This document shows, one piece after another, positions 1 through 64,000 of a DNA stretch of 64,000 bases. Under the pieces are notes generated by a model that saw only the letters and a list, made by a program, of their open reading frames with translations, had not been told where the DNA came from and did no database searches. A program made the position numbers and the translations under genes. The stretch is from Fidelibacterota bacterium (GTDB lineage: Bacteria; Fidelibacterota; Marinisomatia; Marinisomatales; JABMOV01): contig JBHHUC010000001.1 in assembly GCA_046861395.1 (NCBI GenBank), positions 1-64,000 on the forward strand. Reading direction: 5' to 3'. Every line of letters begins with the position of its first letter. Within the stretch, counting starts at the first letter, position 1.

Positions 1-1061
1 AAATCATCAAAGGACATATTCTGATCGCCAATCCGGACGAGTGTATTCCGGGTGCGGTCTACTAGGTATACCTGAACGTTTCGCCTTGGAAACGGATTTG
101 ATTTACTAATCTGGGCATACAGTCGTGGAATAATTATTATGATTAACAACAGGGCAGTAGCAGGTATCGGTTCGGTGATGGCATGTGGTCGGTTTTCTAT
201 CCACCAGGAGCCCATAAACAGCGACAGAATGATGAGGATTTGCACCGTATGAAAAAACAGAAACTGATGGCGTAAAACGATTGCAACCAGAACAAAAAAG
301 AAGAAGAGCAACGACGGGGAAAAACTGTATATGCCGACCCATAATGGTTTTCGCCACAGTACCAGAATAATTGCAATGACCACTAAAAGCCATTGAAAAA
401 GTGTAATCGGTCCCGGCAATAAATGGCTCCACCAGAGGTTGGTCGTATCCCGTATGAATTCTATGCCAAACCGGAACAAAAAATAAGCGGCGATGAAAAG
501 AATTCCCATTCGATTCTTGTCCTTCGTCCTGTTACGCATGAACAGCAAAAAGACAACTGAAAACATTAGGAAAATAATTTCATACGCCGGCACGGGGTGA
601 ACGGACAACGACTGTTTGGCTCCGGGAGGAATCTGCTCTGTCAATACATGCAGCATATAAGCCGGATATCCGCTGCCATAGGTGATTCCCCAAGGAAGAT
701 CGGTGGGAGAACCGAAGCAACAACCGCTCACGATACATCCGATTCGTCCGATTCCCAGGCATACGGAGAGGAATAGGGCAAATAAATCACCAACGGGTTC
801 ATTTATTCCCAGGATGGCCGAACCCAAAAACAGTCCCGCCGTTGCACCCAGAATGACTGTCATAATGGATGGTGCAAGCAATGAACCTATAGCCCCGCCG
901 ACGGTTGACACGAATAGCAATAACAGTGTCGTGCTCCCCGAGTTAATCCGGTGCCGTAAACAGTAAAACAATACCAGTTTGCCCGCCAGGACATTGACAA
1001 GACCCAACCAAAACCAAATAGAGATTCCAGACGTTTGAAATATTGGATTCACCATCGGCAT
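1..1061 (-). CDS. Lgt-family (prolipoprotein diacylglyceryl transferase-like) membrane protein with C-terminal extension; 3' end runs off the window
   Basis: Manual translation from ATG 1061 is open to base 1, so it is missing from the ORF track. It contains Lgt-type motifs GIGRIGCIVSGCCFGSPTDLPWGITY, HPVPAYEI and YFLFRFGIEFIR, and many hydrophobic segments. Confidence 0.75.
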   Translation of the reverse strand, partial: MPMVNPIFQTSGISIWFWLGLVNVLAGKLVLFYCLRHRINSGSTTLLLLFVSTVGGAIGSLLAPSIMTVILGATAGLFLGSAILGINEPVGDLFALFLSVCLGIGRIGCIVSGCCFGSPTDLPWGITYGSGYPAYMLHVLTEQIPPGAKQSLSVHPVPAYEIIFLMFSVVFLLFMRNRTKDKNRMGILFIAAYFLFRFGIEFIRDTTNLWWSHLLPGPITLFQWLLVVIAIILVLWRKPLWVGIYSFSPSLLFFFFVLVAIVLRHQFLFFHTVQILIILSLFMGSWWIENRPHAITEPIPATALLLIIIIIPRLYAQISKSNPFPRRNVQVYLVDRTRNTLVRIGDQNMSFDD

Positions 1062-1171
1062 TGCCAAATTTACTTAATTAATTGTTCTCGGGAAATATTG
1101 AAGCTGACCGCTTTGCTGTCCCCTGGTTGCAAGAGTAACTTCCCGCCTGTTTTATCACCGAAAGGAGACCT

Positions 1172-3874
1172 ATGAAATACGTATATTTCTTCGGCGACGG
1201 TCAAGCTGACGGCCGGGCCGATATGAAGAATTTGCTGGGTGGAAAAGGAGCCAACCTGGCGGAAATGACCAACCTGGGCATTCCGGTTCCCCCGGGATTT
1301 ACCATCACAACGGAAGTCTGCACCCGCTATTATGAAGATGGTGGTATTTTATCCGATGACGTGATGAGCCAAGCCCGGGAAGCATTAAAAAGGACAGAAG
1401 CCATTATGGGCAAAACCTTTGGCGATGCGGAAAACCCCCTGCTGGTTTCCGTGCGCTCTGGTGCCCGGCAATCCATGCCCGGCATGATGGAAACTGTGTT
1501 GAATGTGGGTTTGACGTCAAAAACCATTCCGGGACTGATCACCAAAACCAATAATCCGCGTTTTGTCTATGATGCCTATCGCCGACTGATCATGATGTAT
1601 TCCGATGTTGTCATGGAAAAATCCATGGGTATCGAACCGGCGGAAGGGCAAGGTATCCGGCAGCGACTGGAACGTCTGCTCAATGAATATAAAGCAAGCC
1701 GTCAATATAGGGCTGATACGGATTTAACCGCTGAAGACTGGAAAACCATTTCTGAGAGCTTTAAAGGAGAAATCAGTACAGTCCTGGGGAGTGAATTCCC
1801 CGATGATCCCTACGATCAGTTGTGGGGGGCGGTACGAGCCGTCTTTCAGAGCTGGCAGGGTAAACGGGCTATCAGTTACCGTCGGATAGAAGGAATTCCC
1901 GATGAATGGGGAACGGCGGTGAATGTGCAATCCATGGTCTTTGGAAATACCGGGGAAGATTCCGCTACCGGTGTCGCTTTTACCCGGAACCCGGCCACCG
2001 GCGAAAATCTTTTTTATGGTGAATGGCTGCAGAATGCCCAGGGCGAAGATGTGGTCGCCGGAACCCGGACTCCCAATCCACTGAATCTGGCAACAAAAAC
2101 GGAGGATAATAAAGACAGTATTTCTCTGGAAGAATTTCTGCCCGATGTTTACCGGACCCTGGATGAAATCCGCACCAAGCTGGAAAACCACTACCGTGAT
2201 ATGCAGGACGTGGAATTTACCATTGAAGAAGGACGTTTATGGATGCTGCAAACCAGAACCGGAAAACGTAATGGTCCGGCTGCGATCCGGATTGCGGTGG
2301 ATATGGCCAATGAAGACCTTATTTCGTCCGCCGAAGCTGTGCAGCGGGTCGAACCTTCACAACTGGACGAATTGCTTCATCCCATGGTGGATCCCGCGGC
2401 GGAAAAAGCGGCGGATGTATTGGCCAAAGGCTTGCCAGCAGGTCCGGGCGGTGCTACGGGACGCATTGTATTTACGGCCGATGAAGCGGAAACCTGGGCT
2501 GCTGATGGCGAAACCGTGATCCTGGTACGGGAAGAAACATCCCCGGAAGATGTCCACGGTATGCACGCTGCTGCTGCCATTTTAACCGCCAAGGGTGGAA
2601 TGACAAGTCACGCAGCACTGGTGGCCCGCGGTTGGGGTAAGTGCTGTATTGTGGGTTGCAGTGCCCTAGAGGTGGACGCCGAAGCCCGGGAAATCCACGT
2701 GGCCGGTCAAACCTATAAACAAGGTGACTGGTTTACACTCAATGGAACCGCCGGGAAAGTTTATGCAGGTCAGTTAGACTTACTGGATGCGAATCCGGAA
2801 CATAATACGGAATATGCCCAACTTATGACTTGGGCGGATGAAATACGGACCCTGAAAGTTCGCACCAATGCCGATCGACCGGAAGATGCGGCCAAGGCCC
2901 GGGAATTCGGCGCCCAGGGTATCGGCCTGTGCCGTACTGAGCACATGTTTTTTGATCCGGCGCGAATACTGGCGGTGCGAAAAATGATTCTGGCGGGATC
3001 ACCAGAGGAACGACGGGCGGCCGTCATGGAATTATTACCTTATCAGCGCGCCGATTTCAAGGGTATCTTTGCCGCGATGGAAAGCCTACCGGTTACCGTC
3101 AGGCTATTGGATCCGCCGCTGCATGAGTTCATGCCGCAGAAAGATGACCAGATTCATGAACTGGCACAAGAATTGGGTGTCTCCGATGAAAAGATTCGTT
3201 CCCGGATTGCTAATCTTCATGAATTCAATCCCATGTTGGGACATCGCGGTTGTCGCCTGGGAATTGCATATCCCGAAATAACCGAAATGCAGGCTCGCGC
3301 GATTTTCGAAGCCACAGCTGAATTGGTGTCTGACGGAACCACTGTACTTCCGGAAATCATGATACCTCTGGTGGGAACTCATACCGAATTTGAACACCAG
3401 GAAGGCGTTGTGCGCGCCGCCGCGAAGGCCGTTATGGATGAAACCGGTGTTACCTTTGATTACCTGGTTGGAACCATGATTGAATTACCCCGCGCCTGTC
3501 TGACGGCGGATGAAATCGCTCAAAAGGCCGAATTTTTCAGTTTCGGAACTAACGATCTCACACAGACCACTTACGGTTTCAGTCGGGATGATATCGGCGG
3601 TTTTCTGCCCGAATACCTGACCAATGGAATTCTCACCCACGATCCGTTTGAATCGCTGGATACGACCGGTGTGGGTCAGCTCGTTAGTATGGGCGTCGAA
3701 AAAGGCCGGGGTGTCCGCGAAAACCTCAAAATCGGCATCTGCGGTGAACATGGTGGAGATCCTGCCTCCATTGATTTCTGCCATCGGACGGGTCTGGATT
3801 ATGTGAGTTGTTCTCCCTTCCGGGTTCCCGTAGCCCGGCTGGCTGCCGCCCACGCCGCCCTGAAAGATAAATAA
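1172..3874 (+). CDS. ppdK: pyruvate, phosphate dikinase
   Basis: 900 aa. LLGGKGANL N-terminus, phospho-His motif GGMTSHAA, FFSFGTNDLTQ, GICGEHGGDP. AGGAG RBS upstream. Confidence 0.98.
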   Translation: MKYVYFFGDGQADGRADMKNLLGGKGANLAEMTNLGIPVPPGFTITTEVCTRYYEDGGILSDDVMSQAREALKRTEAIMGKTFGDAENPLLVSVRSGARQSMPGMMETVLNVGLTSKTIPGLITKTNNPRFVYDAYRRLIMMYSDVVMEKSMGIEPAEGQGIRQRLERLLNEYKASRQYRADTDLTAEDWKTISESFKGEISTVLGSEFPDDPYDQLWGAVRAVFQSWQGKRAISYRRIEGIPDEWGTAVNVQSMVFGNTGEDSATGVAFTRNPATGENLFYGEWLQNAQGEDVVAGTRTPNPLNLATKTEDNKDSISLEEFLPDVYRTLDEIRTKLENHYRDMQDVEFTIEEGRLWMLQTRTGKRNGPAAIRIAVDMANEDLISSAEAVQRVEPSQLDELLHPMVDPAAEKAADVLAKGLPAGPGGATGRIVFTADEAETWAADGETVILVREETSPEDVHGMHAAAAILTAKGGMTSHAALVARGWGKCCIVGCSALEVDAEAREIHVAGQTYKQGDWFTLNGTAGKVYAGQLDLLDANPEHNTEYAQLMTWADEIRTLKVRTNADRPEDAAKAREFGAQGIGLCRTEHMFFDPARILAVRKMILAGSPEERRAAVMELLPYQRADFKGIFAAMESLPVTVRLLDPPLHEFMPQKDDQIHELAQELGVSDEKIRSRIANLHEFNPMLGHRGCRLGIAYPEITEMQARAIFEATAELVSDGTTVLPEIMIPLVGTHTEFEHQEGVVRAAAKAVMDETGVTFDYLVGTMIELPRACLTADEIAQKAEFFSFGTNDLTQTTYGFSRDDIGGFLPEYLTNGILTHDPFESLDTTGVGQLVSMGVEKGRGVRENLKIGICGEHGGDPASIDFCHRTGLDYVSCSPFRVPVARLAAAHAALKDK

Positions 3875-3948
3875 TAGCTTATTGATAAAAGATCAGCAGA
3901 TTATTACTTCCACAAAATCATTATAATCAGCCGAATTAGCGATTCTGA

Positions 3949-5346
3949 CTATTTTATCGGCTCAAACTCTGCTGTAAAGTGGCGTAGGAATCGGGGTTGG
4001 TGTGTAAGCTTAAATCCGTTCAGGGTGTGGCGCTTTTCATAGAGCTGTCGCGCCACTTCGATGACATAATCAATGTGGCTCTGGGTATGGGTCCGCCGTG
4101 GCAGGGCCAGTCGCACAAGTTCCATGGCAGTGGCCGTCTCTTCGCCGGTCTCCGGATCATGTTTCCCGAACATAACGGAACCGATTTCCACCGTGCGGAT
4201 TCCTCCTTCCACAAAGAAAGCTGCCGATAGACTTTGTCCGGGATATTGCAAGGGATCAATGTGCGGCAGCAATGTTTTGGCATCAATATAGACGGCATGA
4301 CCGCCCGGCGGCTGAATAATGGGATAGCCAATGTCTGCCAGATGATCGCCCAGGTAACGCGCTTCCGCAATACGGTATTCCAGATAATCCTCCTGAATGA
4401 CTTCCTGTAATCCCACGGCGATGGCATCGAGGTCGCGGCCCGCCAATCCGCCATAGGTGGGAAAACCTTCTGTCAGTATCAATAAATCCTTTTCCTGCCG
4501 GGCCAGAACGTCGCTATTGGTGCATAAAAAACCACCGATATTCACCATTCCGTCCTTCTTGGCGCTCATAGTGCAACCATCGGCATAACTCATCATTTCC
4601 TTTACAATATCTCGAACCGAAACAGCTTCATACCCCGGTTCACGCAATTTTATAAAATAGGCGTTTTCGGCAAACCGCGCGGCATCGAAATAAAGGGGAA
4701 TGCCGTAAGGCTCCAAAACTTCCCTGACGGCTTTAATGTTTTCCATAGATACCGGCTGGCCGCCCCCAGAATTATTGGTAATGGTCAGCATGCACAGTGG
4801 AATACGATTGGCGCCCACTTCACGGATGGTTTCTTTCAATCTTTCCACATCCATATTCCCCTTGAAAGGGTGGATGCGCTGCGGGTCCAGCCCTTCCGGA
4901 ATCACCAGGTCCCGGGCCTCTGCCTGTTGGAATTCAATATTGGCACGGGTCGTATCGAAATGTGTATTGTTGGGCACGACATCCCCGGCCTTACACATTA
5001 CGGAAAACAGGATTCTTTCGGCTGCCCGCCCCTGATGTGTCGGTATGACATGCTGAAAACCGAACAAATCCCGGACGGAAGTTTCGAAACGCAGGAAACT
5101 GTCACTCCCGGCATAGGATTCGTCCCCGCGCATAATGCTGGCCCATTGTTCGGAACTCATGGCACCTGTTCCGCTGTCGGTAAGAAGGTCAATCATGACA
5201 TCCCGGGACCGGATTTTGAATACATTATAGCGGGCTTGGGCCAAAATTATTTCCCGTTCCTCCCGGGTGGTCAGATGAAGCGGTTCTACGGATTTAATAA
5301 TAAAGGGTTCAATAACGGTCCGAAAGGACTGGTCATTGGCATTCAT
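3949..5346 (-). CDS. tnaA: tryptophanase (tryptophan indole-lyase)
   Basis: Beta-eliminating lyase motifs IDLLTDSGT, HQGR, PLP-lysine MSAKKDG, GGLAGRD. Specificity positions match tryptophanase (HFDTT, VEIG, LRHFT), not tyrosine phenol-lyase (FTTT, MERG, LRFFT). Confidence 0.88.
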   Translation of the reverse strand: MNANDQSFRTVIEPFIIKSVEPLHLTTREEREIILAQARYNVFKIRSRDVMIDLLTDSGTGAMSSEQWASIMRGDESYAGSDSFLRFETSVRDLFGFQHVIPTHQGRAAERILFSVMCKAGDVVPNNTHFDTTRANIEFQQAEARDLVIPEGLDPQRIHPFKGNMDVERLKETIREVGANRIPLCMLTITNNSGGGQPVSMENIKAVREVLEPYGIPLYFDAARFAENAYFIKLREPGYEAVSVRDIVKEMMSYADGCTMSAKKDGMVNIGGFLCTNSDVLARQEKDLLILTEGFPTYGGLAGRDLDAIAVGLQEVIQEDYLEYRIAEARYLGDHLADIGYPIIQPPGGHAVYIDAKTLLPHIDPLQYPGQSLSAAFFVEGGIRTVEIGSVMFGKHDPETGEETATAMELVRLALPRRTHTQSHIDYVIEVARQLYEKRHTLNGFKLTHQPRFLRHFTAEFEPIK

Positions 5347-5397
5347 GATTACTCCAGATTTTGGCCTCTAAATTACGGACGGATATAAAATACAGGA

Positions 5398-5426
5398 GAA
5401 AAGAAAACCCCGCCGAAGCGGGGTTT
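5398..5426 (-). terminator. rho-independent terminator closing the motor operon
   Basis: On the minus strand: AAACCCCGC-TTCG-GCGGGGTTT followed by TCTTTTCT, i.e. a 9-bp stem, UUCG loop and U tract, starting just after the fliG-like stop. Confidence 0.85.
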
Positions 5427-5439
5427 AGAAAGGAAAACC

Positions 5440-6375
5440 CTATTCGATTAATTCGCCACCTTCTACAAAGTCAGCCAGATTATAGGCCCCGTCTTTTTCC
5501 ATCTGTCGGGCAGCCTTGACAACCGTCTTTCGTGCTTCATCCACCTCACGTTTCGCCACGGCACCTTCCACCGGCTCATACATGGCCTGCTTCTTCTGTG
5601 GTAAATTGTCCAATACTTTTTTTTCTACTTCTTCCGGCATTCCTTTCAGGGCCAGGGCCACCGTATCCAAATCCACGGAATTCATGAGATCTCGTAACAG
5701 ATTATCCGGGAAATATTCGAAAATATTTTCGAATGTCAGATGGTACTTCTGGATTTCCTTGGCCAGCTCCGGACTTTCCCGATTAATGGCTTCGAAATAT
5801 TTTTCCTCTTCTTGGGGTGGCATTTCACTGAGAATATCGGCAATTTCCTTGCCGCCACCACGTGAGAATTCCACGGTGCGGGGAAGGAAATGTGATTTTT
5901 CCCTTAAATCGGCGGCTACATTGACCACCGCTTCCAATGGAATATCTTTCAGGCTACCCAGTTCGATCAGGGTGCGTCCCTTGTCCTCTGGTTTCAAACG
6001 GTTCAACACCAACATCCGTCGTTCCGGTGTGACCTGGGCCAGGATAATGGCCACGACCCGAGGCTCTTCCGGGCTCAGCAATGCTACCAATTGTTCATCG
6101 GTGAGCTCATGAACGAATTCAAAAGGTTTCTGCGGTTTATCCTGGTCGTCGACCGACTGGAATTTTTCACTGACAAAACTGAAATAGAATTCTTCCAGAA
6201 CGCGTTTTTTTATGGAAAAGGAAACCGTATCCATTTCTCTCATCGTGGCCCGGATTTTCCTGATTTCCGTTTTGCTCAGACCTGTCACCAGGGTTAAAGC
6301 CAGACTTTCCCCAAGCACCAAAAAGAGGATGGCAACTTTTTGCAGACCCGACAGACGGTAATAATCTGTAATCAT
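5440..6375 (-). CDS. fliG: divergent FliG (flagellar rotor protein homologue)
   Basis: LSGLQKVAILFLVLG (FliG-N), KPFEF, EEPR at the EHPQ position, GG linker RGGGKEIADIL, ALALKG and C-terminal EVDEARKTVVKAARQMEKDG. Confidence 0.85.
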   Translation of the reverse strand: MITDYYRLSGLQKVAILFLVLGESLALTLVTGLSKTEIRKIRATMREMDTVSFSIKKRVLEEFYFSFVSEKFQSVDDQDKPQKPFEFVHELTDEQLVALLSPEEPRVVAIILAQVTPERRMLVLNRLKPEDKGRTLIELGSLKDIPLEAVVNVAADLREKSHFLPRTVEFSRGGGKEIADILSEMPPQEEEKYFEAINRESPELAKEIQKYHLTFENIFEYFPDNLLRDLMNSVDLDTVALALKGMPEEVEKKVLDNLPQKKQAMYEPVEGAVAKREVDEARKTVVKAARQMEKDGAYNLADFVEGGELIE

Positions 6376-6384
6376 AGTGCCTCC

Positions 6385-7938
6385 TTATTTCTTTTTCTTT
6401 TTTTTCTTACCGGTATCTTCTTCCGGCGTTTCGGTGGTGGTTTCTTCCGGTTCAGCGGGCGGAGGCGGTGCTTCCTCCTGCATCCATTCCTTGACAATGC
6501 GAGACGTGGTTTCCGGTTGTCCCACGCTCATACTTACAATGGATTTGCGAATATCACCGATTTCGCTCTGCAACACACTGGGGTCCTCTTCCACCGGAAC
6601 CACCGGTTGGGTCGGTTGCGGGGCTGGCTGGACCGGAGTTGTTTCGGGCTCTGGTTTTTTCTCTACGGTCCTACTTTTTTTTTTGCGACGACGTGGGGGA
6701 TACATATAGGGTGGCGGCGGATAGGCCGGCTGTTTCGATCCCCGGAAAGCCATAAAGAGGAGGGCCACCAGCAATATCAGGAGCAATACCCCCAGCAGGG
6801 AAAGAAGAATAATAACATAAGTGGGAATGCCGCCTTCTTTCTGAAGCTGATCCAATTCTGTTTTAACAGATTCCAGGGCAGCAATACGCTGTTCGATGGT
6901 TGATTCCAGAGCCTGCCTTTCTTGCTCCCGTTCCGAAATAACGGATTCAGCTGCTGTTGCAGTTGAGTCCGGGACAGTATTGGATTCAATCATCGCTTTC
7001 AATTGCTGAATTTCAGCGTTTAAGACCATCAGCTTCAGGGAGTCCTGCCGTAATATTTCCTGTTTTTCTTTGCGGAAAGCCCGTTCCCGTGCGGCGGCTT
7101 CCAGCGTACTTAACTGTGATTTGAAAAATTCACGGTCTTCTTCGCGACGTTGGGCTTCTTGAGCTTTGTACTCTTCCAGTTCCTTTTTCCAGTCTAAGGT
7201 CTGACTGTCATCGACGTCGCGACGGGTTTTTTCGATTAGTTCCAGTTTTTCAGCGATATTTTTCAACAATATTTGTTCGGCTGTTTTTTCATCCTTGCGC
7301 TCTTTAAAGCTGGCGGTGATCAGATTAATCTTGTCACCCCGGGCGCGGTTATACCGGGAAGCTACCAGTACAATCTGGCGCACATTTTCGATCATTTCCG
7401 GTGCTAAACCCTCTTGCAGGATGACACTGATTTCCATTTTTTGCACCTTTGCTATCGACGGACGTTTTACCGATGCTGTGCGGGATAATATATCTTCGCC
7501 TGATTCTTTTGGTTTGGACTCAATAATTACTGGTGCTTTTTCTTCCACCGTTTCAACGTCGGATCCCTGCGGTTCTACCTCAAATTCAAATCCAGGGATT
7601 GGTAAACCGACCATTGTTTCCCGGTCTGGTGTTTCGCTTTCAGTCGGCGTTTGCAACAAGGCCTCGAGATCTGCGTTTTCCGTATCTTCTTGCCCCGTGG
7701 AGGAGGGACCGTAGGTCACCTGCTCTTCCATAGCGTCGCTCAACTCAAGCGTAACATTTATATCCACAACAAATTGGGATGGGTCTATGATTTTCGTCAA
7801 TCCATCCTGAATGCGTTGCCGCAAATCATTTTCAACCATCAATTTTTGCGTTAGATAGCCTTCTTGGGCGGATAGAAATCCCGCCACCAGGGCCATTGTC
7901 AGGATAAATACGATGGGGGTAACAAACCGTCTCCTCAT
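6385..7938 (-). CDS. FliF-like MS-ring protein: signal/anchor, RBM3 with beta-collar, long coiled coil, TM helix and FliG-binding tail; lacks RBM1/RBM2
   Basis: Start at ATG 7938 with AGGAGAGG RBS. RBM3-like ENDLRQRIQDGLTKII..FVVDINVTLELS..EEQVTYGP and KMEISVIL..IENVRQIVLVASRYNRARGDKINLITASF. One C-proximal TM helix. Tail QPETTSRIVKEWM resembles the FliF C-terminal PExxAxxIrxWl. Lies directly upstream of fliG. Confidence 0.75.
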   Translation of the reverse strand: MRRRFVTPIVFILTMALVAGFLSAQEGYLTQKLMVENDLRQRIQDGLTKIIDPSQFVVDINVTLELSDAMEEQVTYGPSSTGQEDTENADLEALLQTPTESETPDRETMVGLPIPGFEFEVEPQGSDVETVEEKAPVIIESKPKESGEDILSRTASVKRPSIAKVQKMEISVILQEGLAPEMIENVRQIVLVASRYNRARGDKINLITASFKERKDEKTAEQILLKNIAEKLELIEKTRRDVDDSQTLDWKKELEEYKAQEAQRREEDREFFKSQLSTLEAAARERAFRKEKQEILRQDSLKLMVLNAEIQQLKAMIESNTVPDSTATAAESVISEREQERQALESTIEQRIAALESVKTELDQLQKEGGIPTYVIILLSLLGVLLLILLVALLFMAFRGSKQPAYPPPPYMYPPRRRKKKSRTVEKKPEPETTPVQPAPQPTQPVVPVEEDPSVLQSEIGDIRKSIVSMSVGQPETTSRIVKEWMQEEAPPPPAEPEETTTETPEEDTGKKKKKKK

Positions 7939-7985
7939 AACCTCTCCTAAATAAACTATTTCTTGTAAATGCTTCATGGATATAC

Positions 7986-8741
7986 CTAGCCGGATCCTGC
8001 CGGTGACAGGAATGTAATTTCCACCCGGCGATTTTTAGCTTTTAATTCGTCAGAACGATTAAGATCGCGAATCAACTCGGCATCAATGATCCGGTCGGTG
8101 GGGCGATCCCGGGGCACATTTTCGGCATACCCCACGGCCTGGAGCCGGGTGGGTGGAATGCCCAGATTAATTAATTCACGTACAACAGCTGCTGCGCGGG
8201 CACCCGAAAGTTCCCAGTTGGAAGGATAAATCTCTTTTACGCGGTCGGGAATAGGATCTGCATCCGTATGTCCTTCCACCGCTACCATGAAATAGGACTT
8301 TTCAATGGTAGGTAATAGGGTTTTCAATATTGGAATGATTTCCGACCGAATATCTGCCGAAGCCGGCTCAAAGCTGATATCGGACGCAATCGCAATGGTC
8401 ACGCCTTTGGGGCTTGTGGTTACTTCCACCGGTTTCTGCCCTGTCTTGGGGTCGGTTGGCATTTCTTTCACCATTTTATCGACTGCTTTTTTAATATCCG
8501 CCAGGGACATGGCCTGGTTTTTAATTTTCTTTTTCTGGCCGACGGATTTTCCCATGGAATCGGCCATTTGCTGCAGTTTGACCGGATCAATCGTCGATAT
8601 GGCGGCCAGCAAGACAAAGAACGCCAGCAGCAGTGTCATCATATCGGCAAAGGTGCCGAACCATCCTGGCAATCCTTCATCCACCTCGGTGCGACCTTTT
8701 TCCAGATATTTCTTTTTCAGACGATTTAAATCCTGAGCCAC
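7986..8741 (-). CDS. motB: stator B subunit (MotB/PomB family)
   Basis: TM WFGTFADMMTLLLAFFVLL with the essential Asp, plug helix, OmpA-like peptidoglycan-binding domain (GHTD, SNWELSGARA, NRRVEI). GTG start. Confidence 0.95.
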   Translation of the reverse strand: MAQDLNRLKKKYLEKGRTEVDEGLPGWFGTFADMMTLLLAFFVLLAAISTIDPVKLQQMADSMGKSVGQKKKIKNQAMSLADIKKAVDKMVKEMPTDPKTGQKPVEVTTSPKGVTIAIASDISFEPASADIRSEIIPILKTLLPTIEKSYFMVAVEGHTDADPIPDRVKEIYPSNWELSGARAAAVVRELINLGIPPTRLQAVGYAENVPRDRPTDRIIDAELIRDLNRSDELKAKNRRVEITFLSPAGSG

Positions 8742-8744
8742 CTA

Positions 8745-9533
8745 TTATTCCTCTTTTTTCCATTCTTTGGGCGGAATGAATGAATTCAGCTTTTCGCGTA
8801 CAATGATGGGGTGCTTTTTCTGATGTATCAGGCGGGACGCCTCGACGAACATGGCCTGTAGCGTGTTGGTGACAGTGATGCGCATGGTCAGCTTGGCCGC
8901 CATGGGTAAAAAGAACAGGTTGGCAAACACCGCACCGTAAAAGGTGGTGATCAAAGCAGCCGACATACCGGCGCCCAGAGCATCGGTGCCACCGCCTTCT
9001 TCCCCGCCAAAACCGGAGAGCATAATGACCAGACCGATAAGCGTCCCGATCATACCCCAGGCCGGTGCCATCGTTCCCATGGTTTTGAACAGGTCCGCCT
9101 GAGTTTTTTCCCGTGTTTCACGATAATCTATCCGGGTATTCAAAATGTCCGTTAATTCCTCAGCGGAATACCCATCCACAATCATCTGGATTCCATCCCG
9201 GAAAAAGGGATTCTTAATGGAATCAATAAACTTTTCCAGTTCTGCCGTTCCCTTACGTGCCACTTCCGACACTTCCACAGCCATATCGACAAATTCGCCC
9301 AGTTTCGTTTTGCTACCCTTAAACACTGCTGCCATGGCCGAACCCAACTTCATCACCTCTGACAGGGGAAAGGCTACCGATACGGAAGCGACCATCCCAC
9401 CAAACACAATGGCAAAGCTTGAGGTTGATATAAACCCGGCCATGCTGGCGCCGGCCTGGCTGGCCGCCAGGAAAATTCCGCCGTAAATGGAGCCGAGTCC
9501 TATGATGATACCAATAATTGTTGCAAGATCCAT
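8745..9533 (-). CDS. motA: stator A subunit (MotA/PomA family)
   Basis: MDLATIIG start, ARKGTAELE, GIQMIVDG, APAWGMIGTLIGLV, ALITTFYG..NLFFLPMAAKL. Confidence 0.95.
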   Translation of the reverse strand: MDLATIIGIIIGLGSIYGGIFLAASQAGASMAGFISTSSFAIVFGGMVASVSVAFPLSEVMKLGSAMAAVFKGSKTKLGEFVDMAVEVSEVARKGTAELEKFIDSIKNPFFRDGIQMIVDGYSAEELTDILNTRIDYRETREKTQADLFKTMGTMAPAWGMIGTLIGLVIMLSGFGGEEGGGTDALGAGMSAALITTFYGAVFANLFFLPMAAKLTMRITVTNTLQAMFVEASRLIHQKKHPIIVREKLNSFIPPKEWKKEE

Positions 9534-9541
9534 AGGCGCCT

Positions 9542-10903
9542 TTACTCCTCTAAAATGCTGGTTGATTTCAGGCGATTTTCATGCAGCGCTTTCAGAATGT
9601 TACGAACATCCTCATATTCCGGATCGAGGCGTAAAGCCAGATTCCAGTCAATTGTCGCCCGTTGAATATCGCCCAGTTTATAATAAATTGATCCGCGGCG
9701 AGCATACGCCAACGCCAAGTTGGGATTAAGCTCCAGTGCCGTTTCCACTTCATTCAAAGCTTTGCGGTAATCGCCGGAATAAAAATAGCGCAATGATCGC
9801 GATAAATGCCGCATCGCTTCATTCATGTTGGCTTCCGACACATTGCTTTTCAATACCATGGACATGAGAGAATCTTCCATGGCTTTGGCATGTTGTTCCA
9901 TAGCCGACAGGCGAATGATCAGGTTGCGCATTTCATTGCTCATTAAGTCCATGGAGTCCCGCAGCGAGTGCACTGTATAGTCGGCCACCTTCAGCGTGGA
10001 ATCAAATTGTGTGAATTCTTCATTCGTTCCCGGCAGATTCATTTGTGATGGTACAAGCGGGGACGGCCCACCGCTTCCGTACCGGGCGCCCGGCGGAGCC
10101 TGGGGTACCGCCATTTCCAGTCCCAAAGTCAGTCCGGGATGACCGACCCAATACCGCGACGACCAGTTTGGTAGTTTTTCAATGTGGGTGAACCCAACGT
10201 TTAAGCGATAATCCGAGGTAAGGGGGATGCGGAGTCCCACATTGACGCCTGTGCCGTCGAATTCACCCACTAAATCCATGCCGCCCCATCGGGAAAAATA
10301 GGGTGTGTTAAAAACAAAACCCGCGAAAACCCCGGCGCCCATACTGGCCGAATCGGGGTTTACAGGAATGGTGTCAGCGCGGGCAAATCCGCCACTGCCG
10401 AAACCTAAATACGTGCTCATGGTGTAGTCACCAACGGGTTTGGTGCTGCCGACCACTACAAAGAAAGATAATTCTGTCGGATTGAGACTTAATCCCGTGT
10501 TGGGATCATTCTGAAAAACAATATCCTGCAATCCAACTGATACTGAAATATCATTAAAGGAATAAATCCGTTGCTGTAAATGAAACCCGAATTCCACCGG
10601 AATCTGGGCCTGGGTTACTCCCAGGTTGGCAATCTCCGTTGTATCGGCCCCAATGGCCGACGAAAACCCGAGCAGGAAATTCTTGCCCAGTTCTGCTTCA
10701 AAACGAATACCTTTGGCTGTATTCAGATTTGTGAAGTTGTGAATTTCAATCCCGAATCCGGTCCGAAAAAGAATGGAACTGCGCTGGGCGGTACTGGTGG
10801 GGATTTTCATCATCATTCCGGGCCGTGTGTAGGCTACTCGGGTCGCCGAATAACCGACGGCCACCATACATAGCAAACCAAGTAGAGTCGAGTTCAATCT
10901 CAT
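9542..10903 (-). CDS. exported protein: beta-strand-rich (possible outer-membrane barrel) domain, coiled coil and C-terminal TPRs
   Basis: Signal peptide. Alternating Gly/aromatic strands (GEFDGTGVNVGLRIPLTSDYRLNVGF). Heptad region. TPR consensus ALELNPNLALAYARRGSIYYKLG..ALRLDP. Confidence 0.7.
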   Translation of the reverse strand: MRLNSTLLGLLCMVAVGYSATRVAYTRPGMMMKIPTSTAQRSSILFRTGFGIEIHNFTNLNTAKGIRFEAELGKNFLLGFSSAIGADTTEIANLGVTQAQIPVEFGFHLQQRIYSFNDISVSVGLQDIVFQNDPNTGLSLNPTELSFFVVVGSTKPVGDYTMSTYLGFGSGGFARADTIPVNPDSASMGAGVFAGFVFNTPYFSRWGGMDLVGEFDGTGVNVGLRIPLTSDYRLNVGFTHIEKLPNWSSRYWVGHPGLTLGLEMAVPQAPPGARYGSGGPSPLVPSQMNLPGTNEEFTQFDSTLKVADYTVHSLRDSMDLMSNEMRNLIIRLSAMEQHAKAMEDSLMSMVLKSNVSEANMNEAMRHLSRSLRYFYSGDYRKALNEVETALELNPNLALAYARRGSIYYKLGDIQRATIDWNLALRLDPEYEDVRNILKALHENRLKSTSILEE

Positions 10904-11820
10904 GGAATTAATTCCGCTTTTTTAATTTCCAATTGTGCCAACCGCAAATAGTCGCTGTCCGGATAATCCCTGACCACGGTTAAAAAGGCATCCAGGGCCA
11001 GGTTTTCCTGGCCGGTTTTCCGATATAAAAGCCCCTTTTGGACGAGGGCATCATCAATGCGGTCTGATGACTCAATCCGCAATAATTGATCCAGGACATC
11101 AATGGCGACTTGATAGTTTCCCTGTTGCTGATAGGCATCCGCCAGCCAGTACAGCACATTCGCAGCCGTGGCAATATCGGTGTGTGAAAGATCCAGTTTT
11201 AAGAAGTTTTTAATGGCTGATTCATAATCCTCTTTCTGATAGGCCATTACGCCGGCCATATAGAGCGAAGGACTGAATGTCAGGGGAACCTGTCGCACCG
11301 GTTTTTGCTTCGGGGGCGGTGGGCTGCTCATAGTCGGTACCGTTCTCATTTCCGGCAAATCTGTGATGTCGTCTATCTCTTGTAATATTTCAATATCTTC
11401 TTCCAGATCCGCCAAGTCAACCTGGGGACGAGACGGACGTTGCAACGGTGGTCGCACATATTCCGCCAGCATTCCGCGTAATTCCTGATTTTCCGACTTC
11501 AGTGAATTAATTTCGCTTTTAAAAGACGAATCCAGGTCATCCATCCGTGCCTGGATGCGTTGCAGGGCTGCCAGCATTTCCTTTGAGGCCGCCATATACA
11601 CCGATCCGCTTTCCACCTTTTTCACCCGTAGTTTCACTTCATCGGATGTCGTTTTTACAAAGCGGGAATATTGCTCGTTCCCCGTGGTAGGTTCAATAAC
11701 GATTCCCAGATCCAAGAAAAAGATGTCAGCCGTAGACGGTTCTGGATTGGATTGTCCCCGGACCGGTAGAGAGAAACTTACCAGGGCCAGGAAAAGAACT
11801 GTTTTGTGGCCGTAACGCAT
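10900..11820 (-). CDS. exported coiled-coil plus TPR protein (CpoB/YbgF-like architecture)
   Basis: Probable start ATG 11820 giving signal peptide MRYGHKTVLFLALVSFSLPVRG. Coiled coil. C-terminal TPRs (ANVLYWLADAY, DDALVQKGLLY, VVRDYPDS). 4-bp overlap with the next gene. Confidence 0.75.
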   Translation of the reverse strand: MRYGHKTVLFLALVSFSLPVRGQSNPEPSTADIFFLDLGIVIEPTTGNEQYSRFVKTTSDEVKLRVKKVESGSVYMAASKEMLAALQRIQARMDDLDSSFKSEINSLKSENQELRGMLAEYVRPPLQRPSRPQVDLADLEEDIEILQEIDDITDLPEMRTVPTMSSPPPPKQKPVRQVPLTFSPSLYMAGVMAYQKEDYESAIKNFLKLDLSHTDIATAANVLYWLADAYQQQGNYQVAIDVLDQLLRIESSDRIDDALVQKGLLYRKTGQENLALDAFLTVVRDYPDSDYLRLAQLEIKKAELIP

Positions 11821-11830
11821 CAGTGATGTC

Positions 11831-12988
11831 TTATTCGTATTCTTCCCAGTCAATTACATAGGAATAACCAATGAAGGCGCCAAAGGAATGGGGAACATAG
11901 AGTTCAAAGGTGCCCACGGCCCCCGGCAGGAGCGAAGCGTCCGTGGTAATTCCCGAATCGAAGGTATGATAGGCGCCGCGTACAAATGACGTTAGGGTCT
12001 TGGTTTCGCCGCTCCAGTTCTTACGGAAAACAAAATCAACTTTAACGAAATCGGCGCGACGTCCACCGATATTCTTTATTTCACCGGTAAAAATCAGATT
12101 GCCTTGTTTGTCTTTTTTCTCGGTGATATTTCCCACCAGAACACAGTTGGCTGAAAATTGTTTGGCGGCTTCCCGCGTCATCGGATCGGCCGATGTATAT
12201 TGCGGCTGGGCCAGTTTTGGCATGGGCGGAGGTGAATAGCTGTCGCGGATTTGTTCCGGGATATACTCCTGCTGCTCTTCCGTGATGATATTGTCTACGA
12301 CACGGACAATGTTATCCCGTTCAATAATCAGATAACCAACCAGTGTTTCCACCTTTAGCGATTTTTCATCCTGATAAACGATTTTTCCAAAGACAGTACT
12401 GCCGTTTTTCAGGATAATTTCCTTGGAATATATCGCCAGCGGATTGACCCACATTTTGCTCATGGCCTTCAGATCGTTGACTTCCGTGTTCAAGTGCTTG
12501 ATTTCCGCCACCATTTTTTTGATCTCAAAGCTAAGCTCATTAATGACATAGGACTGATCTTGACTGCCGGCAGCCGGTGTTTTGTCCGCGGTTTCTTCTT
12601 CGCCGGGGGTTACAGCTGCGGTGGTGGACGGTGGTGGTGCCTGGGACAAATGGAGTTCCAGGTCTTCCACGTCATTGGCAATGACCGAAACCGGAACGGA
12701 GGCCTTTCCCAAGGGACCCGCATTTACATCAAGAACATATTCGCCCGGCAGGACATCCTTAAACTTAAATTTACCTTTGCCCATTCCCATGCGGCCCTTG
12801 GTTTCGGTTCGCTGAACCTCCACCCCGTCCTCCGTTTGGAGTAACACTGTGGTTACAACCTTTTCACCCTGAGTGTCCAATACGGTACCGCTAATAGTGT
12901 ACGTATCGGCAGGGATCGCGAAGGAAGTAAGGGCGCATAGCACTAATACAGCTATGGTAAGCCTTTTCATGTGCGCCTCAATTTTCAT
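11831..12988 (-). CDS. exported multidomain protein (carboxypeptidase-regulatory-like domain, coiled coil, small beta domain, FxLYD-like Ig domain)
   Basis: Signal peptide (start 12988 or 12970). YTISGTVLD..GKFKFKDVLPGEYVL. Pro/Thr linker. IILKNGSTVFGKIV. FTGEIKNIG..LLPGAVGTFEL. Confidence 0.7.
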   Translation of the reverse strand: MKIEAHMKRLTIAVLVLCALTSFAIPADTYTISGTVLDTQGEKVVTTVLLQTEDGVEVQRTETKGRMGMGKGKFKFKDVLPGEYVLDVNAGPLGKASVPVSVIANDVEDLELHLSQAPPPSTTAAVTPGEEETADKTPAAGSQDQSYVINELSFEIKKMVAEIKHLNTEVNDLKAMSKMWVNPLAIYSKEIILKNGSTVFGKIVYQDEKSLKVETLVGYLIIERDNIVRVVDNIITEEQQEYIPEQIRDSYSPPPMPKLAQPQYTSADPMTREAAKQFSANCVLVGNITEKKDKQGNLIFTGEIKNIGGRRADFVKVDFVFRKNWSGETKTLTSFVRGAYHTFDSGITTDASLLPGAVGTFELYVPHSFGAFIGYSYVIDWEEYE

Positions 12989-13032
12989 TATAACTACCTC
13001 GGATTTGCAGTTCCTGGAGTTAAAACTCCAAG

Positions 13033-13068
13033 ACGGTAAATATTACCGTTAAATTTCTTATCAATCAA
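13033..13068 (-). promoter_or_regulatory. sigma70-type promoter of the motor operon with an overlapping palindromic operator
   Basis: On the minus strand TTGATT (13068-13063)-N17-TAATAT (13045-13040). Perfect inverted repeat ACGGTAA-ATA-TTACCGT at 13033-13049. Confidence 0.5.
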
Positions 13069-13160
13069 GAATTAATCCTGATTGGTTTTTCAGGCTGATT
13101 TTTCTGAAAATACGCCTCCTGAGCCCCTTTTTCTTCCGCTGGATTGATATGATTGTGCTC

Positions 13161-14672
13161 TTAAAGTTGGTAAACATCGGCAAATTTTTTCTCCAGATAA
13201 TCCATGAACGGTCCGGCTGAAAGCGGTTCACCGGTTAAATCCTCAATCAACTCTGACGCTGTTTTACGCCGGCCAAGAGTGTGGATGTTTTTCCCCAGCC
13301 AGTCCCGCAATCCACTCAATTTCCCGGCGGCAATTTGCTCATCCAGGCCGGATATTTCCCGGCGGGCCTGATTCATGATGGGAACATTGTAGAGATTGCC
13401 CAGAGCGTAGGTTGGAAAGTAGCCAAAGCCGCCGAAGGACCAATGCACATCCTGCAGTACACCATTGGCATCGGAGTCGGGACGAATTCCCAAATAACTT
13501 TCCATTCTTTCATTCCAGACATGGGGTAAATCCGCCACCGGCAAACCATCGTTGATCACCATTCGTTCCACCTCAAATCGCAGCATGATGTGCAGGTTGT
13601 AGGTGGCTTCATCGGCGTCCACCCGGATCAGGGACGGCTTTACAGTATTGATGGCCCGGTAGAACTGGTCCAATGATACATCCCCCAGATTTTCCGGAAA
13701 AATGGCTTGTAGTTTCGGATAATAATGCTGCCAGAAGGGCCGGCTGAGACCCACCAGATTTTCCCAGAGGCGGGATTGGCTTTCATGAATGCCATAGGAA
13801 ATGGCTTCTCCGAAAGGCGTACCGAACCATTCCGGATCCAAGCCCTGCTCATAGAGGGCATGACCGCCCTCGTGCACCGTGCTGGAAAATCCGGATAAAA
13901 AATCATGATCATCAATTCGAGTTGTAATTCGCACATCGGTGGGATGAAAATTGATGGTAAAGGGATGCGCCGATCGGTCCTGGCGGCCACAGGTCAGATC
14001 ATAGCCCATGTCCTTCAGGACGGAAACGCCGAAAGACCATTGTTTATCCGCCGGGTAAAATTGTTTCAATATGTCCTGACGGGTATCTACCCCGGATGCT
14101 TTTATTGTTTGCACCAGCGGAACGAGACGGTCGCGCACTTCGTCAAAAAGTTCAGTTACAACCGCGGATGTCATGCCCGGCTCGAATGTATCCAACAGTG
14201 TATCGTACGGCGTCTCCTTGGTTCCCAGATACCCGATTTCCCGTTTTTTCAATTGGATGATTTTTTCCAGAATCGGGGCAAAGGCCGAAAAATCATTATT
14301 CTTCCGCGCATTGGCCCATATCTGTTGGGCGCGAGCAGTGGTTTCCGACAATTCGGCAACAAACTCCCCGGGCAGGGCGGCGGCGCGGTGATAATCGCGC
14401 CATATTTCATAGATCAATCGATTTTTTTCGTTGGAAAGTCCGTCTTTAACGTGGCCCGTATCCAGATCAACCAGTTCCGACAGTGGCCCCCTGATACTGT
14501 CGCTCACCAGTCGCTCATGAGCCAATGATTCCAGCAGGGAAACCTGTTCCGCCCGTGCTTTCCCACCACCTTCGGGCATGTAGGTCTCCTGATCCCAGTG
14601 CAGTAGAGACGCGGCGGCCCGTAAATTGGCAATGGCCCGCAATTCTTTTTTTAGTGTGTTCAGTGGTTTCAT
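13161..14672 (-). CDS. carboxypeptidase, family M32 (Taq-type)
   Basis: WDQET, HPF, DVRITTR, HEGGH, HESQS, IRVDADE, GVLQDVHW, GYFPTYALG. Confidence 0.96.
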   Translation of the reverse strand: MKPLNTLKKELRAIANLRAAASLLHWDQETYMPEGGGKARAEQVSLLESLAHERLVSDSIRGPLSELVDLDTGHVKDGLSNEKNRLIYEIWRDYHRAAALPGEFVAELSETTARAQQIWANARKNNDFSAFAPILEKIIQLKKREIGYLGTKETPYDTLLDTFEPGMTSAVVTELFDEVRDRLVPLVQTIKASGVDTRQDILKQFYPADKQWSFGVSVLKDMGYDLTCGRQDRSAHPFTINFHPTDVRITTRIDDHDFLSGFSSTVHEGGHALYEQGLDPEWFGTPFGEAISYGIHESQSRLWENLVGLSRPFWQHYYPKLQAIFPENLGDVSLDQFYRAINTVKPSLIRVDADEATYNLHIMLRFEVERMVINDGLPVADLPHVWNERMESYLGIRPDSDANGVLQDVHWSFGGFGYFPTYALGNLYNVPIMNQARREISGLDEQIAAGKLSGLRDWLGKNIHTLGRRKTASELIEDLTGEPLSAGPFMDYLEKKFADVYQL

Positions 14673-14691
14673 TAAATCTCCTCGTTATGGT

Positions 14692-15282
14692 TTACTGCCA
14701 GAAAGATTTCAATAATTCCTGGTCTTTGCGCGCCCGGTCCAGGGCTTTTTGAGCTTTCTCCCGAAGCTCCTCCGGCAACCCTTTTTCCAGTGCGGCAGTA
14801 TAGTATTCGATAATATTCTCAAAATCGTCTTCATCGTTTTTTTCATATCCGCGGGCGATCCAGTACAGGGCAACGGCATCATCCGGCTTATAATATGACG
14901 CTTTGTTAAACTGCTCGATGGCATCCCAGAGCTGGCCGGAACTGCCCTTTTTAAAGAGGCGTTTGCCGCATAACATGGCCAGGGAATATTTCATGTCCAC
15001 ATTATCGGGTTGTAATGCCAGTCCCTGTTCCAGCGTCTTTTCGGCAGCCACATCATCTCCGGCGGCCCATTGTTTTTCCGCTACAGCCTGAAAGGCTTCC
15101 AGCAGAAGAATTTGTTTCTCCGGGTCCCGGGCAATCACCTGTAAGATTGAATCCTGTTTGGCAATGACCTGTTCCGGAGCGGTGGCAACCCATTCCCGCA
15201 AGGAAGGTTTCCGGCTGCACCCATAAAAGGTCAGACCCGCCAACAAGAGGTTCAGGCTGTAGTAAACAATCTTTTTAGCCAC
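14692..15282 (-). CDS. TPR-containing lipoprotein
   Basis: GTG 15282 with GGGGAG RBS gives MAKKIVYYSLNLLLAGLTFYGC (lipobox-like). TPR-like helices (AVALYWIARGYE). Confidence 0.65.
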   Translation of the reverse strand: MAKKIVYYSLNLLLAGLTFYGCSRKPSLREWVATAPEQVIAKQDSILQVIARDPEKQILLLEAFQAVAEKQWAAGDDVAAEKTLEQGLALQPDNVDMKYSLAMLCGKRLFKKGSSGQLWDAIEQFNKASYYKPDDAVALYWIARGYEKNDEDDFENIIEYYTAALEKGLPEELREKAQKALDRARKDQELLKSFWQ

Positions 15283-16219
15283 CGTTTTCTCCCCCATAGA
15301 AAAATAAATCCTGGTTCTGATAAAAGGCCCTGTAAAGCTCGGACATGGATTCCACCACATAATAACGATCCTGAATCGTACTGTAATCGAAACGTGTCAA
15401 GGCAATTTCTTCCATGTCAAAGGGAAGAAAGCGGGAGCGGTCGGAGGTTCCCCGGGCGCATTGAATGACATTTTGTGTTTCATCATAGGAAGAAATGATG
15501 CCGGCACCGTAAATCTCATAGGGAATGTCGTTTTCTTTCCAGCGATAAGGGTCCGTTTCTCCTGTATTTTTCAGGAGACCAAATTCATAAGTCCACCAGG
15601 CGAAATTTTGCAATCGTTTCAGGTTGTGGGCCACCAGTTCCGGCGACAGCCCGGCTTCATTCCGAATGATCCGGTAGCCCAGCTTCCCCATGTCGGCCAC
15701 GAAATCGGCGTAATCTTTGTTCACCAGAAACGGGACATGGCCCTGGATATCATGGAAAATATCCGGTTCTGGCGTATAACCTTCATCGTTCTGTATTTCC
15801 TGTCCCGCATACTTTTCCTCAAAGCGGGGTGAATGACGAATAATATCCGTTACGGGGAATTGTCGGTTGGCATTCAGGTAGAAAAATAATTCCTCGTCCA
15901 GAAATCCAGCCACGGGCAGAAGGGTCCAGCCGGTGGCGTTTTCAATGAGCGGTGAAATGGCCTTAAACTCCGGAAAGCGATCGCGGGGGATATGGAGCAT
16001 GCGCAACCCCAATAAGTATTCTTTCGAAGCGTATTGATCCAGTTTTCGTTCCTGGTGCTGATAGAGCTGGGCCCAGATATTGTTTTCCAGGTTGTTGACG
16101 GCTTCATAGCGCTGCGGTTTCAGATAAGAATCGTTCATACTGAATATCCGGATACCGGCAACGGCATGGGGTTGAATGTTGGTAAAAAGGTGATCGTAGG
16201 TATCTGACAGCGGCGGCAT
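15275..16219 (-). CDS. phhA: phenylalanine 4-monooxygenase (pterin-dependent aromatic amino-acid hydroxylase)
   Basis: TGWTLLPVAG, YTPEPDIFHDIQGHVP (two Fe-binding His), WWTYEFGL (Fe-binding Glu), YGAGIISS, IQDRYYV. Confidence 0.85.
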   Translation of the reverse strand: MPPLSDTYDHLFTNIQPHAVAGIRIFSMNDSYLKPQRYEAVNNLENNIWAQLYQHQERKLDQYASKEYLLGLRMLHIPRDRFPEFKAISPLIENATGWTLLPVAGFLDEELFFYLNANRQFPVTDIIRHSPRFEEKYAGQEIQNDEGYTPEPDIFHDIQGHVPFLVNKDYADFVADMGKLGYRIIRNEAGLSPELVAHNLKRLQNFAWWTYEFGLLKNTGETDPYRWKENDIPYEIYGAGIISSYDETQNVIQCARGTSDRSRFLPFDMEEIALTRFDYSTIQDRYYVVESMSELYRAFYQNQDLFFYGGENGG

Positions 16220-16290
16220 TGGTTTCGGTTCGTTGATGAGAGAATTTACATTACCGGGTGGGTGGATACAACGTCGTCACGTGGTGAAAA

Positions 16291-17904
16291 TTAGCGAATA
16301 TCGGCCAATAGCCAGCCGTGGGGATCGATGGTAATTCTCGGCCAGCCGGAGAAGGTTACCGTCGTACCAGCATTTGAAACGGAAATTATTCGATAGTCGG
16401 GTTCGTCTTCTTTGCCAATTCCAATCTCCACCGGCAGGGATAGATTTCCGCCAATCCATTTCAGGGTCAGAGACATTTTAAAGAAAGATCGCTTTTTCTC
16501 CACTTTCAAAACCGGGATTTCACTGCGATAAAGGTAGCGCTGAAAAAACGGTGTTAGATCGTAAGAACTGTAGCCCTGAGCCAGGGCTATGAAATCATCC
16601 GCGAGGATCTGATTGTACGGGCGGCCTTTATCTTCCTGAACAGTTCGATACAGGAGAGAATCCAACGCCGTCTTTCCAATTATGAATCGCAACATGTGCA
16701 GAAGGCTGGCTCCTTTGTAATAAATATCGTTGGAATACACTTCATTTGTGGTGGCGTTTCGTTTGGGAATGATAGGCTGGATGTTTTGAATTTTTGATCT
16801 CTGGTTTCGGAAAAAATCAAAATAGGCCTGTGGTCCGAACAGATCCTCTACATAAAGGGCTTCGGCATAAATTGCCGTTCCCTCATGAAGCCAGAAATCA
16901 GCCCAGTCCGCTGCCGTAAGATAATTTCCCCACCATTCATGAGCCATTTCGTGGAATAAGAGAAAGTCGTATCCTTTGTCTGTCTTACGGTAATGATTAC
17001 CATAGGAATTGATGGTTTGGTGTTCCATGCCATAATAACTTGACTGGGCCAGACCGAATTTTTCCTTTATCCAAGGATATTCGCCGAAATGCCGGGAAAA
17101 GAACGATAGCATGTTTTCCGCCTCAAGCAACAGCGCATCAGCCCCCGGTTCATCTTCCCTCAAGACATAAAACACCATATCCATGTCATGCTTCCCCGGG
17201 TACCGGCGCTGATGAACGACATAGTCGGCAATATTCACCGTTATGCTGTAATTGTTGATGGGATACCGCGTCTTCCAATGCCAGGTTTTCCAACCCTGCT
17301 CCGCCGGACGAACCCCAACCAGGATACCGTTACTGGCGCAGGTCAGGGCGGCGGGGATCGTGAAGAATAAATTTACCGAATCCGGTTCATCGGAAGGATG
17401 GTCCTTGCAGGGCCACCAAATTTTCGCCCCCTCTCCCTGACAGGAAACACCCACCCAAGGCGTTCCGTTTTGGTCTTCGCTCCAGATAAAGCCTCCATCC
17501 CAGGGCGGGTTTTTCGCTTCCGGAGGTTTGCCCTCATAGTCGACTCGCATCGTAAGAACGGTGGCGTCAGGAATGTCCGGTGGCACCATGATGAATATTT
17601 TATCCTGATTGCGCACATAGCCGGTCGGATGGCCATTGATGGCAACGGACTGGACAGTATAGGTTTTTATCAGATCCAGTTCGATTTCTTTCAGGGGCGG
17701 CGAAACCGGTTGCAGGAGAATGTCCACATAGCCCGACAGGTAACGGGCCGCCGGATCAATCTTCAGGTGAATGCCATAGGCTGAAACATCGTAAGCGGCC
17801 TGCAAGGCACTTAGTTCACCGCCCGAAGTCCAGGAAGGATAATCCTGGGATATCCCTGCCGTATAACACAGCAGGACAGAGAAAAATATTCGGCTGTATA
17901 TCAT
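16291..17904 (-). CDS. secreted M1-family aminopeptidase
   Basis: GMEH, HEMAHEWWGN..WLHEG, IYYKGA. Start likely ATG 17904, which gives a signal peptide. Confidence 0.92.
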   Translation of the reverse strand: MIYSRIFFSVLLCYTAGISQDYPSWTSGGELSALQAAYDVSAYGIHLKIDPAARYLSGYVDILLQPVSPPLKEIELDLIKTYTVQSVAINGHPTGYVRNQDKIFIMVPPDIPDATVLTMRVDYEGKPPEAKNPPWDGGFIWSEDQNGTPWVGVSCQGEGAKIWWPCKDHPSDEPDSVNLFFTIPAALTCASNGILVGVRPAEQGWKTWHWKTRYPINNYSITVNIADYVVHQRRYPGKHDMDMVFYVLREDEPGADALLLEAENMLSFFSRHFGEYPWIKEKFGLAQSSYYGMEHQTINSYGNHYRKTDKGYDFLLFHEMAHEWWGNYLTAADWADFWLHEGTAIYAEALYVEDLFGPQAYFDFFRNQRSKIQNIQPIIPKRNATTNEVYSNDIYYKGASLLHMLRFIIGKTALDSLLYRTVQEDKGRPYNQILADDFIALAQGYSSYDLTPFFQRYLYRSEIPVLKVEKKRSFFKMSLTLKWIGGNLSLPVEIGIGKEDEPDYRIISVSNAGTTVTFSGWPRITIDPHGWLLADIR

Positions 17905-17968
17905 GGTGTAGAATTTACTTCGGCCGGGAATAATCGTTTGTAATTTCTTTGAATGGTACTGTTGCGTC

Positions 17969-18784
17969 ATGCCTGAATTGCCTGAAGTCGAAACGGTGGT
18001 TCGCTACGTCCGGCCAAAACTGGTGAACCAGACATTTATTTCCCTACGGGCTGAGAATCAATTCACCAATGTTTTCCTGCCTCAATCGGAACAGGAAATA
18101 AATAACCATATCACGGGACAAAAGATTCTGGCCGTCAATCGCCGCGCCAAATATATTCTCTTTGAACTGGAGACCGGTTGGCTGAGTATCCATTTACGCA
18201 TGACCGGCCGTTTGCTTTTCCGGCTGGGTGAATCAGATCAAAATCGGCACCTGACGGCCCGTTTCCAATTTGCTGACGGTTCACAGTTGTTCTTCAAGGA
18301 TTACCGGAAATTCGGCCGAATTCATTATCACCGGGAGCTCATGGACCTGGAAACCCGGCTGGGACCTGAGCCTCTGGGTGAATATTTTTCGGTGGACTGG
18401 TTTTTTTCGGCATTGCAACACAGGCGTCGAAGTATAAAGGCTTTATTATTGGATCAATCCTTCCTGGCGGGCCTGGGTAACATCTATGTTGATGAAGCGT
18501 TGTGGGCGGCCCGGATTCATCCGGCCACCGCGGCCAATCATATCAGCCGGATAAAAACCCGCCGCCTACACGGGGCGATTCAGGACATACTTTCACGCGC
18601 TATAAAATATCAGGGAACGACAATCATCAATTTTTACTTCGGGGAACGAAAAACCGGCAATTTCCGTGATTATTTACAGGTGTTCGGAAAAGAGGGTCTG
18701 CCCTGCCCCCGCTGCGGCACGCGTATACAGAAAATACGGGAGGCACAACGCGGCACTCACATTTGCCCCCATTGTCAAAAATAG
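17969..18784 (+). CDS. mutM: formamidopyrimidine-DNA glycosylase
   Basis: MPELPEVE, HLRMTG, LLDQ..GLGNIY, C-terminal CPRC..CPHCQ zinc finger. Confidence 0.98.
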   Translation: MPELPEVETVVRYVRPKLVNQTFISLRAENQFTNVFLPQSEQEINNHITGQKILAVNRRAKYILFELETGWLSIHLRMTGRLLFRLGESDQNRHLTARFQFADGSQLFFKDYRKFGRIHYHRELMDLETRLGPEPLGEYFSVDWFFSALQHRRRSIKALLLDQSFLAGLGNIYVDEALWAARIHPATAANHISRIKTRRLHGAIQDILSRAIKYQGTTIINFYFGERKTGNFRDYLQVFGKEGLPCPRCGTRIQKIREAQRGTHICPHCQK

Positions 18785-18811
18785 AAACCCCGATCCAGAG
18801 ATCGGGGTTTT
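18785..18811 (+). terminator. rho-independent terminator after mutM
   Basis: AAACCCCGATC-CAGA-GATCGGGGTTTT immediately after the stop codon. Confidence 0.75.
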
Positions 18812-19021
18812 CCGAAGGGATTATTCGGAATTGGAGAGACGGGAATTTATGGCGATTTACCCCATACCTGTTGTGATGAACTTCACTGATTATTCAACTT
18901 TTTTTATTGCAGGTACGCTATTAGTCAAATAATGTTATTTTCTCCGTAAACACCAACCTGATCCGGAAAATACAATGGCATAATTATCGCTGTTTTTTCA
19001 TAAAAAAGACATTCAAAATGC

Positions 19022-19468
19022 TTATCCTTTTACGCGATATTGATACTGAATTATTCCCCGGCCCGGGATAACATCCAGGGCCTTTTCAAATTCCAGGGCG
19101 GCCTGATAATTCGATCCGCTGAACAATGATATTCCCTTCCCGAACACAACCGGATGAATCGTCAGAAATAAATGGGTAAGAAAGGGTGCGAATTTTACGT
19201 TTGTCCGGCCGCCGCCGGCAATAAAACAGCGACGGCTGTTCAGAGATGCCAGCACTGCTTCGGGATCATCATTGCGGTGAACGATTATTACATCGCGACC
19301 GGTCAGCTCATTCTTCAGCAAGCCGGCCGTGGTAGACCCCAGAATCACCGGGCATCCCATGGTTTGTTGCCGGAACAATGCTTTATCCTGCGTCCACTCC
19401 AGGCGGTCATGTTCCCGGCGGGCAATGAACCCGTCAGCAGAAAGGGCGGCTATGAGGATGATGTTCAT
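19022..19468 (-). CDS. dihydrofolate reductase / RibD C-terminal family protein
   Basis: IAALSADGFIA, FRQQTMGCPVILG, FIAGGG, HPVVFGKGISLF. Confidence 0.8.
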   Translation of the reverse strand: MNIILIAALSADGFIARREHDRLEWTQDKALFRQQTMGCPVILGSTTAGLLKNELTGRDVIIVHRNDDPEAVLASLNSRRCFIAGGGRTNVKFAPFLTHLFLTIHPVVFGKGISLFSGSNYQAALEFEKALDVIPGRGIIQYQYRVKG

Positions 19469-19526
19469 AAAAAAGGGTACGGCTCAATCCGAACCGTACC
19501 CTCGTGATCCATATCTTGTTTTCTGC

Positions 19527-22298
19527 TTATTCCTTAATCGGGTTACCGCTCTCATCGATGGTTCCGGCCGTAACAATGACCAGTTGATCGGGATGAATGT
19601 ATTTCCGGATAGCCTTATTCACCTGATCCAGGGTCAGGCTGTTGATCAGGCCAGGATAATCATCGAGAAAACTGGTGGGGCGGCCCCGTTCAGCATTCGT
19701 AAGAATCTGTCCCGCCAACCCGCGAGTCGTTGCCAGTCCCACTTTATAGGAACCGGTTATGGTGTTTTTCTTGGCGTCCAGTTCTTCAGCGGTAATGCCA
19801 TCCTTCACCCATTTTTCAATTTGTTCCAAGGTGGCTTCCTTTCCCTGGGCCAGTAATTCGGGAGCAAAAGTACCCCAGGTATACCAATAGCCGTCATTAC
19901 CGTTATCCACTCCGCGAAGGGTGGATCCTATTCCGTAGGTCAGTCCCTGTTCATCTCGTACGGTCTGCATCAGACGGGCGGAGAAATTCCCACCCAATAC
20001 ATAGATGCCTACATACAGGGGATAATAATCTTCATGATTACGGTCGATACCAACGGCCTGTCCCAGATAGGTGTCAGTGCTGGTTTTGTCCGCCAGCGTA
20101 ACATAGGTTGTTTTAGCCTGGGGCGGATTCGCCCGCTTGTCCGTAGGGATAAGCGACAGTGGTGATTTTTTCCACCCTTTGAATTTCTTTTTCAGCACCT
20201 TAGCCAGTGCTTTTTCATTCACATCACCCACGGCCACAACCCGGATGCTGCCCAGACCGGAATTCCTATCATGAAAAGCTTTCAGATCGTCTACGGTAAT
20301 TTTTTCCAGGCGTTCGATTTCGTCATCAACTCTGGGAGCGTAATTGGGATGACCTTCCGGATACAGGGTTCGCAAGAATTCCCGATTGGCCTGGGTTCGT
20401 GTACTTTCCTTGGCCCGGCGTAACTGACCTGAATACCGCTTTTTCAGGGTGGCCAGGTCTTCTTCGTTAAAGGCCGGTTCACGAAGCTGTTCCGCCAGGA
20501 GATCTATCACCATGGGTACATCGTCTTTCAAACAACGCACACTGAAATTGACATAGTATTGACTGCTGTTAAAGCTCATTTCCGCGCCTACCGACTCCAG
20601 TTTTTCGCTGATGGCGAATTTATCGTGTTTTTTCGTTCCCTGATCCAGCATGGCAGCGGTGAGATCGGCTACCATGGAATTATCTTTGGGGCTGAATTCA
20701 TCACCTCCCAGTAAACTGCCGCGGATAGTGACCACATCCTTTACCGGCGTTTTCATGGTATACAGAGCCAATCCCTTTAATACGTCTTTTTTGCGAATCT
20801 GATCAGACAGCAAGGTTTGGGACGGGGCGCTCTGCGGTGTAAAGGTCAGTGGCCCGACAGCACCGTTTTCATTGTTGGGTCGCCAGTTCAGTGGGGCATG
20901 AACGGCTTTGGCTCCGTCCGTTGCATCTCCGGCCGTTCCAGCCTGTTCGTCTCCAGTGAGAGGAAGGAAAATCCCTGTCGTACTTTTATCTTCCAGCAGA
21001 TAGGTTTGGGCTACGCGCTGTACATCATTCGTCGTCACGGCTTCAATTTTTTCCACGAATGTCGTATAGTAGGTCCAATCGCCAATAGCAATCGCTTCAT
21101 TTAACTGACTGGCAATGGAGTAGGAGCCGTCCCGGCCGTAGGCGGCGTCGGCCCGAATCTGGGCTTTGGCCCGTTCCACTTCTTCCTCCGTTACACCATC
21201 CGTCTTTAGGGTGTTCAATTCTTCCCATATAATTCCTTCCACCTCTTCCGGGTCCGTGCCGGGCGTCAGAAAGGCATAGGTGATAAATAAACCGTTATCA
21301 TGGAAGGGGAAATCCCACATGAACAATGAGGTAGCCAGTCCTTTATCCACAATTCGCTTATACAATCGGCTGGATTTCCCGGCCCCCAGAATACTGGACA
21401 TGATCTGGAGGGGATAGGTGTCGGCATGGCGGCCGTCCGGTGTCTTGAAGGCAATGCCAACAATCGCATTTTGACCAGACCGTTTCACGGTTACCCGTCG
21501 CGGACCTTCCTGCTCTGGTTCCTTGGTGTACATCGGTGGAATTTCTTCGGGACTGCTGTTGTATTTACCGAAATGCTCTTTGACCATTGTCAGGGCTTCT
21601 TCGGTATTAAAATCACCGATAATGGTTACCGTCGCATTGTTGGGCCAATAAAACGTATCATAGAAGGCCTTCAGGCGTTCAATGGGTACATTTTCAATAT
21701 CTTCTTTCCAGCCGATGGTGGAATGGTGATAGGGGTGGGCCTGATAGGCGGTGGCCCAGATGTTTTTATCCAATGAACTGAAGGGATCGTTCTCTCCCCG
21801 CTCAAATTCATTGCGCACCACCGTCATTTCCGATTGCCGGTCCTCGTCCCGGATAAAAGCATTCCGCATGCGGTCTGCTTCGATTTTTATAGCCCGCTCT
21901 AAGTGTTCGCTGGGAAGTAATTCAAAATAATTGGTCCGATCCATCCAAGTCGTGGCATTGATCTGTGCACCCACGTTCTGAAGAATGGTCCAGATGGGCG
22001 TTCCCAGATCCTTGTTGAAATTCTTGGACCCCTTAAACATCAGATGTTCCAGCATATGGGTGGAACCGGTATAGCCGATGGCTTCATTCCGCGACCCCAC
22101 ATGATAGGTGACCATGAAAGTGGCCACCGGCGCAGAATGGTCTTCCATCAAAAGGACGGTAAGACCATTGTCCGTCAGTTTATATTCATTTATTCCACCG
22201 GAAGTCTTTACATATTCAAATCCCGCTACATTGGTTTTTGCCATAATTCCACCTGTTAAAAAAAGTAAGCCCGTTAAGGCGATCATGATATTTTTCAT
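19527..22298 (-). CDS. M16 (pitrilysin/PqqL-like) zinc protease, exported
   Basis: Inverted Zn motif HMLEH, NATTW, VVRNE, RDEQGLTY in the second half. Signal peptide. Confidence 0.95.
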   Translation of the reverse strand: MKNIMIALTGLLFLTGGIMAKTNVAGFEYVKTSGGINEYKLTDNGLTVLLMEDHSAPVATFMVTYHVGSRNEAIGYTGSTHMLEHLMFKGSKNFNKDLGTPIWTILQNVGAQINATTWMDRTNYFELLPSEHLERAIKIEADRMRNAFIRDEDRQSEMTVVRNEFERGENDPFSSLDKNIWATAYQAHPYHHSTIGWKEDIENVPIERLKAFYDTFYWPNNATVTIIGDFNTEEALTMVKEHFGKYNSSPEEIPPMYTKEPEQEGPRRVTVKRSGQNAIVGIAFKTPDGRHADTYPLQIMSSILGAGKSSRLYKRIVDKGLATSLFMWDFPFHDNGLFITYAFLTPGTDPEEVEGIIWEELNTLKTDGVTEEEVERAKAQIRADAAYGRDGSYSIASQLNEAIAIGDWTYYTTFVEKIEAVTTNDVQRVAQTYLLEDKSTTGIFLPLTGDEQAGTAGDATDGAKAVHAPLNWRPNNENGAVGPLTFTPQSAPSQTLLSDQIRKKDVLKGLALYTMKTPVKDVVTIRGSLLGGDEFSPKDNSMVADLTAAMLDQGTKKHDKFAISEKLESVGAEMSFNSSQYYVNFSVRCLKDDVPMVIDLLAEQLREPAFNEEDLATLKKRYSGQLRRAKESTRTQANREFLRTLYPEGHPNYAPRVDDEIERLEKITVDDLKAFHDRNSGLGSIRVVAVGDVNEKALAKVLKKKFKGWKKSPLSLIPTDKRANPPQAKTTYVTLADKTSTDTYLGQAVGIDRNHEDYYPLYVGIYVLGGNFSARLMQTVRDEQGLTYGIGSTLRGVDNGNDGYWYTWGTFAPELLAQGKEATLEQIEKWVKDGITAEELDAKKNTITGSYKVGLATTRGLAGQILTNAERGRPTSFLDDYPGLINSLTLDQVNKAIRKYIHPDQLVIVTAGTIDESGNPIKE

Positions 22299-22487
22299 AT
22301 GATTCTCATTGGTTGATGTTCGTTGTTCTCAAACCCATGGACTAACGCTCGGTAAAAGAGATGTCCTTTGCCGCGCAATTTATTGATCTATCCCTATGGA
22401 GCACCACGTCGGCACCGAAGTTTCGGCAGACAGAACCTGTGGCACCTTTCTTGTTTCGCTCAAGGGCGATTGCTCGAAACCGGGATG

Positions 22488-22528
22488 AATCTAATTTTTG
22501 ATTAAACCGGAGTTAAATCGAAGTTAAA
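22488..22528 (-). promoter_or_regulatory. three 11-bp-periodic direct repeats (OmpR/PhoB-family box-like) with a -10-like hexamer, upstream of the M16 gene
   Basis: On the minus strand TTTAACTT-cga-TTTAACTC-cgg-TTTAATCA, then 5 nt, then TAGATT. Confidence 0.45.
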
Positions 22529-22566
22529 GTTCCCCCTTCCGTCCGTTGTTTGCAACTATTCTGTTC

Positions 22567-23055
22567 TTATTTCCGCTCAGCTACTAGCGACTTCGTTGTA
22601 GGGAAAAACTGCCCCGTCTTAGCCATGTATTGGCGGTATTTATTACCAAACCTTTCCAACAACCAGCGCTCCTCCGCTTGCACCAGCCAGGACCAAAACA
22701 AGGACAGGGGCAGCACCGACAGCAAAAGGGACCAGGAAAATTGGAGCACGGCCAGCAAGCCTGTGAGAGAATAAATAATTCCACTGTATAAAGGATGACG
22801 AACAAACTGATATGGCCCTTCTGTCGCCAGCGATTTTCCCCAGCCGGACTGGTTTAATTGTCGTATACTGCCGATTGTAAGATAAACAATGTCCATGAGA
22901 AACATCAGTATCAGGACCATCCTTAACCAGGAGACAATAGCCAGCTTGGGAACAAAGAAAGCGTCCAGGAACATGGCAATCACCCAGATTGTGACGGTGG
23001 CGGCTAATCCCGTCAGGGCAACACCGCTTTTTTGTTTAAATGATTGAATATTCAT
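22567..23055 (-). CDS. isoprenylcysteine carboxyl methyltransferase / PEMT-family membrane protein
   Basis: LATEGPYQFVRHPLYS and EERWLLERFGNKYRQY motifs. TM helices. Confidence 0.85.
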   Translation of the reverse strand: MNIQSFKQKSGVALTGLAATVTIWVIAMFLDAFFVPKLAIVSWLRMVLILMFLMDIVYLTIGSIRQLNQSGWGKSLATEGPYQFVRHPLYSGIIYSLTGLLAVLQFSWSLLLSVLPLSLFWSWLVQAEERWLLERFGNKYRQYMAKTGQFFPTTKSLVAERK

Positions 23056-24479
23056 TTTTTCTTACGCGGGAGATACAGATCGGTAATGGTTCCCTCGTAG
23101 GCTTCGGCCGCGTTGGCGAACGTTTCGGTGAGGGTGGGATGGGGATGAATAGTGAGTGCGATATCAGTAGCGTCGGCTCCCATTTCAATGGCCAGGGCTG
23201 CTTCTCCGATCAAGTCGCCGGCATTGGGGCCCACAATACCTACACCTAAAACCCGTCGGGTGTCGGGATCAAACAGAATTTTTGTCTTTCCTTCATTCCG
23301 TCCCATGGCCAATGAGCGTCCGCTGGCAGCCCAGGGAAATTCGCCCTTTTCATAGGGGATATTTTCCGCTTTTGCTGTGGTTTCCGTCAGCCCGGCCCAG
23401 GCGATTTCAGGATCGGTAAAAATGACGGCTGGAATGGCGCGGGCATCCATGGCCGCCGGTTCCCCGGCGATAACTTCCGCTACTACCTTTCCCTCGTGGG
23501 TCGCCTTGTGGGCCAGCATGGGATCCCCGGTAACGTCACCAATGGCATAGATGTGAGGATGGGCTGTTTGTTGTTTGTTATTCACGGGAATGAAACCCCG
23601 TTCATCAACGTCAATCCCGGCCTGGTCCAGCCCAAGCTTTCCGGTGTTTGGCTTTCTTCCCACGGAAACCAGGATAGCATCAAAGGTTTCTTGAAAGGAG
23701 GCTTCTCCGGCGGTAAAAGTAACGGCCAGGCCATCTTTTCCTTTTTCAATGCCCGTTACTTTTGTCGTGACATAAATTGTTTTCAGCGCCTTTTTTATCC
23801 TCCGTTGCAAAGGACGAACCAGATCTGGATCAGCGCCGGGCAGCAGGGTCGGCATAAATTCCACCACGGTCACATCCGCTCCAAGCACCTGGTAAACGGT
23901 GCCCAGTTCCAGACCAATATAACCGCCACCGATAACCAGCAGACGGCGGGGAATGTTTTCCAATTCCAAGGCGCCGGTGGACGTCATCATGCCCGGCAAA
24001 TCCATATCCAGTCCCGGGATCAGCGCCGGGCGCGATCCGGTGGCAATGATGGCATGATCAAACGACACGTCTTGGGAATCGTTTTCCCGGCCTCGGATTG
24101 CAAGGCTGTGGTCCGTGGTAAATGTGGCTGTTCCCCGGATCACGGTAATGCCGCGGGCTTTGGCCATTTGAGCAATACCCCGGTTCAGTTGTGAGACGGT
24201 TTTTTCTTTGAAGGCGCGGACTCTGGCAATATCAACGGTTGGGGCGGGAAACTCGACGCCCGCTTTTTTCAGGTCCGCAGCTTCACCCATGACCTTCGCA
24301 ATGTGCAGCAAAGCCTTGGATGGAATGCATCCCCGATTCAGGCAAACGCCTCCCAGTTCCGGGTTTTTATCCACCAGCGTGACCTTTCGGCCCAGATCCG
24401 CGGCACGAAAAGCGGCGGCATATCCGCCCGGTCCGGCCCCGATTACAACAATATCTGTTTTTGCTTCATGGTTTGTCAT
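23052..24479 (-). CDS. lpdA: dihydrolipoyl dehydrogenase (E3)
   Basis: GAGPGGY, GGVCLNRGCIPSK, GGGYIGLE, HPHPTLTE. Confidence 0.97.
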   Translation of the reverse strand: MTNHEAKTDIVVIGAGPGGYAAAFRAADLGRKVTLVDKNPELGGVCLNRGCIPSKALLHIAKVMGEAADLKKAGVEFPAPTVDIARVRAFKEKTVSQLNRGIAQMAKARGITVIRGTATFTTDHSLAIRGRENDSQDVSFDHAIIATGSRPALIPGLDMDLPGMMTSTGALELENIPRRLLVIGGGYIGLELGTVYQVLGADVTVVEFMPTLLPGADPDLVRPLQRRIKKALKTIYVTTKVTGIEKGKDGLAVTFTAGEASFQETFDAILVSVGRKPNTGKLGLDQAGIDVDERGFIPVNNKQQTAHPHIYAIGDVTGDPMLAHKATHEGKVVAEVIAGEPAAMDARAIPAVIFTDPEIAWAGLTETTAKAENIPYEKGEFPWAASGRSLAMGRNEGKTKILFDPDTRRVLGVGIVGPNAGDLIGEAALAIEMGADATDIALTIHPHPTLTETFANAAEAYEGTITDLYLPRKKK

Positions 24480-25744
24480 CAGGGCAGATCCAATCCGTTT
24501 ATTTGTCCGAAATCCGTTAATAGTTCCGCCAGGCGGCGGGTAAAACGGGCAGCCTGGGCCCCGTCAATTACACGGTGATCATACGAAAGGGAAAAGGGAA
24601 GAACCGTGCCGGGTGTGAATTTTCCATCATGGTAAACAGGGACTGTTTTGGCCCGGGAAACACCTAGGATAGCCACTTCCGGGGGATTGATTATGGGGGT
24701 GAAGCCGGTCCCGCTGATTCCACCAAGACTTGATAGCGTGAAGCATCCGCCGCGCATGTCATCGGGCATCAGTTTTTTCCCTCGGGCCTTTTCACTTACC
24801 GTGACCAGCTCGCGGGAAAGTTCAGCATATCCTTTTTGGTCCACATCCCGGAGAACCGGAACGACCAGACCGTTGGGCGTATCCACGGCAACGCCGATAT
24901 GGAAATATTTTTTGTAAATCAAATGTATTCCGGCAGGATCCAGTGATGCATTGAATTCCGGTATTTCCTGCAGGACCTGAACCACCGCTTTCAAGAGAAA
25001 GGGTAATAATGTTATTTTGATATCTTCATCGTTATTTACCGCTTTCAGGGATTTCCGAAACGCCTCCAGAGCTGTAATGTCAGCCTCGTCGAATTGGGTT
25101 ACATGGGGGATGGTTTGCCAGGACTGCTGCAACCGTTCGCCGGTAATCCGTTTGATTTTAGACAATTTCACCGTATCGATTTCACCCCACTGGGAGAAAT
25201 CAACCGCCGGCATCACGGGCCGGGAAACGTTGGACGTACCGCCGGCCAGGATCTGCTTAATATAATTCTGTACATCGTCCCGGGTAATTCGTCCTTTCGC
25301 ACCGGAACCGGTAATCAGAGATAAATCGGCTCCCAGTTCCCGGGCAAAGCGCCGGACGGAAGGACTGGCCAGGGACGGAGATGAAGAACGCTTATTCGGG
25401 GCCGGCGGTGGGACCGGTTTTTCCACCGGAGCTTCTTTTGTTTCTTTTGCCGGAGCCGGTGGCGGTACCGGTTCTTCTTTCGTTTCCGGTGTTTCCTCTG
25501 CGACAGAATCGGTTTCCAAGGTTAGTAGAACCGTGCCGGAACCGATTTCATCACCGGCTGAAACCCGTATTTCCTTGACCGTTCCGGCGGTGGTGGTGGG
25601 AATTTCCATCGACGCCTTTTCCGACTCCAGAATGAGAATGGGATCGTCGGCTTCAACCACATCACCGGGCTTGACCAGAATTTCACTGACTTCAGCGGAG
25701 ACAATGCCTTCGCCAAGGTCGGGGAGAATGATTTCTTTCAGCAT
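24479..25744 (-). CDS. aceF: pyruvate dehydrogenase E2 (dihydrolipoamide acetyltransferase), single lipoyl domain
   Basis: ESEKASME lipoyl site, ASPSVRRFARE E3-binding domain, DHRVIDG. Lies between aceE and lpdA. Confidence 0.93.
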   Translation of the reverse strand: MLKEIILPDLGEGIVSAEVSEILVKPGDVVEADDPILILESEKASMEIPTTTAGTVKEIRVSAGDEIGSGTVLLTLETDSVAEETPETKEEPVPPPAPAKETKEAPVEKPVPPPAPNKRSSSPSLASPSVRRFARELGADLSLITGSGAKGRITRDDVQNYIKQILAGGTSNVSRPVMPAVDFSQWGEIDTVKLSKIKRITGERLQQSWQTIPHVTQFDEADITALEAFRKSLKAVNNDEDIKITLLPFLLKAVVQVLQEIPEFNASLDPAGIHLIYKKYFHIGVAVDTPNGLVVPVLRDVDQKGYAELSRELVTVSEKARGKKLMPDDMRGGCFTLSSLGGISGTGFTPIINPPEVAILGVSRAKTVPVYHDGKFTPGTVLPFSLSYDHRVIDGAQAARFTRRLAELLTDFGQINGLDLP

Positions 25745-25754
25745 ATTTTTCTTT

Positions 25755-28424
25755 CTAAACGGTTCTAGGGTTCGGTTTATCCGCGTCCAGATGATAGGTC
25801 TTCATTGCCTTTTCCACCTTTTCCGGGTCGATCTGACCTTCTTCCGCCAGGCTGTTCAGGGCGGCCAGAGCAATATAATACCGGCTCACTTCGAAGAAAT
25901 TACGCAACTCATTCCGGGCTTCGCTACGCCCGAACCCATCGGTGCCCAGCGCCGTAAAATTATATGGAATGAAGGGGGAAATCTGTTCCGCCACCAGTTT
26001 TACATAATCGGACGCGGCAATGACGGGACCGCGATCGTATTCCAGACATTTCGTGACATAGGGAATTTTAAACTCTTCGCTGGGGTGTAAAAAATTCCAG
26101 CGTTTTTTATCTTCGCCATCCTTGCGCAATTCGCTGTAACTCGTAACACTCCAGACATCTACATCAACCTTCCAGTCATTGATGAGCAAGTCCTTGGCCG
26201 CCAGTACTTCGTTCAGAATGGGGCCGCTTCCCAGAAGCTGGACTCGGGGCAGGTGACGCACCTCTCCTTCAAACACTTTATACATACCGCGGATGATACC
26301 CTCTTCTATGTGGGCCGGCAGGGGTGGTTGGAAATAATTTTCATTGTAGAGCGTGATATAATAGATCACATCTTCATTGTTTTCCACCATGGCGGAGAGA
26401 CCGTCCTGAATAATGACAGCCAATTCATAGGCATAGGCCGGATCGTATGCCCGGATGTTTGGCACCACGGACGCGGCCAAATGACTGTGTCCGTCCTGAT
26501 GTTGTAATCCTTCGCCAGCTAGTGTGGTACGTCCAGCCGTTGCTCCCAGTAGAAAGCCGCGGGTTCGCATATCGGCCGCCGCCCAGATTGAATCGCCTAC
26601 CCGCTGGAAACCAAACATGGAATAATAAATGTAGAAGGGAATCATGGGAATGCCGTGGGTACTGTAGGACATACCGGCGGCAATGAAGGATGATATGGCG
26701 CCGGCTTCCGTAATTCCTTCTTCCAGGATCTGGCCGTTCTTGGCTTCTTTGTAATACAGAAATTGATCGGAATCAACCGGGTCATAATTTTGTCCTGCAT
26801 GGGAATAAATACCAAGCTGGCGAAAAAGAGGATCAATGCCGAAAGTACGGGCTTCATCGGGAATGATCGGTACAACATGTTTCCCGATTTCCTTCTGCCG
26901 CGTCAGAATGGTCAGAGCCCTGACAAAGGCCATGGTGGTTGATATTTCCCGGTCGCCGGCTCCCCCAAGCAATTCTTGGAAAATATCGATTTCGGGGCAG
27001 ATCAGATCTACATCCGGTGAAATACGGGACGGCAGGTAGCCGCCCAGCTCCGATCGTCGGGATTGGAGATATTTTATTTCCTCACTGTCTTCCGACGGTT
27101 TATAGAACGGGGCCTTGATGGTTTCTTCGTCGGTAAAAGGGATGTCGAACCGGGAGCGAAAATGGAGTAATTCTTCTTCATTCAGTTTTTTCTGTGAATG
27201 GGTAATATTGCGCCCTTCACCAGCTTCCCCCAACCCGTATCCCTTGATGGTTCGTGCCAGAATTACCGTAGGTTGTCCCTCGTGGGCCACTGCTTCGGCA
27301 TAGGCCGCATAGACCTTGGCTGGATCGTGTCCGCCCACTTTTAATTTCCACAGTTCGTCGTCTGTAAGGTGTTCGACCATTTTTTTTAATTCGGGATATT
27401 TTCCCCAAAAATGTTCCCGAACATAAGCTCCGCCTTCAACGACATATTTTAGCAGGTCGCCATCAACCACCTCTTCCATACGTCGGGCAAGTTGCCCGGA
27501 TTTGTCTTTTTCCAACAGCGGATCCCAATCGGAGCCCCACACAACCTTGATTACGTTCCACCCGGCGCCGCGAAAAGCGCCTTCCAGTTCCTGGATGATT
27601 TTACTGTTTCCCCGTACCGGCCCATCCAGGCGTTGCAGGTTACAATTCACCACAAAAATAAGGTTGTCCAACTGTTCCCGCGATGCCAAGGTCAGGGCGC
27701 CCAGCGCTTCCGGTTCGTCCATTTCACCATCACCCAGAAAAGCCCACACACGACGGTCATTCGGATTCATAAAACCGCGATCAATTAAATAACGCATAAA
27801 CCGGGCCTGATAGATGGCCATCAAGGGACCCAGTCCCATGGAAACGGTGGCGAATTGCCAGAAATCCGGCATAAGCCAAGGGTGAGGGTAGGAACTCAGT
27901 CCGCCGCCCTCGGCCTGCTCACGGCGAAAATTTATCAGGTGGCGCTCCTGCAGCCGCCCTTCCAGAAAGGCGCGGGCGTACATACCCGGGGAAGTGTGTC
28001 CCTGGAAAAAGACCAGATCACCACCGGAGGGGTGATCGCGACCTCGGAGAAAATGGTTCTGAGCAACTTCGATCAACGTGGCGGATGAAGCAAAGCTGGA
28101 AATGTGGCCACCGATGCCGTGACTATCCTTATTGGCCCGAACCACCATTGCCATTGCGTTCCAGCGAATTAGTGATTTAATTCGTCGCTCAAGGGCACGA
28201 TCTCCAAGATATGGTTTTTGTTGTGAGGGAGGAATCGTATTTAAAAAGGCCGTGGTAGCGCTATAAGGTTTTCGGACACCGTTACGGCGCGCCAGGTCCG
28301 TGAGTTTTTCTATTAAATAGTGGGCCCGGTCAATTCCTTCCGTATCCAAAACAGATTGCAGTGAATCCAACCATTCCCGCGTTTCTTCCGGATCTAAGTC
28401 CGGTACTAGTTTGTCATCCGACAT
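25755..28424 (-). CDS. aceE: pyruvate dehydrogenase E1, homodimeric type
   Basis: DPEETREWL, GGHISS, SSYPHP, GDGEMDE, NCNLQRLDGPV, YYSMFGFQR, TDGFGRS. Confidence 0.97.
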   Translation of the reverse strand: MSDDKLVPDLDPEETREWLDSLQSVLDTEGIDRAHYLIEKLTDLARRNGVRKPYSATTAFLNTIPPSQQKPYLGDRALERRIKSLIRWNAMAMVVRANKDSHGIGGHISSFASSATLIEVAQNHFLRGRDHPSGGDLVFFQGHTSPGMYARAFLEGRLQERHLINFRREQAEGGGLSSYPHPWLMPDFWQFATVSMGLGPLMAIYQARFMRYLIDRGFMNPNDRRVWAFLGDGEMDEPEALGALTLASREQLDNLIFVVNCNLQRLDGPVRGNSKIIQELEGAFRGAGWNVIKVVWGSDWDPLLEKDKSGQLARRMEEVVDGDLLKYVVEGGAYVREHFWGKYPELKKMVEHLTDDELWKLKVGGHDPAKVYAAYAEAVAHEGQPTVILARTIKGYGLGEAGEGRNITHSQKKLNEEELLHFRSRFDIPFTDEETIKAPFYKPSEDSEEIKYLQSRRSELGGYLPSRISPDVDLICPEIDIFQELLGGAGDREISTTMAFVRALTILTRQKEIGKHVVPIIPDEARTFGIDPLFRQLGIYSHAGQNYDPVDSDQFLYYKEAKNGQILEEGITEAGAISSFIAAGMSYSTHGIPMIPFYIYYSMFGFQRVGDSIWAAADMRTRGFLLGATAGRTTLAGEGLQHQDGHSHLAASVVPNIRAYDPAYAYELAVIIQDGLSAMVENNEDVIYYITLYNENYFQPPLPAHIEEGIIRGMYKVFEGEVRHLPRVQLLGSGPILNEVLAAKDLLINDWKVDVDVWSVTSYSELRKDGEDKKRWNFLHPSEEFKIPYVTKCLEYDRGPVIAASDYVKLVAEQISPFIPYNFTALGTDGFGRSEARNELRNFFEVSRYYIALAALNSLAEEGQIDPEKVEKAMKTYHLDADKPNPRTV

Positions 28425-28562
28425 ATTTTTCCTTTATACTGTCGTCTTCCTGTTAATTGCCAAACAGAAAAATTACAAACTTCCTTTTCCTAAAGATACA
28501 TAAATTGCGACAAATTCCATTGTAAGATATTATAAATAAAGACCTTTTTATCTTGTAAAACA

Positions 28563-29903
28563 CTATTTGCGGGGCAAGCGTACGCAGAAAATATTTCCCT
28601 GGGGTGTGTTGGGTTCCACCCACACGGTACCACCGTGCGACTCAACGATCCGCTTGACAATGGCCAGCCCCAGTCCGGTTCCTTTGGCGGTATGTTCCTG
28701 CATCTGGGCTTTGCGAATGAAAATACGATCCCGGTGTTCTGCTGTGATCGTATCGCCGTAATCACGGAAACAAATTTTTACCGTGTTGTCCGGCTCTTTT
28801 CTTGAATAAATGTCTATCTTCTTGCCGTGGGCGGCATATTTTATCGCATTGCTCAAATAGTTTTTAAAAACTTCATCGATGATGGGATTCGCTTTTATAG
28901 TCAGAGAGTCGGGCAGGTCGGTGGTAACGGTAATTTCCTTATGTCGCAACGCAGAATCAAAATTGCTCACTACGGCGTTAATCATGGGGACCAGGTCCAG
29001 ATCTTCCTTGGACAGCGCTTCTTCCATGGCGGCTTTGGACAGGGTGGATGCATTCTGAATCACAGTGATAAGATTTTCGCTGCTGGTTTTTAAAATCGTG
29101 TATTCCGGCTTATCGGGATCCTTTTCTTGTAAAATTTTGACAATCCCCTGAATCACCCCGGCTGGATTTTTCAAATCATGTGTAATAATGTCCAACAATA
29201 AATCTTTCATTCCATTGGCAGCTTCCAGTTTTTCTGCCGCTCGCTTACGTTCCGTTATATCCTGTCCCACACAGACAATTCCCACGACATTCCCCTCCAT
29301 GTCCTTCAGGGCGGAACCGGAAAACAGAACCGGAATGGTCGTGCCGTCTTTCCGCTTGTATTCCACTTCGCGATCAACAATGTGTCCTTCGTGCAGAATA
29401 TCATTGATAAGCCGGGTTTCGCTCTCCGGGTTTGACAGGATCGTTGCCAAACCTTCCCCTTCCAGTTCGTTTCGGGAGTAGTTGAGCAATTCCATGGTAG
29501 CGGCGTTCACGGTTTCAATACGTTTGTTCTTATCCATGTTGACGACAATGAGTGTATCGGCCATGGATTGGATGATATTCTCCACATAATTCCGTGAAAC
29601 GGTCGTGGTCGATAAATCTTTCAATGTGGAATGACCGGTTTGAACCACCAGCCAGACAAACAGGGCGCCACCCAGGAAAACAAAGCCGGTCAGGAGCTGA
29701 ATCCCCTGACTACCTTCCAATAATAATAAAATTAGAGAACCAATATAACCAACAATGAAGGCCAGCATCAGATAGTACAGTAGGTGCCAGCGATGGGAAA
29801 ACTTTTGTCCTTCTAAGAGTTCGACGATGTGGCGCGTGCGCCAGGCTGAAACAGCCATGACCAGCGAACCAATAGAGATACACACGGCCGAGACAAAGGT
29901 CAT
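28563..29903 (-). CDS. membrane-bound PAS-domain sensor histidine kinase
   Basis: Three N-terminal TM helices, PAS (..GQDITERK), H-box THDLKNP, N-box NAIKY, G-box GTGLGL. Confidence 0.93.
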   Translation of the reverse strand: MTFVSAVCISIGSLVMAVSAWRTRHIVELLEGQKFSHRWHLLYYLMLAFIVGYIGSLILLLLEGSQGIQLLTGFVFLGGALFVWLVVQTGHSTLKDLSTTTVSRNYVENIIQSMADTLIVVNMDKNKRIETVNAATMELLNYSRNELEGEGLATILSNPESETRLINDILHEGHIVDREVEYKRKDGTTIPVLFSGSALKDMEGNVVGIVCVGQDITERKRAAEKLEAANGMKDLLLDIITHDLKNPAGVIQGIVKILQEKDPDKPEYTILKTSSENLITVIQNASTLSKAAMEEALSKEDLDLVPMINAVVSNFDSALRHKEITVTTDLPDSLTIKANPIIDEVFKNYLSNAIKYAAHGKKIDIYSRKEPDNTVKICFRDYGDTITAEHRDRIFIRKAQMQEHTAKGTGLGLAIVKRIVESHGGTVWVEPNTPQGNIFCVRLPRK

Positions 29904-30129
29904 TGTAGTCCTCCTTTTTACAATATTACCTGTGCCAAACGTCCAAATTTACGCGACTATAACCCCGAACCTCCATGAGAATTTAAGTGCACCCTAGTTG
30001 TGCTGCTGTTCAACCTTTCCTGGTTTGGGGTTGATTCTTAACAAGAAAACTCTAATCGGGAATTATCCAATATGCGGACAATAAAAACACGACGGATGTC
30101 AAGTTATTAATTTTTCACAATGATTCCGG

Positions 30130-31125
30130 TTAAATTTGCTGGTACTCGTTTAACATTTTGATATAGTTAGCCCGCATAAAGGCGCCAGGATCGGGAACGT
30201 TTTTCATGCTTATGGAACCGCGCATTTGTGATAAGCTCTCATATTCATGGTCATCCATCCAGGTCAAAAGATCCGTTTGTAATTTTGTAATGTGCTCCGG
30301 ACCGTTTTTCAGGAGGGCGGAAGTCATCATGGTAACATCGGCGCCGGCCATGGTCAGCTTCAGGACATCCTGGGCCGAATGGACGCCGCTGGAAGCGGCT
30401 AGCGAAAGGTTTACCTGTCCACAGAGCACGGCAATCCACCGCAACGGTAACAGGACTTCTTCCGGCGTACTCAGGTGCAGCGCGGAACGTACTTCCAGGG
30501 ATTCCAGATCAATGTCCGGCTGATAAAAGCGGTTGAACATCACCAGCGCATCGGCTCCGGTTTCTTCCAGGCGCCGCGCAAACGATGGCAGGGCGCTGAA
30601 ATAATGACCCAACTTTACGGCTACCGGTATGGTAACCTTTTCCTTGACACATTTTAGAATATCAACATGGGTTTGTTTTACACGAGTGCCCGATTCATAA
30701 ATGTCGGTGGGAAGATGGTATACGTTCAGCTCGAGGGCGTCGGCACCGGCTTCTTCCATGAGACGAGCCTTTTCGGTCCAGCCCCCCTCTGTAACGCCGT
30801 TCAGGCTGGCGATAACCGGAATGTCCACCGCTTCTTTCAGGCGGCGAATCTGATTCAAATATTCCTCTGGTCCGGCGGTGAAATCAAAATGGTTAGGAAA
30901 ATACGACATGGCTTCGGCGAAACTGTTGCTACCATAGGACAAGTAATGCTCCAGTTCGTCGTCTTCATGGTAGATTTCTTCTTCGAACAGGGAATACATG
31001 ACAATGGCCGGTGCGCCGGCATCTTCCAGCTTTTTTACCGTGTCCACGTCCCGCGATAATGGGGAGGCTGAGGGAACCAGCGGGTTTTTTAATTCAATTC
31101 CCATGTATGTTGTACTGAGTCTCAT
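30130..31125 (-). CDS. dihydroorotate dehydrogenase-like FMN protein (PFOR-associated type)
   Basis: LSTTYMGIELKNPLV, SLFEE, IPVIASLN, GADALELN, IPVAVKL, FNRFYQPDID. Directly downstream of nifJ. Confidence 0.88.
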   Translation of the reverse strand: MRLSTTYMGIELKNPLVPSASPLSRDVDTVKKLEDAGAPAIVMYSLFEEEIYHEDDELEHYLSYGSNSFAEAMSYFPNHFDFTAGPEEYLNQIRRLKEAVDIPVIASLNGVTEGGWTEKARLMEEAGADALELNVYHLPTDIYESGTRVKQTHVDILKCVKEKVTIPVAVKLGHYFSALPSFARRLEETGADALVMFNRFYQPDIDLESLEVRSALHLSTPEEVLLPLRWIAVLCGQVNLSLAASSGVHSAQDVLKLTMAGADVTMMTSALLKNGPEHITKLQTDLLTWMDDHEYESLSQMRGSISMKNVPDPGAFMRANYIKMLNEYQQI

Positions 31126-31140
31126 AGTTGCTCCTTGGCC

Positions 31141-34100
31141 TTACTGGAGGGGATCCATCTTGGCCAGTTTATAGTAATGGTCATAATGCTCTTTGGCGTG
31201 TTTATCGGCTTTGTTGAGTAAATCAGAAGCTCGATCCGGCATACTCTTAACCAGCATTTTATATCTGTTTTCACGATAAAGATAATCTTTGATGTGAATT
31301 TTTGGAGCCTTGGAGTCCAGAATCAGCGGATTCTTTCCCTGTTCTTTCAATTTGGGATTGTACCGGTAAAGAGGCCAATGTCCGCTATCCACCGCCAGTT
31401 TGTGTTGTTCCATTCCCTTCTGCATGTTAATGCCGTGGGCAATGCAATGACTGTAGGCAATGATCAGAGAGACGCCGCTGTAGGCTTCTGCTTCCATGAA
31501 CGCTTTAACGGTTTGGGCATCGCTGGCACCCATGGCAATCTGGGCAACATAGACATTGCCGTAACTCATCGCAATCAGACCCAAATCCTTTTTGGCGATT
31601 TCCTTTCCGGAGGAAGCAAACTTAGCCACGGCACCGGTGGGAGTGGCCTTTGATGCCTGGCCGCCGGTATTGGAATAAACTTCCGTGTCCAAAACCAGAA
31701 TGTTTACATTTTTCCCTGAAGCAAAAACGTGGTCCAACCCACCAAAACCAATATCGTAGGCCCAGCCGTCTCCGCCCATGATCCAGACGCTCTTTTTCAC
31801 CAGATTATCGGAAACAGACAATAATTCGCTGGCGCGGGGATGATCGCTTTTTTCAAGGATTTCATTCATTGTGGCGACTTGTTTCCGTTGTTCGATAATC
31901 TCGATTTCTTCCTGCTGTACGGCTGCCAAAATTTTGTCGGCCAGATCGGCGCCGATCACATCTTTCAATTCCAGGACCAGTTCTCGGGCATATTTCCGTT
32001 GTTTGTCGATGGTTAAACGAAAACCAAGTCCGAATTCGGCATTGTCTTCAAACAGAGAATTGGACCAGGACGGTCCGCGACCGGCGTTGTTCTTTGCCCA
32101 CGGTGTGGTGGGCAAATTTCCACCGTAGATAGAGGAACAACCGGTAGCGTTGGCTACAACCATGCGATCACCAAAAAGCTGTGATGCTAGTTTGACGTAG
32201 GGTGTTTCACCGCAGCCGGAGCAGGCTCCTGAAAATTCAAACAGCGGCTGCAGAATCTGGGAACCTTTAACGGTATTATGTTTTACCAACTGGCGGTCGG
32301 ATTCCGGTAACGTCAGGAAGAAATTCCAGTTTTCCCGCTCCGGTTTCCGCAGTGGGAATTGTTCTTCCATATTGATGGCCTTACGACTTACGTTGGATTT
32401 ATCCTTCACCGGGCACACTTCAACACAAATGGCACATCCTGTACAATCTTCCGGTGCTACCTGGAGCGTATATACATCCTGCTCACCCCAATCTCGTCCC
32501 TTTGGTTTCACATATTTAAATGTTTCCGGAGCCTTTTCCAGGAAGGAATCACTATAAACCTTGGGGCGAATAACAGCATGGGGACATACCAAGGCGCATT
32601 TATTGCACTGGATACAGATATCGGGATTCCACACCGGTATTTCGGTAGAAATATTCCGCTTTTCCCATTGTGTCGTGGCCGTAGGCCAGGTCCCGTCGCT
32701 GGGCATGGCACTGACAGGTAAATTGTCACCCTGTCCGGCTATCAGCTGGGCCGTGACATTCCGGACAAATTCCGGTGCCCCTTCCAGGCTGGCGTTCAGG
32801 GAAACTTCGGTGCCGGTTACCAGATCCGGTAGGGCGATTTCCTGTAGATTGGCCAGGGTTTGGTCTACGGCGTTAAAGTTTTTCCGGACAATTTCCTCGC
32901 CTTTCTTGCTGTAGCTTTTCTTGATAGCAGCCTTAATCTTGGCAATGGCGTCCTCCTTTTCCAGCACGCCGGAGATAGCGAAAAAGCAGGTTTGCATAAT
33001 GGTGTTGATCCGAACCCCCATGCCCGTTTCCCTGGCAACCTGCAAAGCATTTATATTATAAAACCGGGCTTTGCTGTCTAGCAATTGTTTCTGGACGTGG
33101 CGGGGAAGGTTATCCCATATCTCATTTTTTGCAAAGGGACTGTTCAAGAGAAAAATACCCCCCGGTTTGAGGTGTTTCAGGATATCTATTGTTTTCAGAA
33201 ATTCAAAATTGTGGCAGGCAACAAAATCTGCCTCTTGGATCAGGTACGTGGATTGAATCGGGTCCGAACCGAACCTTAAATGGGATATGGTCATGCTGCC
33301 GGACTTTTTGGAGTCGTAGACAAAATATCCCTGCGCATAATTCTCCGTTTCCGATCCGATGATTTTTATCGAATTTTTATTTGCCCCCACCGTTCCATCG
33401 GCACCCAGGCCAAAGAACATGCTTTGGTTTACGTCTTCGCCGGTGGTTTGGAAGTTGTCGTCATAATCCAGGCTGGTATGTGTGATATCATCAATGATAC
33501 CCAGCGTGAAGTGGTTCTTGGGTGTATCTTTCTTCAGTTCATCAAACACACCCTTAACCATCCCCGGTGTGAATTCTTTGGATGACAACCCATATCGTCC
33601 GCCAATGACCAGAGGAACGCTTCCGCCCTGAGTGCTTTCGGCAAAAGCCGTTACCACATCCTGGTAAAGTGGCTCACCGATGGCGCCTGGTTCCTTGGTG
33701 CGATCGAGTACAGCAATTTTTCGTACCGATTTCGGCAACGAATTCAAAAAATATTCTATTCCGAAGGGGCGATAGAGGCGTACTTTTATTACACCGACTT
33801 TTTCGCCGTCTGCCACGAGTTTATTCACGGTTTCATGAACCGTTTCGGCTCCCGATCCCATGAGAATAATGACCCGTTCTGCTTCCGGATGTCCTTCATA
33901 ATCGAACAATTGGTACTGACGGCCAACCTGCTTCGCAAACTGGTCCATGGTTTCCTGAACAATGCCTGGTGTCGCGTTATAATAGGTATTACATGCTTCT
34001 CGGGCCTGGAAGAATGTATCGGGGTTCTGGGCTGTACCCCGCAAGACGGGCCGGTTTGGGTTTAAGCCACGGCGGCGATGGGCCTGTACCAGGTCATTGT

Positions 34101-34686
34101 TTATGAGCGCTTTGATGTCATCGACAGTAATTTGCTCGATTTTCATTACTTCATGAGAGGTGCGGAAACCATCAAAAAAGTGTAGGAACGGTACCCGGGA
34201 TTTCAGGGTCGCAGCCTGAGCAATCAGGGCGAAGTCCATGACTTCCTGAACACTGTTAGAGGCCAACAGGGCAAAGCCGGTGGCGCGAGTGGCCATTACA
34301 TCCGAATGATCGCCGAATATCGACAAGGCGTGGGTTGCAATCGTTCGTGCCGAAACATGGAAGACGGTGGAAGTAAGTTCGCCGGAAATTTTATACATAT
34401 TGGGGATCATGAGCAATAATCCCTGCGAGGCGGTAAAGGTTGTGGTGAGGGCTCCGGTTTGCAAGGCTCCGTGAACGGCACCAGCGGCGCCACCTTCGCT
34501 TTGCATTTCAATTACGCTGGGAATGGTTCCCCAGATGTTTTTTTCACCCAGGGCCGACCAGGTGTCGGCCTGCTCTCCCATGGGCGAGGAAGGTGTGATA
34601 GGATAAATTGCTATGACTTCATTTGTTTTGTGGGCAATATAAGCAGCGGCTTCGTTGCCATCAATCGTAACCATTTTCCTGGACAT
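31141..34686 (-). CDS. nifJ: pyruvate:ferredoxin (flavodoxin) oxidoreductase
   Basis: DGNEA, YPITPSS, FFDGFRTSHE, two CxxCxxC ferredoxin motifs, GACSGCGET, GGDGWAYDIG. Start ATG 34686 with GGAGG RBS. Confidence 0.97.
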   Translation of the reverse strand: MSRKMVTIDGNEAAAYIAHKTNEVIAIYPITPSSPMGEQADTWSALGEKNIWGTIPSVIEMQSEGGAAGAVHGALQTGALTTTFTASQGLLLMIPNMYKISGELTSTVFHVSARTIATHALSIFGDHSDVMATRATGFALLASNSVQEVMDFALIAQAATLKSRVPFLHFFDGFRTSHEVMKIEQITVDDIKALINNDLVQAHRRRGLNPNRPVLRGTAQNPDTFFQAREACNTYYNATPGIVQETMDQFAKQVGRQYQLFDYEGHPEAERVIILMGSGAETVHETVNKLVADGEKVGVIKVRLYRPFGIEYFLNSLPKSVRKIAVLDRTKEPGAIGEPLYQDVVTAFAESTQGGSVPLVIGGRYGLSSKEFTPGMVKGVFDELKKDTPKNHFTLGIIDDITHTSLDYDDNFQTTGEDVNQSMFFGLGADGTVGANKNSIKIIGSETENYAQGYFVYDSKKSGSMTISHLRFGSDPIQSTYLIQEADFVACHNFEFLKTIDILKHLKPGGIFLLNSPFAKNEIWDNLPRHVQKQLLDSKARFYNINALQVARETGMGVRINTIMQTCFFAISGVLEKEDAIAKIKAAIKKSYSKKGEEIVRKNFNAVDQTLANLQEIALPDLVTGTEVSLNASLEGAPEFVRNVTAQLIAGQGDNLPVSAMPSDGTWPTATTQWEKRNISTEIPVWNPDICIQCNKCALVCPHAVIRPKVYSDSFLEKAPETFKYVKPKGRDWGEQDVYTLQVAPEDCTGCAICVEVCPVKDKSNVSRKAINMEEQFPLRKPERENWNFFLTLPESDRQLVKHNTVKGSQILQPLFEFSGACSGCGETPYVKLASQLFGDRMVVANATGCSSIYGGNLPTTPWAKNNAGRGPSWSNSLFEDNAEFGLGFRLTIDKQRKYARELVLELKDVIGADLADKILAAVQQEEIEIIEQRKQVATMNEILEKSDHPRASELLSVSDNLVKKSVWIMGGDGWAYDIGFGGLDHVFASGKNVNILVLDTEVYSNTGGQASKATPTGAVAKFASSGKEIAKKDLGLIAMSYGNVYVAQIAMGASDAQTVKAFMEAEAYSGVSLIIAYSHCIAHGINMQKGMEQHKLAVDSGHWPLYRYNPKLKEQGKNPLILDSKAPKIHIKDYLYRENRYKMLVKSMPDRASDLLNKADKHAKEHYDHYYKLAKMDPLQ

Positions 34687-35070
34687 GTGGTGTCCTCCAC
34701 GTTTCATAAGTTTTATTGGCGAAAAGAAGATGAAAAATTACATTAAAATGGATGTTCTTATCTAATTTGATATCAGGAATCTTGTACCGTGCCGAGAACC
34801 ACGCTTCAGCTGTTGTCAGGGGATGGCGTTGACAGGAACGTCTTCATCCCTGAAAATCGAAATGTATCACTGTAATTGGGGATACCCAGAAAAGGAGCCG
34901 GAATTTGTCGGTTTTTCGTGGCTGGTCAGCGGAAGTGTTTCGGTTTGCATTACGGTGTGCTTCAAAATATTACACTTCCGGCAGAAAAAACCATCTGATC
35001 TCTTCCTTTTAGACGAAAGTTGGCCGGTGGCATGTTCTTTGTAAGCTGGGAAGTGAAACCGAGAAGATTG

Positions 35071-35253
35071 ATGAAAGAATTTATCGAAACACAACGTGAA
35101 ATTATCCGTTATATTGAAAGACGGGACCGCCGATTGAAAGACGGAACGGTCTTACCGCATAAGATCTTTTTTCTTGATATTCGGGTTCGCGACCTGACAG
35201 CTGAAGCAGTAGCAAAACTGATTTCGGAATATAGTTTTCTTGGTCTATCATAA
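35071..35253 (+). CDS. small hypothetical protein (60 aa)
   Basis: ATG 35071 ORF MKEFIETQREIIRYIERRDRRLKDG.. fills the gap upstream of psuG on the same strand. No recognisable motif. Confidence 0.35.
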   Translation: MKEFIETQREIIRYIERRDRRLKDGTVLPHKIFFLDIRVRDLTAEAVAKLISEYSFLGLS

Positions 35254-35312
35254 CGGATAATTGTTGTCGGTGACCAGTGGCGGCAAGGGTTTCCTTGCCC
35301 CTAACTTTGCCC

Positions 35313-36290
35313 ATGATATCCATCCCCCCTTCTATTCTTCATATTCATCCTGAGGTTCGCCAGGCACGGGAAAATCACAAGCCGGTTCTGGCCCTTGAAA
35401 CCACCATTTTATCCCACGGAATGCCTTATCCGGAAAACGTGTCTTTTGCCCTGCGGTCCGAAGCTGTTGTTCGGGAAGCTGGGGTCGTACCCGCCGCGAT
35501 CGGAATTATAAGCGGAAAGATTGTTGTGGGGCTTGATCACGATCAATTGACACAATTATGCCGAGCCGATGAGGTGGAAAAAGTGGCTGTCCGGGATATA
35601 TCCCATGTCCTTTTTCGGAAAAAGCATGGTGCCACTACAGTATCGGCAACCATGGCGATTGCGGCTGCAGCGGGAATCAGCGTTTTTGCCACTGGCGGCA
35701 TTGGCGGTGTGCACAGGAATCTGTCTCAAACCATCGATATATCGCAAGATATTGCGGCTCTGATCCAGTATCCGTTGGTGGTCATCTCGGCCGGGGCCAA
35801 AGCGATTCTGGATTTACCCAATACTCTGGAAGCGCTGGAAGCAGCCGGAGTCCCGGTGATTGGTTTCGGAACAACGGCTTTTCCTTCCTTTTATTCCCGG
35901 TCTTCTTCGTTACCTGTGCCTTTTACGGTCAAAACGCCGACTGCGATCGCATCCTGGTACGCCAAGCATCTGAATTTGGGTTCAACGTCGGCTTTGCTGG
36001 TTGCCAACCCCGTGCCGGCAGAAAATGAAATACCGCAATCCGAAATTGATCCGCTTATTGCAGAAGCGCTACAGGATGCAGAAAAAAGGGAAATTAGGGG
36101 AAAGGAATTAACACCTTATTTGCTGGCGAAAATTGTTGAAAAAACAGCGGGGAGAGCTCTCAAAACAAATATTGCTTTGGCGTTGAACAATATTCGTCTG
36201 GGATGTGAGGTTGCGACGGAAATTTGTCTCAGGCCGGTGTCGCCTGGCCTACGTAGGACTGAACGGTCTGAAGAAGCTTTTCCTTCATGA
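35313..36290 (+). CDS. psuG: pseudouridine-5'-phosphate glycosidase
   Basis: LALETTILSHGMPYP, GATTVSATM, FATGGIGGVHR, AGAKAILD, GKELTPYLL. Confidence 0.93.
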   Translation: MISIPPSILHIHPEVRQARENHKPVLALETTILSHGMPYPENVSFALRSEAVVREAGVVPAAIGIISGKIVVGLDHDQLTQLCRADEVEKVAVRDISHVLFRKKHGATTVSATMAIAAAAGISVFATGGIGGVHRNLSQTIDISQDIAALIQYPLVVISAGAKAILDLPNTLEALEAAGVPVIGFGTTAFPSFYSRSSSLPVPFTVKTPTAIASWYAKHLNLGSTSALLVANPVPAENEIPQSEIDPLIAEALQDAEKREIRGKELTPYLLAKIVEKTAGRALKTNIALALNNIRLGCEVATEICLRPVSPGLRRTERSEEAFPS

Positions 36291-36609
36291 TCGGTTTGGT
36301 GAGAAAAGCATCACAACCGGCTTCCAGGCTGCGATCGCGGTCGTGCGTAAAGGCATGTGCGGTCGTGGCTATGACCGGAATGGATTTTACCGCAGGCGTT
36401 GATTTGATGAATTTGGGAATATCCAATCCGTCATCGTTGTTTTCCAGGGCAATGTCCACCAAAACACAACTGTAACTTTCCTGTTTTATTTTTCGGATGG
36501 CATCCCGGGAGTTTTTTACATAGTCTAATTGATAATCTTCTAAAAAGTAGTGTAATAATTTCTGGCTAACAAGATCGTCTTCAGCGACGAGAATTTTCGG
36601 TTTGTTCAT
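36229..36609 (-). CDS. single-domain response regulator
   Basis: ILVAEDD, phospho-acceptor VLVDI, IPVIATTAHA, AGCDAFLTKP. Confidence 0.9.
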   Translation of the reverse strand: MNKPKILVAEDDLVSQKLLHYFLEDYQLDYVKNSRDAIRKIKQESYSCVLVDIALENNDDGLDIPKFIKSTPAVKSIPVIATTAHAFTHDRDRSLEAGCDAFLTKPIMKEKLLQTVQSYVGQATPA

Positions 36610-36740
36610 TCTTCTCTCCTAAATCCCAATGAAAGATTTCTCTCTCTTTGGGTTCCCCGCGTTGTGTTTCGTTACGGGACCATATGATTTCCAATAATCA
36701 GATAAATTTAGTTCTCCGACCCCATATATGTAAAGAATTA

Positions 36741-38849
36741 TTATGTGTTTTGCAAGACAAAGGCCCAAATATCCGCCTGTTCCGCAATTCGTTTCGAGGT
36801 TGGTTTCCCGGCTCCGTGTCCTGCCTTGGTTTCAATTCGTATCAGTTTCGGGGCGGTGTATTTTTCCTGCTTTTCCTGTAAGGTGGCTATGTATTTAAAG
36901 GAATGGGCCGGCACAACCCGGTCATCATGGTCGGCGGTGGTTACCAGAATCGCCGGGTAGGAAACATCGTCGCGGATATTATGTAAGGGAGAATAACGGA
37001 ATAGGTTTTGGAAGTTTTCCTCCGTATCGCTGGAGCCGTATTCAACGGCCCAGGCGTACCCGATCGTAAAGGTGTGGTAACGCAACATATCCATTACACC
37101 GACCTGGGGAATGGCAACGGCAAATAAATCCGGACGCTGATTGACGACCGCTCCCACCAGTAATCCACCATTTGATCCCCCCTTTATCGCCAGGTGTTCC
37201 GGCAAAGTGTAACCGTTGGCAATTAAATATTCTCCCGCTGCAATGAAGTCGTCAAATACGTTTTGCTTCTTGAACAGCATTCCCGCTTCGTGCCAGTTTT
37301 CCCCATATTCTCCGCCACCTCGAAGATTAGCGACGGCATAGACGCCACCACGCTCCAAAAAGACAATATTGCTCACACTGAAACGAGGGGTAATGCTGAT
37401 ATTAAACCCACCGTAGCCGTATAATAGGGTCGGATTGTTGCCATCTTTTTTCAGGTCTTTTTTATGGACGATAAACATGGGAATTCTGGTCCCGTCCTTA
37501 CTGGGATAAAAAACCTGTCTTACTCCATATTCGGTGGGGTTGAAGTCAATTTCAGATTTGCGGAAAACGGATGAAGTATTGGTCTGAAAATCATAGCGAT
37601 ATATTGTTCCAGGTGAAATAAATGACGTAAAACTGTAAAACGTTTCCATATCATTGGGCTTGCCGGAAAAGCCGCTTGCTGATCCGATCCCGGGGAGTGG
37701 AATTTCTTTTTCAAAGCGGCCGGCGCGGGAAAAGATTTTGATTCTCGTACTGGCATCCTGCAGATAGTTAGCCACCAGTTTTCCACCCACCGCCGAAAGG
37801 TTTCGCAACGTATGTTCCGATTCCGGAATCAATGTCTGCCAGTTGTCCGGCTCCGGCTTTTGCGGGTCAACGCGCACCACGCGCTGGTTCGGTGCCTCCA
37901 GCGTTGTCAAGAGCAATAGATATTCCCCGTCATTGTCAATCACGGAATGTTCATAGTCAAAATTATCGATGAGTGTTTTCCAGCCCTCATCCGAAACTGT
38001 GCGGTCTTTGAACATCAGAGCCGTGCCGTGTGTGCCGCGGGAACGATAGAGAATCAGATAGCGGCCATCATCCGTAACACTGACATAATTCCCGATTTTT
38101 GGGTGCTCCGGGTCTTCATAAACCAGGGTGTCCGCGGCCTGGTTAGTGCCCAATTCATGGAAATAAATTTTCATGTTTTCATTGGCGGCCGTAAGTTCAT
38201 CGCCCTGACCTGGCTCCGGCAGACGGCTGTAATAAAACCCGTTGTCCGCCCAGGCCATTCCAGAAAATTTGACCCATTGAATATGGTCATCAAGAAGCGT
38301 TCTGGATTCAATATCCAGAACACGAAACTCCCGCCAGTCCGACCCGGCGGTACTCAGAGCATACCCCATGTAGCGGCCGTCCGGTGAAAAATAGGTTCCG
38401 GCAAGGGCCACGGTGCCATCTTCTGACAATGTGTTGGGGTCTATAAGAACATCAGCGGGACTATCCAGCGTTTCCTGGACATAGAGTACTGACTGGTTTT
38501 GTAAGCCGTCATTTTTATAAAAGAAATAGCGTTTTCCGGCCTTGAAGGGTGGAGAATAGCGGGGATAATTCCAGAGGGTTTCCAGGCGTTGTTTCAAACT
38601 GTCACGAAAGGGAATTTTTTCCAGGTAGGAAAAGGTTAGATTATTCTGTTCCTGGACCCACTTTGCCGTTTCTTCCGACCGGTCATCTTCTAGCCAGCGA
38701 TAGGGATCGGGAACATCCGTGCCAAAATAATTATCGGTGACGGCTTCTTTTCTCGTTTCGGGGTAGGAGATGCTTCCGGTTCCGGAGGGAATCAGATAAC
38801 AGCCGGCAAGGAGAACCAGGACAGTTACAAACAATGTTTTTTGTTTCAT
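36741..38849 (-). CDS. prolyl oligopeptidase (S9A), probable lipoprotein
   Basis: DPYRWLE, YGYGGF, GGSNGG, DHDDRV, AGHG. ATG 38849 gives MKQKTLFVTVLVLLAGC. Confidence 0.95.
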   Translation of the reverse strand: MKQKTLFVTVLVLLAGCYLIPSGTGSISYPETRKEAVTDNYFGTDVPDPYRWLEDDRSEETAKWVQEQNNLTFSYLEKIPFRDSLKQRLETLWNYPRYSPPFKAGKRYFFYKNDGLQNQSVLYVQETLDSPADVLIDPNTLSEDGTVALAGTYFSPDGRYMGYALSTAGSDWREFRVLDIESRTLLDDHIQWVKFSGMAWADNGFYYSRLPEPGQGDELTAANENMKIYFHELGTNQAADTLVYEDPEHPKIGNYVSVTDDGRYLILYRSRGTHGTALMFKDRTVSDEGWKTLIDNFDYEHSVIDNDGEYLLLLTTLEAPNQRVVRVDPQKPEPDNWQTLIPESEHTLRNLSAVGGKLVANYLQDASTRIKIFSRAGRFEKEIPLPGIGSASGFSGKPNDMETFYSFTSFISPGTIYRYDFQTNTSSVFRKSEIDFNPTEYGVRQVFYPSKDGTRIPMFIVHKKDLKKDGNNPTLLYGYGGFNISITPRFSVSNIVFLERGGVYAVANLRGGGEYGENWHEAGMLFKKQNVFDDFIAAGEYLIANGYTLPEHLAIKGGSNGGLLVGAVVNQRPDLFAVAIPQVGVMDMLRYHTFTIGYAWAVEYGSSDTEENFQNLFRYSPLHNIRDDVSYPAILVTTADHDDRVVPAHSFKYIATLQEKQEKYTAPKLIRIETKAGHGAGKPTSKRIAEQADIWAFVLQNT

Positions 38850-38853
38850 ATTT

Positions 38854-39378
38854 TTATCTTTTGGGTTGTGTGAAAAAGTTTGTCGCGGCTTCTTCCGGAA
38901 TACCAAAACCACAGACGGAAATGTCCAGGTAATGCCACAGGGGACTGATAATTCCGGCCGCTTCGCTGATTACCAGGTCGGGTATTTCGATATTGTGAAA
39001 CCGGGTCGGGCCAGCGGTAAAGACCGTGGCCGGTTGGGCAAAGGGGTGGGGCCGATACACGTGGGACATATCCGGAAATTGGGTCCTGTCTTGAAAAGGT
39101 GTATCGCCCCGCAGAAAATTGATCCCGGAACCATTAATGTGATCCCGAATGGTCACCGGGCGCTTATCCCTGATTCGATCAAGAATGATAATGTTTTCCA
39201 TTGGAAAGGCTTTGATCAGCCGGGTCAGATTCTCCAGGTTGATGGCGGATGAGTCGAAAGTCACCGGGGACAGGTTAATACTATTGTTGGTTTTGAAAAT
39301 GTAGTGGTCTGCGACTGTCTTGTCCGGCCTTAACAGGTTCCAGTTTTCCGGAAACAGGAGATAGTAAAAATCAGACAT
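38854..39378 (-). CDS. degenerate purine nucleoside phosphorylase-like protein
   Basis: IRDHINGSGINFLRG..FPDMSHVY and GPTR resemble the PunA/PNP core. Only ~174 aa. Start overlaps the yggS stop. Confidence 0.55.
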   Translation of the reverse strand: MSDFYYLLFPENWNLLRPDKTVADHYIFKTNNSINLSPVTFDSSAINLENLTRLIKAFPMENIIILDRIRDKRPVTIRDHINGSGINFLRGDTPFQDRTQFPDMSHVYRPHPFAQPATVFTAGPTRFHNIEIPDLVISEAAGIISPLWHYLDISVCGFGIPEEAATNFFTQPKR

Positions 39379-40075
39379 GGGTCGGCGGCCAGGGTTTCCG
39401 GGGACCAAACAACAAGGTGCCAAGCCGAATCATGGTGGCCCCTTCCTCCACGGCTATTTCATAATCATTACTCATACCCATTGAAAGTTCGGTGAGTTTT
39501 TTCTCCGGCGGCAGGTGGGTGTTGAGTTTTTCGCGCAAGGTGTATAACGAACAAAAGGCAGCGCGAATCTTCGTAGCGTCATCGGTGAGCGGACCAACGG
39601 TCATGAGCCCCTTGACGGAAAGCCGATCGGAAGTCAAACAACTCAGCATATCCTCTTCGGCCGAGGAATCGAATCCGTGCTTGGCCGCCTCTCCGCTGGT
39701 GTTGACTTCCAGCAAGACATCCATTGGGGGACGGTCTTCCGGCAGGCGGGATTCAATGGCACGGAAAAGAGCAACGGAGTCGATGCTGTCGATGGTGTCA
39801 AACAAAGACAGACTTTTATTGATTTTATTGGTCTGCAGATGGCCGATCATTCTGCGGATTAATCCAGGTAAGGCCGGCAGAAGGGAAAACTTCCGGGCCG
39901 CTTCCTGAACACGGTTTTCGCCAATCGTTCGCAGACCGGCCCGATAAATATCTTCAATCGTCGCGGCGGAATGCGTCTTGGTCACGGCAATGATTTCCAC
40001 AGGATTGGTGTGTCCGCTGCGTCGTTGAGCGGTGGCAATTGTGGCCTGAATCCGGGCTAACCGTTCCGTAAGCAA
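39371..40075 (-). CDS. yggS: PLP homeostasis protein YggS/PLPBP
   Basis: IAVTKT, GENRVQE, IGHLQTNK, GLMT, LSMGMSNDYEIAVEEGATMIRLGT. Confidence 0.96.
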   Translation of the reverse strand: MLTERLARIQATIATAQRRSGHTNPVEIIAVTKTHSAATIEDIYRAGLRTIGENRVQEAARKFSLLPALPGLIRRMIGHLQTNKINKSLSLFDTIDSIDSVALFRAIESRLPEDRPPMDVLLEVNTSGEAAKHGFDSSAEEDMLSCLTSDRLSVKGLMTVGPLTDDATKIRAAFCSLYTLREKLNTHLPPEKKLTELSMGMSNDYEIAVEEGATMIRLGTLLFGPRKPWPPTHV

Positions 40076-40081
40076 GCGCGG

Positions 40082-42559
40082 CTACTCCCCGTCAGCGGTG
40101 TCCTCTGTGTTTGCTGGAGGTTCTTCGCTATCATCGGAAGTCACGCGGGAAATGGATGCGATGGATGATCCTTCATCCAGTTTTACCAGGCGCACACCTT
40201 GCGTTACACGACCGATGGTTCGGATTTCCTTCACCGATTGTCGCATGAGAACCCCCTGGTTGGTTATGATCATCAGATCGTCGGAATCCACCACTTCCAT
40301 CATGGAAACCATTTTTCCGGTTTTTTCCGTCGTGCGCATGGTCATGATACCCTTTCCGCCCCGGCTTTGAATCCGGTATTGAATAACATCCGTTCTTTTA
40401 CCGTAGCCTCTTTCCGTAGCCACCAGGATGGTTCCTTCCCGTTTCACCACCAGCATGCCGACAACCTCATCCGTTTTTGAACTCAGGGTAATCCCTTTGA
40501 CGCCCAAGGTCTTACGCCCGCTGGGACGAATATTTTTTTCAGAAAAACGAATTGATTTCCCTTCCCGGGTTCCCAGGAGAATGTCGTTGTCGCCATCCGT
40601 GATTCGGGCTTCAATCAATTTGTCTCCCTCCCTGATATCGATGGCATAGATGCCGCCTTTGCGTGGCTTGCCGTAGGCGCTCAACACAGTCTTTTTCACC
40701 AGACCGTTGCGGGTGGCCATGACAATATAACGATCATCCGTGAATTCCTTCACACTGACAAACGCTTCGGTACGTTCGCCGGGTTCACACCCGATTAAAT
40801 TCACAATGGCGCGGCCTCGGGTCGCCCGGCCGCCCTGGGGAATATCATAAACTTTCAACCAATAGCATTTACCGCGATCGGTGAAAAAGAGCATATAATT
40901 ATGCGTATTGGCGATGAAGAGGTGTTCCACAAAATCTTCATCTTTTGACGCTGCACCCTGTATTCCCCGTCCACCGCGACGCTGACTGCGATAGGTTGTT
41001 ACGGCTGTACGTTTGATATAACCCTTGTGGGTAATGGTAATGACCATATCTTCCTGGGCGATGATATCTTCCACAGAGAAATGGGCACCGACGGGGATGA
41101 TTTCGGTTCGGCGTTCATCACCATATTGGTCCCGCACTTCGATCATTTCTTTTTTTATAATATCCATTCTCTGGGAGCGGCTTTCCAGAACACCTTTTAA
41201 CTGGGCGATAGTCTTTATGAGGTCACGGTATTCTTCCACCACTTTGTCCACTTCTAGGCTTGTCAGGCGCTGTAAACGCATGTCCAAAATGGCCTGGGCC
41301 TGTTTCTCAGACAAATCAAAGGCGTTCATCAGTCCTTCTTTAGCATGACTTGGGTCTTTGCTGCCGCGAATAATGGCGATTGCTTCATCGATATTGTCCA
41401 GGGCAATTTTCAATCCTTCTAGAATATGGGCCCGGCCCTCTGCCCGTTTCAGCTCAAACTTGGTCCTGCGGATTACCACTTCATGGCGAAAATCAACGAA
41501 GGACTGCATCATCTGTTTCAATGGCATGACGCGGGGAATGCCGTCCATTAGAGCCAAGAGAATGATACCAAAGGTATCCTGCAACTGTGTGTGCGCATAC
41601 AGCTGATTCAAAATGACATCGGGAATGGCGTCACGCTTGAGCTCAATAACGACACGGATTCCGTCCTTGTCTGACTCGTCCCTTAAATCCGTGATTCCTT
41701 CCAATTTTTTATCCCGCACCAGATCGGCGATTTTTTCAATCAGGTTAGCCTTGTTAACCTGGTATGGCAATTCATCAAGTATGATTGATTCTTTGCCCTG
41801 TTTGGTTGTTTCCACGTGGGCGCGGGCGCGAACAGTGATTTTTCCCCGCCCGGTGGCGTAGGCCTGTTTCAGGCCATCAATGCCAAAAATGAGGGCTCCG
41901 GTGGGAAAGTCCGGACCCTTGATGTTTGTCATGAGTCCGTCCACGTCAATGTCGGGATTATCAATCAGGGCTATCAGGCCATCTATCACTTCCGATAAAT
42001 TGTGGGGCGGAATCTTGGTTGCCATTCCCACGGCAATTCCTTCTGACCCGTTGACCAAAAGGGCGGGGATTACGGTGGGTAAAACCTGAGGTTCCTGCAG
42101 GGTGTCATCGAAGTTGGGAACCCATTCCACCGTGTCCTTATCCAGGTCGCGCAACATTTCACTTCCCAGGCGTGTCATCCTGGATTCGGTGTACCGCATG
42201 GCCGCGGCCCGGTCGCCGTCTACGGAACCAAAGTTCCCCTGACCATCCACCAGCTCATAGCGCATGGAAAACGGTTGGGCCATGCGTACTAGGGCATCGT
42301 AAACAGATGAGTCTCCATGGGGATGGTATTTTCCCAGTACGTCACCGACGATTCGCGCCGATTTCTTATAGGGTCGGCTCCACCCGGAACCCAGCTCGCT
42401 CATTCCGAAAAGTATTCTGCGGTGGACCGGTTTCAGTCCGTCGCGAACATCGGGCAGGGCACGAGCCACGATAACGGACATGGAATAGTTGAGATAGCTT
42501 TCGCGCAATTCCTCAACAATGTCTTTACTAATTGTATTTTCTCTGGCAATATCCATCAT
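40082..42559 (-). CDS. gyrA: DNA gyrase subunit A
   Basis: [22 protein letters not shown], GyrA-box QRRGGRG. Confidence 0.98.
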
Positions 42560-42572
42560 ATTTTGTATTGGG

Positions 42573-44805
<2,233 letters not shown>

Positions 44806-44806
<1 letters not shown>

Positions 44807-45891
44807 CAGCGTTTGAAATAAAGCGCCATGTTGTCGGGGTTTTTCATATCGATTCCATGGGACTCGACGTTGACAACGTTAGTTGTAGTAATAATAGTCT
44901 GAACTTTTTTCTCCAACATGGACATGACGATTTCACTGCGTTCAAAGTCCAGCTTTGCCAGGACATCGTCCAGTAAAATAATGGGTGTGGCTTGGCCTCC
45001 CAGCTGCAAAAACTTGAACTCCGCCAATTTTAACAGGATGAGAGCCAGTTTATGCTCGCCCTGAGAACCAAAGGTCCGCAGGTCATCGCCGTTGAAATAG
45101 AACGTGAAATTATCTCGTTGCGGTCCCCGGTTTGTCCGCCCCAAGGCAATGTCGCGCTGAAGACTCTCCTTGATATCCTTGCGAAAGGCCTCCCTGTCTG
45201 CCGGCTGCGCGGTTTGATGTTGGCCTGACAAGGTCACTGTTGCATCATTCAATTTCTCCATCACTTCGACCAGAACTGTTTCAAATCGCTGCCAGCGGAC
45301 CGCCCGCTGTTCCCATAGGTTCCAGGCAATATCAATGTAGGGCTCATTCCAGGGTTCCAGCGTCTGGCGCGAGGTCTGATGGTCCCGGATAGCCATGAGA
45401 GCCGCATCGCGCTGCTTGCGAATCCGTAGAAATTCGGTTAGGGTATTCATATATTCGCTGGATGCGACACTAAACAGTTTGTCGAAAAATTTTCGCCGCT
45501 CACCAGGCGATCCTTTGGTAACAAGCTGTTCTTCCGGTGAAAGGAGAACAACGGGATTCAGACCGATGAGTTTTTTCCGGCCGGAAATTGTTTCTCCGTT
45601 CACATTCGTTTTGCTACGACCATCGGCCATTTGTGTCGTGGTAATGGTGGTCTCCTGCTGACCCGATGTAAATCGTCCGGTTACACGATAATAGTCCCTG
45701 CCTCGGGTAATCAAGTTTTGGCGGCGGGGCGTCTTGAAACTACGGCCTAACGACAGAGAATATATCGCTTCCAGGATAGACGTTTTTCCGGATCCGTTTT
45801 CTCCCCAAATCACATTTAATCCTGGTTTGAATTCAACCGTGGTATGCTGATGGTTTCGAAAAGAAATCAACTCAACCTCCTGGATAGACAT
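44806..45891 (-). CDS. recF: DNA replication/repair protein RecF
   Basis: FRNH, GENGSGKT, GPQRD, SQGEHK, LLDDV. Confidence 0.96.
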
Positions 45892-45932
45892 GGCGCGGAA
45901 TCGCTGATGTGTTTCCGGATAGCAGGGGCACG

Positions 45933-47048
45933 TTAGTCGTTCAGCCGAATGGGCATCAGAAGCATGGTTATATCCCGGCCCTCCGGTTGCGTGGCGGGAT
46001 AAAACAAGGCGGCGCTGATGGGCGTATTCAGTTTCACGATAACGTCTGATTCATCCAGATGCGACAGAATGTCTTTCAAATACGATGCGTTATAACCGAT
46101 GGTCAACGGTTCACCTTGGAAATCACAGGACAGTTTTTCTTCTGCTTTGGTAGCTTTTTCCGGGTCCTCTGTTGACAGATAAGTTTCATCTGTATCCAGT
46201 CGCAGGGCAATCTGATTGGTGGCTTTGTTGGCAAAAATGGAGACGCGCCGGACAGCGCCCAGAATCTCATTGCGGCTGACAGTCAATATTTTATTATTAT
46301 CCGTGGGCAATACACCTTCATAATTTGGGAAAAGTTCATCAATAATCCTGGTATAAAACCGATCCTCTCCTATCAGCGCTGTGAGATGATTATCGCCGAT
46401 CCAGAGATGGACTTCTTCGTTGGTGTCGGCCACAGATTGAATCAAGTTAATGAATTTCCGCGGAACAATAAGATCGCCTTCGAAATTCCCGCCCTTGAAA
46501 TCGTTCACGATATAGCGTACCAGCCGGTGACCGTCTGTGGCAACAGCCGTCAGGGCTTCGGGGCTGAATTTCATGTAAACACCGGTCAGGGCCGGTTTCA
46601 GGTCGTCATGACTCACGGCAAAACTGGTTTTTTCAAAAATAGCCTTCAGGGTTGATGCTTCCATATCAACCGTTCGGGAATTGTCCACTTCAGGGATGGC
46701 GGGAAATTCTTCCGCCGGTTTCCCCATCAGGTCATAGATTCCCGTATCTGTAATCAATTCCACCTTATTTCTTTCATTGACAGAGATTGTAATTCGACTG
46801 TCCTGAAGCTCATTCGTGATTTCCAGCAAGGTGCTCAGGGGAATCGCCGCCGAGCCCGGTTCTTCTATACTGGCAGGCAATCGTACAACCATGCTTATTT
46901 CAAGATCGGTGGACCGGAGAACCGTTTCATTATCCCGGACCGTAAATAGCGCACAGCTGAGAATTGGTAAGGTGGACCGGGTGGGGGTTGCTTTGGCTAA
47001 TTTTTGCAAGGCCGTCCGGAGTTCATTTTTGGATGTAGAAAGCTTCAT
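45933..47048 (-). CDS. dnaN: DNA polymerase III beta sliding clamp
   Basis: STLPIL, STDLE, ATDGHRL, FPNYE, GYNASYL, LLMPIR. Confidence 0.97.
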   Translation of the reverse strand: MKLSTSKNELRTALQKLAKATPTRSTLPILSCALFTVRDNETVLRSTDLEISMVVRLPASIEEPGSAAIPLSTLLEITNELQDSRITISVNERNKVELITDTGIYDLMGKPAEEFPAIPEVDNSRTVDMEASTLKAIFEKTSFAVSHDDLKPALTGVYMKFSPEALTAVATDGHRLVRYIVNDFKGGNFEGDLIVPRKFINLIQSVADTNEEVHLWIGDNHLTALIGEDRFYTRIIDELFPNYEGVLPTDNNKILTVSRNEILGAVRRVSIFANKATNQIALRLDTDETYLSTEDPEKATKAEEKLSCDFQGEPLTIGYNASYLKDILSHLDESDVIVKLNTPISAALFYPATQPEGRDITMLLMPIRLND

Positions 47049-47258
47049 AAATCCCTTGTGTTTTTATGAATATTATTCGAGAGAAAACAACTAACGAGCT
47101 TACCCAAACCACAGACCCGACACAAGAAATTTTCATCCTAAACGGCTCTATTTCGCCATAACTTGAAAATACGGCTAAGGGTGTTGAATTTTCCTGATTT
47201 TAGCTGTATTCTCGCCATTACGGGCACAAGATGTGACACTGGTGGCGGACCCGGGATA

Positions 47259-47702
47259 TTATTCGTCGATGTCTTGTTTTTTTATTTTTTTCCGTAATGC
47301 CTTTTTGCGACTCAGCTTCTTTTTTTCGTCCACGCGGGCTTGGCGGGCGGACCAGCTTGGTTTAGTTGGAATGCGTCGCGGTGCTCGGTAATTGGCTTGC
47401 CGGATTATTTTTTTCAAAATTTCCAGAGCCGTGTCCCGGTTTTTCTTTTGACTCTTATATTCCTGAGCTTTGATTATCAGAGTACCGTCTTTGCTAATAC
47501 GGCGGTCAGCACGGTTGAGCAGACGCATTTTTAACTCTTCCGGCAAACTGGAAGAAGGAACATGAAACCGTAATTGCACGGCGGTAGCCACTTTGTTGAC
47601 ATGCTGTCCGCCAGCTCCCTGGGAACGAATAGCCGTAATCGTGACTTCGCTCATTGGCAAAACGATTGAATCTGAAATTTGTATATAATTGGACTGTTTC
47701 AC
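47259..47702 (-). CDS. arfB: alternative ribosome rescue peptidyl-tRNA hydrolase ArfB (YaeJ)
   Basis: RSQGAGGQHVNK, SQKKNR, basic tail RRIPTKP..KKALRKK. Start GTG 47702 or TTG 47732. Confidence 0.9.
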   Translation of the reverse strand: MKQSNYIQISDSIVLPMSEVTITAIRSQGAGGQHVNKVATAVQLRFHVPSSSLPEELKMRLLNRADRRISKDGTLIIKAQEYKSQKKNRDTALEILKKIIRQANYRAPRRIPTKPSWSARQARVDEKKKLSRKKALRKKIKKQDIDE

Positions 47703-47741
47703 GGTTGGTATTCTGAGCTGGACATCGGACAAACGACAGGG

Positions 47742-48092
47742 TAAAATAAAAATAAAATAAATAGATTAATAAGAATATAATATTAATAAGGTCTGTGGGT
47801 TTGTGGAGAAATGTCGAGGGACAGTCCGGATATCCGGAGTTGTTTTCCCCTACGTAACCAGCATTGATTTAAAGAATTGCTTTATGTGGAAAAGGGGTGT
47901 GGAGATGTGGAGAAAAACCCTGTTTTCAACGGCATGTATTTTTTACCTGTTTTTGAGAGGAGGGAAAAGGAGGTGTGGATAATATTTTTCACCAAACTGT
48001 GAATAATCCTATATCATGAAACACAACCCCGTTATAATTAATAATGTTCCCGCTATGTATGGGGAGAAAAATTGTGGAAAGCTTGTGTATTA
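47742..48092. other. chromosomal replication origin (oriC) candidate
   Basis: AT-rich DUE/trio-like tract at 47742-47789, GGTC spacer, tandem boxes TGTGGGTTT/TGTGGAGAA (47794-47810). Further co-oriented boxes at 47885, 47898, 47906, 47974 (perfect TGTGGATAA), 47998 (TGTGAATAA), 48073 and 48084. Confidence 0.85.
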
Positions 48093-49367
48093 TTCCATAA
48101 TGCGGATATAAAAGCGGTCACGAACCTTATCCATCCAGTCCTGGTAGATTTTCATCTTTTTCTGGTTAAGGGCCATCATTTCAATTTCCGACCAGTGGGT
48201 TTCCAGCGTTGGTTTTCCGCCGGGCTTGATGTCTTCTAGCCAGAGTAGGTGATATCCAAAGGACGTTTTCACGGGAGGGCTAACGGTTCGCATTTCCAAG
48301 TAGGGAACGACCTGAGTAAATTCTGGAATCCCGAATTCATTGGGATTGACCCAACCCAGATCACCGCCCAGGTCCCGAGTTTTTTCATCCGTGGAATAGG
48401 TTTTGGCTAGTCGCTTAAAATCTTCCAGGGTGGAAATGGAATCCCGGAGCGATAGGGCATATTCATAGGCCCGAGAGTCGTCCTCGTCCGTGATTTCGGG
48501 CGTAAAAAGAATATGCCGCATACGAATCTTATCCCCTTGTTTTTCCAGAGGTTGAATAAGATGATATCCGAAGGGCGTGGATACCGGATCGCTAATGGAA
48601 TCGAGGGGCAGAGTGAAGGCAACCGTTTCAAAGGACGGGACCAGGGAGCCGCGCCGGACAAATCCAAGATCACCACCGCGAGAAGCCGTTCCAGGATCCT
48701 GAGAATATTGCGAGGCGGCATCGGCAAAGTCAATGGAACCGGACCGAATGTCATTTTTAAGTTGTTTCAGAAAAGAGATGGTGGCGGCTTTACTTTCCTC
48801 GTTGGGCTCAATCGGCAAGAGAATATGGCGGAGTTTTATCATGGTGGGGACAAGGGGAAGGCTGTCCTGGTAAGTATTATAAAATTCGATGACATCCTGG
48901 CGACCGGTTTTTACATCACCGATGATGGTTTGCTGATACCGTTCGGAAATGAGCATGTCGCGGATATCCTGCCAGTTTTCCCGCCGGTAATCCTTTATAG
49001 ATTGCCCTAATGCTTCTTCCAGACGCTCTTCGCTTCCGGCCTGGGACAACATATTTTCTACCTGTTGTTCCATGGCGGCATCCACCTCAGAATCCTTGAC
49101 TTCGATCGAGTCCAGCTTGGCCAGCTCCAGCAGAATTTTTCGATCCACTAACGACTGGAGAACCTCCTCTTCAAGCTGACGAAAGCGATCCGGCTGCTGA
49201 CTGGGATAAACCCCCTGTTGCAAAGCTGTCATGGTTGCGATTTGAGCCACGTCGCTTTTCAGGATCAGGTGGTCTCCGACGACAGCGGCCACGCCATCCA
49301 GGTATGTTGGAGAATTCTGGGCAAAAAGGGTAAAAAGCAATCCAAGGGAAAGTAAGAAATGTTTCAT
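48090..49367 (-). CDS. SurA-like periplasmic chaperone / parvulin PPIase
   Basis: Signal peptide, DGVAAVVG SurA N-domain, two parvulin domains (HIL, GGDLG, FGYHL). Confidence 0.9.
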   Translation of the reverse strand: MKHFLLSLGLLFTLFAQNSPTYLDGVAAVVGDHLILKSDVAQIATMTALQQGVYPSQQPDRFRQLEEEVLQSLVDRKILLELAKLDSIEVKDSEVDAAMEQQVENMLSQAGSEERLEEALGQSIKDYRRENWQDIRDMLISERYQQTIIGDVKTGRQDVIEFYNTYQDSLPLVPTMIKLRHILLPIEPNEESKAATISFLKQLKNDIRSGSIDFADAASQYSQDPGTASRGGDLGFVRRGSLVPSFETVAFTLPLDSISDPVSTPFGYHLIQPLEKQGDKIRMRHILFTPEITDEDDSRAYEYALSLRDSISTLEDFKRLAKTYSTDEKTRDLGGDLGWVNPNEFGIPEFTQVVPYLEMRTVSPPVKTSFGYHLLWLEDIKPGGKPTLETHWSEIEMMALNQKKMKIYQDWMDKVRDRFYIRIME

Positions 49368-50161
49368 TGAGTAATGTTCTCCAAATAGGTTTCAATATTG
49401 TTGCGGGCCATAAGACTGTCAAGAATTTTGCGGGAAGTGAGTAAAATACGTTTCTGTATCAATTGCTGTTGGATTTCGTCATAAGCTTCATCAAGGCTAA
49501 TAATTGAACCGGCAGGATATTGTTTCAATATTTCTATGACATGATAACGATCGTCAATTTGAATCGGTCCCAGAACCTGCCGGTTTCGGGCTTGAAAAAT
49601 CAAGTCATCAAGGGCCGGTAACAGGAACCCCTTTTTCACAATCGCGGCAGACACATCATAATCCACGAACAGAGCCTTCAGTTCGCCCCCGGAGCGTTTT
49701 TGTTTTAATATCCGGGCGATGTTCCTTGCTTCATTGAGTGACGGTACGGCAAAATGATAAACTTTTGCTTCGTCCACCAACCGGCGAAAGGAGGATTTAT
49801 TTTCTTCATAATAGGCCTTGATTTCAGCCCCGCTCAGGGGGTTGCTGACAGTTACCAGTTCTTCCATAACCGAATCCCCGAGCAGTTTGCGCCGGTATTC
49901 ATCCACCATTGATTGCAGCGTCCGGTCCTTATCGTAAGCATGTTCCAGGGCGGTCTGATACAGAACTTCATCCATAATCCAACGGGAAACAATATGATTC
50001 GGCGTAAGATTGGGGTCGGAATAATTTTTCTGTAACAGCTGAAAGTCTTCGACCGTAAGGACGTGGTCGTTCACCCGGGCGATAATAACCGGCTGCTCGG
50101 AAGCGGGCTTGGTGCACGCCACCAGAAGCAGGGTGCAGGTCCATAAAACGATGAATCTCAT
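49364..50161 (-). CDS. PrsA/SurA-like foldase lipoprotein (degenerate PPIase)
   Basis: Lipobox LLVAC, IIARVND, EIKAYYEENK, GPIQ..YHVI. Sits in the mfd-ppi-surA context. Confidence 0.7.
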   Translation of the reverse strand: MRFIVLWTCTLLLVACTKPASEQPVIIARVNDHVLTVEDFQLLQKNYSDPNLTPNHIVSRWIMDEVLYQTALEHAYDKDRTLQSMVDEYRRKLLGDSVMEELVTVSNPLSGAEIKAYYEENKSSFRRLVDEAKVYHFAVPSLNEARNIARILKQKRSGGELKALFVDYDVSAAIVKKGFLLPALDDLIFQARNRQVLGPIQIDDRYHVIEILKQYPAGSIISLDEAYDEIQQQLIQKRILLTSRKILDSLMARNNIETYLENITQ

Positions 50162-50169
50162 AAAATAAA

Positions 50170-53100
50170 TTACGGCGAGTGAAGCCCGAACAGGTCCTTA
50201 AAAGTTTCCACTACGGCCATGACCGCTTCCGGGTTCCCTGCCCGAACGCTCACCAGAATATCGTCTGTTTTGGTTCGGGGAGAAAGCGAAAAGGGATTAC
50301 CAAGAGACCGCAGCCTCCGGCTCAACGCATCAATCATTTCCAAGGGAGAAGAAAAGGGGGCAAACCCGGACAATATAACGGTTACCTCCGTTTTAGTCAG
50401 CCTCAGGCTGTGTATCGGCGTTCCGCGGCAGCCGGCCCGGAGGAGCGCTACGGCAACCAGCCGCTGTGCCGACGGGGGAAGCGGTCCAAACCGGTCCCGG
50501 ATTTCAGCCTGAATTTCCCGTATATCCGCTTCCCGCACTGCTTCGGACAGGCGTTTGTAGAAAAAGATACGATCTTCAACCTGCGGCATATATTCGGAAT
50601 CCAGCAAGGCCGGCTCGGAGATGACGACGGAAACAGGAGGCGGAGCCGAATCCGTTTTCCCCAAGGTTTCATCAACCGCCTCTTTCAATATCTGACAGTA
50701 AAGATCAAATCCCACGGCCGCGATATTCCCGCTCTGTTTATATCCGAACAGATTTCCGGCCCCTCGGATTTCCAGGTCCTTGAGGGCGATATCCAAACCG
50801 GAACCAAGTGAAGTATACTGTTCAATGGCCTTCAGCCGTTTGAAAGCGTCATTTGTGAGAGAAACATTCATTGGCAGAAGAAGGTAGCAAAAGGCTTGTC
50901 TGTAGCTCCGTCCCACGCGCCCCCGAATTTGATAGAGTTGCGCTAGGCCGAACCTGTGTGCCTGGTCGATGATAATGGTATTGGCATTTGAAACATCCAG
51001 GCCCGACTCAATGATGGTTGTACACAGGAGAATATCAATTTCACCACGGAAAAACGCCAAAACAATTTTTTCCAGATCACGGCTCCTCATCTGACCATAA
51101 GCAATGGCCACACGGGCTGAGGGAATTCTTGATGTTACCTCTTTATAAACAAATGGTAATGTATCAACGGAATTGTGCAAAAAATAACTTTGGCCGCCGC
51201 GATCGAGTTCGGCTTTTAATACCCGTGCAACGACATCCCAATCATGATATTTGATGAAAGTATGAATGGGTTTTCGTGAAAGGGGTGGCGTCTGAATTTT
51301 GCTGATATCCCGAATACCGACGAGAGACTGTTGGAGCGTCCGTGGAATGGGCGTAGCAGTCAACGTCAGTACGTCAACCGTTGTCTTGAGCCGTTTTAGC
51401 GTTTCCTTATGTTTCACGCCGAAACGATGTTCTTCGTCAACAATCAACAACCCCAAATCGGGGAAGGTCACATCCTGTGACAAAAGCCGATGGGTGCCGA
51501 TCACCACATCCACCTCTCCCCGCAGCATACTTTCCAGAACGGCAAGCTGCTCGTTATTTTTGCGGAACCGGGAAAGAAGGTCAACGGACACACCTACGGG
51601 CTTCAAGCGCGACGTAAATGAAATGAAATGTTGATCGGCGAGAATGGTGGTGGGAGTAAGCAGTAGGACCTTTTTACCACTGGCCACCGCCTTGATGGTT
51701 GCCCTGATGGCCACCTCTGTCTTACCAAACCCCACATCGCCGCAGATAAGTCGGTCCATCGGCCTGTCCCGTTCCATGTCCCGGACAACATCCTGAATGG
51801 CTTGAGCCTGATCCGGCGTTTCTTCAAAGGAAAAGGATTGAGCCACCGCCTCATATAACTCGTCGTTAGGTTGATAGCAGAATCCGCGGGAACGATTCCG
51901 ATTGGCGTACATGGTCAGTAAATCCTGAACCACAACCTGGGTGGATTTTTTCACGCGTAGCTTCAGGTTATGCCAGGATTTTGTTCCCAGCCGCGTTAAG
52001 GCCGGAGGGCGACCACCACCATGGATAAACTTATGAATTTTATCAAACTTATCAATAGGAACATAAATATTGGAACCGTCGGCGTATTCAATGGTGATAC
52101 ATTCGGACGTCATATCGTTTTGCTGTAGCGTTTTCAGTCCTCGATATCGGCCAATACCATAATCGCGATGAACCAATAAATCACCCCACTCAATATCATC
52201 GATTGCCGAAATGGATTCGTAGGGCGAATAGGCGATTTCGTCTGCCGCCCAGCGATAGCGATCCGGGGCCGTCCGCTGAAAAAAAACAGGCAGCGAGAGA
52301 CAAAGGAAATTTTGTTCAAGAATTTCAAAATGATCAGCCAGGCTGCCGTGAACCAACACAGGCGACCGAAAGGGCAGCTTTTCAAGACGAACCGCTGACT
52401 GCGAATTGTCGGAAAAAGCGAAAACGTCAGAGTGGTGTGCGTCAGAATTAAGGTCCGGCCGTTGAGCCCGAATAACCGTTTTATTGTCATCGTCACCCCT
52501 TTGTAACAGACAAACATCCTGCTTTATGGTCCTCAGGTGCCACTCATCGGATTGCTGCAATAATTGCTGAAGGGTATAATTTTCCCGCTCCGTTGTTTCG
52601 TCCCACGACGGTGGAAGAATATCAAGATATTCCAAATCATGCACCCGCCGTTGCGAGAGGGGATTGAAGGTTCTCAGCGACTCCAGGCGATTGCCAAAAA
52701 ACTCCAGCCTTACAGGAAGCGCGGCATAAAGCAGAAAAACATCAAGGATTCCACCGCGGGATGCAAATGTTTTCGGATAGGTTACTTTATCGCAAGGTTC
52801 AAAACCCCAGGCAACCAATGTGCGAACGATGTGTTCTTTTGATATATCGGCATCTACGGTTAAATGAAACCCTTCCTGACGACTGTTTACCGGGTTTTTG
52901 ACGGGAGTCTGTAGCCCGCCTTCAGTGGTAATGATCAACCCGCTGTTTTTCTGTACAAGAGCATTGTAGGCCTCGGACTGAAAACGTTCATATTCCAGAT
53001 TAAACCCTTCGACATCCTGCCGTTCCATAGGTTGCTCCGGAAAGAAGAAAACAGAGTCGGGACGGAGATTGAAACAGAATCGATACAGCTCTTCCGCTTG

Positions 53101-53283
53101 TCGGCCGGAGAGACAAACACAGTGGACCCGGTCGATCTCCCGCGGAAGATTCAGGAGGGCAACAGAAACAAAGGAAACGGGACCAAGAAAAGAATGTTCT
53201 CTGGCCGGACGCCCACCTAAAACACGATCGATGAAAAGATCGAAGAAAGAATAGAGAGAAAGCGTTTCACGTGAAACATTCAT
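50170..53283 (-). CDS. mfd: transcription-repair coupling factor
   Basis: RGGILDVF, RID HRDYGIG, GDVGFGKTE, DEEHRFG, TATPIPRT, QIRGRVGR, DLEIRGAG. Confidence 0.95.
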   Translation of the reverse strand: MNVSRETLSLYSFFDLFIDRVLGGRPAREHSFLGPVSFVSVALLNLPREIDRVHCVCLSGRQAEELYRFCFNLRPDSVFFFPEQPMERQDVEGFNLEYERFQSEAYNALVQKNSGLIITTEGGLQTPVKNPVNSRQEGFHLTVDADISKEHIVRTLVAWGFEPCDKVTYPKTFASRGGILDVFLLYAALPVRLEFFGNRLESLRTFNPLSQRRVHDLEYLDILPPSWDETTERENYTLQQLLQQSDEWHLRTIKQDVCLLQRGDDDNKTVIRAQRPDLNSDAHHSDVFAFSDNSQSAVRLEKLPFRSPVLVHGSLADHFEILEQNFLCLSLPVFFQRTAPDRYRWAADEIAYSPYESISAIDDIEWGDLLVHRDYGIGRYRGLKTLQQNDMTSECITIEYADGSNIYVPIDKFDKIHKFIHGGGRPPALTRLGTKSWHNLKLRVKKSTQVVVQDLLTMYANRNRSRGFCYQPNDELYEAVAQSFSFEETPDQAQAIQDVVRDMERDRPMDRLICGDVGFGKTEVAIRATIKAVASGKKVLLLTPTTILADQHFISFTSRLKPVGVSVDLLSRFRKNNEQLAVLESMLRGEVDVVIGTHRLLSQDVTFPDLGLLIVDEEHRFGVKHKETLKRLKTTVDVLTLTATPIPRTLQQSLVGIRDISKIQTPPLSRKPIHTFIKYHDWDVVARVLKAELDRGGQSYFLHNSVDTLPFVYKEVTSRIPSARVAIAYGQMRSRDLEKIVLAFFRGEIDILLCTTIIESGLDVSNANTIIIDQAHRFGLAQLYQIRGRVGRSYRQAFCYLLLPMNVSLTNDAFKRLKAIEQYTSLGSGLDIALKDLEIRGAGNLFGYKQSGNIAAVGFDLYCQILKEAVDETLGKTDSAPPPVSVVISEPALLDSEYMPQVEDRIFFYKRLSEAVREADIREIQAEIRDRFGPLPPSAQRLVAVALLRAGCRGTPIHSLRLTKTEVTVILSGFAPFSSPLEMIDALSRRLRSLGNPFSLSPRTKTDDILVSVRAGNPEAVMAVVETFKDLFGLHSP
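53263..53278. promoter_or_regulatory. parS centromere site
   Basis: CGTTTCACGTGAAACA, 15/16 to consensus TGTTTCACGTGAAACA. Lies in the first codons of mfd. Confidence 0.88.
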
Positions 53284-55160
53284 GTCTGGCGACCACGGGC
53301 CAATAAAACAGAGAGAACGGAAATGTCTGCCGGCGTAACACCGGAAATCCGCATGGCCTGCCCCAGGGTTTCCGGTCGAATACGAGTCAGCTTTTCCCGC
53401 GCCTCCAGGGAAAGGCTTGCAACTTCATGATAATTTAATGATGTCGGCAGACGATACGATTCTTGGCGGCGAAGTGTTTCAACCTGCCTTAATTGTCGGC
53501 GGATGTAACCTTCATACTTCACGCTGGTTTCGACCTCAAGGAAAACTTCATCCCGAAAACAGGGATCAATGTTTTGTAGTGGGACGTGCTGGAAAAGGCG
53601 CTCGGGAAGATCCTGCAGGGTAACTTCAGGACGCTTCAGGAGCGACCGAGCCGGAATCTTTTGTTTTATCGGAGCTTCTCCCGCCACCGACAGGGTGGGG
53701 TTAATTTCCTCCGGCAAAACCGAACCATCCAGAGCCGCTTGAATTTCATTCTCCATAATTAGCAGAGATTGCAACCGCTCATAATATGGCTCGTCAATGA
53801 GTCCGGCGGAAAAAGAAAGATCAGCCAGACGGCGGTGACTGTTTGAATATCGCAGCAGCAGTCGGTATTCGGCCCGGGAGGTAAACATGCGATACGGTTC
53901 AAGCGTATCCTTGGTAATCAGGTCATCGATTAAAACGCCGGCATAGGCCACACTGCGATCCAACAACACCGGAGCTTCGTCCATAACGTGTTTGGCGGCA
54001 TTAGCACCGGCGATTAATCCCTGAACCCCGGCCTCTTCGTAGCCGGAGGTGCCGTTGATCTGTCCCGCCAGAAAAAGACCGGTCACGGCTTTTGATTCCA
54101 GCGAAGCTTTTAGTTGTGAGGGTGGAAAAAAATCATATTCAATAGCATAGCCGGGCCGGAAAAAACAGGCGTTTTCAAAACCGGGAATCGCACGGATAGC
54201 CGCCAGCTGGACGTTTTCTGGGAGACTGGTGGAAAAGCCATTGATATAGATTTGATCTGAATTTTTCCATTCCGGCTCAAGAAAAAGCGTATGGGCACTC
54301 TGATGGGGAAAGCGATGTATTTTATCCTCAATGGAAGGACAATAACGGGGCCCAACACCGGACACGTCACCGGAAAACAAGGGCGAAGTATGAATATTTT
54401 CGCCAACGATGGAGTGTGTCTGACTTGTTGTTTTGGTCTGATAACAGGGAATGTTTTGCGGTTCAAAGTTTCGCGTACCGTAGGAAAACGGTGTGGGATT
54501 GTTGTCGCCGAATACAGGAGCTGTTTGGGCCCAATCTACCGTTTGTTTTATTAACCGGGGCGGCGTTCCGGTCTTCAGGCGGCCGCGGTGAAACCCAAGG
54601 GAAGCGAGGAATTCCGTTATTCCCGCGGCATAAGGTTCCCCCATACGCCCGGCACGAATCTTTCGTTCTCCAATATGAATCAAGCCGTTTAGAAATGTGC
54701 CGCAGGTCAGGACCACTGCTTTGGCATCAATAGATTCTCCACTGCGCAACACGACACCGGAGGTGTAACCTTCGGACACTAGAATGCGAACAACTTCGCC
54801 GCGCACCAGGGAGAATGTTTCCCGTTGAAATACAGCCGCTTGAATCTGTTGTTCATACAGCCGCTTGTCAATTTGTGCCCGGGGGGACCATACCGACCGA
54901 CCCTTGGAACGATTCAGCATTTTAAATTGTAGGCCGGTCTGATCGGCGATTTTGGGCATAAGGCCGCCCAGAACATCCATTTCACGTACGATTTGTCCCT
55001 TGGCTAGACCGCCAATTGCCGGGTTGCAGGACATACGGGCCACGGCGGCAGGGTCCAGTGTAACCAGGGCCGTTTTCAGTCCCCGGTTCAGGGCGGCATG
55101 GACGGCTTCGACGCCGGCATGGCCGCCACCCACGACGATAATGTCAACCAGGAGTTTCAC
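53280..55160 (-). CDS. mnmG: tRNA uridine-5-carboxymethylaminomethyl modification enzyme MnmG (GidA)
   Basis: GGGHAG, MSCNPAIGG, RLKTGTPPR, GPRYCPSIEDK, GQINGTSGYEEA, EPYRMFTSRAE. Confidence 0.98.
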   Translation of the reverse strand: MKLLVDIIVVGGGHAGVEAVHAALNRGLKTALVTLDPAAVARMSCNPAIGGLAKGQIVREMDVLGGLMPKIADQTGLQFKMLNRSKGRSVWSPRAQIDKRLYEQQIQAAVFQRETFSLVRGEVVRILVSEGYTSGVVLRSGESIDAKAVVLTCGTFLNGLIHIGERKIRAGRMGEPYAAGITEFLASLGFHRGRLKTGTPPRLIKQTVDWAQTAPVFGDNNPTPFSYGTRNFEPQNIPCYQTKTTSQTHSIVGENIHTSPLFSGDVSGVGPRYCPSIEDKIHRFPHQSAHTLFLEPEWKNSDQIYINGFSTSLPENVQLAAIRAIPGFENACFFRPGYAIEYDFFPPSQLKASLESKAVTGLFLAGQINGTSGYEEAGVQGLIAGANAAKHVMDEAPVLLDRSVAYAGVLIDDLITKDTLEPYRMFTSRAEYRLLLRYSNSHRRLADLSFSAGLIDEPYYERLQSLLIMENEIQAALDGSVLPEEINPTLSVAGEAPIKQKIPARSLLKRPEVTLQDLPERLFQHVPLQNIDPCFRDEVFLEVETSVKYEGYIRRQLRQVETLRRQESYRLPTSLNYHEVASLSLEAREKLTRIRPETLGQAMRISGVTPADISVLSVLLARGRQT

Positions 55161-55168
55161 GTGAAACT
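55153..55168. promoter_or_regulatory. parS centromere site
   Basis: Perfect 16-bp palindrome AGTTTCACGTGAAACT spanning the mnmE stop / mnmG GTG start junction. Confidence 0.88.
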
Positions 55169-56511
55169 TACTTCCCTACGCAAAAGGATTGAAAAACAGA
55201 TTCAATGATATCGTCAGGCGTTGTTTTTCCCAGAACCATATCAACGGCCGTAATGGCCTCTCGCAGTTCCACCGCCACAAGCTCCAGCGGCACGGAAGGT
55301 GAACCCAACAATGCGGAGGCTCGGGACAAAGCGGCTTGGCATGATTCAACGGAATGGAGCTGCCGGGCAGTGGTCAGGGCCAGCTGGGAAGATGAAACCG
55401 TGGACAACCCCAAACGCTCAACCAGGGCGGCTTCCAGACGATCGAGACCACAGCCTGTCTGGGCAGAAACAATCAAGGCCTGTTTTTTCAAGTTGTCCGG
55501 TTGACGACCCTCTGGGATAAGGTCGTATTTATTAAAGACCTCGAGAAAGGGAATATCCGGGATGTCGATTAACGTGTTATTGCTGTGATCATTGGTTAGG
55601 TCGTGTACCACGAGAATACAATCGGCCTCCGCCATGGATCGGCGGGTCCTGCGCACCCCCTCTTTTTCAATCTCGTCCTGAGCTTCGCGCAGTCCGGCTG
55701 TATCCACCAGAGTGACGACTACACCGCGCAGAACCAGAGCGACCTCAATGCTGTCCCGCGTTGTTCCCGGCTTGGGACTGGTAATGGCCCGGTCGCTTCC
55801 GGCCAGAGCATTCAGAAGTGTAGATTTTCCTGCATTAGGCTTTCCAACAATCACAACCCGGGCCCCACGGGTCAGCAGCCGACCCCGGGCGTAAGACTCC
55901 GCCAGCGTGTTCAACTGAGACCGCAAATAGGCTATGCCTTTGTTTAGAGAGTGAATTAAATCCGGCTGAAGTTCGTCTTCGGAAATGTCAAGATCAAACT
56001 CTACCCGCGCCAGCAGGCTGACAAGTGCCGCTTTGATTTCAGTAAAAAGATGGGACAATTGTCCTTTGATGAGACGCGTGTTTAAGGCTGCGCTGACGGT
56101 GGATTGTGCCGAAATTAAAGCACCAACACTTTCGGCCTGGATCAGATCATATTTTCCATTGAGAAAAGCACGTTGGGTAAACTCACCGGGACCGGCCAAA
56201 TCAGCCCCCAGTTCCCTGCAACGCCGAACCAGAGCCTGGACAATTAGGGGATTACCATGACACATGATTTCAACCACATCTTCGCCTGTATATGATTCCG
56301 GCCCTTTATAATACAGTAGAATTCCCTCATCAATTTCGGCACCATTGGCTTCCCGGAACGACGCAAAATGGGCATAGCGTACGCGGAGGGTTTTTTTATT
56401 GACCAGTGTCAGCGCCAGCGAAAGGGAACGAGCGCCACTGAGACGTATAACAGCCAGGCCCCCAACCCCGCCAGGGGTAGCCGGAGCCACAACCGTTGTT
56501 GAGTGTATCAT
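55168..56511 (-). CDS. mnmE: tRNA modification GTPase MnmE (TrmE)
   Basis: SYTGED, GEFTQRAFLNGK, GKPNAGKS, GTTRD, DTAG, NKYD, C-terminal FCVGK. Confidence 0.97.
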   Translation of the reverse strand: MIHSTTVVAPATPGGVGGLAVIRLSGARSLSLALTLVNKKTLRVRYAHFASFREANGAEIDEGILLYYKGPESYTGEDVVEIMCHGNPLIVQALVRRCRELGADLAGPGEFTQRAFLNGKYDLIQAESVGALISAQSTVSAALNTRLIKGQLSHLFTEIKAALVSLLARVEFDLDISEDELQPDLIHSLNKGIAYLRSQLNTLAESYARGRLLTRGARVVIVGKPNAGKSTLLNALAGSDRAITSPKPGTTRDSIEVALVLRGVVVTLVDTAGLREAQDEIEKEGVRRTRRSMAEADCILVVHDLTNDHSNNTLIDIPDIPFLEVFNKYDLIPEGRQPDNLKKQALIVSAQTGCGLDRLEAALVERLGLSTVSSSQLALTTARQLHSVESCQAALSRASALLGSPSVPLELVAVELREAITAVDMVLGKTTPDDIIESVFQSFCVGK

Positions 56512-58199
56512 TTTCGCGGTGGAGATGTATTCTTAACGGTAACCGGAGCCGGCGTGTGTGGCGTCAGATATTTTTGTTGTAATATTGTTAATATATTGAA
56601 GAGTGTGTAATACAGGTTCAGCCCCGATGGAAAACGATAAAAAACAAATAATAAAACCACATTCATCACATACATCATAGATTTATTCTGTCCTGGCTGG
56701 GTGGGCATCATGGATTGCTGGACGATCATGGTAACAGCCATAACAACGGGTAAAACATTTAAAGGAAATCCGGCAATTTCGACCAATGTGTCGGGCGCGG
56801 AGAGATCTTTGATCCAAAGAATAAAAGGAGCGCCACGCAATTCAATGGTTGAACGAAAAACCTGAAACAGGGCGATCAACAACGGCATCTGTAACAACAG
56901 CGGCAGACATCCTCCTAGAGGATTGACACCCATTTCTTTGTACATCTCCATAGTGGCCTTGTTCAATTGCTGCGGATTGTTTTTATATTTCTCCTTTAAA
57001 GCCTGCAGTTGCGGTTGAACTTCCTGCATTTTTCTGGTGGACTGATAGCTTTTCTTTGTTAGTGGGTAAACAACTATTTTTACAAGAATTGAAAACAGAA
57101 TAAGGATAAAACCATAATTGGGAATATATTTATGCATGGATGTCAACAGAAACAGCACGCCACGACTGATGGGTCGAATAACGGACCATCCCATGGTCAT
57201 AGCCTGGTCCACATCGTGCCCCAGTGCCTTGATTCGATTGTATTCCAAGGGGCCAAAGTAAAGGGTTGTGCTTGTGGCGTTGTCCGCCTTCAGGGTCAGG
57301 GCAACATTATACCGCGGGACATTCATGTCATCATATTGGCCGAAGACGACGGCGCCGACGGCGGCAGATTGCGGAATCAAGGCCGAAAGAAAATACTTGG
57401 ACCGCACGGCGACCCAGGCTGTTTGTCCCAGGTAGGATTCGGAAAGCGGTTTATCGTCCTTCATCTTCGGTGTGAACAACTCGTCGCCCTGAAAAACATA
57501 ACCCTTGAAATAAAACAAATCATCCTTACGACTTTTTTCGGTAATTGGCATCCCTCCCCACCAGGAAAGGTCATAAAGGCCCTGTGACAATTCCGGCTCC
57601 AGGAAAGACATGTCCACATCAACGTTTACCCGGTAGGAGTCGGGGAAAAAGGTTAGTGTTTTTATAATTTTTTCATCAAGAAAACGGGTTTCAAATGACA
57701 GGGATAACGACCCGTCATCCACTTGATAGGTGCCTTCCTTGGAGGACGCTTGCCAATGATGATCCAGTCGGAAGTCATCACCGTCGATCGTCCGGCCGGA
57801 AAGAACAAGGTTGCTTCTGTTTTTTGCATCAATGAGATTTACCAGGGAAGAGTCAAACATTGAATATTTATGCAGTTTAAAAGAAAGGAAAGAACCCCCG
57901 TTTTGATTGCTTACAACAGCTTCGTATAGATCGGTGGAAATAATATAGACTCGTTCCTTCGCTTCTTCTGGGAGCGGTACAGTTGCCACGTCTTTTGGCT
58001 CTGCGGGCGCTGTTTCCGATCGAACTTCAGCCGCTGATTGCTTTTCCCGGGTGGGGATTGTGTTGTCCTCCGGAGAGGAAACAGTTTCCCGCTCGACCGG
58101 CGGGCCGGTCGGCGGCGGTGCCACCATTTCCATATAATACGGTGTAATGATAATGATCAGTGCGATGAGAATAAAAGCAGTAATTGTATTTTTATCCAT
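56508..58199 (-). CDS. yidC: membrane protein insertase YidC
   Basis: Large periplasmic domain, NYG, GGCLPLLLQMP, WIKDLSAPD, PSGLNLYY. Confidence 0.97.
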   Translation of the reverse strand: MDKNTITAFILIALIIIITPYYMEMVAPPPTGPPVERETVSSPEDNTIPTREKQSAAEVRSETAPAEPKDVATVPLPEEAKERVYIISTDLYEAVVSNQNGGSFLSFKLHKYSMFDSSLVNLIDAKNRSNLVLSGRTIDGDDFRLDHHWQASSKEGTYQVDDGSLSLSFETRFLDEKIIKTLTFFPDSYRVNVDVDMSFLEPELSQGLYDLSWWGGMPITEKSRKDDLFYFKGYVFQGDELFTPKMKDDKPLSESYLGQTAWVAVRSKYFLSALIPQSAAVGAVVFGQYDDMNVPRYNVALTLKADNATSTTLYFGPLEYNRIKALGHDVDQAMTMGWSVIRPISRGVLFLLTSMHKYIPNYGFILILFSILVKIVVYPLTKKSYQSTRKMQEVQPQLQALKEKYKNNPQQLNKATMEMYKEMGVNPLGGCLPLLLQMPLLIALFQVFRSTIELRGAPFILWIKDLSAPDTLVEIAGFPLNVLPVVMAVTMIVQQSMMPTQPGQNKSMMYVMNVVLLFVFYRFPSGLNLYYTLFNILTILQQKYLTPHTPAPVTVKNTSPPRK

Positions 58200-58450
58200 T
58201 AGGGTACCGGGTCATAGCCGCCGCGATGCAGCGGTTGGCATTTTGAAATGCGCTTAAGGGTTAAACAAAGGGCGTTGGGGAAAGACTTTTCCGAAAAAGC
58301 CTGATAGGCATAATGGGAACAGGTAGGTGAAAAGCGACAGTGGGGTCGGAGCAGGGGCGAAATAAAAGTTTGATATAGAAAAAGAAGCGCTCTTACGCTG
58401 GCGCGTAAAAGCCGATCAATATATCTGAACAGGCGTCGGATGATAGCCAC
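58199..58450 (-). CDS. yidD: membrane protein insertion efficiency factor YidD
   Basis: [31 protein letters not shown]. Confidence 0.95.
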
Positions 58451-58454
58451 ACCA

Positions 58455-58589
58455 TTAGGCGGAAAGGACCTTACGTCCCTTTTTTCGTCTGCGGGCGATT
58501 ACACGTCGACCACCGACAGTTGCCATGCGGGCACGGAAGCCGTGTTTATTCTTTCTTTTTCGGCTGCTGGGTTGAAACGTGCGTTTCAT
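58455..58589 (-). CDS. rpmH: 50S ribosomal protein L34
   Basis: Manual translation [44 protein letters not shown] (44 aa, below the ORF-track cutoff). Confidence 0.98.
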
Positions 58590-58732
58590 TTTCACTCCAT
58601 TTTTAGCCCGGAAAACTATGAAATGATCCAGTGTTTATCCAAAGAAAATAATTTGACCAAAAAAGTTGTAAAATCCTGGGGAAAGCGCTCGGTTCATTCA
58701 AATTTTTTCGAGTAAATTAAATAAAACAGAAC

Positions 58733-58752
58733 TGTGGAAAACTTGTGGATAA
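58733..58752. promoter_or_regulatory. tandem DnaA boxes at the dnaA start
   Basis: TGTGGAAAA (58733-58741) and perfect TGTGGATAA (58744-58752), the latter containing the predicted GTG start. Confidence 0.7.
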
Positions 58753-60106
58753 CTATAGCGCTAGGCACGAAACTTTTTGGCTGAAAGCCAAGAATGAAAT
58801 TAGAAATACACTCCCGGATCACGCGTTCAATACCTGGTTTGAGCCGGTCAATGCCATTGCCCTGACAAAAGATGAATTAATTCTTGAGGTCCCGAATCAG
58901 TTTTTTTATGAATGGCTAAAAAGTCATTATCAGGGGCTTCTGGAAAAAACCGTCAACCAGGCCGGGGAAAACAAGGTTGCCATAAAATTCACCGTATCAG
59001 CCTCGGCCTCAGAAAAGCCGGAATCATGGCAGCGCCTGCAACCGTCCGAGCCGGCACCACCGTCACGGCAACGGACACTGTTGAACAAGAAATACACCTT
59101 TTCCAATTTTATCGAAGGAAAGAATAACCAGTTTGCCAAGGCCGCGGCCCTGACAGTGGCGGAGTCGCCAGGACATGACCAATTCAACCCCCTGGTGATT
59201 TACGGCGGCGTGGGGTTGGGAAAAACCCACCTCTTGCACGCCATCGGAAACCAGATACAGGAAACCAAACCAGATGCCGCAGTGGTTCTGGCTCCCAGTG
59301 AAAAGTTCACCCGCGATTTTATTTCCAGTATCCGGAAAAACAAAACGGTTGAATTTGCCAAAATGTACCGCCGGGCCGATGTCCTTTTAATCGATGATAT
59401 TCAGTTTTTTCAGGGCAAGGAACAAACCCAGGAACAGTTTTTTCACACGTTTAATGATCTGTATCAGACGGGTAAGCAGATTGTCATGACCGCCGATCGT
59501 TACCCGGGAGAGCTGGACGGGTTGATGGACCGACTATTGTCCCGGTTCGAATCTGGATTATCGGTGGATATTCAGCCGCCCAGCTTTGAAACGCGTGTGG
59601 CCATCCTGATGGAAATGAGCGAAGAAAATGGAATGGAATTACCCTATAACCTGATAGAATTCATTGCCATGCATGTAAAATCCAGTGTCCGCGATATTGA
59701 AAGCACACTGATCCGTCTGTTAGCATACAGCTCTCTTTCCAAGGAAGAAATTGATCAGCGTCTGGTGAAAAAAGTTGTTCAAGAACGCCTGGGTAAAAGA
59801 TTAATTGCCGAAGTTTCTGCTGAAGATATTATCAAACGCGTTTCGGAGATTACTCATATACCGGAAAGGGAAATCATTGGAAAAAGCCGGAAAAAAAATA
59901 TTGCCGAAGCCCGTCATTTATCCATCTATTTGATACGAGACATCCTGAACATGCCACTCGTAAATATCGGTTTACACTTCAGCGGCCGGGACCACAGTAC
60001 CATCCTGCACGCCTGCCGGGCGATAGAGGAACGTATTCAAAAAGAGGATCGGATAAACAATACGGTGCAAACGCTCAAACAACAATTGATGGTAGTTTCC
60101 GGATGA
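58745..60106 (+). CDS. dnaA: chromosomal replication initiator DnaA
   Basis: FNTWF, YTFSNF, NPLVIYGGVGLGKTHL, LIDDIQF, RLLSRF, GRDHSTILHA. Confidence 0.98.
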   Translation: MDNYSARHETFWLKAKNEIRNTLPDHAFNTWFEPVNAIALTKDELILEVPNQFFYEWLKSHYQGLLEKTVNQAGENKVAIKFTVSASASEKPESWQRLQPSEPAPPSRQRTLLNKKYTFSNFIEGKNNQFAKAAALTVAESPGHDQFNPLVIYGGVGLGKTHLLHAIGNQIQETKPDAAVVLAPSEKFTRDFISSIRKNKTVEFAKMYRRADVLLIDDIQFFQGKEQTQEQFFHTFNDLYQTGKQIVMTADRYPGELDGLMDRLLSRFESGLSVDIQPPSFETRVAILMEMSEENGMELPYNLIEFIAMHVKSSVRDIESTLIRLLAYSSLSKEEIDQRLVKKVVQERLGKRLIAEVSAEDIIKRVSEITHIPEREIIGKSRKKNIAEARHLSIYLIRDILNMPLVNIGLHFSGRDHSTILHACRAIEERIQKEDRINNTVQTLKQQLMVVSG

Positions 60107-60168
60107 AAATTTTCCGCAAACCGGAATCGTGATTCAGCGCAAGCTTATTAATTTAGTTTATTATTCAC

Positions 60169-60198
60169 TTGACTGTTTTTCCGACAAAAAGTTATATT
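60169..60198 (+). promoter_or_regulatory. sigma70-type promoter
   Basis: TTGACT-N18-TATATT upstream of the AGGAGG RBS and ATG 60274. Confidence 0.5.
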
Positions 60199-60273
60199 GG
60201 CGACACTTTTCGCGTTTTAACCGTAGAGAATAGGCGCGAATAAAAAGTTTTTGAAACAAATAGGAGGTTCAGT

Positions 60274-63200
60274 ATGAGGCGCACGGTAATGATAGTTTTA
60301 TCTTTAGCGTTTCTTTGGTCAAGCTTCAGTTTGGCCGCGGATAAGAGCAGAGATCCGAAAAACAAAGACCAACAGGGAGCACATGAAGGCGTTGTGAAGG
60401 GTCCCGACCTTTCAATCCCAAAAGATTACAAAGATAATAAAGGCGGTATTAAATCGTGGTCCATTGAAGATTATTTAATAGTTACACCAAAGGACAAACA
60501 TAATGCGCTTTTGCAAAGAACTAACAAAAAAACAAGGAGCTACCACCCAGTAAGTAAAATAAAACCGGGACCAGAAAGCCTCCAAAAGAAAGACAAAAGA
60601 ACAGCGGAAATTTCTACCTGGGGTATAAAAGAATATATTGAAAACACGCCAGAGAGCAAAAATACAGCAATTATAAACAGACAAAAATCACCAAGTATTA
60701 CAAGAGGGGAAGCTCCCCAATACAGAGACGGTGTAAAATCAATTTCTGATTATTCTACAGACGAACTATTAAACATTACCCCCAGCAAAACAAAAAGAGA
60801 AGCGATTACCCACGCTAAAACGTTTGTGGTTGGTGGCAGCAGATCACACAACAATACAACAATAAGCCTTACAGTTGATGCTTGGGCATCAGAAGCATCG
60901 TGGAACTTGTATGACTCAACGGCAGGAGCCTACTACTATACAGCCAACCAAACCTTTGCCAGCGGGTATGAAACGCAGACTGTCGTACTAGACCTACTGC
61001 CAGGAACATATTCTATAGACGTCTGGGACAGTTATGGCGACGGAGGTGTTGCCGGAACCGTTACCGACGTAAACGGTGCTGTTTTAGTCTCATGGCTTGA
61101 CAGCGATTACAGTTCTTTTGGTCAATTTGGATTTGAGGTGTTTCCAAGAATGTTTGATGTCAATCTGTCACTTACAGTTGATACTTGGGCCTCAGAAGCA
61201 TCATGGAACTTGTACGACTCGACTGCGGGAGCTTACTATTATACAGCGAATCAGACCTTTACCTCTGGTGGGGAAACACAAAATGTTACAGTTAGCCTTG
61301 CTGGTGGTGTTTATTCCGTAGACGTTTGGGATAGTTATGGCGATGGTGGAATTGCAGGGACGGTTACCGACGCAAATGGAAACGTTTTGGTAACGTGGCT
61401 TGATGGAGACTATGCAGACTTTGGCCAGTTTGGATTTTCAATAGGACTGTTTAATACCACAATAGCGCTTACAGTTGATACTTGGGCCTCAGAGGCGTCA
61501 TGGAACTTGTACGACTCAACGTCAGGCACCTATTATTATACTACGAACCAAACCTTTACCACAGGTGGAGAAACGCAAACAATTGTGTTTCCACTACCCG
61601 CTGGCCATTACTCCGTAGACGTTTGGGATAGTTATGGCGACGGTGGAATTGCGGGGACGGTCACGGATGTAAATGGAAACGTTTTGGTAACGTGGCTTGA
61701 TGGAGACTATGCAGACTTTGGCCAGTTTGGGTTCGAAGTCCTTGTGCCCACAAACGCACCTGACCTCTTCTTTTCGGAGTATGTCGAGGGGAGCGGTAAT
61801 AATAAAGCATTAGAGGTATATAATCCTACAAACGACACACTAAACCTTGATAATTACTTAGTGTACACTAACTATAATGGAAATTCATGGACTGGAATTT
61901 ATACATTTCCAGCCGGGTTTTTATTAGCACCGGGAGATGTTTTTGTCGCTGCGAGTGCAGACGCAGACCCGGAGATATTACAAGCGGCAGATTCAGCCTA
62001 TGCTTATGGTGATGGTGCATTTATCACATCCTTTAATGGTGACGATGTTCGGGGTTTAGCAAGAATCGATGGCACAGACACAACATTTATAGACCTAATA
62101 GGTTTTTATGATATTAACGCTGATACATCAGAAGACCCCGGCTCCGGCTGGGATGTTGCCGGAACAGCTAATGCGACCTCCAATCACACTTTAATCAGGA
62201 AGCAAGATGTTATTTGGGGTAATACCAATTGGACAGCCTCGGCCGGAACAGATTCCGCCAACTCTGAATGGCTGGTCTTTCCGCAGGACTATTCCGCGAA
62301 CCTGGGCGGACACCCGGATGATCCCTGCTGGGGTAATGAGGTAAACTTGACGGTGACCTCGGTAAGTTGGGGAAGTGAAATCAATTTCTATCTTACCAAT
62401 GATCTTGGCGACACACTGATATCCTGCTTCGGATGTATGTCCAGCTATAGCACGTTCACGGAAACTTTCTGTCTCGCTGATGGTTTCTACACCTTCTGGG
62501 GCGCCGATGATTACGGCGACAGTTGGGGTACTGGTGCCGGCTTTGTCTTTACCGATGCCGATGGCAATGTCCTTGCCGCCGGCGACGGCCCAACCAGCGG
62601 CGACGGAACGAACTGGGTAAGTTGGACCTTTGGCGTTGGCGCAACGCCACCGGCTTTTGCTGCCAATATGTATTTCGATATGGGCGGACAGGCCGTTGGT
62701 GCTGGTGCCACAACGCAATCCCTGTACGTCACAAACCCGGGTGGGAGCGATTTAACCGTTTCTGCCGTGGAGGTCTCCGGTGATCCGTTCTCCTCAACTA
62801 CAACCTCATTCACCGTTCCAGGCGGAGCGACCTATCCTGTTGACGTATCTTTTGACCCTGCCACCCCTGATGATTTCGAAGGTTACATGGTGTTTACCAG
62901 CGATGCGGAAACAAGCCCCGATACGGTATGGCTCTTTGGCTTTGGCGTGGACGGCGTCTTCTTTGAGGACTTTGATCCGCCCACCGGATCCTACACGGAC
63001 CTGCCCATGGAAGGCTGGACAATTCTGGATAATAACGGTGATGCTGATTCCATCCCGCAACGGTATAAAACATGGTATCATGATGACTACGGTCTGGATG
63101 GAAGCGGAAACATGGTGGCCTACATGGGTTACAGCAACGGCTATTATGCCGATGAAACCCTGATCACACCCATGATCTCCGTTTCTGAACTGTCGGTAGT

Positions 63201-64000
63201 GGGTTTCTGGATGTACAACAACTATGACCGCGGTTACTTCCTGGATGTATCCTACTCTACCGATGGTACGACCTTCAACTATCTGACATCGGTGCCCATC
63301 CATGATTTCTACGAGTACGTGGAGGTCATCCTGCCAGAAGTTGCGGATCAGCAAATTGCATTCACCTTTGCACCGGACAGCGGAGGCTCCTATGCCTACC
63401 TGAATTTCGACGAAGTAACTGTCTCTGCCGCACCACCAGTGGGAACCATCATGGGTACCGTCACGAATCCCGGCGGCGCACCGATTGAAGGCGTAAATGT
63501 TGGAACGCCCTTCGGAGTCACTGTGACGGATGTTGCCGGTGACTATACTCTGAACTTTCAACCGGTAGGCCTGACGGAATTATGGTTTGATTTGCCCGGC
63601 TATCATCCAGCCTATTTCAATGTGGTGGTGGCAGACAGTGACACTACGGTTCAGGACCTGATCATGGTCCCAGACTCGGCGACCCAATCCACCATGTATT
63701 ACACCGGATTTGAAACAGGCGAAGACACGGGGCAAACCTTTGCCTGGAGCGGGACCCACGCCTTTACGGTTATGGATACTTTCATTACCGGCGTGGACAC
63801 AATCCTGCCGTCTTCCGGCGACTACATGCTGGTCTTCCCCGATTCCGGCGAAGCCTATGATAATAACGATTATGCCTACTGGCTGGGCAATGAATTCATT
63901 GACCTTACCGCCCTCATGGGCGGCGGTTTCCGCTTCCACTATTCGGCTTACATATCGACAGAAAGTGGTTGGGATTATGTCTATCCGGTTATGGCCCTGA
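60274..64000 (+). CDS. large secreted multidomain surface protein/adhesin (>1240 aa); 3' end runs off the window
   Basis: AGGAGG RBS. Frame reads open to the window end, so it is absent from the ORF track. Signal peptide MRRTVMIVLSLAFLWSSFSLA, three DSYGDG beta repeats, lamin-tail-like LFFSEYVEGSGNNKALEVYNP, Ig-like VTNPGGSDLTVS, cleaved-adhesin-like FFEDFD..GWTILDNNGD, carboxypeptidase-regulatory-like GTIMGTVTN. Confidence 0.85.
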   Translation, partial: MRRTVMIVLSLAFLWSSFSLAADKSRDPKNKDQQGAHEGVVKGPDLSIPKDYKDNKGGIKSWSIEDYLIVTPKDKHNALLQRTNKKTRSYHPVSKIKPGPESLQKKDKRTAEISTWGIKEYIENTPESKNTAIINRQKSPSITRGEAPQYRDGVKSISDYSTDELLNITPSKTKREAITHAKTFVVGGSRSHNNTTISLTVDAWASEASWNLYDSTAGAYYYTANQTFASGYETQTVVLDLLPGTYSIDVWDSYGDGGVAGTVTDVNGAVLVSWLDSDYSSFGQFGFEVFPRMFDVNLSLTVDTWASEASWNLYDSTAGAYYYTANQTFTSGGETQNVTVSLAGGVYSVDVWDSYGDGGIAGTVTDANGNVLVTWLDGDYADFGQFGFSIGLFNTTIALTVDTWASEASWNLYDSTSGTYYYTTNQTFTTGGETQTIVFPLPAGHYSVDVWDSYGDGGIAGTVTDVNGNVLVTWLDGDYADFGQFGFEVLVPTNAPDLFFSEYVEGSGNNKALEVYNPTNDTLNLDNYLVYTNYNGNSWTGIYTFPAGFLLAPGDVFVAASADADPEILQAADSAYAYGDGAFITSFNGDDVRGLARIDGTDTTFIDLIGFYDINADTSEDPGSGWDVAGTANATSNHTLIRKQDVIWGNTNWTASAGTDSANSEWLVFPQDYSANLGGHPDDPCWGNEVNLTVTSVSWGSEINFYLTNDLGDTLISCFGCMSSYSTFTETFCLADGFYTFWGADDYGDSWGTGAGFVFTDADGNVLAAGDGPTSGDGTNWVSWTFGVGATPPAFAANMYFDMGGQAVGAGATTQSLYVTNPGGSDLTVSAVEVSGDPFSSTTTSFTVPGGATYPVDVSFDPATPDDFEGYMVFTSDAETSPDTVWLFGFGVDGVFFEDFDPPTGSYTDLPMEGWTILDNNGDADSIPQRYKTWYHDDYGLDGSGNMVAYMGYSNGYYADETLITPMISVSELSVVGFWMYNNYDRGYFLDVSYSTDGTTFNYLTSVPIHDFYEYVEVILPEVADQQIAFTFAPDSGGSYAYLNFDEVTVSAAPPVGTIMGTVTNPGGAPIEGVNVGTPFGVTVTDVAGDYTLNFQPVGLTELWFDLPGYHPAYFNVVVADSDTTVQDLIMVPDSATQSTMYYTGFETGEDTGQTFAWSGTHAFTVMDTFITGVDTILPSSGDYMLVFPDSGEAYDNNDYAYWLGNEFIDLTALMGGGFRFHYSAYISTESGWDYVYPVMAL
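60853..61740 (+). repeat. three tandem ~300-bp intragenic domain repeats
   Basis: CTTACAGTTGAT anchors at 60868, 61171 and 61468 (periods 303 and 297). Each encodes LTVDxWASEASWNLYDST..YSxDVWDSYGDGG..FGQFGF. Confidence 0.92.

Follow-up and report, generated by a model that had tools for sequence, protein, structure and literature searches.

The seven genes lying between positions 5398 and 13068 of the window (the whole 64,000-nucleotide stretch of Fidelibacterota DNA that was analysed) are a conserved set that joins a flagellar-type motor core to outer membrane (OM) proteins regardless of the presence of a flagellum, and they therefore probably encode an undescribed ion-driven envelope machine. 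There is little doubt that the operon represents a second, stand-alone, non-flagellar machine, separate from the flagellum. The best explanation of the whole, which on balance is favoured, is a non-switching ion-driven rotary machine working on an OM complex. No description of the operon was found in the open-access literature, and subscription papers and supplements, which lay outside the search, could list these genes. The main texts of PMC13277936 and PMC12505986 make no mention of Marinisomatota.

The operon is made up of A, B, C, motA, motB, a fliF-like gene (F) and fliG*, the asterisk marking the operon's own forms. All seven are on the minus strand with intergenic gaps of -23 to +9 bp, confirming the co-oriented, tightly packed genes reported in an earlier note on this DNA. 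Family matches identify the flanking genes as an M32 peptidase and a beta-eliminating lyase (tnaA-like), unrelated metabolic genes as that note had described them. Gene order is near-fixed across the relatives in the phylum, A-B-C-motA-motB-F-G being found in 70 out of 78 full-length loci, and the three exported genes remain linked to motAB-F-fliG* phylum-wide, a linkage on which the earlier note's reading depended. B is dispensable; it is missing from 7 of the 78 loci and is duplicated in some relatives. Apparent losses of fliG* or A (loci L054, L082, L084 and L099) are artefacts of an ORF-overlap filter, removed by six-frame searching. In comparisons with three relatives all seven genes have dN of 0.09–0.29 with dS saturated or >2, which indicates purifying selection and rules out decay of the operon.

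A sigma70-type promoter candidate is present at 13040..13068 on the minus strand, with the -35 TTGATT (13068–13063), a 17 nt spacer and the -10 TAATAT (13045–13040). At 8/12 its consensus score is below the threshold of the consensus scan and it was therefore not reported by the scan. The pattern TTGA[C/T]N-16..18-TANNNT, chosen post hoc, is found in 50 of 58 upstream regions versus 3.2 in shuffles, so that homology supports the promoter previously proposed at ~13.04–13.07 kb. The sigma54 motif is found in 0 of the 58 regions, ruling out sigma54 control. The UUCG terminator suggested at the other end is present at 5398..5426 (minus strand), with a 9-bp stem (5426–5405), a cUUCGg loop and a T tail. 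It is one of 15 terminator-like matches against 12.8 expected and the scan alone is therefore not significant; a similar hairpin region is located 3' of fliG in all 25 relatives listed, most with a T run.

MotA* (262 aa; 8745..9533, minus strand) is a flagellar-type stator A subunit with matches to PF01618 and MotA_N. Its best NCBIfam matches are MotP (E = 1e-53) and PomA (1e-45), versus about 0.03 for TolQ/ExbB. The torque residues R93 and E100 are retained, the interval between them one residue shorter by deletion, and T164, T196 and T197 are retained too; the motif RKG...[LM]E is conserved in 64 of 65 sequences. MotB* (251 aa; 7986..8741, minus strand) has the essential Asp in its membrane helix (WFGTFAD, like PomB), a MotB_plug domain and an OmpA-type peptidoglycan-binding domain. 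The torque Arg and Glu, essential Asp, plug and OmpA domain of a flagellar-type stator are thus all present in the pair. The coupling ion is probably Na+.

The 530 aa protein F (6385..7977, probable start 7938, minus strand) has a signal peptide, an RBM3 domain with a beta-collar insert containing a conserved PIPGF motif (126–130), a helical stalk, one membrane helix (about 385–412) and a FliF_C-type putative FliG-binding tail motif (about 470–500). PF08345 (FliF C-terminal/RBM3) is matched by 34/34 F homologues and PF01514 by 0/34, meaning that RBM1 and RBM2 are absent. The protein that the earlier note called FliF-like is not a full FliF, being RBM3-only on a long stalk. This stalk has a median length of 164 aa (131–210, n = 71), compared to about 27 for the flagellar FliF of the same cell. 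The tail motif, which aligns to the tail of solved FliF, is found in 70 of 71 homologues.

FliG* (311 aa; 5440..6375, minus strand) has N, M and C domains and retains Gly-Gly, with about 27 residues absent after D1; the deleted segment is probably domain D2. Databases label it 'flagellar motor switch protein FliG'. The EHPQ(R) motif of FliG mediates FliM binding. In FliG* this is replaced by ExPR, and EHPQ occurs in 0 of 74 sequences. The torque helix is three residues shorter, its acidic side shortened and interrupted by a proline, and LP.KKQAM[YF]E is present in 74/74. The torque surfaces of MotA* and FliG* are therefore both altered, and both near-invariant. In quick, unrooted trees with long branches, FliG* and its fusions (27 rows) are on one side of a branch from flagellar FliG (SH-aLRT 99), as are 23 MotA* rows from flagellar MotA (SH-aLRT 100), so that in two of the three phylogenies proposed by the earlier note the operon copies are separate from the flagellar ones. 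A natural F-FliG* fusion family (P0254-type) exists (probability 97%); of its gene context, one metagenome scan was empty and a second gave one unrelated FliG fragment. Longer forms of FliG* were not returned by a word index, which is weak evidence, and a HMMER search gave one. In a Vibrio FliF-FliG fusion, FliG rings formed without FliM/FliN are reported to be flexible and to show poor order (PMC10941966), and in the inner FliG ring it is D2 that completes the D1 beside it (PMC11087270). With D2 apparently absent as well, a stable large FliG* ring is therefore not assured.

The three exported proteins have largely the character proposed for them from the first inspection. C (453 aa; 9542..10903, minus strand) has a signal peptide, a predicted 12-strand OM beta-barrel (44–267), a periplasmic coiled coil (302–360) and a highly conserved C-terminal TPR region (360–452), in keeping with the suggested barrel plus TPR. 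The model (pLDDT 72.8) gives the barrel a KdgM/NanC/FapF fold, YjbH-like, with Z 17.2 to KdgM (rmsd 2.2, 162 aligned) and Z 15.4 to FapF. In the Atlas, YjbH clusters are matched by features (0.93, 168/256 shared) and by structure (TM 0.72); the YjbH Pfam family PF06082 has no HMM match in 38/38 C members. B (317 aa; 10900..11853, probable start 11820, minus strand) is an exported coiled coil and TPR protein, consistent with the CpoB-like assignment in that its best match is YbgF/CpoB (TIGR02795, E 1.4e-13, under cut-off).

A (385 aa; 11831..12988, alternative start 12970, minus strand) is, as proposed, an exported Ig-like multidomain protein. After the signal peptide there is an optional CnaB/transthyretin-like Ig domain (30–113), a conserved coiled coil (145–180), a small beta domain (189–232), which may be Sm-like, and a C-terminal FxLYD-like Ig domain (282–382). 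Among families there is a weak match to a carboxypeptidase-regulatory (Ig-like) domain; Lepto_7_Nterm is matched over residues 189–232 by 32/32 homologues and FxLYD by 13/32, mostly under or near cut-off. The N-terminal domain matches CnaB/pilin folds at Z 10–12, and this domain fills the fold-search list, while for the C-terminal 240 residues the Atlas gave only unnamed Fidelibacterota clusters. In deep-branching lineages A lacks the CnaB domain, and its signal is of the lipoprotein type, with Cys. Complex prediction of C(296–453) with A(142–385) and F(36–255) scored 0.65, 0.00 and 0.00, which with controls not folded is not evidence either way.

Contig C63 of the host genome carries a complete flagellar cluster with its own FliF (PF01514 and PF08345), FliG, FliM/N and MotAB. 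The genes in the window are therefore not the missing parts of the flagellum, and the window is ruled out as the only source of fliF, fliG and motAB in the cell. 'Flagellum-less', as the earlier note had it, is true of the operon but not of the cell. Across 276 genomes of SAR406/Marinisomatota, the marine phylum to which the host belongs, counted by hand at E<1e-30, FliG* is present in 203 and FlhA (PF00771) in 63. FlhA is absent from 157 of the 203 carriers, FliG* occurs alongside a flagellum in 46 genomes, and 17 flagellated genomes lack FliG*. C and FliG* are found together in 198 genomes, with just one of the two in 11. Flagellin, FliM/N (FliMN_C) and rod families were matched in 0 of 5 carriers tested, including one with a single contig (G063), with 4 controls positive. 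Because whole families lack the operon (f13 0/21, f15 0/5, f16 0/4 and most of f20 and f23), it is not essential to the phylum. It is retained in genomes of 1.4–2.5 Mb, which with the sigma70-type promoter and the absence of a sigma54 motif favours a core role.

The proposed machine would derive from a paralogous version of the flagellar motor core and be insulated from the host's flagellum. In it MotA*5B*2 stators would anchor to peptidoglycan and, once docked, conduct ions, probably Na+, and turn the FliG* ring. That the stator drives the FliG*/F rotor is fairly likely. Rotation would be in a single direction, since there is no FliM/FliN or CheY input. FliG* would grip the cytoplasmic tail of F, which would span the inner membrane once and, by way of helical stalks, carry its RBM3 ring at a height of about 20–25 nm, near the OM. 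There the ring may engage the coiled-coil/TPR stalk of C and an A oligomer, probably through the PIPGF loop, with these taking the place of a rod and B an optional scaffold. The chance that force reaches C/A in this way is about even. The likeliest job would be to gate or pull cargo via the C barrel, or to shift the complex of C and A with respect to the wall; housekeeping envelope or transport work as the output, rather than motility, is suggested tentatively. A stalk ring rotating through peptidoglycan would require a hole or bushing, which no operon gene clearly supplies. A fuller account, its likelihood just short of even, sees a true rotary motor that combines a flagellar stator with a FliG rotor but has neither flagellum nor export gate; its ring, derived from FliF, would cross the periplasm and rotate an OM barrel complex. 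This would be an old family, with F-FliG fusions in other lineages, split deeply from flagellar FliG and MotA. Joint changes in its torque surfaces would let it operate alongside the flagellum, and it may be similar to a minimal motor of pre- or post-flagellar type.

The injectisome of non-flagellar type III secretion is flagellum-derived, having retained the export gate but not the stator. The operon likewise re-uses a flagellar sub-machine without a filament, yet is its mirror image, with stator and rotor kept and the export gate lost. Neither the SctJ RBM1-2 ring nor the SctV/SctRSTU gate of injectisomes is indicated, F having no PF01514 and most carriers no PF00771. The operon shares with the flagellar motor core (FliF, FliG, MotA5B2/PomA5B2; FIT, TGI4-type stators of PMC12505986) a stator with plug and OmpA domain, the FliG domains and Gly-Gly hinge, and the RBM3/beta-collar and FliF_C tail. 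It differs in that F lacks RBM1, RBM2 and the first membrane helix, and therefore has no export-gate seat, and has a 130–210-residue stalk. FliG* differs in its FliM-binding motif, D2 and torque helix, as above, and the operon is tied to an OM barrel and two exported proteins, without requiring export, rod, hook or filament. The predicted fold of C resembles the 12-strand OM barrels YjbH/GfcD (DUF940), FapF and KdgM (PMC8592465), but C has one barrel only, to which a coiled coil and TPR are fused, and the operon has no polysaccharide genes. Zorya ZorAB is also a MotAB-like 5:2 motor without a flagellum. PADLOC matched ZorB alone, by virtue of the MotB fold common to both, and none of ZorA, C, D or E; ZorA has a long cytoplasmic tail whereas MotA* is just 262 aa, which together rule out identity with Zorya. 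The distribution of the operon is vertical and conserved, unlike a defence island.

It is possible, though unlikely, that the same rotor and stator move either a surface adhesin, A with its pilin-like CnaB domain, or the C barrel over the surface, in gliding or flagellum-free swimming. The CnaB/pilin fold matches agree with this, as does the use of 5:2 ion motors to power Bacteroidota gliding via an OM track (as outlined in PMC13104615), while GldM and GldN were unmatched in 61 relatives, where no control genome was positive. However, the operon has no switch or chemotaxis input, A dispenses with CnaB in deep lineages and is lipoprotein-like there, and the operon is kept beside a flagellum in the 46 genomes. 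The only cultured member of the phylum, which may or may not carry the operon, is described as non-motile (PMC11652737). The likeness to the GldLM motor and GldKN ring of gliding and the type IX secretion system (T9SS), as outlined in PMC13104615, is one of analogy only, both combining an ion motor in the inner membrane with an arm that spans the periplasm and an OM ring or track. None of the seven operon proteins matched the GldL/M or GldK/N families, there is no homology, and the operon stator is MotAB-type, acting via a cytoplasmic FliG ring.

Less likely again is a complex with no continuous rotation, acting as a load sensor or as a tether across the envelope that is static or ratchets, in which ion flow through the stator reports or adjusts OM-wall attachment as a Tol-Pal substitute. 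TolB is above cut-off in 1/61 relatives and Pal in 0/61 with positive controls, B is CpoB-like and FliG* may not make a stable ring, but TolB and Pal are also missing in non-carriers and the operon encodes no signalling domain. Tol-Pal and TonB-ExbBD (generic ion transporters, GIT) are similar in passing force from an ion motor to the OM with a CpoB-like TPR partner. They differ in that the operon stator is flagellar-type with a MotB-type partner, FliG and RBM3 are present, and TolA/TonB, TolB and Pal are absent from the operon. Tol/Exb motors need neither FliG nor an RBM3 ring, and here both torque surfaces are strongly conserved.

Replacement of GldLM/GldKN by the operon as energiser of the type IX translocon SprA is improbable. 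SprA is matched in 268/276 genomes, the host encodes a T9SS-tailed protein, and the missing GldM and GldN matches would fit. SprA is also present in every genome of families without the operon (f13 21/21, f15 5/5, f16 4/4) and in f23 20/20, however, and an obligatory link is therefore excluded. In addition, sprA is unlinked, on a different contig, and the 12-strand model of C ranks with KdgM and FapF, the T9SS barrel 6h3i_F giving only a weak Foldseek match (rmsd 11). That the operon is a degenerate flagellar-motor remnant or accessory, as the flagellar-homologue parts and the flagellum in the host might suggest, is very improbable and largely refuted by the distribution, given the flagellar cluster's own copies, the 157 carriers without FlhA, the 17 flagellated genomes without FliG*, the strong purifying selection and the separate FliG* and MotA* clades.

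In every characterised case known to us, a FliG-MotAB pair drives a flagellum. A rotor and stator conserved together with neither an export gate nor a switch, rod or filament would form a natural minimal motor and the injectisome's counterpart. New here are the coexistence of the operon with a full flagellum in one genome and the phylum-wide counts. It becomes testable whether a FliF-FliG-MotAB core can work alone, how two stator-rotor pairs are insulated in a single cell, and what use the motor may have had before or after a filament. Matches to fliG or motAB alone are no proof of motility in SAR406 genomes, FliG* being named in databases as flagellar. Roughly three in four genomes of this abundant ocean phylum carry the operon, so it bears on the biology of their envelope.

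The seven minus-strand genes at about 5.4-13.07 kb of the window (A, B, C, motA, motB, F and fliG) are genuine open reading frames in a single orientation and tightly packed, as the earlier note had read them. The MotA, MotB, FliF C-terminal domain, FliG and two TPR protein assignments are backed by Pfam and NCBIfam. The terminator is located at 5426-5405. The proposed promoter is weak against the consensus, yet it is conserved among relatives; a sigma70-type pattern, picked post hoc from sequences already viewed, is present in 50 of 58 upstream regions versus 3.2 in shuffled sequences. No sigma54 motif was seen in these 58 regions. The named close relatives are Marinimicrobia/Fidelibacterota, i.e. 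Marinisomatota or SAR406.

The earlier note had called this operon a flagellum-less rotary motor. That description suits the operon but not the cell: in the same genome (94% complete), contig C63 carries FlhA, FliP, FliM/N and rod proteins, together with three genes of the flagellin family. A two-domain FliF, a FliG, a MotA and a MotB belong to the C63 cluster itself, and the operon genes are therefore a second set rather than the sole fliF, fliG and motAB of the cell. The two FliG proteins are 26% identical.

The phylum survey covered 276 genomes, each 85% or more complete. FliG of the operon type was counted by hand at E<1e-30, with 23 weaker matches excluded as canonical FliG or distant. 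It is present in 203 genomes and FlhA in 63; both occur in 46, operon-type FliG alone in 157, FlhA alone in 17 and neither in 56, these being genomes related by descent and not independent samples. Gene C was found in 204 genomes, 198 of which also hold operon-type FliG. In five well-assembled carriers there was no match to flagellin, FliM/N or rod proteins, while four controls were positive; one of the five, G063, is a single contig in which the operon is intact. It is very probable that the operon is a real and conserved unit, separate from the flagellum.

Gene order was surveyed in 105 loci bearing operon-type FliG (78 with at least 8.2 kb upstream), excluding nine loci fetched for other purposes; some genomes appear twice among them, and these loci also served to build the profiles. 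The linkage of the exported genes to motAB, F and fliG is borne out, their order being kept in nearly all full-length loci of relatives. The arrangement A-B-C-motA-motB-F-G is found in 53/78 loci, a second B in 15/78, and B is missing in 7/78. C is split by a frameshift in 2/78, representing a single genome fetched twice. The sole broken full-length locus (1/78) is L078, where only the TPR end of C is retained before motA, with opposite-strand genes upstream (L078:5159-6720), through rearrangement or misassembly. Gene order in the 27 shorter loci is consistent with the same arrangement. The genes flanking the operon differ between relatives. Upstream of A, at 14692-16219 of the window, are two genes, one for a 222-aa TPR lipoprotein-like protein and one resembling aromatic amino acid hydroxylases (PF00351), a pair that precedes A in many relatives, not all. 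Against three close relatives, dN is 0.09-0.29 and dS is saturated or >2 for all seven genes.

In quick, unrooted trees, operon MotA (23 rows) splits from 30 flagellar-like and three orphan MotA rows (SH-aLRT 100). Operon FliG and five fused proteins split from 50 canonical FliG rows, including the C63 copy (SH-aLRT 99), a grouping whose support could be inflated by long branches. A search of 1.84 billion representatives with operon FliG returned about 13 clusters of its own type on top and canonical FliG next. Named members of these top clusters are Marinimicrobia, with the exception of one short archaeal-labelled contig.

F has a signal peptide, and its RBM3/beta-collar matches solved M-ring proteins. 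RBM1/2 were found in 0/34 F homologues; a FliF_C-type tail was found in 70/71. The stalk before the single membrane helix has a median length of 164 residues, versus about 27 in the C63 FliF. If helical, it would be about 24 nm long and would bring the ring close to the outer membrane. All 71 homologues have a PGF motif located in the beta-collar insert. The loop of this insert grips FliE/FlgB in flagella.

Signal peptide, RBM3, membrane helix, tail and FliG are joined in a single natural protein in P0254 and in four relatives. These fusions share the short N-domain of operon FliG, and over their N-terminal part they match F (probability 97%, E 9e-11); unlike the operon proteins, they have a torque helix of full length and a stalk that is short. 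Among canonical-type FliG hits are other fusions: FliM-FliG (P0151, P0199), full FliF-FliG (P0248) and FliG-PilZ (P0156). In family f16, which is without the operon, 513-514-aa frames on G018:C8, G032:C13, G043:C7 and G054:C24 weakly match the middle region of operon FliG (23-29% identity).

Operon FliG is missing about 27 residues after subdomain D1, a gap that seems to correspond to D2 as defined in a passage of PMC11087270. The EHPQ motif occurs in 0/74 homologues, and the torque helix is shorter by three residues, invariant in 74/74. Operon MotA retains the torque Arg and Glu, residues named in a passage of PMC12505986, with their spacing shortened by one residue. That both partners are altered points to an insulated stator-rotor pair. 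The MotB motif WFGTFAD resembles PomB, and the top-scoring families for MotA are MotP and PomA; Na+ coupling of the stator, judged from Na+ ligands, is somewhat favoured. Two more MotA/MotB-type stator loci lie outside the flagellar cluster and the operon (G000:C23:16844-18388 and G000:C109:563-2772). They cluster with the second MotA of locus L067, and a second MotA is found in many non-flagellated carriers. These could be alternative stators for the rotor of the operon.

The predicted structure of C is a 12-strand barrel with a long helix and TPR. In a fold search the barrel is nearest KdgM, NanC and FapF, and YjbH-like clusters also match. In A, an optional domain of CnaB-like type is accompanied by a conserved coiled coil, an Ig domain and a small beta domain; in deep lineages the sequence of A looks like that of a lipoprotein. 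B, a CpoB-like protein, is dispensable. The genome also has an unlinked paralogue of A (244 aa, G000:C97:3300-4034) and one of B (281 aa, CpoB-like, G000:C130:1127-1972), the latter adjoining an FtsW/RodA-family-like gene.

The operon would share its manner of working with the flagellar motor core and has a layout similar to the GldLM-GldKN motor. On the features tested, it does not belong to the flagellum, injectisome, Tol/Ton or Zorya families. TolB and Pal are missing from carriers and non-carriers alike, with no canonical Tol-Pal in 61 relatives (TolB over the cut-off in 1/61, Pal in 0/61). This genome holds a single ExbB/TolQ-size gene, on contig C80, and an open frame of 2123 aa that contains two OmpA/Pal-like domains (G000:C8:29334-30356). 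The operon is undescribed in the open-access literature searched (titles, abstracts and main-text passages). Its parts are known; their combination is no characterised kind of system.

Motility is a possible output; the lone cultured member of the phylum, which may or may not carry the operon, is non-motile according to a passage of PMC11652737. An obligatory link to the T9SS fails because SprA is present in 268/276 genomes, operon-less families included. SprA, at G000:C84:26830-28218 in this genome, was matched even in Marinisomatota genomes of 0.8-1.1 Mb. GldM and GldN matched in 0/61 relatives, with no control genome positive either.

Three points count against an outer-membrane machine driven by this motor: Vibrio fusion FliG rings without FliM/N are disordered, as stated in a passage of PMC10941966, operon FliG is seemingly without D2, and several families survive without the operon. 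The most likely scheme is nevertheless of this kind. Stators anchored on peptidoglycan would turn a non-switching ring of operon FliG, and F would transmit the torque through the periplasm to an outer-membrane complex of C and A; the job of the machine as a whole would be housekeeping work on the outer membrane.
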